DNA of 64,000 nucleotides from Syntrophobacterales bacterium (GCA_037388025.1 JARRKO010000001.1:32473-96472), one strand, 5' to 3'. Positions 1-64,000 are shown, counted from the first letter of the stretch. Notes: generated by a model from the sequence alone, not told the origin. Numbers and translations: made by a program.

Positions 1-32
1 TGCCATTTTTCGAAGAAAGCAAATATTGAACT

Positions 33-683
33 TTAGGAGGCGAGGAGATCTGCCACCTGGGGAAAAGTAGTTAGGAGATTATCCGGCTGGGCCGCGTTTA
101 TGGTCGATACCTCACCATAGCCGTAGGTTACCGCAGCCGTATAAACTCCGGCTCCTCGGCCCGTCAGGATGTCTTCCGGTTTGTCCCCCACCATCAAGGT
201 TCGGGTGGGCTCTTCCCTCAATTCCCTGATAAGAGCACCGAGCCCCCCCGAAGAGGGCTTGAGCACTCCGTAGCTGTCCCCGCCGCGCACTGCCTGAAAA
301 AAACCCGCCAGTCCCATAGCTTCCACCACCCCCCGGCAGAGATCCTCCCGCTTGTTGGACAATACCGCCATTTTCCGGGGGGAGAGGCGGACTAAAGTTG
401 CCGCCACGCCTGGATATACCCGGGTCCGGTCACCCAAATGCCCGGAATAGTGGGCCAAGTAAAGCTTCAAGGCCTGGGGAAAGAGATGTTGGTGTTCGGA
501 GCCCAATAACCGGCGCACGTAGTTTTTCTCCCCGCCGCCGATCATCTTTTGGTGGACCTCCACGGGATGCTCCGGCAGTCCCAAACTGCGCAAGGCATGG
601 TTGGCCGCCACGGCCAGATCCGGCAGCGAGTCCACCAGAGTCCCGTCCAAATCAAACACTATCAGGTCGATAGCATGGGTCAT
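33..683 (-). CDS. HAD-superfamily phosphatase, phosphoglycolate-phosphatase-like
   Basis: 216-aa ORF. HAD motif I FDLDGTLVDS at the N-terminus and motif IV-like MVGDKPEDI near the C-terminus. Confidence 0.75.
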   Translation of the reverse strand: MTHAIDLIVFDLDGTLVDSLPDLAVAANHALRSLGLPEHPVEVHQKMIGGGEKNYVRRLLGSEHQHLFPQALKLYLAHYSGHLGDRTRVYPGVAATLVRLSPRKMAVLSNKREDLCRGVVEAMGLAGFFQAVRGGDSYGVLKPSSGGLGALIRELREEPTRTLMVGDKPEDILTGRGAGVYTAAVTYGYGEVSTINAAQPDNLLTTFPQVADLLAS

Positions 684-717
684 GGTGATATTTTTATCAG
701 GTAGGGGACCCTGGATC

Positions 718-1701
718 TCAAGTTCCTGGGCCGTTGTCCTGCTCGGCGCGGCGCAGGTCTTGGTAGCTGGGGAGGACGCCCAGGCCGTCAGCCTGACGGA
801 CGGCGTTTAAGATGGCGGTTTCCAGCGCGGCTTGGGCCTGCAAACCTACGGTATGCAGGTCCGCGGTCACTTCCGGGCGGGACAGCACAAAGACGATATC
901 CCCATCAAACAGGGTATGGACCGGGCTAATGGTGCGGGCCAGGCCATTTTGCCCCATTTGGGCGATTTTTAGGGCTTGCTCCCGGGTGAGCCGGGCGTTG
1001 GTGACCACCACCCCGATGGTGGTATTGGGCTCCCCGAAGGTCTGGCGCACCAACCCCTGGCGAATGAGCCCGGCGGCATCGGCGAATTCCCGGCTATCCG
1101 GAGCAGTGCGGGCTCCGGCCACAATCTCCCCGGTTTCGGGGTCCACCACGTCCCCGAAGGCGTTCACCACAGCCAGGGCTGCTACCAGTAAGCCTTGCGG
1201 TCCTTCCAGGCAGGAGCTCCCTAAGCCGCCTTTGGTGGCCTGCCGAATGCCTAAAAGCTTGCCGACGCTGGCCCCAGTGCCGGCGCCGAAACTGCCGTTC
1301 CCCTGGAATTCCGGGCGGGCCGCTTGGCAGGCGGCATAGCCCATGGCCTTGTCCGGCCTGACGCGGTGATTGCCCACGGACAGATCATAGATCACCGCGG
1401 TGGGCACGATGGGTACCCGGGTGACGGTGACGTCAAAGCCCCGGCCCCGCTCTTCCAGGAATTCCATGACACCTCCGGCCGCATCCAGGCCGAAGGCGCT
1501 CCCCCCGGAAAGGAGAACGCCATGCACCTCCTCGACGATGTGAAAACCGTGGAGTGCATCCAGCTGGCGGGTGCCGGCGGCGGAGCCCCGAATGTCCACG
1601 CTGCCCACGGTGCCCGGCGGACAGAGAATGACCGAGCAGCCGGTAAGGTTTTTAAAATCGCTGGCGTGGCCGATGGCAAAGTCCGGCACACAGGTAATCA
1701 C
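718..1701 (-). CDS. P1/DmpA-family (peptidase S58) aminopeptidase
   Basis: 327-aa ORF. Motifs GHASDFKNLTGCSVI, GGSAFGLDAA and NTTIGVVVTNA are typical of the DmpA/BapA family (from recall). The GTG start overlaps the upstream stop (GTGA). Confidence 0.7.
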   Translation of the reverse strand: MITCVPDFAIGHASDFKNLTGCSVILCPPGTVGSVDIRGSAAGTRQLDALHGFHIVEEVHGVLLSGGSAFGLDAAGGVMEFLEERGRGFDVTVTRVPIVPTAVIYDLSVGNHRVRPDKAMGYAACQAARPEFQGNGSFGAGTGASVGKLLGIRQATKGGLGSSCLEGPQGLLVAALAVVNAFGDVVDPETGEIVAGARTAPDSREFADAAGLIRQGLVRQTFGEPNTTIGVVVTNARLTREQALKIAQMGQNGLARTISPVHTLFDGDIVFVLSRPEVTADLHTVGLQAQAALETAILNAVRQADGLGVLPSYQDLRRAEQDNGPGT

Positions 1702-3479
1702 GGCTGACTCGCTGCCGGCGAGGTTGCCATTTCCACCCGGCCGTTTTTGATGGTAAGGATGTACAAGTTCAGCTCCGCCTGGCGGTCAGAGGCAAAGCCC
1801 TTGAACCAGGGGAGATTGGGGATGTTTCGGAGGGACATGAGCTTTTGGGGCAAATCTTTGCGATCCACCGGTGTTTGCCCTTCCAAGAGGTGACTCAAAA
1901 GGCGCACCACCATGTAACCCTGGGCCGCCAGATATTCCGGCTCCGTGCCGTAGCGCTGGCGGTAAGCGGTGACAAAGCTTTGCACCGCAGGGTTGGGATC
2001 ATTGTTATAGAAGGCGTCCGGAAACAGGATGCCCTCCAGGGCCTGGATAGTTCCCAGCGAGTCGGCTCGGGGTTTGGCCAAATTAGTGCCCAAAAATTGC
2101 ACCTTGCCGAGGGGACTTTGAACCGTCTGGGACTTGATGGCGGCCACGGTGACGGCATCATCCGGGATGAACAGGGCCTCAAAAGAGGAACCACCTGCCG
2201 TGCCGGGTTGAAAGGCCGTGAGCAGGGGACTCAGAGCCGTGGTAAAATCTTTGGTTCCGGGAGGATAAGTGGCCTGGGTCACCAGGATGCCGCCTTGGGC
2301 CACCACCTCCTGTCCAAAAACCTGGGACAGGGTGCGACCGTAAGCGGAATCGGGGGCAAAAACGGCATAGCGCTTAAGACCCCGCTCTCCCAGGGTGTAA
2401 CGCAGGAGGGCCCGGACCTGGAGGCGAGGGGTGAGGAAGACCTGGAAGATCAGAGGTCGGGCCTCAGTCAAATTCTGTTTCTGGGAGAGGGCGATGAGGG
2501 GAATGCCGGAGTCCTGAGCGGCTTGGGCCGCGGCCAGGGCGTCACCCGAGGTGAGGGGGCCGAGAAGAGCCAGGACGCCCGGATCCTGGGACAGCTTCTG
2601 AACCATGCGGGTCGCCTGGTAGGGGTCATTGGGGCAATCACGGAAAAGCAGTTGCAGACGGGTACCCTGAGCTGCCAGCTCCATGCCCTGCTTCATCCGA
2701 ATGCCGTAGCGGGCAAAGTTGCCGCTTAAAGGCAACAGGCAACCGATAACCGGCCGGGATGATATCAGCAGATCCTTGGCGGCCTGGGCTTCCCGGCTCT
2801 CCGGAAAGCGTTCCTGCAAGGCTTGCAGCCACTGGCGGGCCTCTGCGGGACGGTTTTGTTCCTGGGCCAGGCGGGCCAGACGCAAAAGGAGGGGCGCGGT
2901 CAGGGGGGAATCCCGGTATAAATTGACCAGGTGTTCCAATTCCGCCGGGCTGGCTTGCTCCACCACCCGGGTTTGCAAGTCGCCGAACCACTCCCGATCA
3001 CCCGCGGCCACGTGCTGGGCGGCCAGCCGAAGGTAGGCAAAAGCAGAACCCACTTGCCCCTTTTTCAGGGCAACTTCAGTCAGTAAGGCGTTGGTGGAAA
3101 AATTCAGCGGCTCGGGAAGCGGGGAGGCAGTGAGGCTCTCCAGCACTCCCTCCGCGGCCTCATAACGACCCAGCTTGAAATAGGCCCGACCGATGCCGTA
3201 GCGAGCCTTAAGGGCAGTGTCGCCTCCTGTCCCCCGGTTGAGGATGGCCTGGTACTTGTTGAGGGAACCCTGCCAGTTCCCAAAAATCCCCAAAAGCTCG
3301 GCTTCCCGCAGGAGGGCCCGATTGGCATTGGAACCTTGGGGATACTTTTTCAGATAGGCGGCATACACTTGCCAGGCTTGGCGGTAATCTTGGCGGTGGA
3401 AGAGGGCTTCCGCCTCAAAGAATAGGCTCTCACCCTTGGTTTCGAAGCTGGGGGGCGGCGCCGTTTTTCCTTTTCTCAA
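1698..3479 (-). CDS. TPR-repeat protein fused to a type-1 periplasmic-binding-protein fold (LpoA/LppC-like or Leu/Ile/Val-binding family)
   Basis: 593-aa ORF. The N-terminal ~230 aa are TPR-like helical repeats. The C-terminal ~350 aa contain ALLGPLTSGDALAAAQAAQDSGIPLIALS, typical of PBP1 receptors. Confidence 0.6.
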   Translation of the reverse strand: MRKGKTAPPPSFETKGESLFFEAEALFHRQDYRQAWQVYAAYLKKYPQGSNANRALLREAELLGIFGNWQGSLNKYQAILNRGTGGDTALKARYGIGRAYFKLGRYEAAEGVLESLTASPLPEPLNFSTNALLTEVALKKGQVGSAFAYLRLAAQHVAAGDREWFGDLQTRVVEQASPAELEHLVNLYRDSPLTAPLLLRLARLAQEQNRPAEARQWLQALQERFPESREAQAAKDLLISSRPVIGCLLPLSGNFARYGIRMKQGMELAAQGTRLQLLFRDCPNDPYQATRMVQKLSQDPGVLALLGPLTSGDALAAAQAAQDSGIPLIALSQKQNLTEARPLIFQVFLTPRLQVRALLRYTLGERGLKRYAVFAPDSAYGRTLSQVFGQEVVAQGGILVTQATYPPGTKDFTTALSPLLTAFQPGTAGGSSFEALFIPDDAVTVAAIKSQTVQSPLGKVQFLGTNLAKPRADSLGTIQALEGILFPDAFYNNDPNPAVQSFVTAYRQRYGTEPEYLAAQGYMVVRLLSHLLEGQTPVDRKDLPQKLMSLRNIPNLPWFKGFASDRQAELNLYILTIKNGRVEMATSPAASQP

Positions 3480-3551
3480 GCCCTGAAATTGGTTGGGAAA
3501 AGACTGAAAGCAGACTGGAGGAGCAACTCCCCCGGCCCTTTGGTTGAGCTT

Positions 3552-5504
3552 TTATTTGGCTTCGTCTTTAACCTCTTCGAACTCGGCCTCCACCACGTCC
3601 TCTTCGGGCTTTTTGGCTTCAGCTTCAGCTTCGGCTTCGGGTCCGGCTCCGGCGGCTCCAGCCCCGGCTCCGGCGGCACCCGCCCCGGCTCCGGCGGCAC
3701 CCGCCTGGGCATACATGGTTTCGGCGACCTTATGGGAGGCTTTCATGAGTTCGTCGCTCCGGCTCTTGATGGCCTGGACGTCAGAGCCCTCCATGGCCTC
3801 CCTGAGTTGTTTGATGTGGTCCTCAATGTTTGTTTTCGTGGCCGAATCCACCTTGTCTCCCAGATCACTGAGGGTTTTTTCAGTGGTGTAGATCAGAGAG
3901 TCAGCTTGGTTGCGCGCTTCGGCCAACTCCTTCTTTTTCTTGTCCTCCTCGCCGTGCATCTCCGCTTCTTTAACCAGTTTGTTGATCTCTTCCTCGCTCA
4001 AACCGCTGGAAGTGGTGATGCGGATGGACTGCTCCCGGCCGGTGCCCAGGTCCTTGGCCGAAACATGCACGATGCCGTTGGCGTCGATGTCAAAAGCCAC
4101 TTCGATCTGGGGAATACCCCGGGGGGCCGGCGGGATGCCGAAGAGTTCAAACTTGCCCAGGGTCTTGTTGTCCCCGGCCATTTCCCGTTCACCCTGGAGA
4201 ACATGAATGGTCACAGCCGTCTGATTATCCGCCGCGGTGGAAAAAACCTGACTTTTCCGGGTGGGGATGGTGGTATTGCGGTCGATGATGCGGGTGAACA
4301 CACCGCCTAAAGTCTCGATGCCCAGAGACAAAGGTGTCACATCCAGGAGCAGGATGTCCTTAACCTCGCCCTTAAGCACGCCAGCCTGGATGGCGGCGCC
4401 CACGGCCACCACCTCGTCCGGATTGACCCCCTTATGGGGTTCCTTGTTAAAGACGGATTTTACCTTCTCCTGGACTTTGGGCATACGGGTCATGCCCCCC
4501 ACCAGGATCACCTCATCGATATCCTGGGCGGACAGGTTGGCGTCCTTCAAAGCCTGCACGCAGGGACCTTCCACCTTGTCGATGAGATCACCCACCAGGC
4601 TTTCGAGTTTGGCCCGGCTGAGCTTGATGAGTAAGTGTTTGGGACCGGATGCGTCCGCCGTAACAAAGGGGAGGTTGACCTCGGTTTCCAAAGAGCCGGA
4701 CAGCTCCATTTTGGCCTTTTCCGCGGCTTCCTTGAGGCGCTGCAGAGCCATCTTGTCGTTGCGTAGATCAATGCCCTGGTCCTTGCGGAATTCGTCCGCC
4801 AGAAAATCCATGATCCGCTGGTCGAAATCCTCACCTCCCAGGTGGGTGTCGCCATTGGTGGATTTCACCTCGAAGACGCCCTCACCGATCTCCAGTATGG
4901 AGATGTCGAAGGTGCCGCCCCCCAGATCGAAAACCGCGATGCGCTCGTCTTTCTTCTTGTCCAGACCATAGGCCAAAGAAGCGGCGGTGGGCTCGTTGAT
5001 GATGCGGAGCACGTTCAGCCCGGCGATACGACCGGCATCCTTGGTAGCCTGGCGCTGGGCGTCATTGAAATAAGCCGGCACGGTGACCACGGCGTCGGTC
5101 ACTTTTTCCCCAAGGTATTCCTCCGCGGTTTGCTTCATCTTGGTAAGCACCATGGCGGAGATTTCCGCGGGACTATAGGTCCGGCCTTTGATTTCAATCG
5201 CCGCATCGCCGTTTTCGGCCCGGACGATTTTATAGGGCATGATTTTCACGTCCCGCTGCACCTCGGCGTCCTCGAACTTGCGGCCGATGAGGCGCTTTAC
5301 CGCGAAGACGGTGTTCAAAGGGTTGGTGATGGCCTGACGTTTGGCGATTTGTCCCACGAGACGCTCACCGCTATCCGTAAAAGCTACCACCGACGGGGTG
5401 GTGCGGCTGCCTTCCACATTGGTGATGACCTTGGGGTCGCCACTTTCCATTAGGGCCACACAAGAATTGGTTGTGCCTAAATCTATGCCGATGACTTTCG
5501 ACAT
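3552..5504 (-). CDS. dnaK: Molecular chaperone DnaK (Hsp70)
   Basis: 650-aa ORF with [17 protein letters not shown] and [11 protein letters not shown]. It lies downstream of grpE and hrcA. Confidence 0.98.
3643..3705 (-). repeat. 3 x 21-bp in-frame tandem repeat inside the dnaK 3' end
   Basis: Plus-strand units are CCGGCTCCGGCGGC(T/A)CC(A/C)GCC x3 and encode (AGAGAAG)n. An adjacent (GCTTCR)4 hexamer run at about 3615-3640 encodes (EA)n. Confidence 0.85.
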
Positions 5505-5517
5505 GGAAAAATTCCTC

Positions 5518-6105
5518 CTAAACAGTCTTATCTATTTTGATTTTATTATCAGGTTCTTCGATATTTTTGGAAACTACCACCATGGCCGGGCGCAGAAGAC
5601 GATTTTGCAAAAGATACCCTTTTTGCAACTCCTTGAGCACGGTCTGATCTTCCACCTCGGGAGCTTCCTCTTCCATGACGGCATGGTGGTAAGTCGGATC
5701 GAATCGTTCCCCCACACTGTTGAGGGGGGTGATCCCAAAACGGCCCAGAACCTTAAGGAAGTCCTGATTCACCAGCTCCAGCCCCTCCATGAGGGCTTCG
5801 GGAGCCTCTGACTGGCGGCTGTGTTCCAGGGCCCGTTCCAGGTTGTCCAGGACGGGTAGAAGTTCTTTGATCAGATTTTCATTGGCGAACTGACGTACCT
5901 CCGATATTTCCCGTTCCTGCCGTTTCTTGAAGTTTTCCACTTCCGCCGCCAGGCGCAGGAACCGGTCATAATTTTCCTTGGCCTCTTGAGATTTTTCGAT
6001 CAGTAGATTTTTCAGCTCCTCAGGATCCGTGGGTAACTCCTCCGAAGGGCCTTCAGTCGTTTCGGCGCCCTGCGGTGGTTCCCCCGGTATATCAACTCGA
6101 GTCAT
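5518..6105 (-). CDS. grpE: Nucleotide exchange factor GrpE
   Basis: 195-aa ORF with a coiled-coil plus C-terminal beta domain. It sits between hrcA and dnaK. Confidence 0.93.
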
Positions 6106-6184
6106 TGATAGCGCATACCTCCTATGTTATAAACTCTGCGGGCCTCCAGGAACCCGGCTAATTGGCGCATGGAGCGCGCAATAG

Positions 6185-7237
6185 TTAATTATGCCGCACG
6201 GTGAACCACCTGGTAACCAAAGAGGCGGTATACTTCACAATGGGTACCACCCGGGCATAGTCCATGCGCATGGGTCCAATGACCCCAAGACTGCCCACCG
6301 GAGCCTGATCGCTCTGATAGGAAGAAGCCACCATGCTGAGCTGCATTTCCGGGAAATGGTCATCCGGGCTGATGATGATCTGCACCCCCTGGGAAGCCAG
6401 GGTTCGGTCCAACAGGGTGATGAGATGGTGTTTCTCCTCAAAAGCCTTAAAGATAACCCTGATTTTTTCCACATCGGCAGCAAACTCGGGATAGTTTAGG
6501 ATGTGGCTGGTCCCTTCGACATAAAGCTCCTCTTCGTCGTTTTCCGGCTGGAGGGCTTGGCGGCTCAGGCTCAAGGCCTGGGAGACCATTTTGTCGAACA
6601 GGTTTTTTTCTTCCTCCATTTGCATCAATATTCGCTGTCGGGCCTCGGCTAAAGTCAGGTTCTGGCAAATGCTGTTCAAGTATCGGCTGAACCGGTCCAG
6701 TTGCTCCTGAGTGTAGGCGGTCTCCGCCCGCAAGAACCGGGTTTGCACCTGCTGGTCCTGGGCCACCAGGAGACAGAGAATGCCGTCGCCTCCCAGCGTA
6801 ATAAACTGAATGTGCCGCAACAGCATCCCTTGTGGCCGGGGACTGAGCACTAGGCCGGGATGCCCCGAAGCCAGGGAAAGGGCTCGGCAAGCCTGCCGAA
6901 AAAGCTCTTGGGGGTCCACCGCCAAGGGGCTGAAAGCCTCCTCTAGCTGTCGCTGCAACCCCTCCCCCAGTCCTTGGATGGGCAGAATTCGATCGACATA
7001 ATACCGGAAACCCAAGGGGGTAGGCACCCGGCCCGCGGAGGTGTGGGGCTGTTTGAGGAAGCCCCGTTCCTCCAACTCCTGCATCGAGTTGCGGATGGTG
7101 GCCGGAGACAAGTTAAGCCGGGAAAATTTCGCCACGGTACGAGACCCCACCGGTTCCCCGGTCCGGATATAATGGGCCAGCACCGTCTCGAGTATCTGCG
7201 TCTCCCTTTCGGTTAAAATTTCCGTTGAGTTACTCAT
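6185..7237 (-). CDS. hrcA: Heat-inducible transcription repressor HrcA
   Basis: 350-aa ORF. N-terminal winged helix ILETVLAHYIRTGEPVGSRTVAK. hrcA-grpE-dnaK order. Confidence 0.95.
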   Translation of the reverse strand: MSNSTEILTERETQILETVLAHYIRTGEPVGSRTVAKFSRLNLSPATIRNSMQELEERGFLKQPHTSAGRVPTPLGFRYYVDRILPIQGLGEGLQRQLEEAFSPLAVDPQELFRQACRALSLASGHPGLVLSPRPQGMLLRHIQFITLGGDGILCLLVAQDQQVQTRFLRAETAYTQEQLDRFSRYLNSICQNLTLAEARQRILMQMEEEKNLFDKMVSQALSLSRQALQPENDEEELYVEGTSHILNYPEFAADVEKIRVIFKAFEEKHHLITLLDRTLASQGVQIIISPDDHFPEMQLSMVASSYQSDQAPVGSLGVIGPMRMDYARVVPIVKYTASLVTRWFTVRHN

Positions 7238-7263
7238 ATCTGCCGATCAACCAACACTAATTA

Positions 7264-7291
7264 AAATTAAGTTTCATTACTGGTTTGTCAA
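7264..7291 (-). promoter_or_regulatory. Candidate sigma70-type promoter of hrcA-grpE-dnaK
   Basis: Minus strand reads TTGACA-N16-TAATTT about 25 nt upstream of the hrcA ATG. The -35 is perfect and the -10 is weak. Confidence 0.35.
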
Positions 7292-7350
7292 GGGATATAA
7301 GGCATTTTTGCCCGGGAGAGACCGGCGGGGCGACCGGTGTGCCGTTACGG

Positions 7351-8028
7351 CTATCCCTGGCAGCGATGCCGGATGCTTTCTCCCTCCACCATGTACACTA
7401 CCTGCTCGGCGATGTTGGTGGCGTGATCGCCGGCCCGCTCCAGGTTGCGGATTACGGTGATCTGACTAAGACCAACGGCCACCGCCTCCCGGGACCGACC
7501 CATGAATTCCAGAAGTTCATGGATGAGGGCCCGGTCAAGATAGTCCACCTCGTCGTCCTGCTTGCACACCTCCCGAGCCAAGACGGCGTCCTGGGTGATA
7601 AAGGCCCGGAGACTATCCCGGATCATGCTCTGCACCATCTTGGTCATGCGGGATAGATCCCGGTGAAGCTCCGATATGGGGAGCTGCTCCAGGTTCAAAA
7701 CCTCCTCCGCCACATTCACAGCCAAATCCCCGAGGCGTTCAAGCTCCACGATGAGGTGGTCAACCGCCATCACCTGACGCAGGTCAGTGGCCACCGGTTG
7801 ATAGAGCGCCACGATCCGTACGCAGGCCGCGTCAAGTTGCTCCTCCAGGTCGTTAATGGCCTTATCTCCGTGGATAACTTCCCGGGCCAGGTCAGAGTCA
7901 CGGGTCAAAAGGGCCTTGACGCTCTGGTCCAGGGCTGCTTCTGCCAGTGTGGCCATCTTGAAGAGCTGTTCTTTCAGATCCTCGATCTCCTGGCGAAACT
8001 TGTCATAAGCCTTGGGGTTGTCATCCAT
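7351..8028 (-). CDS. phoU: Phosphate signalling regulator PhoU
   Basis: 225-aa ORF with two PhoU repeats of acidic E/D-x-x-x-D motifs (AINDLEEQLD, DDEVDYLDRAL). No pst genes are adjacent. Confidence 0.88.
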   Translation of the reverse strand: MDDNPKAYDKFRQEIEDLKEQLFKMATLAEAALDQSVKALLTRDSDLAREVIHGDKAINDLEEQLDAACVRIVALYQPVATDLRQVMAVDHLIVELERLGDLAVNVAEEVLNLEQLPISELHRDLSRMTKMVQSMIRDSLRAFITQDAVLAREVCKQDDEVDYLDRALIHELLEFMGRSREAVAVGLSQITVIRNLERAGDHATNIAEQVVYMVEGESIRHRCQG

Positions 8029-8171
8029 GACATACCTCGCCGGGTTTCGGCAGATCTTCCCCGGAGTCTATTAACCTTGGGAGGACCGTATCATCATTGT
8101 CCACGGTTTTTCCAGAGGGAACGGCGGAAAAGCAGATCTCCAATCTTTGAGAGTCCAAATCCCTGCCGCCC

Positions 8172-10001
8172 CTATTCTACGGTAACACTTTTGGCCAGAT
8201 TGCGGGGCTGATCCACGTCCGTGCCTCGCAAATCGGCAATATGGTAAGCCAATAACTGTAAGGGCACGGTCAAAACGATGGGTGACAGATCCAGAGGCGC
8301 GGCCGGCACCGGGATGGCGCTCTCCACCCGTTCAATAACTTGATAATTATCCGCTTCCGTTAAGGCGATGAGACGGCCACCCCGGGCCGCCACCTCCTCC
8401 ACGTTGCCTTGGATTTTTTCCAAGACCGGGGTTCGGGAAGCCAAAACCACCACCGGCATATTCTGATCTATAAGGGCAATGGGTCCATGCTTCATCTCCC
8501 CGGCGGCATAGCCCTCGGCGTGGATATAAGAGATTTCCTTGAGCTTGAGAGCTCCTTCCAGCGCAATGGGATAATGCAAGCCTCGCCCCAAGTAAAGGAA
8601 GTTCTGGGCATTCATATACTGCTGGGCCAGGTCCCGGATATTGCTATCCAAGTCCAGGGTCTCCTGGACCCAGGTAGGTAACCGCACGAGTTCATTAAGG
8701 AGAGGGCGCACCTCCCCCCGGCTGAGTCTTCCCAGGTGTTGACTTAAATACAAGGAGATGAGGTACAAGGCCACAATTTGAGTGGTGAAGGCCTTGGTGG
8801 AGGCCACGCCGATCTCTGGGCCGGCATGGGTATAAAAGACGCAATCCGCATCCCGGGCGATGCTGGAGCCCACCACATTGCAGATGGCCAAGGTTCTGGC
8901 GCCTTTTTCCTTTCCCGCGGTCAGACCCGCTCGGGTGTCCGCGGTTTCCCCTGACTGGGAAATGGGAATGAGCAGGGTAGTCTCATCCACCAGGGGATCG
9001 CGGTAGCGAAATTCCGAGCCCAGATCCACCTCTACCGGCAGGCGGCAGATGCTTTCCAGCAGGTGTTTACCCACCATGGCGGCATGGTAGGAGGTGCCGC
9101 AGGCCACAATAAAGATTTTCCGGATGGCCTGCAAATCTTCCAGACTGAAAGGCACCTCCTCCAGGAACACTTCTCCTTCTTCGAGGCGAATGCGGCTCCG
9201 GAAGGTGTCGATGAGGGCCCGGGGTTGTTCGAAAATCTCCTTCTGCATGAAATGCTTGTACCCGGCCTTCTCCGCCATGGCCGGGCTCCAGGTAATGGTA
9301 TGCTCCGGCCGCTGGACGCGTTGGCCGCCACTGTCCAAAATAAAAAACTCCCCGTCCCGCACCACCACCAGATCGTGGTCCTCTAGAAAAATCACCCGGC
9401 GGGTGTAAGGCAAAATGGCGGGTATATCCGAAGCCAGGAAAAACTCCCCCTCCCCCAACCCCAGAATTAGAGGGCTTTCCTTGCGGGCCGCCACCAGCAA
9501 GCGGGGCTCGTCGGCGTTGACCAGGACTAAGGCATAGGAGCCCTTGATCTCTTGCAGGGTGTGTTGAATAGCCGTGAGATAATCGGCCCCCCGCCTCAGG
9601 TGACGCACCACCAGGTGGGAGACGATCTCTGTGTCGGTCTCGGACGCGAAGCGGTGGCCTTCTTTCAAAAGATCTTCTTTGATATTCAGGTAGTTCTCGA
9701 TAATGCCGTTGTGCACCACGGCAATATCCCCTACCTGATGGGGGTGGGCATTGGCCTCCGAAGGGCGGCCGTGGGTGGCCCAGCGGGTGTGACCGATGCC
9801 CACGGTGCCGGAGAGGGGTTCTTGGTTCAGGACCTTTTCCAGTTCCCTGAGCTTCCCCAAGCTGCGGCGGATGGCCAAGCCGTTTTTGCCGATGACCGCC
9901 ATGCCGGCGGAGTCATAGCCCCGGTATTCCAGACGTTTGAGGCCGTCCAGGAGAATGGGCATGGCCTCCTGGGGGCCGAGATAACCGATAATGCCGCACA
10001 T
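8172..10001 (-). CDS. glmS: Glutamine--fructose-6-phosphate aminotransferase
   Basis: 609-aa ORF. N-terminal MCGIIGY Ntn nucleophile, two SIS domains, C-terminal NLAKSVTVE. Confidence 0.97.
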   Translation of the reverse strand: MCGIIGYLGPQEAMPILLDGLKRLEYRGYDSAGMAVIGKNGLAIRRSLGKLRELEKVLNQEPLSGTVGIGHTRWATHGRPSEANAHPHQVGDIAVVHNGIIENYLNIKEDLLKEGHRFASETDTEIVSHLVVRHLRRGADYLTAIQHTLQEIKGSYALVLVNADEPRLLVAARKESPLILGLGEGEFFLASDIPAILPYTRRVIFLEDHDLVVVRDGEFFILDSGGQRVQRPEHTITWSPAMAEKAGYKHFMQKEIFEQPRALIDTFRSRIRLEEGEVFLEEVPFSLEDLQAIRKIFIVACGTSYHAAMVGKHLLESICRLPVEVDLGSEFRYRDPLVDETTLLIPISQSGETADTRAGLTAGKEKGARTLAICNVVGSSIARDADCVFYTHAGPEIGVASTKAFTTQIVALYLISLYLSQHLGRLSRGEVRPLLNELVRLPTWVQETLDLDSNIRDLAQQYMNAQNFLYLGRGLHYPIALEGALKLKEISYIHAEGYAAGEMKHGPIALIDQNMPVVVLASRTPVLEKIQGNVEEVAARGGRLIALTEADNYQVIERVESAIPVPAAPLDLSPIVLTVPLQLLAYHIADLRGTDVDQPRNLAKSVTVE

Positions 10002-10045
10002 ACAGACCTCTTATGCTGGGAGCGTCAGCCCCCAGCAGGGCATTT

Positions 10046-10411
10046 TTACCTTTCCAGGTTATAATGGGCAATACTCCGCTTTACCTTGAGGTTGCCGTCA
10101 AAAAAGAACACCTCGGCGGCGCGCCTGCCCAGAACAGCATTATAATAAATTGTTATACTATCTACACTTATCAGGATGTCAATCAAATCAAAGTTTAAAT
10201 CCGGAAGACGCTTAAGGGCCTTGGCCCAATAAGCGCGGACCTTTTCCTTCCCTTTGAGGATGCCGGTGGGTTCCTGCATCAAGGTGGCGATAAAGGGAGA
10301 GGTCATCTCGAAATCGTCAGTATAATGGGACATGACCCGGTCCAAGTCATGGGAGTTCCAGGAAGCCACCCACTCCTGGACAAATTCCTGAGCAAAGGTG
10401 GTGGAAATCAT
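10046..10411 (-). CDS. SnoaL-like / NTF2-fold small protein
   Basis: 121-aa ORF. The N-terminus FVQEWVASWNSHDLDRVMSHYTDDF matches the SnoaL/NTF2-like pattern (from recall). GC is visibly lower than in the flanking glmS and glmU. Confidence 0.5.
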   Translation of the reverse strand: MISTTFAQEFVQEWVASWNSHDLDRVMSHYTDDFEMTSPFIATLMQEPTGILKGKEKVRAYWAKALKRLPDLNFDLIDILISVDSITIYYNAVLGRRAAEVFFFDGNLKVKRSIAHYNLER

Positions 10412-10537
10412 GGCTTATCTTTCCTGAAGGTGGCGGCTAGGTTCTCTGATTTGAGCATTTCGGCCCAAGCCTAAGCTGCTGAGTCCCGTCGGTTTTTGCT
10501 GTCTCCTGCAGTCAAGGTCAAACCTGAGTTTGGTCGC

Positions 10538-11938
10538 CTACCTCTTTGTTTTCTTAATGATACGCCTTTCCTTTACTACCTGACGGGCACGGCTGATGCC
10601 CAGCTTTCCCGGCGGCACGTCCTTGGTGATGGTGGAACCGGCGCCGACATAGGCCCCGGCGCCCACGGTCACCGGCGCCACCAGGGCCGTGTTGCTGCCG
10701 ATGAAGGCCCCCTCTTCGATGATGGTTTTGTGCTTGTGTACCCCGTCGTAATTGCAGGTGATGGTGCCGGCGCCCACGTTGGTCCCCGCTCCCACCTCGG
10801 CGTCACCCAGATAGGTGAGATGACCGGCCTTGACCCCGGGATAAAGTATAGACTTTTTAATCTCCACGAAATTTCCCACTTTGGCGCCTTCCCGGAGGTC
10901 GCTCAGGGGCCTGAGGTGGGAATAAGGCCCCACCTGAACGCCTGAGCCCAGACGGCTTTCCGCGATGACAGAACCCATTTTGACATAGACGTCATTGTCC
11001 AGCGTGCTGTCAGTGATTTTCACGTTGGGCTCCAGCACGCAATTTTCGCCGACGCTAGTATCCCCCTCCAAATAGACGTTGGGATAAATGATGGTATCCC
11101 GGCCAATGGCCACCAAGGGGCCGATGTAGGTGGTCTCGGGGTCCATGAGGGTGACGCCGGCATTCATATGGCCCTCATTGATGCGCCATTTAAGGGTCCG
11201 GGTGGCTTCGGCCAGTTCCTGGCGGCTGTTGATGCCCAGGAGGTTCAGCCAATCCGGATCAACCAGGGCCTCCACGGTGCGGCCGTGCTGGTGGGCCAGG
11301 GAAATCATATCGGTGAGGTAAATCTCGCCGGTCACCGGGCTGACTTCCAGATCATCCAGGACCTGGCGCAGGAAGGCGGCCTCGAAGCAGTAGGCCCCGG
11401 TGTTGATCTCCCGAATGCCCAGGATATCGGGACGGTCGCGGGCATCCTTGGACTGGACTACGTCCTTCACCTTGCCATGGGCATCCCGTACCACCCGGCC
11501 GTAATGGGCTCCATCCGGGAGTTCCACGGTTTGCACCGTCACCGCAGCGCCGCTTTCCCGGTGCAAACGCTCCAGGGCCGCGATACTCTCCCCGGCAATC
11601 AGAGGTACATCAGCGCATAAAACCATGACCGTGCGGGTCTCGGGCGGCACCGCCGGCATGGCCACTTGCACTGCGTGGCCGGTGCCTTTCTGGGGCTCCT
11701 GGGCCACAAACCTGACCCCTTCCCCTGCCAGGGCCGCCTTAACTTTCTCAGCCTGATAACCCACCACCACCAGGATATCGGGCACGCCTATCGATTTGAG
11801 AGTGTCAATGAGATAGGCGACCATGGGCCGTCCCAAGATCTGATGGAGCACCTTGGGATGGCTGGACTTCATGCGGGTTCCCTGCCCCGCAGCCAGAAGG
11901 ATGGCAGTAATATATTCTCCAACCATTTCCACATCCAT
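10538..11938 (-). CDS. glmU: Bifunctional GlcNAc-1-P uridyltransferase / GlcN-1-P acetyltransferase
   Basis: 466-aa ORF. LAAGQGTRMKS nucleotidyl-transferase motif and C-terminal hexapeptide (left-handed beta-helix) repeats. Confidence 0.95.
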   Translation of the reverse strand: MDVEMVGEYITAILLAAGQGTRMKSSHPKVLHQILGRPMVAYLIDTLKSIGVPDILVVVGYQAEKVKAALAGEGVRFVAQEPQKGTGHAVQVAMPAVPPETRTVMVLCADVPLIAGESIAALERLHRESGAAVTVQTVELPDGAHYGRVVRDAHGKVKDVVQSKDARDRPDILGIREINTGAYCFEAAFLRQVLDDLEVSPVTGEIYLTDMISLAHQHGRTVEALVDPDWLNLLGINSRQELAEATRTLKWRINEGHMNAGVTLMDPETTYIGPLVAIGRDTIIYPNVYLEGDTSVGENCVLEPNVKITDSTLDNDVYVKMGSVIAESRLGSGVQVGPYSHLRPLSDLREGAKVGNFVEIKKSILYPGVKAGHLTYLGDAEVGAGTNVGAGTITCNYDGVHKHKTIIEEGAFIGSNTALVAPVTVGAGAYVGAGSTITKDVPPGKLGISRARQVVKERRIIKKTKR

Positions 11939-11980
11939 TACATTATTATTTGCACTCTTTATGCCAAGCCTTACTTCCCT

Positions 11981-12000
11981 GTTGATAAACGTTGATAAAC
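11981..12000. repeat. Perfect tandem 10-mer GTTGATAAAC x2 upstream of glmU
   Basis: Direct reading. On the minus strand it reads GTTTATCAAC GTTTATCAAC, so each unit contains a DnaA-box-like TTATCAAC. Confidence 0.8.
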
Positions 12001-12095
12001 ATATTGTATGTTATCCTATGCATTAGGAAAAGTTTTTCCCAGACCCAATAAGATGACTGGCACAACGGAACACCGCATAATATTAAAATGAACAT

Positions 12096-12128
12096 ATAAA
12101 AAGGCAAGCCCGGTACCCCAGGCTTGCC
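12096..12128 (-). terminator. Rho-independent terminator after atpC
   Basis: Minus strand reads GGCAAGCC-(10 nt)-GGCTTGCC followed by TTTTTAT, about 30 nt after the atpC stop. Confidence 0.65.
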
Positions 12129-12160
12129 TCGGTGTAGGTCTATACTTTCCCTGTAACCGG

Positions 12161-12565
12161 TTAGCGGCCGGCCACCTTCATGCGCATGATGGCCCGGCGG
12201 AGGGCTGCCTCGGCCCGAGCATAGTCAATTTCCTCGCTTCTGACCGCGGCCAGGCGCTGCTGAGCCCGCTCCATGGCCCGGCGAGCCCGCTCGATATCGA
12301 TCTCCCGACCTAATTCGGCGGACTCGGCCACGACGGTGACCTTCTCACCGGTGACTTCGGCAAAGCCGCCGCTCACCGACAGGTACTCAGTTTTGGCGCC
12401 GTCCCGGTAGTACATTTCCCCGATGTCCAGCGCGGAAAGGAAGGGGATGTGCCCGTGGAGGATGCCGAATTGGCCTTCCACCCCCGGGCAGACCACCACG
12501 TCCGCTTCCGCGGAGAGGAGTTTGCGGTCCGGCGTAACAATTTCCAGTAGTATTTTTTCTGCCAT
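12161..12565 (-). CDS. atpC: F1 ATP synthase epsilon subunit
   Basis: 134-aa ORF, last gene of the atp cluster, with the typical N-terminal beta-sandwich start [10 protein letters not shown]. Confidence 0.92.
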
Positions 12566-12586
12566 AGCCCTGGCCTCCCCCGGGCT

Positions 12587-14897
<2,311 letters not shown>

Positions 14898-14915
14898 CGC
14901 ATATCCTCCAGCTTC

Positions 14916-16448
14916 CTATACGGCTGCGGCCGCAGCGGTGCTGGGCTGGAAGACGCTGTCAAAACCCGTCAAGGCAGCCTTCAGGCGGTTGTCAAGATCC
15001 TCAGAAATTTCTTTTTCCTCCCGGATCTCCGCTAAAAGTTCCGGATATTTGGAATCCATGAAGCGGTAAAATTCCTGCTCATAATCCTGGAGCACGTCCA
15101 CCGAGTACTTATCCAGGAAGCCCCGAGTGCCGGCATAAATGACGGATATTTGCCGTTCCATGGGGAGAGGCTGATACTGTGGCTGCTTCAGGATTTCCAC
15201 CAGCCGCATGCCGCGATTGAGCTGCTGTTGGGTAGCCTTGTCGAGTTCGGAGCCGAACTGGGCAAACGCGGCCAGTTCCCGGTACTGGGCCAGCTCCAAC
15301 CGCAACATGCCAGCCACCTGCTTCATGGCCTTCACCTGGGCGGCGCCCCCTACCCGGGAAACCGACAGACCCACGTTGATGGCCGGACGGACACCGGAGA
15401 AGAACAGACCGGGTTCCAGGTACACCTGACCATCGGTAATGGAAATAACGTTAGTGGGAATGTAGGCCGACACGTCACCCTGCTGGGTTTCAATGATGGG
15501 AAGGGCCGTCAGGGAGCCGGCGCCCAGCTCGTCGTTCAGCTTGGCAGCCCGTTCCAGCAGCCGGGAGTGGTTATAGAAGATGTCCCCCGGATAGGCCTCA
15601 CGTCCCGGCGGGCGGCGCAGCAACAGCGAAATCTGGCGGTAGGCCTGGGCTTGTTTGGTGAGGTCGTCATAAATAATGAGGGCATGGCGGCCGGTATCCC
15701 GGTAATACTCACCCATGGCGCAGCCGGAGTAGGCCGCAATATATTGCAGGGGAGCAGGTTCCGAGGCCGAAGCGTTAACCACCACGGTGTGTTTCATGGC
15801 ATCGTGGCGTTCCAGGGCGTCCACCACCTGGGCCACCGTGGACTTTTTCTGACCGACGGCCACGTAAATGCATAAGATGCCGGAATCCTTCTGGTTAATG
15901 ATGGCATCAACGCACAGGGCGGTTTTGCCGATCTGGCGGTCGCCGATGATGAGCTCCCGCTGACCCCGCCCGATGGGCGTCATGGAGTCGATGGCCTTAT
16001 AACCGGTGTACATGGGTTCGTTCACCGGCTGGCGTTCGATGACGCCGGGGGCTTTGACTTCGATGCGCCGGAACTCCTTGGCCTCGATGGGGCCCTTGCC
16101 ATCAATGGGGTTGCCCACCGGGTCGATGACTCGCCCGATGACCGCGTCGCCCACCGGCACTTCGGCGATGCGCCCGGTGCGCTTAACGATATCGCCCTCT
16201 TTAATGTGGGTGTCTTCGCCGAGGATGGCGCAACCCACGTTATCCTCTTCCAGGTTGAGGGCGATGCCGTAGATGCTGCCCGGGAACTCAAGAAGTTCCA
16301 TGGCCATGCACTTTTCTACCCCGTAAACCCGGGCGATACCGTCACCCACGGAGAGAACCGTGCCGGTCTCGGCCACTTCCACCTTCTTTTCGTAATCCTT
16401 GATTTGCGTGCGGATTATTTGGCTGATTTCCTCGGCTCTGATTTCCAT
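14916..16448 (-). CDS. atpA: F1 ATP synthase alpha subunit
   Basis: 510-aa ORF with Walker A GDRQIGKT. Confidence 0.98.
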
Positions 16449-17000
16449 TTATACGACCTCGCCTTTGATTAAAGATTCTCTCAAGGAGTAAAGCTGGGTG
16501 CGGACGCTGCCGTCCAGCACAAGGTCCCCCACCCGGGCAACGACGCCACCGATGATGTCGGGGTCCTCTTCAAATTCCATGGTTACTTTGGACTTGGTCA
16601 TTGTTTCCAGGGCCTGACGTAGGCGTTCTTGCATGCCTTCATCCAGGGGAACTGCAGATGTAACCCGAGCCCGTTTGAGATTCTCAAGTTCGTCGGCCAG
16701 ATGCTGGTAAACCTGCATGATACCGGGCAGGGCAGCGAGACGGAGTTTATCAAACAGGAGTTGTAAGAAATTGCTCACCAAGGGGGAAAGCTTCAGGAGA
16801 TCAGCTATGCGGAGCAACAATTTTTTCCGCTCCTCCATGCTGTGAACTGGATTGAGCAGGGCATCCTTCAGTTCCGGTTCCCGCTCCATGAGCTGGGTAA
16901 AGACCTTCAGCTCTTCCCCGTACTCTTTGAACTTGCCATCTTCCTGACCCAACATCATCAGGGCCTTGGCATAACGTCGGGAAACGGTCAGGTCGATCAA
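16449..17000 (-). CDS. atpH: F1 ATP synthase delta (OSCP) subunit
   Basis: 183-aa ORF between atpF and atpA, beginning RRYAKAL. Confidence 0.88.
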   Translation of the reverse strand: MIDLTVSRRYAKALMMLGQEDGKFKEYGEELKVFTQLMEREPELKDALLNPVHSMEERKKLLLRIADLLKLSPLVSNFLQLLFDKLRLAALPGIMQVYQHLADELENLKRARVTSAVPLDEGMQERLRQALETMTKSKVTMEFEEDPDIIGGVVARVGDLVLDGSVRTQLYSLRESLIKGEVV

Positions 17001-17617
17001 TGTTTCTCCACCACCTTTTGTAGGTATTCCTCCACCAACTTGTTCTGGTCAGTGGGGGTGATCTCCTTGCGGATAAGTTTTTCCGCCATTTGGGTGGCCT
17101 GCTCCGCCACCTCCTTTTTCAATTCCTGAGCGGACTTCTTGATCTCTTGATCGATGCTGAGCGCGGCCATTTCCTTAATGCGGGAGGCCACCATTTCAGC
17201 CTTTTGGATGATTTTTTCTTTTTCCGCTTCACCCTCGGCCATGAACTGCTCCATCAACCTTTCCCGCTCAGCGTCCACCTGCGCCAGGCGCTCTTCTGCG
17301 GCCAACAGGGCTGCTTCCGCTTCGGCTTTCTTGGCTTCCAGCTCCTCGAAGGTTTCGCCGATATCACTGGACCGCTGGGCAAAGAATTGTTTGGCCGGCT
17401 TGTACAACAGGTAGATCAAAACACCAGCGAACACCAAAAAGTTGACGGTGCGCCAAATAAAGTCCGTTATTTTGGCCGGCGAAATGCCATGCGCCTCGCC
17501 ATGGGCGGCGGCTTCCCCCCCACCGGACGCCAACGCCAGGCCGGTCAACAAGAGGCTGACGCCAAGTCCCAGGAAAATACCCGTCCACCACCGCATGGTT
17601 GTCGACTGTTCTTTCAT
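16997..17617 (-). CDS. atpF: Fo ATP synthase subunit b
   Basis: The start was re-picked at the internal ATG (MKEQSTTMRWW...), which overlaps the atpF' stop as ATGA. One TM helix plus a long charged coiled coil. The 246-aa track ORF is an upstream extension. Confidence 0.82.
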   Translation of the reverse strand: MKEQSTTMRWWTGIFLGLGVSLLLTGLALASGGGEAAAHGEAHGISPAKITDFIWRTVNFLVFAGVLIYLLYKPAKQFFAQRSSDIGETFEELEAKKAEAEAALLAAEERLAQVDAERERLMEQFMAEGEAEKEKIIQKAEMVASRIKEMAALSIDQEIKKSAQELKKEVAEQATQMAEKLIRKEITPTDQNKLVEEYLQKVVEKH

Positions 17618-18042
17618 GAGAGCTTCCTCCCCAGAATCTTGGCGGATAGGGCCGTGGCGAAATCCTGTGCTTGGTCTTGTAAGGTTTTGCGGGCTTTGGC
17701 CATATCTTTTTTGATCTTGGCTTCCACCTTGGTCCATTCGGCGTCCACTTCCTTTTTCACCTGTTCGAGGAGAGAACTTTCCTCTTGGGAGCCTTCCTGG
17801 CGCAATTTTTCCCGTAATCCCAGTCCTTCCCGCCGGGCCGCGGCCAGCTGCTGATCTACCTCTCCCAGGACACCCTGCTGGTTGTCCTCCAACCCGGCAA
17901 TATCCTCCTCATATCCGGTCAACCGGGCTTGTCGGGCCAGAATGATCCTCCGTATGGGCCGGTAGAGCACCATGTTGAGAAGGAACACCAGTACGAGAAA
18001 ATTGATAATTTGTACAAGTAGCGTCCAGTCAAGTTCAATCAT
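17614..18042 (-). CDS. Fo ATP synthase subunit b' (second b-type subunit)
   Basis: 142-aa ORF with an N-terminal TM helix (LLVQIINFLVLVFLLNMVLY) and a coiled coil. atpI, atpB and atpE are not present upstream. Confidence 0.78.
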   Translation of the reverse strand: MIELDWTLLVQIINFLVLVFLLNMVLYRPIRRIILARQARLTGYEEDIAGLEDNQQGVLGEVDQQLAAARREGLGLREKLRQEGSQEESSLLEQVKKEVDAEWTKVEAKIKKDMAKARKTLQDQAQDFATALSAKILGRKLS

Positions 18043-18150
18043 CTCGGAGTGCCACCTCGTAATTTATTTGAGAATTAAAGGGGTTATCTTGAAATAGTTC
18101 AGGGATGCACCAAGGGGCACATGTGTATCTTTTCACGAATGCCTTTTACC

Positions 18151-19194
18151 CTATTTTCCCACGGAGCCGCCGTAGCTGAACAGGGGCAGGGGAATCCCCA
18201 CCACCGGCAATAATCCTGTGACCATGCATAAATTGACGAATACTTGCCAGAAGAGGAGGGCCGTCACTCCCAGGGCCAGGAGCTGACCGAAGCGTTCTTT
18301 GCAATTCCGGGCGATGAGCACCCCCCAGAGGCATAGGCCCAGGTAGAGCAGCACCACTGCCGCCGAGCCCACAAAGCCCCATTCCTCGGCAAAGACCGAG
18401 AACACAAAGTCGGTGTGCTGCTCGGGCAAGAAGTGCAACTGGCTCTGGGTTCCCAGTAAAAAGCCCTTGCCCCAGAACTGCCCGGAACCCACGGCAATCT
18501 TGGACTGGATGATGTGATACCCCGCGCCTAAGGGGTCTTGTTCCGGGTTGAGAAAGGTGCGCACCCGCTGCCGTTGATATTCTTTGAGGAAAGGCCAGGC
18601 CGCCGGGATGGCGGTAACCAGGGCTATACCCCCGATCAGCAGGGTCCGCCAATTGACCCCCACCAGTAAAATCATGGACCCACCCACCAGGGTTACCAAA
18701 ATGGCCGAGCCCAAATCCGGCTGCTTGGCGATGATGGCCGCCGGAATCAGGATAAGAGCCAACGGCGGCAGAATGTCTTTAAACGGCAGAGGCCCCTGGG
18801 GCGACAACCGGTGGAAATAGCGCGCCAGAACCAGGATGAGGGCGATCTTGACCAGTTCCGAGGGTTGGAAGGCGATGGGTCCCAACCCTAGCCAGCGCTT
18901 GGAGCCCGAGACCGTTTTTCCGCCCACTATCACCGCAATGAGTAAAATAATACTTAGAATATAAAGAGGATAGGCCAGTCTTTCCAGGTAACGGTAATCA
19001 ATGGTGAGGGTGATGAACATGACTGCCAGCCCTACCAGGAGCCAATAGCTTTGCCTCACGTAAACCGGGGTGACCCCCTCCGGGGTGTGGTTGTAGCCGG
19101 CGCTGTATAAGTTGACGATGCCGATGCCGGCGATGAGGAGAATCAAAGCCAGCAACGGCCAGTCAAAGTTTTGCAATAAACGTCGATCAATCAT
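18151..19194 (-). CDS. rodA: SEDS-family peptidoglycan polymerase RodA/FtsW, C-terminally short
   Basis: 347-aa ORF with multiple TM helices. The conserved PLPLFSYGGS motif is followed by only 4 residues before the stop (see finding). Confidence 0.82.
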   Translation of the reverse strand: MIDRRLLQNFDWPLLALILLIAGIGIVNLYSAGYNHTPEGVTPVYVRQSYWLLVGLAVMFITLTIDYRYLERLAYPLYILSIILLIAVIVGGKTVSGSKRWLGLGPIAFQPSELVKIALILVLARYFHRLSPQGPLPFKDILPPLALILIPAAIIAKQPDLGSAILVTLVGGSMILLVGVNWRTLLIGGIALVTAIPAAWPFLKEYQRQRVRTFLNPEQDPLGAGYHIIQSKIAVGSGQFWGKGFLLGTQSQLHFLPEQHTDFVFSVFAEEWGFVGSAAVVLLYLGLCLWGVLIARNCKERFGQLLALGVTALLFWQVFVNLCMVTGLLPVVGIPLPLFSYGGSVGK

Positions 19195-19196
19195 GG

Positions 19197-19276
19197 TTAG
19201 CTGTCAGCCATCAGCTTTCAGCAGTAAGCCGTCAGTGATCACTGGCAAAAACTAACTGCTGTCTGCTGACTGCTAT
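19197..19276. repeat. Heptamer tandem array forming an imperfect dyad (rodA-recR spacer)
   Basis: TTAGCTG TCAGCCA TCAGCTT TCAGCAG TAAGCCG TCAGTGA TCACTGG, then CTAACTGCTGTCTGCTGACTGCTATC in inverted orientation. The central palindrome is CAGTGATCACTG. Confidence 0.85.
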
Positions 19277-19278
19277 CT

Positions 19279-19884
19279 TTACGTTTCCACGCGGTGATGC
19301 AAGGCCTCCAGCAGGGTCTCCCGGTCGGCGTATTTGATGTCGCCACCCATGGGCAGGCCGTAGGCAATACGGCTGGCCTTGATCCCCAGGGGTCTCATTT
19401 CCTGACTGAGGTAGGTGGTGGTGGCCTCCCCCTCCAGGCTGGGGTTCAGGGCCAGGATCACCTCAGTGATGCCTTCGGTGCGCACCCGCTCCAAAAGTTC
19501 CCGGACCCGGATATCCTCCGGACCCACGCCTTCCAGGGGCGAGAGCAGCCCGCCCAGGACATGGTACTGCCCCTGGTACCAGCCCACCTTTTCGATGGCC
19601 AGGAGATCACCGGGGTCGGCCACCACCAACAGCACCCCCGTCTGACGGGCCGGATTGGCGCACAGGGGACACAACTCCTGATCGGCAAACGCAAAACAGC
19701 GGGAGCAGAGACGCACCTTTTCCTTGAGGTTGATCACCGCCTGGGCCAACTCCAGGACCTCTACCTGGGGAGCCCGCAGAAGATATAAGGCCCACCGGGC
19801 GGCGGACTTCTCCCCCACGCCGGGCCACTTACTCAGGGCCGCCACCACCCGCTGCAACGCCTCCGGATACGCCCCTTTCGACAT
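19279..19884 (-). CDS. recR: Recombination protein RecR
   Basis: Start re-picked at MSKGAYPEAL. Zn-finger CSRCFAFADQELCPLC plus a Toprim domain. dnaX-ybaB-recR synteny. Confidence 0.93.
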   Translation of the reverse strand: MSKGAYPEALQRVVAALSKWPGVGEKSAARWALYLLRAPQVEVLELAQAVINLKEKVRLCSRCFAFADQELCPLCANPARQTGVLLVVADPGDLLAIEKVGWYQGQYHVLGGLLSPLEGVGPEDIRVRELLERVRTEGITEVILALNPSLEGEATTTYLSQEMRPLGIKASRIAYGLPMGGDIKYADRETLLEALHHRVET

Positions 19885-19908
19885 GTAGAATCCTTGAGTT
19901 AGATTTTC

Positions 19909-19954
19909 GTGGGAGGAGGGCCAGGGACCTGAGGCCCCTGCCCCCCTCCCCCAC
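19909..19954. repeat. G-rich ~45-nt imperfect palindrome (REP-like family G), copy 1
   Basis: GTGGGAGGAGGGCCAGGGACC-tga-GGCCCCTGCCCCCCTCCCCCAC, between the ybaB stop and the recR start. Confidence 0.8.
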
Positions 19955-19963
19955 AAAACTTCA

Positions 19964-20275
19964 TCAAAACAGACCGGGAATCTGCATGCCTCCGGTGAGT
20001 TTGGACATTTCTTGGGCCATCATTTCCCGGGAGCGGTTCAGGGCCTCGTTGACTGCGGCCAGGACGAGGTCCTGGAGCATTTCCACGTCGTCGGGGGTGG
20101 CCACTTCCGGTTCGATGCGCAGCGACACCAGTTCCTGGCGGCCGTTGACCACGGCCTCCACCATGCCGCCGCCGGCCTGGGCGCTGACGGTGCGTTCTCC
20201 CAGTTCTGCCTGCATTTCCTGCATCTTGCGCTGCAGGGCTTGGGCCTGTTTCATGAGGCCGCCGAGGTTTTTCAC
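19964..20275 (-). CDS. ybaB: Nucleoid-associated protein YbaB/EbfC
   Basis: Contains MKQAQALQRKMQEMQ. The GTG start at 20275 overlaps the dnaX stop (GTGA) and follows AGGAGG by 7 nt. The frame stays open upstream to 20308. Confidence 0.88.
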   Translation of the reverse strand: MKNLGGLMKQAQALQRKMQEMQAELGERTVSAQAGGGMVEAVVNGRQELVSLRIEPEVATPDDVEMLQDLVLAAVNEALNRSREMMAQEMSKLTGGMQIPGLF

Positions 20276-21714
20276 TCCGAGTCCTCCTTTTTTTCCGGCG
20301 CCAGCCACTGGCCCCCAAAAATTTCCAAGGCTTGCTGTTTGAGGGAGGCCAGATGGTCATTGAGATCGGTGAGTTGAGCCCGGGAAAGTTTGGCATACAG
20401 GGGGCCGCCCTCTTCCTTTTGGACAAAGGCCAGAAAAGCCTGCCAGGATTCCGCCAGGTTTTCCAAAGAGGGGGCGGCCAGTTCCAGGGGAGGGTCTGGA
20501 GCAGCCTGGGCTTGACCTTCAACATCGGTGGCGTAGGATATGGCCGGGAAAGGCGCCGGCGTGGCGGTTTGCAGGCGCTCTTCCAGAGATTTGAGGCGCT
20601 TGAGCCATTCATTCACCGGGGTCAGGGGCTCCAGGTGGATGAGACGCAGGAGCAGCACTTCCAGAGCCAGGCGAGGTTGGGGGGCCCGCTTGAGGTCTTC
20701 CTCGCCCTGGAGGAGCACATTCAGGAGATTGTGGAGGTGCGCCGCGGGCCAGACGCGGGACAGGCGGACGAGTTCCTCCCACTCGGAGTCGGCCACTTCC
20801 GCTAACCGCCGGGCCTCGGGGTGGAGGCCGGCCAGAAGCAGGTGTCGGGCATACTGCACCAGGTCTTGGTAAAAGCGCTTGAGATCATGGCCCTGGTTGT
20901 AAAGATCATCGATGAGTTCAAGGAGGGTGGGCCCGTCCCGGTGGACGATGGCCGTGAGCGCCGCCACCAGCGCCTTCCGGTCCGTCACCCCGAGTATTTT
21001 GGCGATCTCCGGCGCGCCCACCTGGTCGCCCCCGAAGGTGACCACCTGATCCAGGAAGCCCTGAGCGTCCCTGAGGCTCCCCTCTGCCTCCCGGGCGATG
21101 AGGGCCAGGCTGTCGGCGTCCAGGCTCCAGCCTTCCTGGTCCACCAGTTTGACGAGCTGCTCCTGGATGAGCAAAGTGGCGATGCGCCGGAAGTCATAGC
21201 GCTGGCAGCGGCTCATGATGGTCACTGGCACCTTGTGGGGCTCGGTGGTGGCCAGGATAAAAACCGCGTGGGCCGGGGGTTCCTCCAGGGTCTTGAGAAG
21301 GGCGTTAAAGGCCTCCTTGGTGAGCATGTGTACTTCGTCGATGATGTAAACCCTGAACTTGCCGTCCACCGGCAGGTACTTAATCTTTTCCCGGAGGTCT
21401 CGCACCTCGTCGATGCCCCGGTTGCTGGCGCCGTCGATTTCCAGCACATCCATGGAAGAGCCGCCGGTGATCTCCTGGCAGACCTCACAGGTATTACAGG
21501 GCTCCGGGGTGGGGCCGTGGACGCAGTTCAAGGCCTTGGCCAGGATGCGGGCCACCGAGGTTTTCCCCACACCCCGGGGGCCGGAGAACAGAAAGGCGTG
21601 GGCCACCCGTCCGGTAGCGATGGCATTCTGGAGCGTCTTGGTGATGGGCTCCTGGCCCACCACCTCCCCAAAAGACTGGGGACGCCATTTGCGGGCTAGT
21701 ACCTGGTAGGACAT
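20272..21714 (-). CDS. dnaX: DNA polymerase III subunit gamma/tau
   Basis: 480-aa ORF. Walker A GPRGVGKTS, Zn module CNTCEVCQEI, SRC motif IMSRCQRYDF. Confidence 0.95.
   Translation of the reverse strand: MSYQVLARKWRPQSFGEVVGQEPITKTLQNAIATGRVAHAFLFSGPRGVGKTSVARILAKALNCVHGPTPEPCNTCEVCQEITGGSSMDVLEIDGASNRGIDEVRDLREKIKYLPVDGKFRVYIIDEVHMLTKEAFNALLKTLEEPPAHAVFILATTEPHKVPVTIMSRCQRYDFRRIATLLIQEQLVKLVDQEGWSLDADSLALIAREAEGSLRDAQGFLDQVVTFGGDQVGAPEIAKILGVTDRKALVAALTAIVHRDGPTLLELIDDLYNQGHDLKRFYQDLVQYARHLLLAGLHPEARRLAEVADSEWEELVRLSRVWPAAHLHNLLNVLLQGEEDLKRAPQPRLALEVLLLRLIHLEPLTPVNEWLKRLKSLEERLQTATPAPFPAISYATDVEGQAQAAPDPPLELAAPSLENLAESWQAFLAFVQKEEGGPLYAKLSRAQLTDLNDHLASLKQQALEIFGGQWLAPEKKEDSE
20287..20293 (-). 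other. A_AAA_AAG slippery heptamer, in phase with dnaX, 5 codons before its stop
   Basis: dnaX zero frame reads CCG GAA AAA AAG GAG GAC TCG GAG TGA. The -1 frame is the open ybaB frame. Confidence 0.6.
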
Positions 21715-21717
21715 AAG

Positions 21718-21759
21718 GGGTTTTGGGTTTCGAGTTTTGAGTTTCGAGTTTCGAGTTTT
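21718..21759. repeat. Heptamer array (GGGTTTT GGGTTTC GAGTTTT GAGTTTC GAGTTTC GAGTTTT)
   Basis: Six phased 7-mers directly upstream of the dnaX start. It is the inverted partner of 21809-21840. Confidence 0.9.
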
Positions 21760-21808
21760 TTGGTCAAATTGTGGGACATGGGCAACGGTGCAGGCTGGGG
21801 ATTTTTCT

Positions 21809-21840
21809 AAAAACTTGAAACTACAAACTCAAAACTCAAC
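21809..21840. repeat. Heptamer array (AAAAACT TGAAACT ACAAACT CAAAACT CAAC), inverse of 21718-21759
   Basis: Reverse complement of the GAGTTTY units. It abuts the 3' end of tRNA-Ser(GGA). Confidence 0.9.
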
Positions 21841-21933
21841 TGGCGGAGAGAGAGGGATTCGAACCCTCGGTAAGTCTTTTGGACCTACACGCGATTTCCA
21901 GTCGCGCCCCTTCAGCCTCTCGGGCATCTCTCC
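21841..21933 (-). tRNA. tRNA-Ser (anticodon GGA)
   Basis: Minus strand reads GGAGAGATGCCCGAG...CGCGA-CTGGAAA-TCGCG...long variable arm...GGTTCGAATCCC...TCTCTCCGCCA. CCA is encoded. Confidence 0.93.
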
Positions 21934-21940
21934 GCGGTGA

Positions 21941-21975
21941 TTAGCAGTCAGCAGTTAGCAGTCAGCAGTCAGAAA
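21941..21975. repeat. Heptamer array (TTAGCAG TCAGCAG TTAGCAG TCAGCAG TCAGAAA)
   Basis: Five phased 7-mers starting 8 nt from the 5' end of tRNA-Ser(GGA). It is the inverted partner of 22067-22101. Confidence 0.9.
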
Positions 21976-22066
21976 TTATCCAAATAAACTTTCCTTTAAA
22001 ATTTGGCAATATTTATCCGACCAGGAGAAAATCGGCTAATTTTCTTAAAAATTTTACCTAAAAAAA

Positions 22067-22101
22067 CTGACTGCTAACTGCTGACAGCTGACTGCTCAAA
22101 A
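22067..22101. repeat. Heptamer array (CTGACTG CTAACTG CTGACAG CTGACTG CTCAAAA), inverse of 21941-21975
   Basis: Abuts the 3' end of tRNA-Ser(CGA). The two arms bracket a 91-bp very AT-rich core (21976-22066). Confidence 0.9.
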
Positions 22102-22195
22102 TGGCGGAGGGGGTGGGATTCGAACCCACGTGAGGGTGATTAGCCCCCAAGTCGATTTCGAGTCGACCCCGTTACGGCCTCTTCGGTACCCCTCC
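22102..22195 (-). tRNA. tRNA-Ser (anticodon CGA)
   Basis: Minus strand reads GGAGGGGTACCGAAG...GTCGA-CTCGAAA-TCGAC...long variable arm...GGTTCGAATCCC...CCCTCCGCCA. Confidence 0.93.
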
Positions 22196-22198
22196 GGT

Positions 22199-22233
22199 TT
22201 GAAGCTGTATGCTTTAAGTTATAAGCCTTAAGC
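22199..22233. repeat. Heptamer array (TTGAAGC TGTATGC TTTAAGT TATAAGC CTTAAGC)
   Basis: Five phased 7-mers immediately 5' of tRNA-Ser(CGA). Confidence 0.8.
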
Positions 22234-22248
22234 TTTTTTAAAAAATCT

Positions 22249-22269
22249 GTAGGGTGGGCACCGCCCACC
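22249..22269. repeat. GTAG-headed REP-like palindrome, copy 1 (possible tadA terminator)
   Basis: GTAG-GGTGGGC-ACC-GCCCACC lies 6 nt past the tadA stop. On the minus strand the hairpin is followed, 7 nt later, by TTTTTT. Confidence 0.75.
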
Positions 22270-22274
22270 GAAAT

Positions 22275-22739
22275 TTACTGCCTGGTTTTTCGCTTGGCCT
22301 GGAAAAATTGCTGCATCAGCTCCCGGCACTCGGCCTCCCGGACGCCGCCGGTTACTTCCAGCCGGTGGTTGAGCCGGGGGTCCTCGGGAATCCGGTAAAG
22401 GGACACGCACGCCCCGGCCTTGGGGTCCGGCGCGCCAAAAACCAGCCGCTGCACTCGAGCATATATCAAGGCCCCGGTGCACATGAGGCACGGTTCAATA
22501 GTAACATAGAGGGTAGTGCCGGGCAACCGGTAATTCCCCAGGATTTCAGCAGCCTGGCGCAAGACCAGGATCTCGGCATGGGCCGTGGGATCATTCAGCG
22601 AAATGGGAAAATTGTGGGCATGGGCCACCATCTTCCCCCCGTCTATGACCAACACCGCGCCCACCGGCACCTCACCCACACCCAGAGATAAACGGGCCTG
22701 GGCCAAGGCCTCCCCCATGTAATAATGGTCGTCGGTCAT
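22275..22739 (-). CDS. tadA: tRNA-specific adenosine deaminase
   Basis: Start re-picked at MTDDHYYMGEAL. Zinc motifs HAE and PCLMCTGA. Confidence 0.9.
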   Translation of the reverse strand: MTDDHYYMGEALAQARLSLGVGEVPVGAVLVIDGGKMVAHAHNFPISLNDPTAHAEILVLRQAAEILGNYRLPGTTLYVTIEPCLMCTGALIYARVQRLVFGAPDPKAGACVSLYRIPEDPRLNHRLEVTGGVREAECRELMQQFFQAKRKTRQ

Positions 22740-22766
22740 GGTTGGCTTCTGTTGAAAAGGATTTAC

Positions 22767-22846
22767 CACGGGCAGGAAGCCCGTGCTACCGGCTATAAGT
22801 AGGGGGCACAGGCTCTAAGCCTGTGCACACAGGCAAGATGCCTGTG
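22767..22846. repeat. Three tandem REP-like hairpins (CACGGGC-aggaa-GCCCGTG; GCACAGGC-tctaa-GCCTGTGC; CACAGGC-aagat-GCCTGTG)
   Basis: Direct reading. The stems are 7-8 bp with 5-nt loops. The middle copy is preceded by GTAG. Confidence 0.85.
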
Positions 22847-22852
22847 CTCCCG

Positions 22853-23281
22853 TTAAAGGGGGCTGGGAGGGAAGTTTGAAGGGAGGGTGGGTGAATCGCG
22901 TTCCCCCGGCCCTCTCCTCAAAATATCCAAGGCGTTTTTTTCATACCTCCCCAGCAGTTCCAGGGCCCGGTTTTCGTATTCCAGGAGGGCCCGGCCTCGA
23001 TCTCGCAGTTTTTCAGGAGGATTTAGGTCGAGAAGTTCTTGTACAGCCCCCCGCTGTTCTTCGTGTTTGGCGGCCAGCAGGCGGAGGCGCAGGACCAGGA
23101 GTTGCGTCAGGAGGGGGTCCTGGGCGAAGGGCAACCATGCCAGGGCTTGAGGAAAGTCTTCCTCCTCCAGGGCCGCTAAGGCCAGGTGGCGGTAGTAGCT
23201 GGCCGGGAGCATGCCGGTGTCGGCCAGGGTCACCGCCAAAAAACGACGACCCAGGGCCACCAGCACCCCTAAACCGATCAT
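22853..23281 (-). CDS. Hypothetical protein (N-terminal hydrophobic segment, helical)
   Basis: 142-aa ORF in native GC. Its start lies 2 nt from the upstream gene's stop. No family recognised. Confidence 0.4.
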   Translation of the reverse strand: MIGLGVLVALGRRFLAVTLADTGMLPASYYRHLALAALEEEDFPQALAWLPFAQDPLLTQLLVLRLRLLAAKHEEQRGAVQELLDLNPPEKLRDRGRALLEYENRALELLGRYEKNALDILRRGPGERDSPTLPSNFPPSPL

Positions 23282-23282
23282 G

Positions 23283-23606
23283 CTAAGCCTTCTGGGCCTG
23301 GATGCCTTCGTCCACGAGGTTCTGGAGAATCTCCCGAAGTTCCGGCAAATCTTCGGTCAATTCATTGATGCGCTGCTTTACCTGGCGGTAGTCGTTGTCA
23401 TCCCGGTCCTGGGTTTTGTCCAGGGTGTCCTGGAGCGCCTTGGTGAGGCGCCGGTCCAGGCGCATGAGACCGGCAACCGCGCCGGCAATTTCCAAAACTC
23501 CATGGGTGATATGATGGCCGGTAATTTCCTGGATGGTGATCTCGGTCACCAGACCAGCCAGGGCTCCCACCATGGCACCCGACACGGAAAGATTTTTATT
23601 GGCCAT
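23283..23606 (-). CDS. Hypothetical small protein (Gly/Ala-rich hydrophobic N-half, acidic coiled-coil C-half)
   Basis: 107-aa ORF, middle gene of a tight three-gene set. No family recognised. Confidence 0.4.
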   Translation of the reverse strand: MANKNLSVSGAMVGALAGLVTEITIQEITGHHITHGVLEIAGAVAGLMRLDRRLTKALQDTLDKTQDRDDNDYRQVKQRINELTEDLPELREILQNLVDEGIQAQKA

Positions 23607-23640
23607 ACTTTTTCCTCAGCAAAGAATCATCGCAGGGATA

Positions 23641-23949
23641 TTATGTAGAGGAAGAGCCGGGAAGCGCACTTTTTTGCTCGGCTTCTTCTTCTATCTTGCC
23701 CCGGACCAAGCCCTTGTCCTGGGCCAGTTTCTCGGCCAGGCGCTCGGCTTCCTGCATCATGCGGCTCACGCGGCGGTCTTTTTCGGCCAGGCGGCGCTTG
23801 AGTTCTCGGTTTTCCGCGGTCAGGCGCCCCATCTTGGACCGGCCCAGCCAGGTCTTTACCCGGCTCGCCAGCCAGACCAGCCCCAGCCCCAAAACGATAC
23901 CCGCGACCAGGCCGATAGCAAAGTCCAGAACATGAATTTCCATCATCAA
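23641..23949 (-). CDS. Membrane-anchored coiled-coil protein (YhcB/DUF1043-like architecture)
   Basis: 102-aa ORF with a single N-terminal TM (FAIGLVAGIVLGLGLVWLA) and a charged coiled coil. The call rests on architecture only. Confidence 0.4.
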   Translation of the reverse strand: MMMEIHVLDFAIGLVAGIVLGLGLVWLASRVKTWLGRSKMGRLTAENRELKRRLAEKDRRVSRMMQEAERLAEKLAQDKGLVRGKIEEEAEQKSALPGSSST

Positions 23950-24165
23950 CGAACAGGCTCCCAGGTGTTAAGGGTTAAAGAGGAGGAAGCTGTATAAGTA
24001 GTCCCCTTTTCACGAAAAAAAGAAAAAACTGTTTCCTTACCCCCAGTTTTATTACAATATTAGCACCTGTCGGCGTAATCGTCAACGTGCCCGGGCGGAG
24101 CCTCCCGGCCACCGTTCCCGGGTTCCAGGTTGCATGAATTTCACTTCCCAGAGGAGAGGCGATCT

Positions 24166-25458
24166 ATGAGCACCACCAAGGCCATGTACCGCACCATTTT
24201 GGCGGACCACTTTCCCCCGGAAATGACCATCACCTTCGGCGACCAGAAGCTCGTGTACCGCAAACGCACCTGGAAGATTACTGACCCGAAAAGCGGGGAA
24301 GTCATTGAAAGCGGCTTGCGCTATGGGGAGAACCCGGACCAGGAGGCGGCCCTCTATGAGTTGGTAGGAGGCAACCTCGCCCTGGCAGAGTGCCGGTTCA
24401 TCGAGCCGGGTTTGGGCTTGGTGAGCGCTTTGGATGAGGCCGGCATGCTCCAGGCCGGCAAGCACCCGGGCAAGATCAATCTGACGGACCTGGACAACGG
24501 CCTCAATATCATTAAATATTTAGATAAGAAACCGGCCTGCGTCATTCTCAAGCACAACAACCCCTGCGGTGCCGCCTGGGGTGACTCCCCGGCCGAGGCT
24601 TACGACAAGGCCAACATGGCCGACCGTATCGCGGCGTTCGGGGGGGCGGCGGTCTTCAACCGGCCCCTGGACAAAAGCGCGGCCGAAGTCATCAGCCAAA
24701 ACTACCTGGAGGTAGTGGCCGCGCCGGGGTATGAAGCAGGTTCCTTGGACATTTTGAAAAAATCCAAAGACTTGCGCATAATTAAAATCGCTCGCTTCGA
24801 CCGACTCAAAGAGCTGTTATACAAGCGGTTCGTGGACTTCAAATCCCTGGTGGACGGCGGCATCATCGTCCAGCAGTCGCCCCATAACGTTATTTTGAAG
24901 AAAGAGGACTTCAAGCCCGCGGTGGCGACTTATCAGGGGAAGGAATACCGCTGCGCCAGGGAGCCCTCCGACCGGGAGTATGACGACCTCCTGTTTGGTT
25001 GGTGGGTGGAGCAGGGGGTAACCTCCAACTCCATCCTGTTCGTCAAGGACGGCGTCACCATGGGCATCGGCACCGGGGAACAGGACCGGGTAGGGGTGGC
25101 GGAAATCGCCATTTTCAAAGCCTACACCAAATACGCCGACAAGCTGTGCTTCCAGCGCTTCGGCATGCCATATAAGGATTTAGAACTGCAAATTTTCCAG
25201 CGGGAACGAGAAACCGAGGACAAGGTGGAAATCGACAAGGAAACCGAGGCAGCCAAGGGCGGGCTCATCGGCGCGGTGATGATTTCGGACGCCTTCTTCC
25301 CCTTCCGGGACGGCGTGGACGTGGGCATCCGCCAGGGGGTCAGCGCCATCGCCCACGCGGGGGGCTCCATGCGGGATCACGAGTCCATCGAGGCCTGCAA
25401 CGAAGCCGATCCCCCCGTAGCCATGGTCTTCACCGGCCAACGCTGTTTTAAGCATTAA
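24166..25458 (+). CDS. AICAR formyltransferase-domain protein (PurH C-domain type, no MGS/IMPCH domain)
   Basis: Start re-picked at MSTTK after GAGGAGAGG. Motifs GLRYGENPDQEAALY, ILKHNNPCGAA, GIGTGEQDRV and SDAFFPFRDG are typical of the AICARFT half of PurH. Confidence 0.85.
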   Translation: MSTTKAMYRTILADHFPPEMTITFGDQKLVYRKRTWKITDPKSGEVIESGLRYGENPDQEAALYELVGGNLALAECRFIEPGLGLVSALDEAGMLQAGKHPGKINLTDLDNGLNIIKYLDKKPACVILKHNNPCGAAWGDSPAEAYDKANMADRIAAFGGAAVFNRPLDKSAAEVISQNYLEVVAAPGYEAGSLDILKKSKDLRIIKIARFDRLKELLYKRFVDFKSLVDGGIIVQQSPHNVILKKEDFKPAVATYQGKEYRCAREPSDREYDDLLFGWWVEQGVTSNSILFVKDGVTMGIGTGEQDRVGVAEIAIFKAYTKYADKLCFQRFGMPYKDLELQIFQRERETEDKVEIDKETEAAKGGLIGAVMISDAFFPFRDGVDVGIRQGVSAIAHAGGSMRDHESIEACNEADPPVAMVFTGQRCFKH

Positions 25459-25465
25459 GAGTGAA

Positions 25466-25510
25466 TGTGGGGGGAGGGCCAGGGAGCGCAACTCCCTGCC
25501 CTCCCCCACA
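25466..25510. repeat. G-rich ~45-nt palindrome (family G), copy 2
   Basis: TGTGGGGGGAGGGCCAGGGAG-cgcaa-CTCCCTGCCCTCCCCCACA. Confidence 0.85.
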
Positions 25511-25560
25511 AAAATTGACCTAACCCATGAGAAAACCATGACCATACGGACCCGGACAAG

Positions 25561-26739
25561 GTGGACCGTCTCAATCGGGGCGAGTCCTACATTAAGCACA
25601 TTCCCTCCAGCCGGGTGGCGGAGATGGTGGATCATCAAGGGGGCGTGCCCCGTTTTTCCGCCACCCGAGACATGACTCGCCTGGCGGAACCGGACGCTCT
25701 CCTCATCTGTGTGCCTACCCCCCTGACCCCTTCCCGGGAGCCTGACCTCAGGTATGTAGAAAAAACCACCCGGGACATTGCCGAGGTCCTGCGCTCCGGT
25801 CAACTGGTGTCCCTGGAGTCCACCACCTACCCGGGCACTACCGTAGAAGTGCTCCTGCCCCTGTTGAGCGAGAAATTAACGGTGGGTAAGGATTATTTCC
25901 TGGTCTTTTCCCCGGAGCGGGAAGATCCGGGAAACCCCAGCTTCCACGTGCAAAATATCCCCAAGGTGGTGGGAGGCATCACGCCCTCCTGCCTGGAAAA
26001 CGGAGTGGCCCTGTACAGCCAGATAGTGGACCGGGTGGTGCCGGTGTCGTCCACCCAGGCGGCGGAGATGACCAAACTCCTGGAGAATATTTACCGGGCC
26101 GTGAACATCGCCCTCATCAATGAGCTCAAAGTATTGTGTTTGCGCATGGGGCTGAACATTTTTGAAATCATTGAAGCTTCCAAAACCAAGCCCTTCGGCT
26201 TTCAGGCCTTTTACCCCGGGCCGGGGCTGGGGGGGCATTGCATTCCCATCGACCCGTTTTATCTTACCTGGAAGGCCCGCCAATATGACCTTTCCACTCG
26301 CTTCATCGAGCTGGCCGGCGAAGTTAACACGAATATGCCGTATTTTGTGGTGCAGCGGGTGGCCGAGGCCCTGAACGAACACGGCCAGGCCCTGAAGGGC
26401 GCCCGCATATTGGTATTAGGTGCAGCCTATAAAAAAGACGTGGACGATTCCAGGGAATCTCCGGGGCTCAAGATCATCTCCCTGCTGCAAAGCAAGGGTG
26501 CGGAGGTATGGTATCATGATCCCCACATTCCTCATCTGCGGGGCGGCCGGAATTTCCCTGACCTGGACCTAAAATCGGTGGACCTGACCGCGGAGAATCT
26601 ATCCAAGGCGGACTGCGTGCTGCTGGTGACCGATCACAGCGCGCTGGATTATGGCTGGATCGCGTCCCAGGCCCGGGTTATCGTGGATACGCGGAATGCT
26701 TTTGCGGGCCAGCAAGGCGTCCCCGTTTTCCTGGCCTGA
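25561..26739 (+). pseudogene. UDP-sugar (UDP-GlcNAc/ManNAc-type) 6-dehydrogenase lacking the N-terminal Rossmann GxGxxG segment
   Basis: The ORF opens at a GTG with DRLNRGESYIKHIP, a segment that lies about 35-40 aa into homologues. An in-frame TGA sits at 25528-25530. No GLGYVG is encoded in any frame of 25459-25560. The rest is intact (VPTP, GGHCIP). Confidence 0.6.
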
Positions 26740-26771
26740 AACGCCGGGGAGCCTCAATAAAGGAGAATCAC

Positions 26772-27086
26772 ATGGAAAAAATCAATGTGTACGAGGCCGG
26801 TGAATTTAGTGAACAGAGCTTTAAAAGACTCCTGGTCCACGATTCCCCCTTTATGAAGATCCTTAACTTCAATTTCAAGGCCGGGCAGGAGATGCCCATC
26901 CATAGCCATGACATCGAAGGAAAGGTAAGCATGATGATTCTGGAGGGCGAGGGGGAATTTCTCGGGGGCACCCAACCTGTGCGCGGCAAGAAAGGGGATA
27001 TCCTGGTGTGCGACATCGCCGAGCCCCACGGCCTCATGGCCATCACCGATCTGAGACTCCTGGTAACCATCGCCCCGCCTATTTGA
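26772..27086 (+). CDS. Cupin-domain protein
   Basis: 104-aa ORF with the cupin metal motif MPIHSHD...EGEGEF...GD. Confidence 0.7.
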   Translation: MEKINVYEAGEFSEQSFKRLLVHDSPFMKILNFNFKAGQEMPIHSHDIEGKVSMMILEGEGEFLGGTQPVRGKKGDILVCDIAEPHGLMAITDLRLLVTIAPPI

Positions 27087-27099
27087 GGTCGCACATCGA

Positions 27100-27144
27100 T
27101 TGAGGGAGGGGGTAGGGGCCGAGGGCCCCTACCCCCTCCCTCAA
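27100..27144. repeat. G-rich palindrome (family G), copy 3: perfect 21-bp stem
   Basis: TTGAGGGAGGGGGTAGGGGCC-gag-GGCCCCTACCCCCTCCCTCAA. Confidence 0.9.
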
Positions 27145-27160
27145 GATTCTCTTGAGAATC
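27140..27160. promoter_or_regulatory. Overlapping short palindromes directly upstream of the radical-SAM ATG (operator-like)
   Basis: CTCAAGA-ttc-TCTTGAG overlaps GATTCTC-tt-GAGAATC and ends 3 nt before ATG 27164. Confidence 0.3.
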
Positions 27161-27163
27161 ACC

Positions 27164-28036
27164 ATGCGCTACGAAGGTCCCATTTATCGGCCGCCCAGTG
27201 AGGCTCGCAGTCTGTTGGTCCAGGCCACGGTGGGCTGTCCTCACAATCGCTGCACGTTTTGTCTGGTATACAAAAACCTGCGGTTCAAGGTCAGGCCGGT
27301 AGAGGAGATCAAAGAAGATTTGGCGGAAGCTGCCCGCGTTCATGGGGACAGGGTCCGCACGCTGTTTTTCCCGGCGGGAAATACCATCGCCATGCCCACC
27401 GAAGATCTGGCGGATGTCTGCCGTCAGGCGCGCATCCTTTTCCCGAGTCTTGAGCGGATCACCGTGTACGGTTCCTCCCAGTTTATTGTGAAAAAGGGTC
27501 TTGAGGGACTGGGTCTCCTGGCCGAAGCGGGCCTGAGCCGCATTCATGTGGGGTGGGAAAGCGGTGATGATGAGATATTGGGCGCCATCAAAAAAGGCGC
27601 CACCCGGGCGGTGCATGCTGAGGCGGCGCGACTGCTCAAAGAAGCCGGGATTGAACTCAACGCCTATGTTATTCTCGGCATCGGCGGCCAGGAAGGCACC
27701 GTGGCCCACGCCCGGGAAACCGCGGCCCTGGTGAACGAAGCTCCTCCAGAGGTGCTCCGCCTGCGCACCTTTGTCCCCAAGGTTAACACCCCCTTGTTAG
27801 AGGAGGTGTTGGCCGGGCGCTTCCAAGTGCTAAGCCCCCACCAGGTGCTCACCGAGACAGTCGCGTTCTTGGAAGGCATTACCGCGCCCGTCCGGGTGGA
27901 GAGCGACCATTACACCAATTATCTGAATGTATCGGGGAACCTGCCGTCAGACCGGGGAAAAATGTTGGCGACCCTCAAAGAGGCGTTAACGCGACCGGAA
28001 TCTGATTTCCGGCCTTTTTTCATCGGCACGGAGTAA
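27164..28036 (+). CDS. Radical SAM enzyme, function unknown
   Basis: Contains PIYRPPSEARSLLVQATVGCPHNRCTFC. The cluster spacing as read is C-x4-C-x2-C. A TIM-barrel-like remainder follows. Confidence 0.78.
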   Translation: MRYEGPIYRPPSEARSLLVQATVGCPHNRCTFCLVYKNLRFKVRPVEEIKEDLAEAARVHGDRVRTLFFPAGNTIAMPTEDLADVCRQARILFPSLERITVYGSSQFIVKKGLEGLGLLAEAGLSRIHVGWESGDDEILGAIKKGATRAVHAEAARLLKEAGIELNAYVILGIGGQEGTVAHARETAALVNEAPPEVLRLRTFVPKVNTPLLEEVLAGRFQVLSPHQVLTETVAFLEGITAPVRVESDHYTNYLNVSGNLPSDRGKMLATLKEALTRPESDFRPFFIGTE

Positions 28037-28051
28037 TATTTCCAGTTTTTC

Positions 28052-28078
28052 TCCCTTCATACTCTCTTCCCTTCATAC
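28052..28078. repeat. Direct 11-mer repeat TCCCTTCATAC x2 (16-nt period)
   Basis: Direct reading, in the convergent spacer after the radical SAM gene. Confidence 0.7.
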
Positions 28079-28112
28079 CTTGGCCAAGATAACAGAAATC
28101 CTCCTAGTTCCT

Positions 28113-28133
28113 GCACAGGCTGGAAGCCTGTGC
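28113..28133. repeat. REP-like hairpin GCACAGGC-tggaa-GCCTGTGC
   Basis: Same stem as the copies at 22806 and 22828. It is followed by TCCC, as at 22847. Confidence 0.85.
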
Positions 28134-28166
28134 TCCCGCGCAATGATAGGGGGTCGAGGGAGTGGG

Positions 28167-28214
28167 TTTGAGAGAGGGGGTAGGGGTTCGCGACCACTGG
28201 CCCCCTCTCCCAAA
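28167..28214. repeat. G-rich palindrome (family G), copy 4 (decayed centre)
   Basis: TTTGAGAGAGGGGG-TAGGGGTTCGCGACCACTGG-CCCCCTCTCCCAAA. The left arm is about 85 % identical to copy 3. Confidence 0.75.
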
Positions 28215-28216
28215 AT

Positions 28217-29071
28217 CTATTTGTCACAGCCCCTCTCTGATTTGGGCTCCTGGTAGTTGTTGTATTGTTTCAGGAGTTCCAGATAGCGCAAGGGGTCGAA
28301 GTTCACGTAGCGATATTGCTGGAAGACTTGCCCCCCGCTCAGATAGCTGTGGACCAGGCGTTTCTGGAATTCCACAAAACCGAGTTCTCCCGATTGCGCC
28401 AAGTAATGGCTCATAAGGTTGGGAGTCTTGCCGTCAGGCATGAACTCTGGAATGGGATCGTTGACGAATTCGTTGGCGTGGTAAAGGCCAAAGAGATGGC
28501 CCAGTTCATGAATAATGAGGTGGGCCAGCCTTTCCGGGTTTTTTTGGGTTTCTCCCAGCCGGGTGCTGCAGATGTCCCTCTGAAAGTGCTTGAAATCTAT
28601 ATGGATGGTGGACAGGTTGAGGTGGGCGAAAGCATACTTATCCAGGCACACCAGTATAAAGCGGGGGCGGAAGGGTGGCGCCACCTGAAAGGCTGTGAAC
28701 GTGCGGTGCAGCCACTCCTTATGGGTCAAGGCCTCGAGGCGCAGACGTTTTGTGGGCGACAGGCTGTTCGGGGAAGCTGATCCCGACACCATTTCCAGAA
28801 GTATACCCATCTGGGCATAAAAGTTAGAAACCCGCTGCCAGGCCTGGGGAAGGAGACGATGGAAGGGGGTAAGCTCCGGGTAGGGCGACGCATAAACCTC
28901 TATAGTGACGCGCTTGGGTGAAAGATCCACCGGGCCCAAAGCACACAGAGAAAAGAGGTTGGCTTCTCGGAGGAGGGGAGGGGGGTCGGCAGTGCTAGAC
29001 GGGGCCGGGGTGGTTAAGATGGCCCACAACAAAAGGACCGGGCAGAGCCTGAGGAAATTTTTTTGCCACAT
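28217..29071 (-). CDS. Secreted metzincin-type zinc metalloprotease
   Basis: Start re-picked at MWQKNFLRLCPVLLLWAILTTPAPSS (signal peptide). HELGHLFGLYH matches HExxHxxGxxH, and a downstream NLMSHY could be the Met-turn. Confidence 0.65.
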   Translation of the reverse strand: MWQKNFLRLCPVLLLWAILTTPAPSSTADPPPLLREANLFSLCALGPVDLSPKRVTIEVYASPYPELTPFHRLLPQAWQRVSNFYAQMGILLEMVSGSASPNSLSPTKRLRLEALTHKEWLHRTFTAFQVAPPFRPRFILVCLDKYAFAHLNLSTIHIDFKHFQRDICSTRLGETQKNPERLAHLIIHELGHLFGLYHANEFVNDPIPEFMPDGKTPNLMSHYLAQSGELGFVEFQKRLVHSYLSGGQVFQQYRYVNFDPLRYLELLKQYNNYQEPKSERGCDK

Positions 29072-29130
29072 TCCTTTGCTTTTTTTAGATTTAAGGTAAA
29101 ATAAAAAATTTGGAGAAAGGAGCAACCATC

Positions 29131-29322
29131 ATGGCCTACGTTTGCGATATTTGCGGCAAAAAGCCCCGGGTGGGCAACAATGTCAGCCATGCCAACAACC
29201 ACACCAAGCGACGCTGGAAGCCCAATCTGCGTCGGGTCCGGGCCTTGCAGCAGGGTACCGTCCAATATATTCGGGTTTGCACCCGTTGCCTACGCTCCGG
29301 CTACGTCGTCAAGCCGGCTTAG
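29131..29322 (+). CDS. rpmB: 50S ribosomal protein L28
   Basis: [33 protein letters not shown], with GGAGAAAGGAG upstream. Confidence 0.93.
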
Positions 29323-29370
29323 CAATCAGTCACCGGCTGGAAGCAGTTATAACAGCTATATTTTGTCGCT

Positions 29371-29400
29371 GGCGGGCTCAGAGGCCCGCCCTACTTTTTT
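29371..29400 (+). terminator. Rho-independent terminator after rpmB
   Basis: GGCGGGC-tcagag-GCCCGCC followed by CTACTTTTTT. Confidence 0.7.
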
Positions 29401-29483
29401 GGTGAGCTAATTAGTTCCTGGACTGATGCGATTTTTTCTTCTCTAAACTTGGCGTTAAATCATATTAAGCACTACAATCTTAA

Positions 29484-29507
29484 CTGACTACTGACTACTG
29501 ACTACTG
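29484..29507. repeat. Heptamer array (CTGACTA x3 + CTG)
   Basis: Perfect triplicate 7-mer in the convergent rpmB/relA spacer, ending 9 nt from the relA stop. Confidence 0.88.
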
Positions 29508-29515
29508 CCTTCCCC

Positions 29516-31672
29516 TCACGCCGTCATCCGCCGCACGGAAATCACTTCTTTTAACCGTTTCAGGGCCGCAAATACCCGATCCAGGTGGTGCTGATCGGTG
29601 ACCTGGATGGTAAAATTGGCGATACCCCGATGCTCGGCGGTGGTCACCACCGAGGCTTTGGTGACATTGACATCAGCGGATTTCAGGGCGCTGGAGATAT
29701 CAGCCAGGAGTCCCGGCTTATCCACGGTGACCACCTGAATGTTGGCCGGATACAGATCCCGGGAGTGGCCGTCCCACTCCGCCGGAATTTGCCGGAAGGA
29801 CTCGGTGCGGGCCAGATAGGCACAGTCGCTGCGGTGGATGGTGATGCCTTTGCCTCGGGTGATGTATCCCACAATGTTGTCCCCCGGGATGGGCTGGCAG
29901 CAGCTGGCCAAGCGCACCAGCATGTCCTGGAGGCCCTTGATGCGGATGGGCCCGGCTTCCTTGGGGGGGCGCACTTCAGCTTCAGCTTCGGGAGTCGGCG
30001 TTTCCTCGGCCGTGGCCGGAAAGAGGATTTTTTGGATGCGTCCGCCCACCTGGCCGGCGGATAGCTTGCCGTGACCGATGGCTTCAAAAAGGTCGTCCAC
30101 CCGGTGAAAAGACAGCTCCAGTGCCACCTTTTTCAGGTCGTCTCCATCTTTTAACATCTTCTGCAGGCTGGCGCCGCTTTTCCGAAGTTCCCGCTCCAAG
30201 AGTTCTTTGCCCAGGCCGATGCTTTGCTCCCGTTCCTTGGCCTTGAGAAATTGGCGAATCTTCGCCCGGGCCTTGGTGGTCTTGACGAATTGGAGCCAAT
30301 CCCGGTTGGGGCGCTGGTTGGGGTTGGTGGTAATTTCCACGATATCCCCGTTTTGCAGTTCGTGACGCAGCGGCACCATGCGGCCGTTGACCTTGGCTCC
30401 GGAGCAGGCGTTACCCACCTCAGTGTGGATGGCGTAGGCAAAGTCCACCGGGGTGGCTCCCCGGGGGAGTTCCTTGACTTCGCCCCGGGGAGTGAAAACA
30501 TAGACCTCTTCCGGAAAAAGCTCCAGGCGCATGCCCTCCAGGAATTCTTCCGGGGTTTTCAGCTCGGTCTGCAGGTCCACCAGTTGCCGCAGCCAGGCAA
30601 AGGTCTGGGCGTCCTTTTTCTCAAAGGGCTTTTTTTCCTTGTAAGTCCAGTGGGCCGCGATACCTTCCTCAGCAAGGATATGCATTTCCTGGGTGCGAAT
30701 CTGCACTTCCATGCGCTCGCCGTAAGGACCGATGACCGTGGTATGAATGGACTGGTAGAAATTGGCCTTGGGCATGCCGATATAGTCCTTGAGGCGCCCC
30801 GGCACCGGGCGGAAAAGGTTGTTGACCACGCCCAGGGCTTCATAGCACTCGCTCACGGTATTTAGAATGATGCGGAAAGCCAGAATGTCGTGGAGTTCAT
30901 CCAGCGAGATCTGTTGGGCCTGGAGCTTGCGATATATGCTATACAAGTGCTTCAGCCGGCCGCTGACTTCCCCCTGTAACCCATGCTCCGCCAGTTTATC
31001 TTTGAGGAGCTGACAAATCTCTTCGATGTAATTTTCCCGCTCCCCTTTTTTCAGGATTAAACCTTCCTGGATCTGATGGTAGGCTTCCGGCTCCAGAAAA
31101 AAGAAGGCCAGGTCTTCGAGTTCCGCTTTCAGGCGAAACATCCCCAGGCGGCCGGCCAGGGGCGCATAGATGTCCAGGGTCTCCCGGGCGATGCGCTTCT
31201 GCCGGGGAGGGTCCATGAAGCCTAAGGTCCGCATGTTGTGCACCCGGTCGGCCAGCTTTACCAGGAGCACCCGGATGTCCTGGGACATGGACAGGACCAT
31301 TTTGCGGATATACTCGGCCTGCTGGGTGGTCTTGTCCCCGAAAATCAATTGGCCGATCTTGGTTACCCCGTTGACGATATCGGTGACTTCTTCCCCGAAA
31401 TATTCATCCAGGTCATCCAGGCTGGCGGTGGTGTCCTCCACCGTGTCGTGGAGGAGACCGCAGGAAACAGTAACGGGTCCGAGACCCATTTGGGCCAGGA
31501 GGTAGGCTACTTCCAGGGGGTGAGACAGGTAGGGTTCGCCGTTGAGACGAATTTGCCCTTCGTGGGCTTTGGCCGAAAAGACGTAGGCTTTCTGAATCAA
31601 ACTGGTGTCCACCTCAGGATGGTGCTTGAGGACTTCTTCTTCGACATCCTGGAGGCGGATAATTCTAGTCAT
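29516..31672 (-). CDS. relA: Bifunctional (p)ppGpp synthetase/hydrolase (RelA/SpoT homologue)
   Basis: 718-aa ORF. HD motif LLHDTVEDT, synthetase [15 protein letters not shown] and C-terminal ACT-like domains. Confidence 0.95.
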
Positions 31673-33380
31673 GGAATTCTTGGTCTATTAAGTCCTTAAT
31701 ATAAGGAAATATTCTGTCTAACTCCACCAGGGTCAGGTTTTGGGTGCGCCGGTGGCGCACTTCGGCCTGGCCGGCGGCCAGAGTCTTGGGGCCTACCACT
31801 ACCCGAAGGGGCAGGCCCAAGAGGTCCATATCCTTGAACTTGACCCCCGGGCGTTCGTCCCGGTCGTCCAGCAGAACTTCGATCCCCGCGGCCTCCAATT
31901 CGTCATGCAAGCGGGCCGCGGTTTCCCGGGTGGTCTGATCGTTCATATTGATGGGAACTAGGCCCACCTGAAAGGGAGCCAGGGCCATGGGCCAGATGAT
32001 GCCGTCGGTGTCGTGACCCTGCTCAATGGCCGCGGCCACGATGCGGCTCACACCGATGCCGTAGCATCCCATAAAAATGAACTGTTCTTCACCCTCGTCA
32101 TCAAGGAACTTGGCTGCCAGCGCCTTGGAATACTTGAGGCCAAGCTTGAAGATGTGCCCCACTTCAATGCCCTTTAATAAAGTTAAGGCGGCGCCGCAGC
32201 GGGGGCAAGGGTCTTGCTCCGTGACCTGGCGCAAATCCGCCACCCGGGTAATTTGGAGGTCCCGCTGGGGATGCACGCCGGTGAAGTGATGGTCGTCTTT
32301 ATTGGCTCCAATGACCATGGCGGAAAGGGCGGCTACGGCCTGGTCGGCGTAAATCGGGATAGACAAGCCCAAAGGCCCGGAGAAGCCTACCTCCGCCCCG
32401 GTAAGCTCCTTAACCTTAGCCGGGCCGGCCAGGATAAGGTCGGTGACCCCTAAAAGATTCCTCACCTTGATCTCGTTTACTTCGTGATCGCCCCGGATGA
32501 GCACCGCCACCGGGTCCTGGTCGGTTTCATAAATCAAGGTCTTGACGATGTCTCGCGGCTGCACCTTAAGAAAGGCTGCCACTTCTTCCACGGTGCGCAC
32601 CCCGGGGGTGGCTACCAGCTTGGATGATCCCGCCGGGGGCGGCCCCGGATTGTCCTCAGGGGGCGGCACTTCCGCCTTTTCCAAGTTGGCGGCGTAATTA
32701 CAGGAGTTACAGGATGCCAAAAGATCCTCCCCCGTGTCCGCCAGGACCATGAATTCGTGGGAAAAGCTTCCCCCGATGGGGCCGGTGTCCGCCTCCACCG
32801 CCTTAAAAGTCAGTCCGCAGCGTCGAAAGATGCGGCTATAAGCTTCATACATGGACCCGTAGGTAAGTTCCGCCCCGGCTTCGTCCACGTCGAAACTGTA
32901 AGCGTCCTTCATGATGAACTCCCGCCCTCGGATGAGCCCGAAGCGGGGCCGAATTTCATCCCGGAACTTCACCTGAATCTGGTAGAGGTTCAAGGGAAGT
33001 TGTCGGTAGGAGTGCACCTCCCGGCGCACCACATCAGTGATCACTTCTTCATGCGTGGGGCCGAAGCAGCAATCCCGACCGTGACGGTCCTTGAAGCGGA
33101 GCAATTCCTTGCCATAAACTTGCCAACGGCCCGACTCCTGCCACAACTCAGCCGGCTGCACCGCAGGCAGCAGCACTTCCTGGGCCCCGGCCCGGTTCAT
33201 TTCCTCCCGGACGATCTGTTCCACCTTGCGCAAAACCCGCAGACCCAGAGGCAGATAATCATAGATACCGGAGGCCAGCTTCCGGATCATGCCGGCCCGG
33301 AAAAGCAAAATGTGGGACGTGGCCTCGGCTTCCGCCGGAGTTTCCTTGAGAGTGGGGATGAGGAGACGACTATAACGCAT
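31665..33380 (-). CDS. proS: Prolyl-tRNA synthetase (bacterial type with INS editing domain)
   Basis: 571-aa ORF beginning [19 protein letters not shown], with class II motifs. Confidence 0.97.
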
Positions 33381-33433
33381 ATTTTTTCAAATTATTTTAC
33401 CATAAAACGCGCCAAACAACAGGCTTCCCCTTC

Positions 33434-33530
33434 ATTCAGTAATCCGTAATCTGTCATCAGTGATCAGTGATCAGTTAAAAGAAGCTTGTCATCGATTACT
33501 GATTATTGACAACTGAGTTACTGATTACTG
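33434..33530. repeat. Inverted heptamer arrays (xATCxGT x6 ... ATTACTG-type x5) around a 19-bp core
   Basis: ATTCAGT AATCCGT AATCTGT CATCAGT GATCAGT GATCAGT | core | ATTACTG ATTATTG ACAACTG AGTTACTG ATTACTG. Confidence 0.88.
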
Positions 33531-33586
33531 GGGGGTATGTGGGGGGATAAGGGTTTCGATCTTGCCTTCTCCTTCACCGATTACCC

Positions 33587-34588
33587 CTACCCGGGTCCCA
33601 GGTGGATAAGGGCCCATTCCAGCCAGACTCGGGGGTTGGTAGTGCTGGTCTTGATGGAAAGGTCGGCTTGATGCAGGAGTTTCAAGTGCGCCTCCAGAGC
33701 TGGCAAAGAAAATTTTTCGGCTTGCCGTCCCAGTTTTTTGACGATGCCGGGGGGCAGTTTTAGCAGCTTGGTTAAGTCGGCCGGAGAGGAGTGGGGCGCT
33801 GCTTCTTTATAGCGGATGAGAAGGCGCAGTTGCCGGGCCAGCATACCGAGAATGGACGCCGGCTTTTCACCCAGGTCCAGAAGATGATTCAGGGCCGCCA
33901 AGCGTCGGGTTAGCGCAAGTTCCCCCAAAGCATCGGTCAATGCGAAAATGTTATAGGAGCGACTGTGGCTGGCGAGCTGGCTCACCTGCTGGGGAGTGAG
34001 GGTGGCTTCGTCGCCGGCGAAGAGGGCCAGCTTCTTGAGCTCCTGGTGGAGTTCGGACAGGTTGTCGCCCACCACCTCCACCAGACGTTGGGCCGCGGCC
34101 GGGGTCAGGGTCTTGCCCAGGCGTTTGGCCTCCTGGGCCAGCCAGGGCAGAAGATCCCCTTCCCGCAGGCGAAAGAACCCCGCTACGGCCCCGTTTTTGG
34201 CAAGGCGTCCGAAAACGGGGTGTTTTTCCGCCTCCCGACCCTTCAAACTCGGGGCGGTGAGGATCACCAGACTGCGGGGGGCTGGATGATCAAGATAGGC
34301 GAGAACAGCGTTCAGTGCCTGGGCCGGATAGGTTTCCGCTCGGCGCAGGATGAGCAGTTGGCCGGAACCCCACAAGGTGGACAGGCGGGCCTGGGCGAAA
34401 AATTCCTCCAGACTCACTTCGGGGGCTTCCCGCACTACCCGGGATACCGCCTCGCCCCACTTCTCACTCAGGGCCTGTTCCAGACGGCGGAGGGCCCGCT
34501 CCATGAGGAATTCTTCTTCCCCGAAGAAGAGATAAACAGGCCTTAAACTCTGGCGTTCCAGGTGACGTTCCAAGATGGGGTGGGACAT
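33587..34588 (-). CDS. holA: DNA polymerase III delta subunit
   Basis: 333-aa ORF in leuS-lptE-holA synteny. The N-terminus LRPVYLFFGEEEFL is typical. Confidence 0.85.
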   Translation of the reverse strand: MSHPILERHLERQSLRPVYLFFGEEEFLMERALRRLEQALSEKWGEAVSRVVREAPEVSLEEFFAQARLSTLWGSGQLLILRRAETYPAQALNAVLAYLDHPAPRSLVILTAPSLKGREAEKHPVFGRLAKNGAVAGFFRLREGDLLPWLAQEAKRLGKTLTPAAAQRLVEVVGDNLSELHQELKKLALFAGDEATLTPQQVSQLASHSRSYNIFALTDALGELALTRRLAALNHLLDLGEKPASILGMLARQLRLLIRYKEAAPHSSPADLTKLLKLPPGIVKKLGRQAEKFSLPALEAHLKLLHQADLSIKTSTTNPRVWLEWALIHLGPG

Positions 34589-34593
34589 GTGAA

Positions 34594-34628
34594 AATTAGT
34601 GACCAGTGATCAGTGGTCAGTAAACAGC
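34594..34628. repeat. Heptamer array (AATTAGT GACCAGT GATCAGT GGTCAGT AAACAGC) occupying the lptE-holA spacer
   Basis: The 42-nt gap between the lptE stop (34631) and the holA start (34588) is almost entirely this array. Confidence 0.88.
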
Positions 34629-34630
34629 AA

Positions 34631-35158
34631 TTAAATCACCAGCAGGACCTTGTCCAGCATCTTTTTAGCCAAGGTGACCGCACCCCGGCGGACCCCCAAA
34701 TTTTTCAAGGTCTCGCTCTCCTGGTAGGTCTGGTCAAACACATAGTCTTCCTGAACGATGGCCTGGTCCTTCCAGACCACCTTGCCCGTGCTGCGGCGAG
34801 TCAACTGCACTTCCACCCGGATGGTGATGCGGCGCACCAAAGAACGGTTGATATTGAAGTCGGCCACCGAGGAGTAGGCTACCGAAGCAATCTTACCGTC
34901 CAGGACCAGGTCGGCCTTTTCCGGCCGGGCTACCAGGCGCAAGGCCTGGCTGCGCCTAAAGGTCTCGATAAAGCTGTTGGCAAACAGGGACTCCAGGCCG
35001 ATTTCGGTGGACCGGTTGGCAAACAAGGGAATGGCCAGGGTGGGGCGCTCGGTACCGGCTGGTAATTCACCCCGGCCTACGAGGCGGTAGCCGCAGCTGG
35101 CCGCGAATATCAGGAAAAAACAGACCGCCAACCGGAAAACCAAGCTTCGCTGCGCCAT
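34631..35158 (-). CDS. lptE: LPS-assembly lipoprotein LptE
   Basis: 175-aa ORF with lipobox FLIFAASCGY. It lies between leuS and holA. Confidence 0.75.
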   Translation of the reverse strand: MAQRSLVFRLAVCFFLIFAASCGYRLVGRGELPAGTERPTLAIPLFANRSTEIGLESLFANSFIETFRRSQALRLVARPEKADLVLDGKIASVAYSSVADFNINRSLVRRITIRVEVQLTRRSTGKVVWKDQAIVQEDYVFDQTYQESETLKNLGVRRGAVTLAKKMLDKVLLVI

Positions 35159-35180
35159 ATCTTTGGGCTATGGAAGATGC

Positions 35181-37664
35181 TTAGGTGACAATGTTGACCA
35201 GCTTTCCTCTCGCCAAAACTACCCGCTTGGGCTCGCCTTGGAGCCATTTTTGCACCGCCGGGTTCTGCAAGGCCAGTTCTTTGAGCTGAGCCTCGGTGGC
35301 GCTGGCGGGCGCCTCGATTTTTCCCCGCACTTTGCCGTTCACCTGTACCACCAGGGTAAAGCTGCTCTCCACCAGAGCCTCGGGTTGAGCTTCGGGCCAG
35401 GGCTGCAGTTGGAGAGAGGTAGAGAATCCCAAGGCCTGCCAGATTTCTTCGGCGAGGTGGGGAACCAAAGGATTGAGCAATTTCACCAGGACTTCCAGGG
35501 CTTCCCGCCAGACCTGAAAGGTGAGGTCTTCCCGGGGCAGGGTTTCCAGCCCCTGATAAAAGGCGTTCACCAGTTCCATCACTGCCGCGATGGCGGTGTT
35601 GAAGTGGAAGCGCTCATCAATGTCATCCGTCACCTTCTGGATGGTTTGATGGACTTTGCGCCGAAAGTCGAAAACCTCGGTAGAAAGATCGACGCCGGTG
35701 CCCTGGTATGGCTGCACCTCCTGGATATCGGGCAAAATGGTCTGTGTCAGGGCCCAAACCCGGTGCAGGAAGCGGTGGGCCCCGGCCACTCCCTGATCGC
35801 TCCATTCCAGGTCCCGTTCCGGCGGGGCCGCAAAGAGGAGAAACAGCCGGGTGGTGTCGGTGCCGTAGGTTTCGATCATGTCGTTAGGGTCCACCACGTT
35901 GCCCTTGGACTTGGCCATTTTGGCCCCGTCCTTGAGGACCATGCCCTGGGTGAGCAGGCGGTCGAAGGGCTCCGCCAGGTTCACGTAGCCCAGGTCCCGG
36001 AGCACTTTGGTGAAAAACCGGGCGTACAACAGATGCAGCACCGCGTGCTCAATGCCGCCGATATACTGATCCACCGGGGACCAGTAGTTCACCCGGGGCG
36101 GGTCCAGGATGCCTTGGGCATAGTCCGGGCAGGCAAAGCGCAGGAAGTACCAGGAGGACTCCACAAAGGTGTCCATGGTGTCCACTTCCCGGCGGCCCGG
36201 CCCGCCGCAGGCCGGACAAGGCACCTTCCAGAAGGACTCCAATTCACCCAGGGGGGAGGCGCCCACGTGTTCAATCTCCACATCCAGGGGCAGGACCACG
36301 GGGAGGTCTTTCTCCGGGACCGGCACCGGGCCGCAGGTATCGCAGTAAATAATGGGGATGGGCGCACCCCAATAGCGCTGCCGGGAGATGCCCCAGTCCC
36401 GGAGGCGATACTGCACCGCTGGGGCTCCCAGGCCGTTTTTCTCCAGATACGCGGCAATGGCTTCCCGGGCCGGGCCGCTCTCCATGCCGTTAAAGGAACC
36501 GGAGTTTACCAGCACGCCCTCATCTTCATAAGCCTGGGTGAGGGAATCCGCCCGAAGCTCTTCCCCCGGCGGTTGGATCACCACAACTATTCGCTGCCCG
36601 TATTTCTGGGCAAACTCGAAATCCCGCTGGTCGTGGGCCGGCACCGCCATCACCGCGCCGGTGCCGTATTCCATGAGCACGAAATTGGCCACGAAGATGG
36701 GCATTTCCCAGCCGGTGACGGGATTGGTGCAAAAGCGGCCGGTAAACACGCCTTCCTTGGTGACTTCTTCCAGGGCGCCCCGGCTGCGGTCCACGGACCG
36801 CCAATGCTCGACGAAGCGGCGCACCTCCGCTTCCTGGGGAGTGTTCTGGGTCAGGGCCAGGGCGCGGGGGTGCTCCGGGGCCAGGCTCATGAAGGTGGCC
36901 CCCCACAGGGTGTCCTGGCGGGTGGTGAACACGGTGATGGGCTCGTCCTCCCCCACCACCGGAAAGTTTATGTGGGCTCCCGTGGATTTGCCGATCCAGT
37001 TGCGCTGCATGGTCAGGACCCGTTCGGGCCAATGTTGCAAGTGGTCCAGATCGTTCAGAAGTTCTTCGGCATAGGCGGTGATCTGGAAAAACCACTGCTC
37101 CAATTCTTTCAGGACCACCTCGCTGTCACAGCGCCAGCAAGCACCGTCCTCCACCTGTTCGTTGGCCAGGACCGTCTGGCACTGGGGGCACCAGTTCACC
37201 GGAGACATTTTTTTATAGGCCAGACCCCGTTTGAACATCTCCAGAAAAACCAGTTGCTCCCAACGGTAGTAGTCAGGGTCGCAGGTGGCCAGTTCCCGGC
37301 GCCAGTCGTAGCTGTAGCCCAGGGCCTTGAGTTGGCCCCGCATATAGTCGATGTTATCGTAGGTCCAGCGGGCCGGATGGACGCCGGCCTTCAGCGCGGC
37401 GTTTTCGGCCGGAAGACCGAAGGCGTCCCAGCCCATGGGATGAAGCACGTTATAGCCCTGCATCCACTTGTAGCGGGCCACCACGTCGCCGATGGTGTAG
37501 TTGCGCACGTGGCCCATATGAATGTGGCCCGAAGGGTAGGGGAACATTTCCAGGACATAATATTTGGGCCGGGCCGGATCCTCGGCGGCGTCGAACAGGT
37601 GAGTCTCCTCCCAGATTTTCTGCCACTTGGCTTCCACCCAGCCGGGTTGATAGCGGGCTTCCAT
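35181..37664 (-). CDS. leuS: Leucyl-tRNA synthetase
   Basis: Start re-picked at [19 protein letters not shown]-type [11 protein letters not shown] and KMSKS-type KMAKSKGN. Confidence 0.97.
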
Positions 37665-37810
37665 GTACCGCTCCTGATCGCGGAGAAATTTCAAATATTC
37701 AAATTTACCACAGAAATTCTTACATACCAAGGGCCTAACGCAGGCAAAGTCCGGAATTGACCTCAAGGGGGCTTGATTCACTTTGAATTTTGCCAATGTT
37801 TTGATACCCT

Positions 37811-38632
37811 TTGTCTACCGTGCCTCTGGTCAGCGTCATCATACCCACCTATAACCGGGCCGCCTGGGTCCAGGAGGCGGCGGCTTCGGTTTTGGCCCAG
37901 ACCTTTCGGGACTATGAGCTCATGGTGGTGGACGACGGCAGCACCGACGCCACCCTGGAGGCCCTGATCTCCCTGAGGGGAGGGCTGAAGGTGCTCCGTC
38001 GGGAGCGCCGTCTGGGTGTGAGCGCAGCCCGCAATTTAGGCGCGGCCGCGGCTCGGGGGGACTGGTTGGCCTTTCTGGATTCGGACGACTTGTGGCTGCC
38101 TGACAAGCTGGCCCGGCAAGTGAACTATCTGAGGTCCCACCCGAATCTGGTCATTTGCCAAACCGAGGAGATTTGGATCAGAAACGGGGTGCGGGTGAAT
38201 CCTCCGCAAACCCATCGGAAGGTGGGCGGCGATATTTTTCTGCAGTCCCTGCAACGCTGCTCGGTGAGCCCTTCCGCGGTTATGCTGCACCGGCGGCTGT
38301 TTACGGCCCTGGGGGGCTTTGATGAAACCCTGCCCGTGGCGGAGGACTACGACCTCTGGCTGAGGACCGCCTGGCGCTACCCCGTAGGTCTGGCGCCGGA
38401 GCCCCTGGTCATCAAACGGGGCGGCCACCCTGACCAGCTTTCCCGGCAGCGGGGCCTGGACCGCTTCCGCATCCGGGCCCTGATGAAGCTGCTTCAGGAA
38501 CCGAACCTGCCGTTGCATTATCGACAGGCGGCCCGAAGCACCCTGGCCCAAAAATGCCGCATTTACGCCCAGGGCTGCGAGAAGCGGGGGAAAAGGAGGG
38601 AAGCAAAAAAGTATTGGAAACTAATTGTTTAA
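37811..38632 (+). CDS. Family-2 glycosyltransferase
   Basis: 273-aa ORF with a TTG start. Motifs [18 protein letters not shown] and LDSDD. Confidence 0.8.
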
Positions 38633-38704
38633 ATTCAGATAGTTATAATTCTGGAAATGTGGTATTAATAAAGATTAAGAATAAATATCAAAGGAGATGG
38701 GAAA

Positions 38705-39378
38705 ATGGCGGAAGAGAAAAAATCATCATTCCCCATGCTCCCGGTAGCCCATTGGTGGTCTCTACGGGAAAAATTTAAGCAAAGCATCCCAGGGGTAGTA
38801 ACAGAAAATTATTTGGCCACGATTCTTAATATTCAGGCAAATTCCGCCAGAGTAAACATTCTACCATCTCTAAAAACAATTGGCCTTATAGATTCAGATG
38901 GCAAAACAAATCAAGAATTGGCAAAAGCCTGGAGGGATGATTCAAATTACGCTGAGGTATGCAAAGAAATAAGAGAAAGAATCTATCCAGAAGACTTATT
39001 TTCAGCAGTTCCAAATCCTAGTGAAGATAAGGAGGCTGTTAAAAGATGGTTTGCAAATCAAACTGGAAGTGGAGTAAGTGCAGTAAATAAAATGGCAAGC
39101 TTTTACATTACCTTGGCGAAGCTGATTCATCAAAGAAACCAGAAAAGAAAGCTGTAAGAGAACCAGCCTTAAAAAAACCAAAAATGGCACCAATGGCAAT
39201 AGAGAAAAAAGATCAAGAAAAGAAGCCAATAGATATGCACCCTCCAACACTTACTGACATCCATCCAAGTTTTCCCAGTGTGCATATAAATTTGGAGATA
39301 CACATCTCATCTGACGCCACACCAGACCAAATTGATAAGATTTTTGAGAGCATGGCCAAGCATATATACAATAAATAG
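38705..39378 (+). pseudogene. DUF5343-like gene split by a 1-nt frameshift (track ORFs 38705-39157 + 39184-39378)
   Basis: The second frame is open from 39091. Restoring one G in GCG(G)AAGCT near 39118 joins ...FYITLAEADSSKKPEKK... into a single ~220-aa ORF. The family assignment is from recall. Confidence 0.5.
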
Positions 39379-39385
39379 ATAATCA

Positions 39386-39792
39386 ATGAAGTCTGCTGCG
39401 CTCAATGCTCTAGAAATTGCTAAGAAGATTAAGGCTGAGGTTCCTGTCAGATTTGTTCCACCCTCCGAAGGAACCAAACCTCTTAGCCAAAATATTTTGC
39501 CTCATGCAATGGTTGCAGGAACAAGAGGTTATATCGAAAGAATAGTTTTCCAGATAAACGGTTCTTATGAAAAAGGGTGGTTTGATGCTTGTGCTGTAAT
39601 GATGCGACGTCTCCTAGAAACACTGTTTATTGAGTAAGAAATACCAAGAAAGCATTACCAAAACTTAAAAATTTGGGAGACCAGTCAGCACATAGCAGAA
39701 GATATGTAGCACACAGAGAAGACATCGATAAGAATGTTTCAAATTTCAGAACAATATGCCAAGAACTACTTTTTTTGGCTGAATTAAAATAA
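39386..39792 (+). pseudogene. DUF4145-like helical protein gene with an internal out-of-frame deletion
   Basis: The N-part ends ...CAVMMRRLLETLFIE*. The C-part continues in another frame as KALPKLKNLGDQSAHSRRYVAHREDID...LLFLAELK*. Confidence 0.45.
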
Positions 39793-39817
39793 ATTTAAAT
39801 CAAAATTAGGAGTGAGC

Positions 39818-40393
39818 ATGGACCTGTATGAAGCCATTCTGAACCGGCGCAGTCACCGGTTTTATAAGTCTGAGATGCCGCCCCGGGAGGTCCTGGAACG
39901 GGTGATCAACGCCGGGTTGTGGGCCCCGTCCGGCACCAATGCCCAGCCCTGGGAAATTACCGTACTGGCCGGGAGCTACCGGGACGAATTCGTGGAACGG
40001 GCCGCCCACTGCATCGCACACATGCGGACCATCCTCAAAGAGGCCAATCTGCCGGAAAAAGGCCAGGACATGGTCATAAAATTCTTCCAGAACCTGGGCG
40101 GGGCGCCGGTGGTGCTCGCGGTGACCATCGAAAAGCTTGAGGACCCCGGCATGATGGAAGCCTTCATCCAGTCCGGCGCGGCCTGCATGCAAAACCTCCT
40201 CCTGGCGGCCCACGCCGAGGGTTTGGGCACCTGCTGGATGACCGGACCTAACTTTGTGGCCAATGAGCTGCTGGACTACCTGGGGAAACCCGACAAGCAC
40301 CTGCTGGCCATCACCCCCATCGGCTACTCCGCCAAGGAACCACCCATACCACCCCGCAAAGAACGGGAAATCCGCTGGCTGGGGTTTGAATAA
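39818..40393 (+). CDS. Nitroreductase-family protein
   Basis: [16 protein letters not shown]..., with AGGAG 5 nt upstream of the ATG. Confidence 0.85.
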
Positions 40394-40440
40394 TTGTTGT
40401 CCCCTCCCCCACTCCATCACGAACTAAACGGAGAGAAGGT

Positions 40441-41682
40441 GTGAAATCGGTTACAGAGCAGATGGCCCTCATCAAGAAGGGTTGTCAGGAAATCATTCGG
40501 GAAGAAGAGCTCAAAGAGAAGTTGGAGAAATCTTTGGCCAGCGGCAAACCCCTCAGGGTGAAGGCCGGGTTTGATCCCACCGCGCCGGATCTGCATATCG
40601 GGCATACGGTGCTCATTCAGAAGCTCAAGCATTTTCAGGACTTGGGGCACCAGGTGATTTTTCTCATCGGAGATTTCACCGGGCTCATCGGCGACCCTTC
40701 CGGGAAAAGCGAGACCAGGCCGCCTTTGACAGAGGAAGAGGTCAAGGCCAACGCCGCCACTTACGAGCGCCAGATTTTCAAGGTACTGGATCGGGAAAAA
40801 ACCGTCATCGATTTTAACAGTCGCTGGATGAAGCCCATGTTGGCCCAGGACCTCATCCGGCTGGCGGCCCGGCACACCGTGGCCCGCATGCTGGAGCGGG
40901 ATGATTTTCATAAACGCCAGGTGTCTCAGACTCCCATTGCCATTCATGAGTTCCTCTACCCTCTGATCCAGGCTTATGATTCAGTGGCTTTGGAGGCCGA
41001 TGTGGAGTTGGGGGGCACGGACCAGAAGTTCAACCTCCTAGTGGGCCGGGACATCCAGCGGGAATACGGCCAGGAGCCCCAGATCGTCATTACCCTGCCG
41101 CTCCTGGAGGGCCTGGACGGGGTGCAGAAGATGAGCAAATCCCTGGGTAACTATGTGGGCATCGATGAGCCGCCGGATAAGATGTTCGGCAAAATGATGT
41201 CCGTGCCGGACTCGCTGATGCTGCGATATTATGAACTGCTAAGTGACATCAGCCCCGAGGATTTGGCCAAGCTGACCCGGGATTTGAAGAGCGGCGCCAA
41301 GCACCCCCGGGACGCCAAGGAGGAGTTGGCCCGGGAAATCACCGCCCGCTACCACGGGGCCGCGGCGGCGGCGGAAGAAGCCAGGGAATTTGACAGAGTG
41401 TTTCGGAAACATGAGATTCGGGAAAATGTTGAATCAGTTGAGAGGTCTTTAAATCCTAAGGCCGAGAAGTGCGTTGAGTCTCCATGGATAGCTCATGTTA
41501 TGGTATCAATTGGTACTTCGGCAACAACTTCGCAGGCTTTGCGGCTAATAGATCAAGGGGCTGTCAGAATTGAGAGGGAAAAGGTTACTGACAGAAAACT
41601 AGAAGTACCTGTAGATAGAACTTTTTTACTGCAAGTCGGTAAAAAACAGTTTAAGCGTGTAACGATAAAAACCGATAGGTAA
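40441..41682 (+). CDS. tyrS: Tyrosyl-tRNA synthetase (with C-terminal S4-like domain)
   Basis: 413-aa ORF. HIGH PDLHIGH and KMSKS. The last ~280 nt drop to about 40 % GC. Confidence 0.95.
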
Positions 41683-41963
41683 GGAAAGAACCTGCAGGTT
41701 CTGAAGCTATTTCAGTCTGTCATGGGAGCGGGATGCCTCGCCGGCCAGACCCTATCAAGGCCAGTTTATGGGCCGGCCTCATCTACCTATGGGTGTGCCT
41801 ATCCGCCGGCGACCTTCTATGAGTACTGGGATTTGGAACGGCCCCAGGGCAAGAGTGCCTGGGTGCTCCAGGACATCCGCGAGGCATGAGAATAAAGATA
41901 GTCAGTGGTGATACTGACGCGCCCAGCCTCTGAAGCAACCCATTATGCCCTAACACTTATAAT

Positions 41964-41998
41964 CAGTTCAAAGTTCAAGGTTCAAAGTTCAAAGTCAG
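41964..41998. repeat. Heptamer array (CAGTTCA AAGTTCA AGGTTCA AAGTTCA AAGTCAG)
   Basis: Direct reading in the convergent tyrS/ddl spacer. Confidence 0.85.
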
Positions 41999-42056
41999 AA
42001 TGAAGCTCCTCGCCAGGACCAAATTCTAAGTCAACCCTGATACGCAAACATCCCGA

Positions 42057-42989
42057 TCAATCCTGTTCCAGGGCTAATTCAATCAAAGTGTCCAGGAGTT
42101 GAGGGAATTCCAGCCCCATGGCCTGGGCCGCCTGGGGAAAGAGACTAGTGGCGGTCATGCCTGGAATGGTATTGGTTTCCAGCACATAGATTTCCCCGTC
42201 CCTGACGATCATGTCAGTGCGGCTGTAGCCCCGGCAGTGTAAGGCCCGGTGCGCGATGACCGCGATCTCCTGGGCCTTTTTGGTGATTTCCGGGCTTACC
42301 CGGGCCGGGCAAATCTCCGTGGACGCCCCGGGCTTATACTTAGCCTCGTAATCAAAAAAATCGTAATGGTCCGAAGGGATGATTTCCACCAGAGGCAAGG
42401 CCGTGAGCTTGGCATTCCCCAAGACCCCGCCGGTGACCTCCACCCCCTCCAGGAACTCCTCCACCAGAATGCGGTGATCATACGGGAAGGCCGCGTCCAG
42501 ACCTTTTTGTAGTTCCTCCAGGGTGCGGGCCTTGGTGACCCCGATACTGGAACCTTCGTTTACCGGCTTGATAACCACCGGCAGTCCGAGCCGAGCTTCG
42601 ATTTCCCGGGGGTCCGGGGCCTCCTCTTTGGTAAAAAACATGGCCTGGCTTACTTTAAGCCCGGCCTGTTGATACAACATCTTGCTGAGTTCTTTGTTCA
42701 TGCCTATGGCGCTGCCCAACACTCCCGACCCCTGGTAGGGGATTTCCAGGAGGTCCAACATGCCCTGGAGGGTGCCGTCCTCCCCGCCCCGACCGTGCAT
42801 GATCACCAAGGCGACGTCCAGGTCCGGGGCGTCCCGCACCAAACGTTCCAGGTCATCTCTGGGGTCATAGCGGCGGACGTCATATTTGTCTTTATTCAGG
42901 GCCTGGTAAACCTGTTCGCCGCTTTTTAACGATACGTCCCGCTCGGCGGATTTGCCGCCGGCAATGAGGGCAAGGGTCAGCTTGCTCAT
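42057..42989 (-). CDS. ddl: D-alanine--D-alanine ligase
   Basis: 310-aa ORF with an ATP-grasp fold. Begins LIAGGKSAERDVSL and ends with NTIPGMT. Confidence 0.95.
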   Translation of the reverse strand: MSKLTLALIAGGKSAERDVSLKSGEQVYQALNKDKYDVRRYDPRDDLERLVRDAPDLDVALVIMHGRGGEDGTLQGMLDLLEIPYQGSGVLGSAIGMNKELSKMLYQQAGLKVSQAMFFTKEEAPDPREIEARLGLPVVIKPVNEGSSIGVTKARTLEELQKGLDAAFPYDHRILVEEFLEGVEVTGGVLGNAKLTALPLVEIIPSDHYDFFDYEAKYKPGASTEICPARVSPEITKKAQEIAVIAHRALHCRGYSRTDMIVRDGEIYVLETNTIPGMTATSLFPQAAQAMGLEFPQLLDTLIELALEQD

Positions 42990-43564
42990 AGTTCCTCCCT
43001 GGCATAATTGAGTTTAAGCAGGTCCGCAGGGGTGAAATTCAAATGGAAAAACAATTTGGTTTCCAATCTCCGGGCTTTTTCTTCCAGAGCGGCCAGGCGG
43101 CGCCGGGCCTCCTCGCTTTTGGCATAGCGCTCCCGAAGGTCGGCAAACCGGTCGGCCAACGTCACCACCTGGGTGTGCAGCACTCGTTTATCGGCATAAT
43201 TGACTATTTCCGCTTCCCGAATGACGGATGGGTCTTCCCCGTCGACGGTGACAATGTGTTCCCGCACCAGGCCGGACACCTCGAGGTAGCCCATGGCGTT
43301 GACCATCTGGGCTCCCCATTCGGCATGATTCCGGGAGGTGCCCAGGCAGGGGGTTTTGCCGATGTCGTGCAGCAAGGCACCCGCCTCGATAAGGGGCAGG
43401 TGCAGGGGAACACCGGCCCCCTGCAAAGAAGTCCCCAGCCGCAGGGCCACAGCCGTCACCAGGAGGGAGTGCTCCCGGATATGGGGCAACATATGGTATT
43501 GCTCCATCAGCGCCAGGCAGTCGGTGCGGGTGGGGATGACGATTTCCTTGAAGTTCCAGGTCAT
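42986..43564 (-). CDS. HD-domain phosphohydrolase
   Basis: Start re-picked at MTWNFKEIV. Contains LLHDIGK. Its stop overlaps the ddl start by 4 nt. Confidence 0.7.
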   Translation of the reverse strand: MTWNFKEIVIPTRTDCLALMEQYHMLPHIREHSLLVTAVALRLGTSLQGAGVPLHLPLIEAGALLHDIGKTPCLGTSRNHAEWGAQMVNAMGYLEVSGLVREHIVTVDGEDPSVIREAEIVNYADKRVLHTQVVTLADRFADLRERYAKSEEARRRLAALEEKARRLETKLFFHLNFTPADLLKLNYAREEL

Positions 43565-43571
43565 GTTGCCT

Positions 43572-44057
43572 TTAAGCCACCGCGGCCACCAGGACCACAG
43601 CATACGCGGCGATGCCTTCCTCCCGGCCGGCGAACCCCATTTTTTCGGTGCTGGTGGCCTTGATGCTCACTGCTTCCGGGGCCAGGCCCAAAATGGGGGC
43701 GAGATTGTCAATCATCTGGGGTATATGAGGAGCCAGGCGCGGTTGTTCCGCCACCACCGTCACGTCCACATTCACCGGCTGAAAGCCCCGGGCTTGCACC
43801 ACGGTCATGATGCGCTCCAGGAGAATCAAGCTGGAAATACCCTGATAGGCCGGGTCGCTGTCCGGAAAGTGCCGCCCCAAATCTCCGGCGGCCACCGCGC
43901 CCAACAGGGCGTCCCCCAAAGCATGGATCAGGACATCAGCGTCAGAGTGGCCGCTCAGCCCCACGGGATGCAAAATTTCCACGCCTCCCAACACCAGGGG
44001 GCGGCCGGGTGTCAACCGGTGGGCGTCATAACCAAAGCCGATTCGCATCATCTTCAT
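43572..44057 (-). CDS. ispF: 2-C-methyl-D-erythritol 2,4-cyclodiphosphate synthase
   Basis: 161-aa ORF with GFGYDAHRL and HSDADVLIHALGDALLGA. Confidence 0.95.
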   Translation of the reverse strand: MKMMRIGFGYDAHRLTPGRPLVLGGVEILHPVGLSGHSDADVLIHALGDALLGAVAAGDLGRHFPDSDPAYQGISSLILLERIMTVVQARGFQPVNVDVTVVAEQPRLAPHIPQMIDNLAPILGLAPEAVSIKATSTEKMGFAGREEGIAAYAVVLVAAVA

Positions 44058-44752
44058 TGTCTGCAGGCCAGGAAGGCCTCTGCCATTTTCAAATCATCTC
44101 GGGTGGTTATCTTCAAATTCAGAGGAGAGCCCGGCACCATCATCACCGGTTTTCCCAGAGCCTCCACCAGCGCGGCCTCGTCAGTGGCATAAAATCCCCG
44201 GCTCATGGCCTCCTGATAGGCCTGCCAGAGAAGAGTCGCCCGGAAGCCCTGGGGGGTCTGGACTTGCCAGAGTTCCCGGCGGTCCACGGTGTCAAGCACC
44301 TCCTTGCGGGAGCTTACCCGCTTTAAGGTATCCTGACAGGGAATCCCCAGGATGGCGGCCCCATGGCGCCGGGCCGCGGCCACCACCTGTCCCACCAGGA
44401 TCGGGGTCACCAGGGGCCGCACCCCATCGTGGACCAGGATTACCTCTAGTGCCTCCGCTTCCTTTTTCAGAATCTTCAGGGCATTATACACGCTGTCCTG
44501 ACGCTCCTTGCCCCCGGGCACCACCCGCAGGACCTTTTTCAAAGGGTGGGGGGCCAGGATCTCCTCCTGGCAAAACTCCAGGTCCTCAGGATGCACCACC
44601 ACCAGCACTTCATGCACCTCGGGGACTTTCTCGAAAACTTCCAGGGTGTGGATGAGAATGGGTTTCCCCGCCAGAGACAGGTAGGTTTTCGGGATGTCCT
44701 GCTGCATGCGCCGGCCTAAACCGGCGGCCGCGATGATGGCAGCCACCCTCAT
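44054..44752 (-). CDS. ispD: 2-C-methyl-D-erythritol 4-phosphate cytidylyltransferase
   Basis: Start re-picked at MRVAAIIAAAGLGRRM. It overlaps the arnD-like stop (ATGA) and the ispF start (4 nt). Confidence 0.92.
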   Translation of the reverse strand: MRVAAIIAAAGLGRRMQQDIPKTYLSLAGKPILIHTLEVFEKVPEVHEVLVVVHPEDLEFCQEEILAPHPLKKVLRVVPGGKERQDSVYNALKILKKEAEALEVILVHDGVRPLVTPILVGQVVAAARRHGAAILGIPCQDTLKRVSSRKEVLDTVDRRELWQVQTPQGFRATLLWQAYQEAMSRGFYATDEAALVEALGKPVMMVPGSPLNLKITTRDDLKMAEAFLACRQ

Positions 44753-45669
44753 GACCGGGCCTCCGGCCTGCCCTGGCGGGAAACCGTGCCGGCCCGTCCC
44801 GGAAGGCGGCCCTGAAAAACCGGAGCAGCAGGAATGTCTTGGGGGCACTTAAGGAGCTCTTGAGCCCAGTCTGTCAAGCGGAAAAAGACCACATCTTGAG
44901 CCAAACAGAGGTCCAGGAAGCGGGCGAAGGCCTCTTTAAAGGGTCCTCCCTCCAACTCGGCATGGATAGTGAGGACCTGGGGCGCGCCCTTTTCCAGACG
45001 GGAGAGGATGAGGGAGGAGAAATCATCCGGAGTGCAGCCGTGAAAACCCAACAGTTCATCCAGGGTGGGCAGGGTGGTGGGAATCTCCAGACACGAGGTT
45101 GTTTGGTCTGCGAATCGTGGCCAAAAAGGCGAGAATCCCCGGGTGTCAATTGCATAAAATAAACCCTGGGCCGCCAGCACGGCCCGGCTTGCCGCGGTGC
45201 ACTGCCAGCCCGGCGCGGCAAAGGCCCGGGCCTGAACTCCTAAAGCTTCGGCGAAGGCTGCCTGGGCTCGGCTCACCTCCCGGCTCACTTCCTCGACCCC
45301 CATGATAGACAAATGATCATGCCAGCGCACATGATCATAACCATGCAAACCCACCTCATGCCCGGTGGCCCTGATTTCAGAAAGAATCTCCGGGGCTGCG
45401 GCGCCGATCAACGGCCCCGGCAGCAAGATCCCGTACAGCATGGTCTTTATACCGTAAATAGCCGGAGCCCGGGTGCGGCACATTTTCTCCAGAAAACCCC
45501 GCTGCCGAAACAAACGCAAAATCGCCCGGCCCGAATGATCCGGCCCCAAGGATACATAAAAGGAGGCCTTGATGCCCCGCTCTCCCAATGCCTTGAGCAG
45601 AGCCGGCACTCCCTTTCTAAACCCCTCCAACGTGTCAACGTCTACTTTGACGCCTAACCGTCCGCCCAA
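44749..45669 (-). CDS. arnD: Polysaccharide deacetylase, ArnD-like (4-deoxy-4-formamido-L-arabinose-phosphoundecaprenol deformylase)
   Basis: 306-aa ORF. GVKVDVDTLEGFRKGVP, FYVSLGPD and TIHAELEGG run parallel to E. coli ArnD (from recall). Confidence 0.82.
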   Translation of the reverse strand: MGGRLGVKVDVDTLEGFRKGVPALLKALGERGIKASFYVSLGPDHSGRAILRLFRQRGFLEKMCRTRAPAIYGIKTMLYGILLPGPLIGAAAPEILSEIRATGHEVGLHGYDHVRWHDHLSIMGVEEVSREVSRAQAAFAEALGVQARAFAAPGWQCTAASRAVLAAQGLFYAIDTRGFSPFWPRFADQTTSCLEIPTTLPTLDELLGFHGCTPDDFSSLILSRLEKGAPQVLTIHAELEGGPFKEAFARFLDLCLAQDVVFFRLTDWAQELLKCPQDIPAAPVFQGRLPGRAGTVSRQGRPEARS

Positions 45670-45790
45670 CTGTTCTCCACGGATAAGTTGTCGGCTCTGA
45701 CCGGGCCGCCCTCGTTAAAGATAAACCATCCAGGGGTTAAACTTCTAACTAATTCCACCCTTGGACGGAGAGTTTCTTCGCAGATGCCAA

Positions 45791-46477
45791 CTAATGCGAG
45801 GCCATCACCTTTAACATCCGGTTCCCCCCTTTCTGGAACTCATAGGGGACCGACTCTATTTCCACGCTGAACCCATCTTTTTCCAGTTGCCTCATGACCG
45901 GATCAAGGTGGCGGGAAGGGCGGGACCCCAGTTCCAGGATGGGAAAAATCCTGGTCTCCAACGCTACCCGACAAAGCTCTTTTATTGACGCTAAGTGAAA
46001 CTCCATAGAGAGTTGCTCACTATAAAGGAACAAAAAATGGGAACACAGGGCTAAGTCGAATTCACCCTTTCCAAAAGGCAGCTCCGGCAGGCCGGCCTCG
46101 CGGTACCGACCTTCCCCCCGGCCGTTGGAATAATCGGACAAAAATTCTTCCATGGCCGACATCCGCAACCGGCCCAACTCCTCCACGGAGTGAATTTGCC
46201 TCCAGATAAATTCCGCGGCGTTCTTTCTCGTTTGTTCCAGTACCGTCTCGAAGGTTTCCGCAATCCTTTGTCTTATTTCCGTGGCGGTGAAACGATAGAG
46301 GGGGTCTACCGAGATGACGTTTCCCCCCAGCTTTGACAGGACTGCGTTAAACGAGGCTGGACCATCCCCAACTCCGAGGATGCGTTTATCAAAATCTCCT
46401 TCGGACAGGACGAACATCTTCACATATTCCGGGAAAGACCTGCCCCAAGGCACCACTCTATCGAGACTGAACGCCAC
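45791..46477 (-). CDS. Class I SAM-dependent methyltransferase
   Basis: 228-aa ORF with ILGVGDGPASF, DLALCSHFLFLYS and VPYEFQKGGNRML. GC is lower than in the neighbours. Confidence 0.62.
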   Translation of the reverse strand: MAFSLDRVVPWGRSFPEYVKMFVLSEGDFDKRILGVGDGPASFNAVLSKLGGNVISVDPLYRFTATEIRQRIAETFETVLEQTRKNAAEFIWRQIHSVEELGRLRMSAMEEFLSDYSNGRGEGRYREAGLPELPFGKGEFDLALCSHFLFLYSEQLSMEFHLASIKELCRVALETRIFPILELGSRPSRHLDPVMRQLEKDGFSVEIESVPYEFQKGGNRMLKVMASH

Positions 46478-46494
46478 TTCTCAATCTTTGCCAG

Positions 46495-47526
46495 CTAAAC
46501 TCCCGTGTTCCGGACCTCCTCCAGGAAGGCGTCCAGGGTGACCTTGAGGGAGGTGGTCAAGTCGGTTTGGGGATTCCAGCCCAGGAGGTGCCGGGCCTTT
46601 TCGATGGACGGTTTGCGAGTCAGGATATCCTGATAACCCTGGCCATAATACGAGTCTGCCGAAGTCTCTATGATTTCGGAATAAGACCCATCGTTCACGT
46701 GGTCCGGATGCTGGCGGAAAAGATCCCGTAGGAGGTAAGCCAACTCTTTTACCGAGGCTTCGTTAGCTGGATTGCCGATGTTGAAAATCTGGCCGTCCGC
46801 CACCCCGCCGGGGTTCTCAATGATGGTCATGAGGCAATCGATGCCGTCTTCCACGTAAGTGAAACAGCGTTTTTGGAAGCCCCCGTCCACCAGTTTGATG
46901 GGCTCCCCTTGGATGAGGTTCAGGATGAACTGGGTCACCACCCGGGAGCTCCCTTCTTTGGCGGCATAGAGATCGTCCAGCTTGGGGCCGATCCAATTGA
47001 AGGGGCGGAATAAACTGAATTGTAGGCTGCCTTCCTGGCCGTAGGCCCAAATGACCCGGTCCAGAAGCTGCTTGCTGCAGGCATAGATCCAGCGCTGCTT
47101 GTGAATGGGTCCCAGAACCATGGGGCTTTGGTCTTCGAAGAACTCCCCGTCGGCGCACATGCCATAGACCTCGGAGGTGGAAGGGAAGATGATACGGGTG
47201 CCATATTTGACGCACTGGCGCACGATCCGCAGATTTTCCTCAAAGTCCAGTTCGAAGACGGCCAGGGGTTTTTTCACATAGGTCATGGGGGTGGCGATGG
47301 CCACCAGAGGCAGGGCTACGTCGCACTTCTTGATATGGTATTCGATCCACTCTTTGTTAATGGCAATGTCCCCTTCTAGGTAGTGGAAGTGTGGGTTGCC
47401 CAGGCATTCCGTAATTTTATTGGAATGGAGGTCCATGCCGAAGACCTCCCAGTCCCGGGTGGCCAGGATGCGCCGCACCAGGGCATTGCCGATGAAGCCG
47501 TTGACGCCGAGAATGAGGATTTTCAT
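46495..47526 (-). CDS. UDP-glucuronate oxidative decarboxylase (ArnA C-terminal-domain homologue, stand-alone)
   Basis: 343-aa [45 protein letters not shown] and [13 protein letters not shown] closely parallel the E. coli ArnA C-domain. Confidence 0.88.
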
Positions 47527-47584
47527 AGATTATTTAGGTTATTGAACAGAGGTTGCTAAGGTAAGCTGAATTCATTTTTTCCTT

Positions 47585-48526
47585 TTAACCCAGCACCTTC
47601 CCCACCAAGTCCTTCCAATTTGCCACCACGGGCCCTAAAAACTCCGGCTCTCCCTCCCATTGGGCCCGCTCGATGAGAAACTGGCCGCTGCCGGTGGCCA
47701 CCAGCAAGCCCTCTCCCAGGAGGCGCGCCACGATCTGACCGGGGACAGCAGCGGGCGCCACCGGTTCGGCCAGGGGCCGGCCCCACCAGATGAAGAACCG
47801 GTGCCCGCCCAGAGAGGTGAAGGCGCCGGGGTAGGGGAGCGTCACGGCCCGTACCAGATTATAAATCTCCCGGGCGGGCTTGGTCCAGTCGATGCGTCCG
47901 TCTTCGGGTCGCCGTCCCCCGAAATACGAGGCCTGGGAGTGGTCCTGAGGCATCCGGGGGGCCTGGCCGGTGCGCAGCAAAGGGTAGGTGTCCCGCAAAA
48001 GTTCTTCGGCGGCCACGGTCATACGGGCGAAGAGTGTCAGGGCCGTGTCGCTGCCAGTGATAGGCACCCGTCTTTGAGCCACGATGTCGCCGCGGTCGGC
48101 CTTCTCTTCCATGTAGTGGAGGGTCATGCCCGTTTCCTCTTCGCCGTGGACCAAGACCCAATTTATCGGCACCCGGCCCCGGTATTTGGGAAGAAGGCTG
48201 CCGTGCATATTGAGGGCCCCCTGTTTCGGGAGGTCGAGCAGGGGCTTTTTCAGCATGTGCCGGTAGTAGCAGGAGAAAAGGAAGTCAGGTTCGAGGCCTC
48301 GCATGGCCTCCACGAAGGCAGTATGGTTGGGGTCCTCCGGCTGGTACACCGGCAGATTATTCTGGAAGGCCAGGTCCCTAACCTGTGCGAACCAGATATT
48401 CTCCTGGGGATTGTCCACATGGGTCACCACCGCCACAATCTTATCCCCGAAGTCCCGGCACATGTCGATGAGGGCCTTCAAACAGAAGTAACCGATATTG
48501 TGGTAGCCCATGAAGATGAGACGCAT
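47585..48526 (-). CDS. Formyltransferase (ArnA N-terminal-domain homologue, stand-alone)
   Basis: 313-aa ORF with the formyl-transferase motif NMHGSLLPKYRGRVPINW. Confidence 0.85.
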   Translation of the reverse strand: MRLIFMGYHNIGYFCLKALIDMCRDFGDKIVAVVTHVDNPQENIWFAQVRDLAFQNNLPVYQPEDPNHTAFVEAMRGLEPDFLFSCYYRHMLKKPLLDLPKQGALNMHGSLLPKYRGRVPINWVLVHGEEETGMTLHYMEEKADRGDIVAQRRVPITGSDTALTLFARMTVAAEELLRDTYPLLRTGQAPRMPQDHSQASYFGGRRPEDGRIDWTKPAREIYNLVRAVTLPYPGAFTSLGGHRFFIWWGRPLAEPVAPAAVPGQIVARLLGEGLLVATGSGQFLIERAQWEGEPEFLGPVVANWKDLVGKVLG

Positions 48527-48538
48527 AACGAAAAACAG

Positions 48539-49537
48539 TTATTCTGTTCTGTTACTATCCAGCGTCTGCCGAATAATAAACCGCGGCCGGCCCCGGACTT
48601 CGTTATAGATGCGGCCCACATAGGCGCCGATGAGGGCCAGGCCGAAGGTATTGAGCCCCACGAAGACAAAAAGGATGGCGAACAGGGTGAAGACCCCCTC
48701 TACTTCGGGCCCTACCACCAACCGGCGTACGAAGAGGAAGAGGCCGAAGAGAAATCCCAACAGGGCAATGGCCACGCCCATGGCCCCCACCACGTGTATG
48801 GGCAGGTGGGAAAAGCCGGTCATGAGGTCGAAGTTCAGGCGCAGGAGTTTAAACAGGTTGTATTTGGATTTGCCCCGTTCCCGCTCGGCGTGGCCCACGG
48901 GAATCTCCGCCACCCGGTGGGAAAAGAGGTTGGCCAAGGCTGGGATGAAGCTGGATGACTCCTGGCATTGATTGATGCTGTCCACCACTTCCCGGCGATA
49001 GGCCCGCAGCATACAGCCGTAGTCCTTGAGTTTGACCCCGGTAACCCAGGACATGGTGCGGTTCATGAGATAGGAGGGGATACGCCTGAGCCAGGAATCC
49101 AGGCGGTTCTCCCGCCAGCCTCCCACGGTGTCATAGCCTTCCTCCAACTTGACCACCAGTTTGGGGATGTCTTCCGGCAGGTTCTGGAGGTCGGCGTCCA
49201 GGGTAACGATGATCTGGCCCCGGGCGGCCTGAAAACCGGCGAAGATGGCCTGATGCTGGCCGAAATTGCGGAAGAACTGCACCGCCCGGATGTGCTCCGG
49301 CTGTCGCTGGTGCAGGTCAGTGAGCATCTCCCAGGAGCGGTCGCTGGAGCCGTCGTCCACAAAAATGATTTCGAAAGACCGGCCGTGAGCTGTCAGAGTG
49401 GCCAACAGGCGCTCGCTCAGCTCCGCCAGGTTCTCTTGTTCGTTGTAAGCCGGGATAACCACGGAGATATAAGGGGCAGGTGCCGCCTTGGAGGCGGGCA
49501 GGGCCGCGCTGGAGGGAATCATGCCTGGTTCGCGCAA
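48539..49537 (-). CDS. arnC: Undecaprenyl-phosphate 4-deoxy-4-formamido-L-arabinose transferase (ArnC-like GT2)
   Basis: 332-aa ORF with SVVIPAYNEQENL, VDDGSSD, TLDADLQN and DYGCMLRAYRR. Two C-terminal TM helices. Confidence 0.87.
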   Translation of the reverse strand: MREPGMIPSSAALPASKAAPAPYISVVIPAYNEQENLAELSERLLATLTAHGRSFEIIFVDDGSSDRSWEMLTDLHQRQPEHIRAVQFFRNFGQHQAIFAGFQAARGQIIVTLDADLQNLPEDIPKLVVKLEEGYDTVGGWRENRLDSWLRRIPSYLMNRTMSWVTGVKLKDYGCMLRAYRREVVDSINQCQESSSFIPALANLFSHRVAEIPVGHAERERGKSKYNLFKLLRLNFDLMTGFSHLPIHVVGAMGVAIALLGFLFGLFLFVRRLVVGPEVEGVFTLFAILFVFVGLNTFGLALIGAYVGRIYNEVRGRPRFIIRQTLDSNRTE

Positions 49538-49576
49538 GGGAAAATGTCAGCCCTTAGCTGGAAAATATAAAAATAA

Positions 49577-49943
49577 GGCGGAGCAGACCATAAGCCGGGT
49601 TCTGTGCCGGCCTGACGGCCGGTGGTGATCATTCCTCTGGGACCCCGGTTACCCGGGGCCTCACGCGACCTACCCAGGAGCTCGGGCGGGCCACCCTTGG
49701 CGCTCCCCTATTTGGTCTTGCTCCAGGCGGGGTTTTCCTAGCTGCCGGTGTCGCCACCGGCACTGGTGAGCTCTTACCTCACCTTTTCACCCTTACCGTG
49801 GACCGATCCACGGCGGTCTGGTCTCTGTGGCACTTTCCGTGGGGTCGCCCCCCCTGGGTATTACCCAGCGCCTTGCCCTGTGGAGCCCGGACTTTCCTCC
49901 AGCTGCGCCGGACGCAGCCAGCGATCACCTGGTCTGCTCCGCG
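49577..49943 (-). ncRNA. rnpB: RNase P RNA, bacterial type A
   Basis: Minus strand reads GCGGAGCAGACC...GGAGGAAAGTCCGGGCTCCACAGGGCA...GGTAAGGGTGAAAAGGTGAGGTAAGAGCTCACCAG...ACAGAACCCGGCTTATGGTCTGCTCCGCC. The P1 stem closes over 12 bp. Confidence 0.92.
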
Positions 49944-49980
49944 TCCTGCCACGAGGGTTCAGGACTAACTAATTACTATG

Positions 49981-50553
49981 TTACCTTTTTCGCCGCTGCC
50001 GGTCAATGGCTTGCCGGGCCAGCAGGTCGGCCTCGTGATTGAAGGACCGATCCAGGTGGGAAATAGCATACATGTCGAACTTTTGCAATTCCTGAAGCGC
50101 CTGGCGCCAGAAAGGCAGAAGGTGGGGTTTTTTCACCCGGTAGGCGCCTTTGATCTGCTGCACTACCAGTTGGGAATCGGCAAAAATGTGGAGGTTTTTC
50201 ACCCCCTGATTCACTGCCAGCTCGAGGCCCAGCAGCAGAGCCTGATATTCGGCCACGTTATTGGTGGTTTCCCCTAGATAGCGGCTTTCCTCGGCTCGCT
50301 TTTCTCCCTTGTAGTCGAACAGGACGGCGCCGGCCCCGGCCGGTCCCGGGTTCCCCCTGGAGGCACCGTCCACATAAAGTTCCCACATCCCCAGCTTATC
50401 GATGTCAAAAACAAAGGCCGCATCCCGGAAAAGTTGCGCCATCTCCTCCCGGTTGAGGCCGAAGCGGCGCCTGACCTCCTCTATATTCAGGTTCTCAGCC
50501 AGGGCCGCCAGGACTCGCGCCCTGTCCACCGGCGGAGGGTCACTCGAGGTCAA
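49981..50553 (-). CDS. rnhA: Ribonuclease HI-family protein with a ~55-aa N-terminal extension
   Basis: 190-aa ORF with DGASRGNPGPAGAG, NNVAEYQALL, ADSQLVV and NHEADLLA (DEDD residues). Confidence 0.85.
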   Translation of the reverse strand: MTSSDPPPVDRARVLAALAENLNIEEVRRRFGLNREEMAQLFRDAAFVFDIDKLGMWELYVDGASRGNPGPAGAGAVLFDYKGEKRAEESRYLGETTNNVAEYQALLLGLELAVNQGVKNLHIFADSQLVVQQIKGAYRVKKPHLLPFWRQALQELQKFDMYAISHLDRSFNHEADLLARQAIDRQRRKR

Positions 50554-51299
50554 GAGACTTGCCGGGAGAGGGAGGCCGTGTCTTCAGCCTTTTCCTCCCC
50601 CACCCAGTAGAGAATCCGCTGACAGTGGGGGCATTGGATGAGATCCTCCCCTTTTTGCAGGTCTATAAATTGTTGGGGAAGGATGTTCATATGGCATCCC
50701 AGGCAGACCCCTTCCTTGACCTCGGAGATGGCGCTGCCGTTGCGGCGCTGGCGGATGAAATCATAGCGCTTCAACAGCGGGGCCGGCAATTCCTTCTTGA
50801 GGATATCCCGCTTTTCCTCCAAGAGGGCCCTCTGCTGTTCCAATTCCTCCATCCGGGCCGCCACTTCGGTGGCTTGCCGCTTATAGTCCTCTTGTAGCTC
50901 CTGGAGAGCCTGTTCCTTCTCGGTAACAGTCTGCTTTTGGGCCTCCACTTGATCCAGAAGTTCCAGGACCCGGGTTTCTTTCTGATCGCGCTGGTCCTCC
51001 CGGAAGCCGATCTCTTTCAGCATGGCCTTGAGTTCCAGTTCCTTGTTGATGTCCATGAGGCGCTGGCGGCTTGCCTTGATGCCTTCTTCCAGGTCGGTCA
51101 CTTCGGCCTCCATCTCCCGCAACTGCCCTTGCAGTATCTCCAGTTCCTGGGAACAGGCGGATTTTTCCGCCTCCAAGGCCGCCATTTCTTGATCTTTCCT
51201 TTTGAGCTCCTGGGGGAGTCTTTCCAAATTCACTGACAAGTCCAGGATTTCCTTATCCAACTCCTGCAGGCCAATGAGCTGCTCCAATTCCGGTAACAA
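50550..51299 (-). CDS. COG1579-type coiled-coil protein with C-terminal C4 zinc ribbon
   Basis: 249-aa ORF with a long coiled coil, then CLGCHMNI...CPHCQRILY. Confidence 0.8.
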   Translation of the reverse strand: MLPELEQLIGLQELDKEILDLSVNLERLPQELKRKDQEMAALEAEKSACSQELEILQGQLREMEAEVTDLEEGIKASRQRLMDINKELELKAMLKEIGFREDQRDQKETRVLELLDQVEAQKQTVTEKEQALQELQEDYKRQATEVAARMEELEQQRALLEEKRDILKKELPAPLLKRYDFIRQRRNGSAISEVKEGVCLGCHMNILPQQFIDLQKGEDLIQCPHCQRILYWVGEEKAEDTASLSRQVS

Positions 51300-51411
51300 A
51301 ACTTCCCTCCGTCTTTACTACGCTTTTTGCTGATTTCTTTGAGAATTGTTGATATTTGATCCATTCTGCCGCCAAGCGCTCCAAGGCACCGGCGGAGGCA
51401 TAAGGGTTTCC

Positions 51412-52530
51412 CTAAATAACTTGAAAAGGCGGCGTTTCTCCAACCACCGTCCGCACCTGTACTTCCAGGCCGTCCTCTTGAAGAAGTCCGGCCACTTGCT
51501 CGGCCCAGGCCGGCATGAAGACTACCTCGCTGGCGAAGTGGCCCACTTCGATAATGGCAAATTCCTCCGACGGACGCGGCACGGCCTGGTGATGGCGCAC
51601 CTCGCCGGTGACGTACACCGCGGCCCCTTTTTGTTGAGCCGGGCCGATGAGGTCGCCACCGCTACCCCCGCACACCGCCACCCGGGACACTGCGGCCGGT
51701 GGCCGGCCCCAGACCCGCACCCCGGAGACGGCAAAGACTGTCTTGACTCGCCTCACCACCTCCTCCCAGGATAGAGCCTGAGGCCATCTTCCCACTCGGC
51801 CGAATCCCAGGATGGGGCCGGAGTCGACCAGGGGGTAGAGGTCGTAGGCCACCTCTTCATAGGGGTGAGCGGTCTTAAGGCGGGCCAGAGCAGGCCTGAC
51901 ACAGCTTTCCGGCACCGCCACTTCCAGGCGGGATTCCTCGGCTCGGGACAGGGCAGCCACCTCCCCGCGGAAGGGCCTGGCCCCTTCGAGGGGTAGGTAG
52001 GTTCCCTGTCCCCGGGCGGCAAAGGAGCAGTGCGAGTAACGACCGATGACCCCCACCCGGTCGTCGACCAAGGCCGCCCGCACCTGGTCCTCATAACCCA
52101 CCGGTACGAAGACCGTGAGTTTGAGCCAAGCGTCCCGGCGCACCGGAGACAGGACCTCCAGGTCCATGAGTCCCAGTTCTTGGGCCAAATGCTCATTCAA
52201 CCCCCGGGGGGCCAAATCCAGGTTGGTATGACAAGCGGCCACCGCGATCCCGGCCCGTACCAGCGATGCCAGCAATTTGCCCGCCGGACGGTCTTCCCGG
52301 ATGTCTGCGGCCGGCTGGTAGAGAAGGGGGTGGTGAGTAAGGAGAAGTTGGGCCTCCTGGTTATGAGCTTCGGTCACCACCTCCAGACTGGCCTCCAGGG
52401 CCACCAGGACCGTGGTTACCGGCGTCCCCGGGTCCCCTACTTGCAGACCCACTCGGTCTTCAGGGACGGCCCAGGAAAATGGGTAGGCCGCGTCCAAACA
52501 ACTCAGGATGTCCTTTACTGTAGCCGTCAT
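51412..52530 (-). CDS. Nif3-family dinuclear-metal protein (YbgI/YqfO type with inserted PII-like domain)
   Basis: Start re-picked at MTATVKDIL. The longer track ORF runs into the tRNA. Contains LLTHHPLLY. Confidence 0.87.
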   Translation of the reverse strand: MTATVKDILSCLDAAYPFSWAVPEDRVGLQVGDPGTPVTTVLVALEASLEVVTEAHNQEAQLLLTHHPLLYQPAADIREDRPAGKLLASLVRAGIAVAACHTNLDLAPRGLNEHLAQELGLMDLEVLSPVRRDAWLKLTVFVPVGYEDQVRAALVDDRVGVIGRYSHCSFAARGQGTYLPLEGARPFRGEVAALSRAEESRLEVAVPESCVRPALARLKTAHPYEEVAYDLYPLVDSGPILGFGRVGRWPQALSWEEVVRRVKTVFAVSGVRVWGRPPAAVSRVAVCGGSGGDLIGPAQQKGAAVYVTGEVRHHQAVPRPSEEFAIIEVGHFASEVVFMPAWAEQVAGLLQEDGLEVQVRTVVGETPPFQVI

Positions 52531-52633
52531 CAGACGTAAAACGGGGGTGCGCACAAAGCACCCCCGGGGTTGCATTCCAAAAAAGTCGGGTTTTTGGGTG
52601 GTTCTCGAAAGATAATCTCTTTCTCCTGCGCCG

Positions 52634-52708
52634 GGTGGGCCCACCTGGATTCGAACCAGGGACCGTCCGGTTATGAGCCGGTTGCTCTCACCACTGAGCT
52701 ATGGGCCC
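52634..52708 (-). tRNA. tRNA with CAT anticodon (elongator Met, or Ile2 if lysidinylated)
   Basis: Minus strand reads GGGCCCATAGCTCAGTGGTGAGAGCA-ACCGG-CTCATAA-CCGGA-CGGTC-CCTGGTTCGAATCCAGG-TGGGCCCACC. It lacks the initiator features (no 1:72 mismatch, no GGG/CCC anticodon stem). Confidence 0.85.
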
Positions 52709-52767
52709 TGTAATCTTATAAAATAAATCTTATCCCTCTCAGAAACAAGAGGGAAAACTAAGTTTGT

Positions 52768-54470
<1,703 letters not shown>

Positions 54471-54474
<4 letters not shown>

Positions 54475-56240
54475 CCATTTTCTCCTCTCGTGGTAGGGGG
54501 CGTTTTCAACGCCTCAAGTTGCCAATCAATTTCCTGTTTTTGGGCTAAAAGAGTTTGACTCTCGGGGTCCCGGGCCAGCTTTTCCTTCAAACCTCGCTGG
54601 AGCTGTTGCAAGTGCCGCCGCCGAAAAGCCCGCCGCCAATCATCCGCTACTAAATCAGGGGGGACTTGGGCAAATTCCCCCTCTCCCAGGACCAGGGCGC
54701 AAATCTCTTGTTTCCGGTTTTCCTCCTCCAAGTGGTCCAAAAGGTAACTAACATCCAAGGTCTGATGTTGGGCACAGTACGTAGCGATGAGGCGCAGTAG
54801 TTCCTGCAGGTCGGGGTCTTCCATCTCCTCGGCCCACTCCGCCAGCTCTTCCGCGGGCACTGCCCCCGGGTGGTTCAGGACCCAGCGCAGCAGTCCTTTC
54901 TCCAAATTGATGGCGACTCCCCGTCCCCCGTCCCGTCCCTTTTGGAAGGCCGGAGCCGTCTGGGTGAGGCTCAGGCGCAGGTCCGTTTCCGCCACGCTGA
55001 GGCGTTCGGCGGCGTACTTGAGCCACAAGCCCTGTTCCACCGGGTCCTGCAGGGCCTGAAAATAAGGCCGCAGTTCCTCTGTCACCTTGACCCGGCCTTC
55101 GATGGACAGGCCATGGGCTGCCACCAGGCTGTCCAATAGAAAAGCCAACCAGGGTTGGGCCGCGTCCCAGGGGGAGGCAAAGAGGTCCGGTCCGTGTGCC
55201 TGGACATAGTTGTCCGGGTCCATACCCGCGGGCAGGGGAATGACCCTCACCGGCAAGCCTTCCTGGCCGAACAGGGGGAAGGCCCGACACATGGCCCGGG
55301 ATCCCGCCGGGTCCCCATCGAAGACCAGCACCACTCGGGACACCAGACTTTTCAGCAGCCGCACCTGTTCCCGGGTGAGGGCCGTGCCTAGGGTAGCCAC
55401 CACGGGCATAACACCGTGCACCCGCAAAGCCAGCAGATCGAGGTAGCCCTCCACCACCAGGGCCAGGTCCTGCTTTCTGATGGCTTCCCGGCCCTGAGGC
55501 AAGCCATAGAGTAAGCGGCCCTTGGAATAGAGCGGACTTTCGGGGGAATTGAGATATTTGGGTTCCCCCTCGCCGACGATGCGGCCCCCGAAGGCTACCA
55601 CCCGTTCCTGCCGATCGAAGATGGGAAAAATGACCCGGTCCCGGAAACGGTCGTAGTAACCGCCCGAGGCCCGGGGCAGCAGCAGTCCCACTTCCGCGGC
55701 CGCATCCGGGGATAGGCCCCGGCTTTGGAGGTGCCGCCGCAGGCCGTTCCATTCCGGGGGCGCGTAGCCCAGGCCATAGGTCTGGATGACTTCGGGGGTG
55801 AGACCCCGGTTGGCCAGATAGTTCCGGGCCGGCTGGCCGGCTTTGCCCTCCAGGGTGGCCTGATAAAACGCGAGGGCCTCCCTATGCAGGTCATAAAAAA
55901 CCTGGCGTTTCTTGGCCCGGCGGGACTCTTCGGGGCCCAAATCCCTTAAGGCCAGGGTGATGCCATACCGCCGGGCCAGCTCCAGGGCCGCCTCGGGAAA
56001 GGACAGGCGGTGGTGTTGCATGACAAAAGAGATGACGTTGCCCCCGGCGCCACAGCCGAAGCAGTAGAAAATGCCCTTGTCCGGGGACACGGTGAACGAG
56101 GGCTTGGTGTCGGCGTGGAAGGGGCAGAGGCCCAGGAGGTTCTTGCCCCGGCGCTCCAGCTTGACGTATTGCCCCACCACCTCTTCGATGGAGGCGGCCT
56201 CTCTGATCTCCAGAAGCTTGTCTTCCGGGATGTAGGCCAT
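54471..56240 (-). CDS. dnaG: DNA primase
   Basis: 589-aa ORF. Zn-finger [30 protein letters not shown] and a Toprim domain. It overlaps rpoD by 4 nt. Confidence 0.96.
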
Positions 56241-56256
56241 ATCACTAAGTAGTGGT

Positions 56257-56305
56257 CAGCAGTTAGCAGTCAGCAGTTAGTTTTGAGTTTTTAGTTTCGA
56301 GTTAT
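56257..56305. repeat. Hybrid heptamer array (TCAGCAG TTAGCAG TCAGCAG | TTAGTTT TGAGTTT TTAGTTT CGAGTTA)
   Basis: The two unit types seen separately at the tRNA-Ser locus are joined here in one continuous 7-nt phase. Confidence 0.9.
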
Positions 56306-56306
56306 T

Positions 56307-56324
56307 GTAGTGGGCACCGCCCAC
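56307..56324. repeat. GTAG-headed REP-like palindrome, copy 2
   Basis: GTAG-TGGGC-ACC-GCCCA(C) lies 9 nt past the mutS2 stop. It has the same core as 22249-22269. Confidence 0.8.
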
Positions 56325-56332
56325 CATTCTTA

Positions 56333-58678
56333 CTAATCCTTCAAATCCACCAGGGTCACCCCGGGATTTATATCTCCGTGAATTGCTTTGACCATGGGTT
56401 GATTCCGCAAATACTCCCGCACGGCCCGTTTGAGGCGGCCGGTGCCGGTTCCGTGAATTATATCCACCCGTTCGGCCCCCTGCAAGATGGCTTGGTCCAA
56501 CAACCGGTCCACCAGGGGCAGGGCCTCTTCCACCCTGAGCCCCACCAGGTTCACCGAGGGCAGTTGGTCAGGGGGCCGGTGGTAGCTGACCCCGCCAGGG
56601 TGAGCCTCAGGCGCGCCGCCACCGGACAGGGGTGTGACTTCCTCAACCCGGGCCCGGAGCTTCACTTGGCGCGCCTGCACCGTCAGGCGGCCATTTTTGT
56701 CCACCGCCAGCACCTCCCCGGGCAGCCCCAGGGCCGGCAGAAAGATACGTTGGCCCGGGGTGTATTCGGGATGGTCGGTCTCTGGCACCGGGGCCGGCGG
56801 AGTGAGGTCGTCCAGGATTTCGGCCTCCCGGGTCGAGAGTTCCTGGCGCAGGCGGCCCCAGGATTCCTCCTGGCGCTCCAATTTCTCCAGGATTTCTTTG
56901 AATTCCTCATCAGCCTGGCGGATGCGGTCCCGCACCTGCCGCACTTCTTCGGTCAGAAAGCGCTCCCGTTCCACGGCCAACCGTTGCTGTTCCCTGTCCA
57001 GTTCCCGTTCCCGCTGGGCCAGCTCCTTCCGAACCGCATTGAGCTCCTCCTCCTGCCGGTTGAGGCGCTCCCGGGCGGACTCCACTTCCGACAGCAGGCG
57101 CCAGTTCCGCAGTTCTTCGGAGTCGAGATACTCCTCGGCTTCGGCCAGGATTTCCGGGGCCAAGCCCAACTCTCGGGCAATGGTTAGAGCGTTGCTCGTG
57201 CCTACCATCCCATAAGACAACCGGTAGGTGGGTCGACGGGTTTTCTCGTCAAAGACCACGGCCACGTTTTCGAAGCCGGTCTCACGTTGGGCAAAATTTT
57301 TCAGCAGGGGCAGATGGGTGGTCACCGCGCCCCAGGCCCCCCGGCGATAAAAAGCCTGGAGCAGGGCCAAGGCCAGGGCGCCGCCCTCGGTGGGGTCGGT
57401 GGCGGTCCCCAATTCGTCCAGCAGAATCAGGGCCCGGCCGGTCAGCTCCGCCAAGATGCCCAGGGCCCGCTGCAGATGCGCGGAAAAAGTGCTCAGGTTC
57501 TGATGCAAATCCTGAGGGTCGCCGATGTCGGCAAAGACCTGATGAAAGGGGCTGAACTCGCTGCCCTCGGCCACCGGCACGGGAAGGCCGCTCTGCACCA
57601 TGAGGGTCAGAAGCCCCAGGGTTTTCAAGGCGACGGTCTTGCCCCCGGCGTTGGCCCCGGAAATGACCAGGAAGCACTTCTCGGGAGTCAGGCGCAGGTC
57701 GATGGGTATGGTCTTGGGGGCCTGAGGATGTTCTTTTTCCCGGGCCAAAAGCAAGGGGTGCCGGGCCTGGCGGAACTCCAGGGCGCCGCGGTGGTTCAAG
57801 ATGGGCTCCCGAGCTTTGAAATCTCGGGCGAAACGCACCTTGGCGGCAATGGCGTCCAATTCCGCCAGGGCCTGGAGATTGTCGGCGAGCTCGGCCAGAG
57901 CGTGACGCACCTGATCGGTGAGACGCCGCAGGATGTTTTCTTCTTCCCGTTTTTCCTGATTAACTAACAGGTTCAGGGCGTTGTTCTGCTCCACGATGGC
58001 CAGGGGCTCCAGGAACAGGGTGGCCCGGGTTTGGGAGGCATCGTGAATAATACCGGGAATCACCCCCTTGTGGTCGGCCTTGATGGGGATGACATAGCGT
58101 CCATGACGCTGTGAGATGGTGGGGTTCTGGATGACGTGCTGGTATTGGCCGGAGAAAAACGATTGCTTGATTCGGCGGTTCAGGGCTTCCCGGGTGTCGG
58201 CCAGTTCCCGGCGCACCCGGGCCAGTTCCGGCGAGGCCCCGTCCAGGATGAAATTGTGGGGACTGATGCTCTGGAGAATGGCTGCCTGGAGGTCACCCAG
58301 GTCTCGCAGCCCTCCGGCCGGACGGGCTAAGGCCGGGAGATGAGGTCCGCCCTGGGCCAGGTAAAGTCGGATCTGGCGGGTTAACCGTAGCACCTGGAGA
58401 ATATCATTAAAGGCCGGGGGAGGGAGCAGGCTGCCGGGAACTTTGGCCTTGGCGAGCCAGGAGGCAAGGTCCGGAAAATCAACGAGGGGGATATCCCCCT
58501 CACGGCTCTCAAACTCCTGGAGTTCTCGAATTTCTGCGAATTTTACTTGAATATCGGCGAGATTCTCCAGGGGACGAAGCTCGGCCACAAAGGCCTGACC
58601 CAGACGGGAGACGGCGTACGGTTGGACAAGGCGCAGAAGTCCCGGGAATTCCAAGGCATTCAGGGTTTCTTCAGGCAT
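56333..58678 (-). CDS. mutS2: Endonuclease MutS2 (Smr domain)
   Basis: Start re-picked at MPEETLNALEF. Walker A GANAGGKT and a C-terminal Smr domain (VDIIHGTGTGRLKRAV). Confidence 0.93.
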   Translation of the reverse strand: MPEETLNALEFPGLLRLVQPYAVSRLGQAFVAELRPLENLADIQVKFAEIRELQEFESREGDIPLVDFPDLASWLAKAKVPGSLLPPPAFNDILQVLRLTRQIRLYLAQGGPHLPALARPAGGLRDLGDLQAAILQSISPHNFILDGASPELARVRRELADTREALNRRIKQSFFSGQYQHVIQNPTISQRHGRYVIPIKADHKGVIPGIIHDASQTRATLFLEPLAIVEQNNALNLLVNQEKREEENILRRLTDQVRHALAELADNLQALAELDAIAAKVRFARDFKAREPILNHRGALEFRQARHPLLLAREKEHPQAPKTIPIDLRLTPEKCFLVISGANAGGKTVALKTLGLLTLMVQSGLPVPVAEGSEFSPFHQVFADIGDPQDLHQNLSTFSAHLQRALGILAELTGRALILLDELGTATDPTEGGALALALLQAFYRRGAWGAVTTHLPLLKNFAQRETGFENVAVVFDEKTRRPTYRLSYGMVGTSNALTIARELGLAPEILAEAEEYLDSEELRNWRLLSEVESARERLNRQEEELNAVRKELAQRERELDREQQRLAVERERFLTEEVRQVRDRIRQADEEFKEILEKLERQEESWGRLRQELSTREAEILDDLTPPAPVPETDHPEYTPGQRIFLPALGLPGEVLAVDKNGRLTVQARQVKLRARVEEVTPLSGGGAPEAHPGGVSYHRPPDQLPSVNLVGLRVEEALPLVDRLLDQAILQGAERVDIIHGTGTGRLKRAVREYLRNQPMVKAIHGDINPGVTLVDLKD

Positions 58679-58712
58679 GCCGCAATGGCCCTCCGGGCGC
58701 CGGGGGGCGGGG

Positions 58713-59162
58713 TTAGGAGCCCAAACGCCGACGCACGATTTCTTGGACGACCTTGCCGTCAGCCCGACCGGCAAGCTCAGCCATGGCGGTTTTCATCACT
58801 TTTCCCAGGTCCTTGGGGGTGCTGGCCCCCACCTGAGTTATGATGCGTACGACCTCCGCCTCCAGTTCCTCGGGGTTCAGTTGTGCCGGTAAAAAAGAGA
58901 GGAGGATGCTAAGCTCCTCCTCTTCTTTGCTGGCCAGGTCCTGCCTGCCGGCTTTCTTGTACTCGGCTACCGCGTCCCGTCGCTGTTTAGCTTGGGTGTT
59001 GATGACCGCCAAGATTTCCGCTTCCTCGAGGGGGTGTTTCACTTCCACCTCTTTATTGCGGATGGCTGTCTTTAACATGCGTAACGTGGACAGGGCCGTC
59101 TGTTGTTGACCTTTGAGAGCATCCTTAAAGGCCTGATCCAACCGCTCTTTTAGGGAGATCAT
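58713..59162 (-). CDS. GatB/YqeY-domain protein
   Basis: 149-aa ORF with [14 protein letters not shown]... and [13 protein letters not shown]. It overlaps rpsU by 4 nt. Confidence 0.85.
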
Positions 59163-59359
59163 GAGCCCTCAAGCTTGCGCATTTTTTTCAAAGCCCGTTT
59201 TTTGGCCGCTAAAACCTTTTTCTTGCGCTTAATGCTGGGTTTTTCGTAGTGTTCCCGCCGGCGAATCTCGGAAAGAATTCCTGCTTTTTCACACTGTTTT
59301 TTAAAGCGCTTAAGGGCGACCTCGAACGGCTCGTTGGCTTTCACCCTTACGCCGGGCAT
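59159..59359 (-). CDS. rpsU: 30S ribosomal protein S21
   Basis: 66-aa ORF with [26 protein letters not shown]. Confidence 0.93.
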
Positions 59360-59464
59360 CCATTGTCCCCCCTCCCCTTAGTCAAATAAAACCCGAACCT
59401 CCGCTCTCCCGGCTCTTCGGAGACACGGCCGGTCAATTCCAGGTGATAAATCTCGAATTAAATA

Positions 59465-59492
59465 TGTTTATCATGTGCGATAAAACTGTCAA
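59465..59492 (-). promoter_or_regulatory. Candidate sigma70-type promoter of the rpsU operon
   Basis: Minus strand reads TTGACA-N16-TAAACA about 105 nt upstream of the rpsU ATG. The -35 is perfect and the -10 is weak. Confidence 0.3.
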
Positions 59493-59517
59493 GGCTTTTT
59501 TATTTTTTATGTTATTG

Positions 59518-60285
59518 TCACCCCAGGAGAGTCAGCAGCTTGGGGAGAATTTCCCCTGCAGCGCCGCTCAAGGCGATATCACAATGGCTCGTCAGGGGCG
59601 TGGCATCCGGGTTGATCTCGGCGATTTTGGCGCCGGCCTGCCGGGCCCAAAGCGCCATGGAGGCGGCCGGTTGCACCACCGCGGAAGTACCCACCACCAG
59701 CACCATCTGGGATTGGACCAGGGCGGCCTCGGCTCGGCGCAGGATGTCGGGGTTCAGGGACTCCCCAAACCACACCACATTGGGGCGCAAGAGCCCACCG
59801 CAACGGTCACAGCGCGGCGGGATGGGAAGGGGGACCCGACGGTCTTCTTGGACGTGGCCGCAGTCAAGACAGCGCACTTCCCAAATGTTGCCATGAATTT
59901 CGAGCAACCGTTGGGAGCCTGCCAGACGGTGGAGGCCGTCCACATTCTGGGTGAGGAGGATGAACTCCGGCATGCGGGCCTCAAAGCGCACCAGAGCTTC
60001 ATGACCCGGATTGGGTCGGGCCTGGGCGATTTTTCCCCGGCGCCAGTCATACCACTCCCATACCAGCTCGGGGTCCTGTTGAAAAGCCTGGGGGGTGGCC
60101 AGCTCCTCGGGCCGGAAGGTGCGCCACAAGCCTTGCGGTCCCCGGAAGGTGGGAATGCCGCTTTCCACGGAAATGCCGGCCCCGGTCAAGACCACCAGCC
60201 GCTCCGTCTCAGCCAGGAGCTGGGCCAACTCCGTCGGTTGGTCGGCGCCGGTGACGCCTGGGTTTTTCTCCATGCACAGGGCCAC
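59518..60285 (-). CDS. cobB: NAD-dependent protein deacylase (Sir2 family)
   Basis: 255-aa ORF with GAGISVESGIPTFRG and Zn cysteines CLDCG...CDRCGG. Confidence 0.88.
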   Translation of the reverse strand: MALCMEKNPGVTGADQPTELAQLLAETERLVVLTGAGISVESGIPTFRGPQGLWRTFRPEELATPQAFQQDPELVWEWYDWRRGKIAQARPNPGHEALVRFEARMPEFILLTQNVDGLHRLAGSQRLLEIHGNIWEVRCLDCGHVQEDRRVPLPIPPRCDRCGGLLRPNVVWFGESLNPDILRRAEAALVQSQMVLVVGTSAVVQPAASMALWARQAGAKIAEINPDATPLTSHCDIALSGAAGEILPKLLTLLG

Positions 60286-60517
60286 TCAGTTGGGATAAAT
60301 TGAGATGCTTTAGCTGGTTCAGGAATAAAACGAGGTTAGGACAAGTTGTACAAAGTTTAGTCGCGTTTGCCCAGAATTTTCTTCAGATTGCATCGATGGC
60401 TAGCGTAAGAATTATTTTTCTAGTGCAACTAACTCGCATATAATGTACCAGCATAATCAACCCTTGGCATTCCGGTAAGAATAGAGCGGCCACAAACACC
60501 CTTAGGAGTCTGTTTTG

Positions 60518-61327
60518 GTGAAAAATTTTCTCCTTCTTCTCCTTTTGTTGTCGTTGGTTTGGTGGTGCGGCTCTTGCGCTCGTCCCCGGATAGTTGTCCC
60601 TGAGGCGGTGCCACCGGAGGTAGCTGCCCCTGAAGAGGCACCTGAATGTGATGTCTCCAAACTCCGAGCTGAGCTGCTCCATTGCGAGGATGAACTTAAA
60701 AATGCCACCGGAGAAAGAACCAACTGCCTGGTCCATGTGGCCCGTCTCGCCTATCTCTTGGGGGAACTGAGTCCCAAAGACGAAAAACTACAGTATTTTG
60801 AAAAAGGGAAAGGCTATGGGGAGACCCTGGCCCGGGAGCAACCGGCCTGGGCTGATGGTCACTATTGGCTAGGCATGAATTTATGCGGCTTGGCGGAAAT
60901 AGGCGGTGCCCGGCGGGGGCTCAAACTGTTGCCGGACATCATCGAGGAGATGGAGCGTACTCTGGGGGTGAATCCGGCTTATGAGCAGGCCGGGGCCCAT
61001 CGGGTATTAGGTCGCATTTACTATGAATGTCCTGGCTGGCCTATATCTGTGGGAAACATTCACGAGTCCCTGGAGCACCTGTCTAAGGCAGTGGCCCTGG
61101 CCCCCGACAACAGCACCAATCACCTCTTTCTGGCGGAAACCTTATTAAAGCTGGGGAAAAAAGCAGAGGCACACAGGGAGTTGGAGCAGGTACTTAAGGC
61201 TACCCGCCATGCTCATTGCCCTCAACAGTTGGAGGAGGATCGCCAAAAGGCCCGGCGGCTGCTGGGCGAAAATTGGGGCGAACTCAGTTCGCCCACCACT
61301 TCCCATCAAGGGGCGAGTGTCCGGTAA
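60518..61327 (+). CDS. TPR-like helical-repeat protein with an N-terminal hydrophobic signal segment (probable lipoprotein)
   Basis: GTG start 9 nt after AGGAG. LLLLLLLSLVWWCGSC is a hydrophobic signal-like segment with cysteines. TPR-like helices follow. Confidence 0.6.
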   Translation: MKNFLLLLLLLSLVWWCGSCARPRIVVPEAVPPEVAAPEEAPECDVSKLRAELLHCEDELKNATGERTNCLVHVARLAYLLGELSPKDEKLQYFEKGKGYGETLAREQPAWADGHYWLGMNLCGLAEIGGARRGLKLLPDIIEEMERTLGVNPAYEQAGAHRVLGRIYYECPGWPISVGNIHESLEHLSKAVALAPDNSTNHLFLAETLLKLGKKAEAHRELEQVLKATRHAHCPQQLEEDRQKARRLLGENWGELSSPTTSHQGASVR

Positions 61328-61339
61328 GGTTTGTGCACC

Positions 61340-61373
61340 TATCAGCAAATCTGGACCAGTAAACCTGTAGCCG
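61340..61373 (+). repeat. 3'-flank element copy A (TATCAGCAAATCTGGACC-N9-GTAGCCG)
   Basis: The 18-mer is identical to 62722-62739. It starts 13 nt after the stop of the TPR gene. Confidence 0.85.
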
Positions 61374-61556
61374 TATGCTTTAGGCTGCGCCTGTATCACT
61401 GTCAAAGTAAACCTTTTTGAAGAAGAACAACCCCTGGAAGAAAAGGTGGTCTCCGGCCACGGCCGGGACAAGATTCTGCTGGTGGACCTCTCCGGCCTGA
61501 TCAGAAAATGTTTGGAAATATTAAAGAGAAACGGGCGGAAACCGATAAAGAAATAA
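61371..61556 (+). pseudogene. Possible relic of a signal-peptide-peptidase (SppA-type) gene
   Basis: An open frame without a start codon encodes ...LFEEEQPLEEKVVSGHGRDKILLVDLSGLI..., resembling the segment preceding the SppA protease domain (from recall). It then diverges and stops. Confidence 0.25.
61522..61548 (+). promoter_or_regulatory. Candidate sigma28 (FliA) promoter upstream of flgM
   Basis: TAAA-N15-ACCGATAA compared with the consensus TAAA-N15-GCCGATAA, about 100 nt upstream of the flgM ATG. Confidence 0.45.
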
Positions 61557-61649
61557 GAAGGTGATAATCCCCGATTCCGGGGAGGGGAGATGGGGAGATT
61601 AACTTGACGGGGAGAGCCCAAGCGATTACATTCCAGTAAAGAGAGCACC

Positions 61650-61949
61650 ATGAAAATTACCGACGTAAAAGGCCTGGAGGCCGAACAGCTTGTAAGCCAG
61701 CAGGCCGACAAGGTGAGCGGGGCCCAGGGGGAGAAGCCCACGGAAAAGTCCGGCGGGGAGATGGAGGTCATCCACCTGTCACCCCAATCCCGGGTGATGC
61801 AAAAGGCCAGCGGGGTGGTGCATCAAACTCCGGATGTCCGCCCGGAAAAGGTGGCAGCCCTCCAGGAACCTGTGCAGAACGGCACCTACGAGGTGGACTC
61901 CCTGAAAGTAGCTAACCGCATCATCGCGGAAGGTCTGCAGGAAAAGTAG
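61650..61949 (+). CDS. flgM: Anti-sigma-28 factor FlgM
   Basis: 99-aa ORF. The C-terminal VRPEKVAALQEPVQNGTYEVDSLKVANRII matches the FlgM signature. Confidence 0.82.
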   Translation: MKITDVKGLEAEQLVSQQADKVSGAQGEKPTEKSGGEMEVIHLSPQSRVMQKASGVVHQTPDVRPEKVAALQEPVQNGTYEVDSLKVANRIIAEGLQEK

Positions 61950-61982
61950 GACCAGGTCCTTCAACCTCCCTTTCATGCCCAG

Positions 61983-62010
61983 GCCGGGCCCCCAGGGGCC
62001 CGGCTTTTTG
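61983..62010 (+). terminator. Rho-independent terminator after flgM
   Basis: GCCGGGCCCC-ca-GGGGCCCGGC followed by TTTTTG. Confidence 0.72.
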
Positions 62011-62221
62011 TTGGCCTTATGCGGACGCGATCTGTAGTCTATAATGAGACTGTTCTGAAAAGTTTAAAGTTCAGGCAATCTGCGAGCCAGCCCTCTCCTT
62101 TTCCATTATCTGTGACCCACAATCCCAACATCTCCCGGGAAAATTATCAGGCTATTTAAACCGGAGGGGTCTGGCTATATACTAATAGAGAACCAGGACT
62201 GAAAGAGGAAAGGATGAGACA

Positions 62222-62704
62222 ATGAGAAAATGGCTGGCAATAACTGTGGCACTGAGTGTCGTGTTCCTATGGGGGAGTTCATCCTGGGGTGCAGCTAGGA
62301 TGGAGGTCAAAGGAGTGGTTTCTGACTGGGGGGAGCTCAAAGTCAAGATTCCTCCCAGCGCTTACTTCCAGGTGGTTAAACTGGAAGATAATTTGAGAGG
62401 CAACACCGACTCCCAGGGTTTTGCGGCTTTCATTTCAGAATTCCCCAAAATAAAGGTGCGGGCCGACGGCTCCTTTCGAGTCGATCTCAAAGATGTCCCC
62501 TCGGGGAAATATTTCATTGCGCTCCAGCGGGCTGTGCCCCGGGAAATGTACGGCGAAGACAAGGGGTCCGCCATTCCTATCTTAGTTACCAAAAAAGGGA
62601 GCCCCTTGCTTATTGAAGTGCCGGGAAGCTTTCCCCTGGATGTGGGCCGAGTCGATGTGGCAGTCCGTCCCTCCAAGGCGCCTGTGGCTTCCGGGACCAA
62701 GTAA
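62222..62704 (+). CDS. Secreted protein of unknown function
   Basis: 160-aa ORF with signal peptide MRKWLAITVALSVVFLWGSSSWGA. GC is lower than the window average. No family recognised. Confidence 0.5.
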   Translation: MRKWLAITVALSVVFLWGSSSWGAARMEVKGVVSDWGELKVKIPPSAYFQVVKLEDNLRGNTDSQGFAAFISEFPKIKVRADGSFRVDLKDVPSGKYFIALQRAVPREMYGEDKGSAIPILVTKKGSPLLIEVPGSFPLDVGRVDVAVRPSKAPVASGTK

Positions 62705-62721
62705 CTCTGACCCGTGGTAGG

Positions 62722-62754
62722 TATCAGCAAATCTGGACCTGAGAAAGGTAGCCG
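62722..62754 (+). repeat. 3'-flank element copy B (TATCAGCAAATCTGGACC-N8-GTAGCCG)
   Basis: Starts 18 nt after the stop of the secreted-protein gene. Looser similarity to copy A continues for about 25 nt more. Confidence 0.85.
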
Positions 62755-62774
62755 CAGGTTTCAGCTTGCACCCC

Positions 62775-62795
62775 GCACAGGTTGAAAACCTGTGC
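62775..62795. repeat. REP-like hairpin GCACAGGT-tgaaa-ACCTGTGC
   Basis: A variant of the GCACAGGC family, in the convergent spacer before the desulfurase gene. Confidence 0.8.
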
Positions 62796-62870
62796 CACTA
62801 AAACTTGGCCTTATCGCCTAGTGCCCAGGTTCACGCCGTCGGGGGCGGCGGTTTAAGGGTGAGCCCCGGC

Positions 62871-64000
62871 TCAGGCCCCCTTGTGGCGTAATTCATGCAC
62901 CCGGGCCAGGATGAGCCGCGCCGCTTCTTCCACTTCCGCCGGGGAGGTGGTGCGGCCCACCGAGAGACGTACCGCGCCCAGGGCCGCTTCAGCCGAAACA
63001 CCCATAGCCGTAAGGACGGGGGAGGGGTGCTCTTCGTCTCCGTGACAGGCGGCGCCCACCGAGGCTTCCAGCTCCCAGATGCCGGACAAGATGGCCCGCC
63101 CGGAAAGGCCCGGGAAGGAGACGTTCAGGGTATTGGGCAGGCGCTTGGTCTCGTGGCCGTTCAGGACTAGGTCCGGATAACCTTCCTTGAGCAGCCGGTA
63201 CAGGCGGTCCCGGAGCTCCTGGAAGTGAGCCCGGTCCCCCGGTAGCCGCTGCCGGGCCAGACGGCTGGCCTCACCCAGGGCTACTACATAGGGGACGTTT
63301 TCCGTGCCGGAGCGTCGTCCCCCTTCCTGGCCGCCGCCATGAAGCAAAGGCGTGAACTCTGTTCCCTGGCGGACATGCAGGGCCCCCACGCCTTTGGGCG
63401 CGTAGCATTTGTGCCCGGCTACAGTGAGGAAGTCCACCTGGAGTTCCTGGACGTTGAACGGAATCTTCCCCACGCTCTGGGCGGCATCGGTGTGCAGCAG
63501 CACCCCGGCCTCCCGAGTGAAGGCCCCGATCTCGGCCACGGGCTGCACCACCCCGGTTTCGTTGTTGGCGTGCATGACACTGACCAGAATGGTCTGGGGG
63601 GTGAGGGCCCGGCGGACGTCGTCCGGATCCACCCGTCCCTGGCCGTCCACCGGCAGCACGGTGACCTCAAAACCCTGGGAGGCCAGCCAGCGGCACGGCC
63701 CCAGCACCGCCGGGTGCTCGATGGCGGTGGTGATAAGGTGCCCGGTCTGGAAGCGCCAGGCCACTCCTTTAATGACCGTGTTGTTGGCTTCGGTGGCGCC
63801 GCCGGTGAAGACGACTTCTTCGGGGAGACAACCCAGGGTTGCCGCCACTTCCCGCCGGGCTTGGACCACAGCTTCCAGAGCCCGCCAACCGTGGGGGTAA
63901 CCACTGGCGGGATTGCCGAACTCCTCCTTGAGAAAAGGCAGCATGGCCTTCACCACCTCCGGGGCTACGGGGGTGGTGGCGTTGAAATCCAGATAAATCA
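62871..64000 (-). CDS. Cysteine desulfurase (NifS/IscS class V aminotransferase), 5' end cut by the window edge
   Basis: The frame stays open to position 64000 and reads (M)IYLDFNATTPVAPEVVKAMLPFL. PLP-lysine motif AGHKCYAPKG. The start codon apparently spans 63999-64001. Confidence 0.9.
   Translation of the reverse strand, partial: IYLDFNATTPVAPEVVKAMLPFLKEEFGNPASGYPHGWRALEAVVQARREVAATLGCLPEEVVFTGGATEANNTVIKGVAWRFQTGHLITTAIEHPAVLGPCRWLASQGFEVTVLPVDGQGRVDPDDVRRALTPQTILVSVMHANNETGVVQPVAEIGAFTREAGVLLHTDAAQSVGKIPFNVQELQVDFLTVAGHKCYAPKGVGALHVRQGTEFTPLLHGGGQEGGRRSGTENVPYVVALGEASRLARQRLPGDRAHFQELRDRLYRLLKEGYPDLVLNGHETKRLPNTLNVSFPGLSGRAILSGIWELEASVGAACHGDEEHPSPVLTAMGVSAEAALGAVRLSVGRTTSPAEVEEAARLILARVHELRHKGA

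Follow-up and report, generated by a model that had tools for sequence, protein, structure and literature searches.

Tandem heptamer repeats of the STRR type have been known since about 1990, the words STRR1-3 being CCCCAGT, TTGGTCA and CAACAGT. REP and REPIN elements are GTAG-headed palindromes mobilised by RAYT transposases. In cyanobacteria, the 7-bp STRRs form intergenic hairpins whose function is unproven, with roles in transcript stability, translational coupling and termination having been proposed (PMC2670836). STRR-type heptamers are in use for strain fingerprinting (e.g. PMC5088731), and in Nostoc reporter expression is influenced by heptamer repeats lying ahead of recF and recO (bioRxiv 10.1101/2022.06.06.494920). 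TAACTGA repeats are found in marine Beggiatoaceae, some Cyanobacteria and Bacteroidetes, and the Beggiatoaceae arrays run forward, immediately ahead of start codons without a Shine-Dalgarno (SD) sequence (MacGregor 2015, PMC4679880). Among long simple sequence repeats (LSSR), as cited in that paper, heptamers are the commonest unit in most genomes and an origin in polymerase slippage has been proposed (Mrazek 2007, via PMC4679880).

Here we analysed a 64,000-nucleotide stretch of bacterial DNA, referred to as the window (58% GC; 88% coding and 12% non-coding), in which tRNA-Ser(CGA) and tRNA-Ser(GGA) are sited between tadA and dnaX and are flanked by heptamer arrays. The named DnaX homologs belong to Desulfobaccales or Desulfobacca, and by this homology the host is a member of the Desulfobaccales (Thermodesulfobacteriota). 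Our preferred reading, to which we assign a probability of about 55%, is that the arms at the tRNA locus are hypervariable heptamer hairpins of the STRR/LSSR type acting as RNA punctuation in Desulfobaccales; we found no earlier report of STRR/LSSR-type heptamer hairpins in this order. From tadA to dnaX the features are:

22275-22769, minus strand: tadA-like tRNA adenosine deaminase gene, the upstream neighbour (Pfam MafB19-deam 5.4e-33, dCMP_cyt_deam_1 2.3e-25)
22250-22270, minus strand: REP-like palindrome just past the tadA stop (plus strand GTAG + GGTGGGC-ACC-GCCCACC)
22199-22233, minus strand: degenerate heptamer array seen in the sequence, sense strand AAGCTTA AGGCTTA TAACTTA AAGCATA CAGCTTC, stopping 3 nt before the tRNA-Ser(CGA) 5' end
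22102-22195, minus strand: tRNA-Ser(CGA), CCA encoded (ARAGORN; Rfam RF00005, 51.7 bits)
22067-22101, minus strand: unit A 5' arm, ~4.4 AGCAGTY-type units, GAGCAGT CAGCTGT CAGCAGT TAGCAGT CAG, beginning 4 nt past the CCA (TRF period 7; inverted repeats)
21976-22066, minus strand: core A, a 91-nt AT-rich loop by composition (25% GC)
21941-21975, minus strand: unit A 3' arm, CTGACTG CTGACTG CTAACTG CTGACTG CTAATCA, stopping 8 nt short of the tRNA-Ser(GGA) 5' end (TRF period 7; inverted repeats)
21841-21933, minus strand: tRNA-Ser(GGA), CCA encoded (ARAGORN; Rfam 54.7 bits)
21809-21840, minus strand: unit B 5' arm, GAGTTTT GAGTTTG TAGTTTC AAGTTTT TAG, beginning 3 nt past the CCA (TRF; inverted repeats; folding)
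21760-21808, minus strand: core B, a loop of 49 nt occurring once in the window, with a motif conserved in relatives, CCAGCC..CACCGTTGCC..ATTTGACC
21718-21759, minus strand: unit B 3' arm, which is the SD-less dnaX leader, AAAACTC GAAACTC GAAACTC AAAACTC GAAACCC AAAACCC, stopping 3 nt short of the ATG (TRF; inverted repeats; sequence)
20272-21714, minus strand: dnaX, the downstream neighbour (Pfam; best homolog 93% identical)

A reading of the DNA from its sequence alone, made before this analysis and here called the sequence-only reading, had described two tRNA-Ser genes among paired inverted heptamer arrays, and these are real: each tRNA is followed by an inverted 7-nt array pair around a core. 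TRF detects period-7 arrays of 4.3-4.6 copies in the four arms (21727-21758, 21810-21839, 21943-21972 and 22067-22096). The arms are reverse complements, as described, with 90% complementarity over 29 nt in unit B (21732-21760 and 21809-21837, 48 nt apart) and 81% over 43 nt in unit A (21930-21972 and 22067-22109), the latter including a 23-nt stretch at 96%. Alternative inverted repeats (I1, I3, I4, I6) are shifted by 7-nt steps, so that the suggested pairing in several 7-nt registers stands, and the outer arms do abut the tRNA ends within 0-8 nt. The statement that almost all non-tRNA bases fall within repeats was too strong, the listed repeats covering 200 of 373 such bases (54%), and of the two cores called AT-rich only core A is so, at 25% GC versus 58% in the window; core B has 51% GC. 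The third array, at 22199-22233, was missed by both TRF and the period-7 scan of the window and is degenerate here, but clearer GCTTANN arrays stand at the same place in the orthologous loci L083, L093, L098 and L094, with AAAACCG arrays in L087 and L089.

The 48-nt 3' part of tRNA-Ser(GGA) is identical in 23/23 related loci compared. The window DnaX is without ~58 linker residues of its homologs (ORF of 480 aa against 538 aa); a suspected frameshift was rejected by tblastn, which places the C-terminal 26 aa at the close of this one ORF. Besides the tRNAs, Rfam at permissive E-values returned sub-threshold matches only in 21600-22400, and since these are mostly to plant miRNA hairpin models they signify a long hairpin and nothing more.

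In predicted folds, spacer A (z = -7.65) and spacer B (z = -6.29) form stems of much greater stability than shuffled sequence, so the stalk-like pairing put forward in the sequence-only reading is not refuted on grounds of stability. Stem A has about 30 predicted pairs and stem B has 28, each a duplex of at least 20 bp, and the predicted stems amount to 25-35 bp of near-perfect duplex. For six unit-B sequences, RNAalifold gave a conserved 23-pair stem in which just 1 of the 23 consensus pairs carries a compensatory change, and base-pair covariation is thus weak. Cognate arm duplexes reach -30.9 kcal/mol versus -26.3 for non-cognate ones (permutation p = 0.085), which is suggestive of matched arms rather than proof. 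The comparison is blurred by G-U tolerance and by shared ancestry.

Relatives were collected via the contigs encoding DnaX homologs and by a metagenome scan using the tRNA-Ser(GGA) 3' half. Aligning the orthologous tadA-dnaX intervals, the comparison that the sequence-only reading had proposed, shows arms to be present, shortened, unpaired or absent by lineage, with core content varying as well. In the closest relative (L081, DnaX 93% identical), whose spacers are near-identical in L093 and L097, the inter-tRNA arms are short and non-pairing (stem A z -0.4). Stem A is also weak in L101 and has z values of -0.8 in L094 and -0.1 in L098, while L082 and L085 are without arms around nearly identical tRNAs. 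Each arm of unit A is longer in the window than in L081 by exactly 14 nt, and the window 3' arm is homogenised relative to L081. Core A shows few substitutions in L081, L093 and L097 and partial conservation only in L105 and L103; the core B motif is conserved in L081, L092 and L095 and partly in L088. GT-rich arrays occupy the position of the unit B 5' arm in L081, L088, L092, L095, L096, L089, L090, L101 and L104. Between lineages the heptamer words switch jointly in both arms (GAGTTTY/RAAACTC, CGGTTTT/AAAACCG, CGTTTTT/AAAAACG), and the cores between arms range from 12 nt to >1 kb, being replaced in relatives by unrelated sequence, REP doublets or genes.

One such unit was found as a clean 106-nt arm-core-arm insertion 3 nt past tRNA-Ser(GGA) in L090/L099. 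The block is missing from L085, L082 and L091, where the flanks are otherwise collinear, and no target-site duplication is derivable at the L090 versus L085 junction (CTT|...|ATGCG). The L090 core is a homolog of window core B in inverted orientation (28/40 identical, a score reached by 6/5000 shuffles). An independent HMM corroborates this with 61.7 bits in reverse versus 25.7 forward, and a core-only model matches the reverse strand only. No further copy of core B was found in the 64 kb, nor by nhmmer in the loci compared besides the orthologous position.

The palindrome that the sequence-only reading placed upstream of tRNA-Ser(CGA) is confirmed at 22250-22270 and has a second copy at 56304-56325, a count that 0/100 shuffles reached. 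It is retained after tadA in L083, L093, L094, L098 and L101 and folds as a 7-bp hairpin, not a canonical terminator. Both copies are GTAG-headed, imperfectly palindromic, extragenic and repeated, as REP elements are, and like REP/REPIN they form imperfect hairpins after gene ends. Relatives carry them too, in some cases (L083, L087) as inverted doublets. The heptamer hairpins are likewise extragenic, hairpin-forming and variable, but unlike REPs their arms are tandem arrays with no fixed palindrome and no GTAG head.

Where the sequence-only reading saw arrays at the tRNA locus, correctly, it left unrecorded that they belong to a class found throughout the window and its relatives. Period 7 is the sole over-represented tandem period in the window (9 segments, versus 0-1 for periods 4-12), and at a relaxed threshold 9/9 period-7 arrays are intergenic, spread over 6 loci. 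Array density per 100 kb is 10.9 in the window, 24.5 in related loci and 2.6 in 80 distant dnaX loci. Heptamer words of the tRNA locus recur at 19195-19278 and 56255-56303, and three further inverted period-7 array pairs were found away from it. The heptamer arrays are a genome-wide and lineage-wide class and are not tRNA-specific. Outside the tRNA locus the features are:

19195-19278, minus strand: array hairpin between recR and ftsW/rodA with (AGCAGNY)3 and (NCTGNTG)4 arms, beginning 4 nt past the stop codon and stopping 3 nt short of the AUG (repeat scan; fold, MFE -31.3, z -2.64)
29481-29512, minus strand: single CAGTAGT x3 array directly after stop codon 29516, plus strand TAACTGACTACTGAC... 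(TRF)
33436-33530, minus strand: intergenic inverted heptamer-array pair, CAGTAAT type then CTGATCA type (TRF; fold z -4.41)
34598-34621, minus strand: single ACTG-type array directly upstream of start codon 34588 (TRF)
56255-56325, minus strand: REP-like palindrome, then single AAACTCR and CTGCTRA arrays, upstream of start 56240 (TRF); no structure is predicted for the leader (z -0.5)

Across 20+ orthologous loci, arrays stand at gene borders with a single polarity. Units containing RGT (GAGTTTY, AGCAGTY, CAGTNNN) begin a few nt past the point where the upstream gene or tRNA ends, and their complements (RAAACTC, RACTGCT) stop a few nt before the next tRNA 5' end or SD-less start codon. Across short spacers the pair of arrays is predicted to form a single long hairpin, placing the upstream 3' end beside the downstream 5' end. 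RAAACYS arrays lie directly upstream of the dnaX ATG in 12 of 17 distinct Desulfobaccales sequences, and 9 of 10 distinct relatives have arrays upstream of the ftsW ATG (a short one in L088). On the sense strand these start-proximal arrays are without exception ACY-type, and there is no SD; the control gene atpF has a GAGGTG and no array. In the window, forward arrays stand a few nt upstream of the SD-less starts of dnaX, ftsW, 34588 and 56240. Arms stay with their genes: the recR-side and ftsW-side arms are kept at the gene ends despite 1.2 kb between them in L083/L084 and 0.57 kb in L082, and the dnaX-proximal array is kept in L103, where two genes are inserted. Before dnaX and ftsW, array position and strand polarity are kept down to 72% DnaX identity while the sequence changes. 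Seven inverted pairs with unequal G/C content of their arms, three in the window and four in three distant loci (L001, L019, L048), have the G-rich arm 5' and the C-rich arm 3' in 7/7 cases. In the window, genes flanked by arrays lie mostly on the minus strand, so transcription polarity is there partly confounded with replication direction.

The host and the words set these arrays apart from the classical cyanobacterial case: the genome is of the Desulfobaccales, with 58% GC, rather than of a heterocystous cyanobacterium, and the heptamers are GAGTTTY, AGCAGTY, CAGTRAT and GCTTANN rather than STRR1-3. Also, the arms demonstrably keep to the gene ends even with inserted DNA separating them. In other respects the STRR/LSSR properties are present, namely 7-nt arrays of at least 3 copies, intergenic dispersal, variability among close relatives and inverted, hairpin-forming arrays. 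As in cyanobacterial STRRs (e.g. hupS-hupL, Nostoc/Anabaena), 7-bp units make few-copy tandem arrays in many intergenic spacers, and inverted arrays form hairpins between co-directional genes and vary among close relatives (PMC2670836). The TAACTGA repeats are similar in that their heptamers form arrays of 2-6 copies, nearly always between genes, with a patchy phylogenetic distribution (PMC4679880), and in their forward arrays that stop a few nt before SD-less starts. They differ in that one heptamer dominates and one inverted repeat was found in 170 sets, whereas many words and common inverted pairing are seen here; that study has 0 occurrences of Deltaproteobacteria or Nitrospirota and describes no tRNA or SRP RNA flanks. 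Words related to TAACTGA are limited to CTAACTG/CTGACTG in arm A and TAACTGAC at 29481, most arrays being other heptamers, and (CTAACTG)3 stands upstream of ftsW in L103. The LSSRs (5-11 nt units; Mrazek et al. 2007, via PMC4679880) share the abundance of heptanucleotides and the sporadic taxonomy, but their survey, as presented there, is a statistical census without mirror-oriented gene-border arrays or hairpins.

The same architecture surrounds the SRP RNA upstream of dnaX in a Nitrospira (L048), a delta MAG (L001) and a member of the Verrucomicrobiota (L075), and follows recR in Nitrospiraceae (L019). The synteny with Bacillus claimed in the sequence-only reading holds for the part that our comparison covered, the SRP RNA lying just upstream of dnaX in 3 Bacillaceae loci. 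A dnaX leader hairpin conserved across bacteria was considered and rejected, only 5 of 79 distant loci being strongly structured.

That the arm-arm duplexes are dedicated RNase III sites separating the tRNAs and dnaX, as in rRNA operons, we consider distinctly improbable. The stems are as stable as the sequence-only reading predicted and long enough for RNase III, they start 0-8 nt from the tRNA ends, and the absence of terminator-like and minus-strand promoter-like sites from tadA to dnaX (0 intrinsic terminators, GC-rich stem plus U run, in 21600-22400) fits co-transcription. They resemble rRNA stalks as long near-perfect duplexes in a precursor bearing stable RNA. The geometry, however, differs: each arm pairs with its partner on the other side of the spacer, which leaves cores A and B alone in the loops, with no mature RNA. 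Stem A is moreover missing or weak in close relatives (L081, L101, L094, L098), arms are absent in L082 and L085 though the tRNA sequences are nearly identical, and like hairpins stand between protein genes (recR-ftsW, 33436-33530) where stable-RNA processing is unneeded. Cleavage may occur as a by-product of a long duplex, and the arms appear dispensable for tRNA maturation. The other proposal of that reading, a MITE-like non-autonomous transposon with heptamer arrays as inverted repeats that lands next to tRNA 3' ends, is partly supported but unlikely as well. The presence/absence polymorphism of the L090/L099 block, the reversed core B within it, the wide range of core lengths and the terminal inverted repeats (arms 81-96% complementary, though variable arrays rather than fixed ends) agree with such an element. 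No target-site duplication is derivable, however, and core B has no second copy in the 64 kb, nor any outside its orthologous position in the loci compared; arms vary in sequence and length by site and lineage, unlike fixed TIRs, remain attached to flanking genes when DNA is inserted, and occur singly at gene starts and ends. Recombination between inverted arms would flip a core without transposition.

Slippage alone could also be responsible, the arrays being functionless by-products that persist where non-coding DNA tolerates them, with inverted pairs and polarity as mutational mechanics. Slippage would agree with the fast changes that close relatives show in copy number, in heptamer word and in the presence of arrays, with the very few compensatory changes, and with the rank of heptamers as the commonest long-SSR unit with slippage proposed, as cited (Mrazek 2007, via PMC4679880). 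Nor is there a special link to dnaX across phyla, period-7 arrays standing upstream of dnaX in 5 of 79 distant loci versus ~2 expected for any intergenic spacer. We nevertheless hold this to be improbable, for position and polarity before dnaX and ftsW endure, both unit A arms shifted by an equal 14 nt, the G-rich arm is 5' in all G/C-unequal pairs, and start-proximal arrays stand in place of Shine-Dalgarno sequences. A signal at the DNA level, with AT-rich cores as tRNA or dnaX promoters and arrays as sites for a putative DNA-binding regulator, is very unlikely. It draws on the 25% GC of core A, on TTGCCA-N17-TATTTG, which does exist on the minus strand (21981-22009) as the sequence-only reading stated, on the lack of any other obvious promoter for tRNA-Ser(GGA), and on the reporter effects of heptamers upstream of Nostoc recF/recO (bioRxiv 10.1101/2022.06.06.494920). 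The pair of hexamers nonetheless fails the sigma-70 consensus scan, which gave no minus-strand promoter between tadA and dnaX and whose sole core A match is on the plus strand (antisense), and the hexamers are not conserved in L081, where they read TTGCGA and TATCTG. Relatives have swapped their cores for other DNA, core B is found in both orientations, and the strand polarity that single arrays have towards the adjacent gene speaks for a reading at the RNA level or one oriented by transcription. Core B itself was rejected as a sigma-70 or sigma-54 promoter for its two orientations and because no acceptable hexamer spacing was seen by eye.

Under the preferred reading of hypervariable hairpins as RNA punctuation, arrays would lengthen and shorten by 7-nt steps via slipped-strand mispairing, and arm complementarity would be held either because the hairpin is under selection or because it templates repair. 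Inserted DNA would be tolerated by the loop or attracted to it, and whole units could be gained, lost or flipped. The hairpins may then serve as post-transcriptional punctuation of a tadA-tRNA-tRNA-dnaX-ybaB-recR-ftsW transcript: after processing, a hairpin would shield the upstream 3' end together with the downstream 5' end, and it may occlude or couple the G-poor, SD-less leader. These roles would be those already suggested, and never proven, for the cyanobacterial STRR hairpins. As arrays before tRNA genes are unable to act in translation initiation, one function may not fit all sites, and the persistence of an array at a site could be mutational, through self-perpetuating slippage, rather than selected.

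One may further speculate, with little expectation that it is so, that an RNA-binding factor, periodic and tolerant of sequence, reads the arrays as a punctuation code in RNA that spans phyla, with one system at work in Desulfobaccales, Nitrospirota, Verrucomicrobiota, cyanobacteria and Beggiatoaceae. SD-less 5' leaders would be marked and loaded through ACY-type arrays, for translation or to give RNase P access, and 3' ends would be marked by the RGT type, while pairing between the two would toggle the downstream gene between a coupled (masked) and a free state. Such a code, if true, would account for tRNA-Ser and SRP RNA upstream of dnaX being embedded in arrays in several phyla.

The occurrence of heptamer arrays in Desulfobaccales and in the sampled Nitrospirota and Verrucomicrobiota loci means that they are no peculiarity of cyanobacteria or giant sulfur bacteria. 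In annotation, heptamer hairpins adjacent to tRNAs are not to be called dedicated processing signals or single-family MITEs. Their position and strand polarity endure at gene borders while sequence, copy number and intervening DNA turn over, and the orthologs of the tadA-tRNA-tRNA-dnaX-ybaB-recR-ftsW region, with arms present, shortened, unpaired or absent, constitute a natural experiment.

The paired, inverted heptamer arrays around the two tRNA-Ser genes between tadA and dnaX, described in the sequence-only reading, are real: the observation is confirmed by the period-7 repetition of the arms, their mutual complementarity and the stable folds predicted for them.

Features of the tadA-dnaX locus, in minus-strand order
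22769-22275, minus: tadA-like deaminase gene
22270-22250, minus: GTAG-headed palindrome, after tadA
22233-22199, minus: degenerate heptamer array, before tRNA-Ser(CGA)
22195-22102, minus: tRNA-Ser(CGA)
22101-22067, minus: first arm of unit A, followed by the 91-nt core A
21975-21941, minus: second arm of unit A, after core A
21933-21841, minus: tRNA-Ser(GGA)
21840-21809, minus: first arm of unit B, followed by the 49-nt core B
21759-21718, minus: second arm of unit B, after core B
21714, minus: dnaX ATG

The arms are period-7 tandem arrays that are reverse complementary to each other (29 nt at 90%, 43 nt at 81% and a 23-nt stretch at 96%) and, as anticipated, can pair in several registers, the alternative pairings being shifted by multiples of 7 nt. 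The RNA folds of the spacer between the two tRNA genes (spacer A, -64.6 kcal/mol, z -7.65) and of that between tRNA-Ser(GGA) and dnaX (spacer B, -32.0 kcal/mol, z -6.29) are more stable than those of shuffled sequence, and the entire 581-nt stretch yields z -9.8. The locus anatomy and the predicted stability of the stems are established. The description of the cores as AT-rich holds for core A (25% GC versus 58% in the window) but not for core B (51% GC), and the statement that nearly every base belongs to a repeat was exaggerated, the actual repeat share being 54%.

Heptamer arrays occur genome-wide and are not a device of the tRNAs. When the window was scanned by period, it gave nine period-7 segments and zero or one for each other period in the range 4-12. 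With a relaxed threshold, nine of nine period-7 arrays were intergenic in a window that is 88% coding, and period-5 and period-6 repeats from the same scan were nearly all inside genes. Two heptamer words known from the tRNA locus, AGCAGTY and GAGTTTY, reappear at 19195-19278 and 56255-56303.

Period-7 arrays elsewhere in the window
19195-19278: inverted heptamer pair occupying the entire recR-ftsW spacer, its stem running from 4 nt past the stop to 3 nt before the AUG
33436-33530: inverted heptamer pair (z -4.4)
34598-34621: single array immediately ahead of a start codon
56255-56303: single array immediately ahead of a start codon
29481-29512: single array immediately past a stop codon
41964-41996: array between convergent genes

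Orthologous loci were obtained through DnaX homologs and a single metagenome search that used the 3' half of tRNA-Ser(GGA), yielding more than 20 loci with DnaX identities of 72-93%; DnaX homologs reach 93% identity, and those with a taxon name belong to Desulfobaccales, Desulfobacca or Thermodesulfobacteriota. The two tRNA-Ser genes are nearly invariant across these loci, and the flanking DNA is variable. In the closest relative (L081, DnaX 93%), whose spacer A is nearly identical to those of L093 and L097, core A is conserved, each unit A arm is exactly 14 nt shorter than in the window, the 3' arm is degenerate and a long unit A stem is missing (z -0.4). Other relatives combine AGCAGNN and NNCTGCT arms with different cores (L105/L095, L101, L103/L094 and L091) and have weak to moderate stems (z -3.4 to -0.8), carry GAGTTTY-type arms (L089, L098), have an inverted doublet of the palindrome GGGCGGGCACTGCCCGCC in place of the 3' arm (L083/L084, L087), or contain a small ORF between the tRNA genes, the arms being absent (L082, L085, L090). 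The spacer B arms of the window, L081, L088, L092 and L095 are of one type and enclose a recognisably shared core; long, AT-rich cores are found between CGGTTTT/AAAACCG arms in L096 and L089 and between CGTTTTT/AAAAACG arms in L104, and several lineages have one or two inserted genes. These comparisons show that array turnover proceeds in 7-nt steps and that the arms are dispensable for the tRNAs.

The tadA-dnaX interval of the relatives is a hotspot of small gene insertions, located between arm positions (L082 1983-2342; L085/L090 upstream of tRNA-Ser(GGA); L083 2502-2942; L103 3124-3940). The insertion between the tRNAs is an unannotated ORF about 119 aa long; those ahead of dnaX are a glyoxalase/bleomycin-resistance-like gene and a further ORF. 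A small conserved ORF (MGLTYISKNCEIYLGE...KPKK, about 58 aa), for which no Pfam match is on record, closely precedes tRNA-Ser(GGA) in three lineages (L104 3480-3656, between both tRNA-Ser genes; L086; L100). The window DnaX (20272-21714) has 480 aa versus about 538 aa in relatives; a frameshift was rejected in favour of an in-frame loss of about 58 linker residues. The 462-aa DnaX of L082 does seem to be broken into pieces lying in three frames, which may be an assembly error.

The position of the arms relative to genes is more constant than the spacers they delimit. RAAACYS-type arrays stand immediately 5' of the dnaX ATG in 12 of 17 distinct sequences and NACTGNN-type arrays immediately 5' of the ftsW ATG in 9 of 10, that of L088 being short. 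No Shine-Dalgarno motif was found in these dnaX and ftsW leaders; the nearby atpF start, used as control, has GAGGTG and no array. Leaders with a single start-proximal array are predicted to be unstructured (z -0.5). CAGT-type arrays follow the recR stop in the window, L081, L083/L084 and L104. In L083/L084, (AGCAGTY)4 is still found after recR and (ACTGCTR)4 still before ftsW, with 1.2 kb containing genes between them; the corresponding arms of L082 are 0.57 kb apart, and L103 retains the dnaX-proximal array despite two inserted genes. Since arms are retained at gene ends despite insertions, they belong to the flanking genes, and the hairpin is the outcome of a short spacer between gene-anchored arms. 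Arm composition is polar as well: wherever the two arms of an inverted pair differ in G and C content, as they do in seven pairs, the 5' arm is the G-rich one and the 3' arm the C-rich one. Three of the seven belong to the window (unit B, the pair at 33436-33530 and a non-heptameric ybaB-recR inverted repeat) and four to the distant loci L001, L019 and L048. Anchoring at gene borders and a fixed polarity are established for the arrays. In the non-heptameric hairpin of the ybaB-recR spacer (window 19885-19963, minus; L081 2385-2518; L082 4930-5146; L083 4925-5027) the 5' arm GTGGGGGAGGGGGG is rich in G and the 3' arm CCCTCCTCCCAC in C, a polarity as in the heptamer pairs.

It had been proposed that the arm-core-arm units are MITE-like insertions, and for unit B this is partly supported. 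In L090 and L099, tRNA-Ser(GGA) is followed after 3 nt by an arm-core-arm block of 106 nt that is absent from L085, L082 and L091 and whose core is a reversed homolog of core B (28 of 40 positions identical, a score reached by 6 of 5000 shuffles). A model built without L090 scored 61.7 bits on the reverse strand versus 25.7 on the forward strand, and a core-only model matched on the reverse strand only. The presence or absence of the block and its reversed core indicate that units can be gained, lost or flipped. Transposition is not demonstrated, since no target-site duplication could be derived at the L090 insertion and the window has just one copy of core B; arm-arm recombination or hairpin excision would also fit the block. 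The proposed RNase III processing stalk is in keeping with the stable spacer stems, and the long duplexes may well be cut by RNase III if transcribed, but as a dedicated, conserved function it was not supported; nor did a promoter scan support a promoter in the core.

Beyond the Desulfobaccales, period-7 arrays occur in a few lineages, at 2.6 per 100 kb in 80 distant dnaX loci, which is about 4-10 times rarer than in the window and related loci. Inverted heptamer pairs are found upstream of the SRP RNA gene and between it and dnaX in a Nitrospira (L048, 320-665) and a delta MAG (L001, 130-455), and in the SRP RNA-dnaX spacer of a Verrucomicrobiota locus (L075, 3905-4000); a GCCTTTT array precedes dnaX in a Proteobacteria MAG (L033, 3910-3998). 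These SRP RNA-flanking arrays are mostly inverted pairs ending beside the dnaX start codon, and the whole SRP RNA-dnaX spacer is taken up by them in the Verrucomicrobiota and Proteobacteria MAGs. In the Nitrospiraceae locus L019, recR is followed by GAGTTTT/AAAACTC arms, and CGTGAGG/CCTCACG arms lie in the ybaB-recR spacer. Arrays precede dnaX in 5 of 79 distant loci versus about 2 expected for any intergenic spacer, which ties them to the intergenic DNA of array-rich genomes and not to dnaX. Of the synteny suggested for Bacillus, one part was recovered, an SRP RNA gene that closely precedes dnaX in three Bacillaceae loci.

The GTAG-headed palindrome at 22250-22270 recurs at 56304-56325 and by its sequence fits the REP definition. 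Such palindromes (GTAG + GGTGGGCACCGCCCACC) are located past gene ends, and the related GGGCGGGCACTGCCCGCC and GGTGCGTTTCACGCACC form REPIN-like inverted doublets in relatives (L083 2094-2115 and 2326-2390; L087; L084 4125-4185). A second REP-like family, GTAGCCGCAGGCTTCAGCCTGCG, is represented in the window by two diverged copies at 61367-61389 and 62748-62770 (each with 3 mismatches, where chance would give 0) and recurs in several copies among related loci (L083, L089, L096, L098, L103). A low-GC island (39100-39800, about 42% versus 58% GC) contains short coding sequence that looks foreign or decayed, with no ORF reaching 100 aa, and may be a leftover of horizontally acquired DNA. The 21-nt tandem repeat CCGGCTCCGGCGGCACCCGCC (3643-3705, 3 copies, 95% matches) lies in frame within a long ORF, where it probably gives rise to a repetitive peptide. 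The window also has an RNase P RNA gene of the bacterial class A (49576-49940, minus, 322 bits), followed just downstream by a two-copy 21-nt tandem repeat (49474-49515). [quoted passage not shown]

Cyanobacterial STRRs are 7-bp tandem repeats whose hairpins lie in intergenic regions, hupS-hupL among them; the roles proposed for them are transcript stabilisation, translational coupling and termination (PMC2670836). TAACTGA arrays stand in forward orientation right before SD-less starts in Beggiatoaceae, some Cyanobacteria and Bacteroidetes (MacGregor, PMC4679880), a paper in which Deltaproteobacteria or Desulfo- taxa are unmentioned. Heptamers are the most frequent long simple-sequence repeat unit, for which polymerase slippage was proposed (Mrazek et al. 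2007, as summarised in PMC4679880), and in Nostoc TTTTGAA/TTCAAAA heptamers near recF and recO affect reporter expression (bioRxiv 10.1101/2022.06.06.494920). The window arrays resemble this kind in unit length, intergenic dispersion, hairpins, start-codon proximity, lack of SD and fast turnover, but differ in host lineage and heptamer words.

The arrays probably originate by slippage. Arm complementarity is probably maintained by selection or hairpin-templated repair, as suggested by the same 14-nt difference in both unit A arms between the window and L081 and by arm words that change together between lineages; formal covariation is weak. The arrays would have a post-transcriptional role, as junction hairpins and as SD-less leaders. 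The heptamer arrays are a real, non-random feature belonging to a known kind, to which the present case adds the documentation of arms staying anchored to gene ends.
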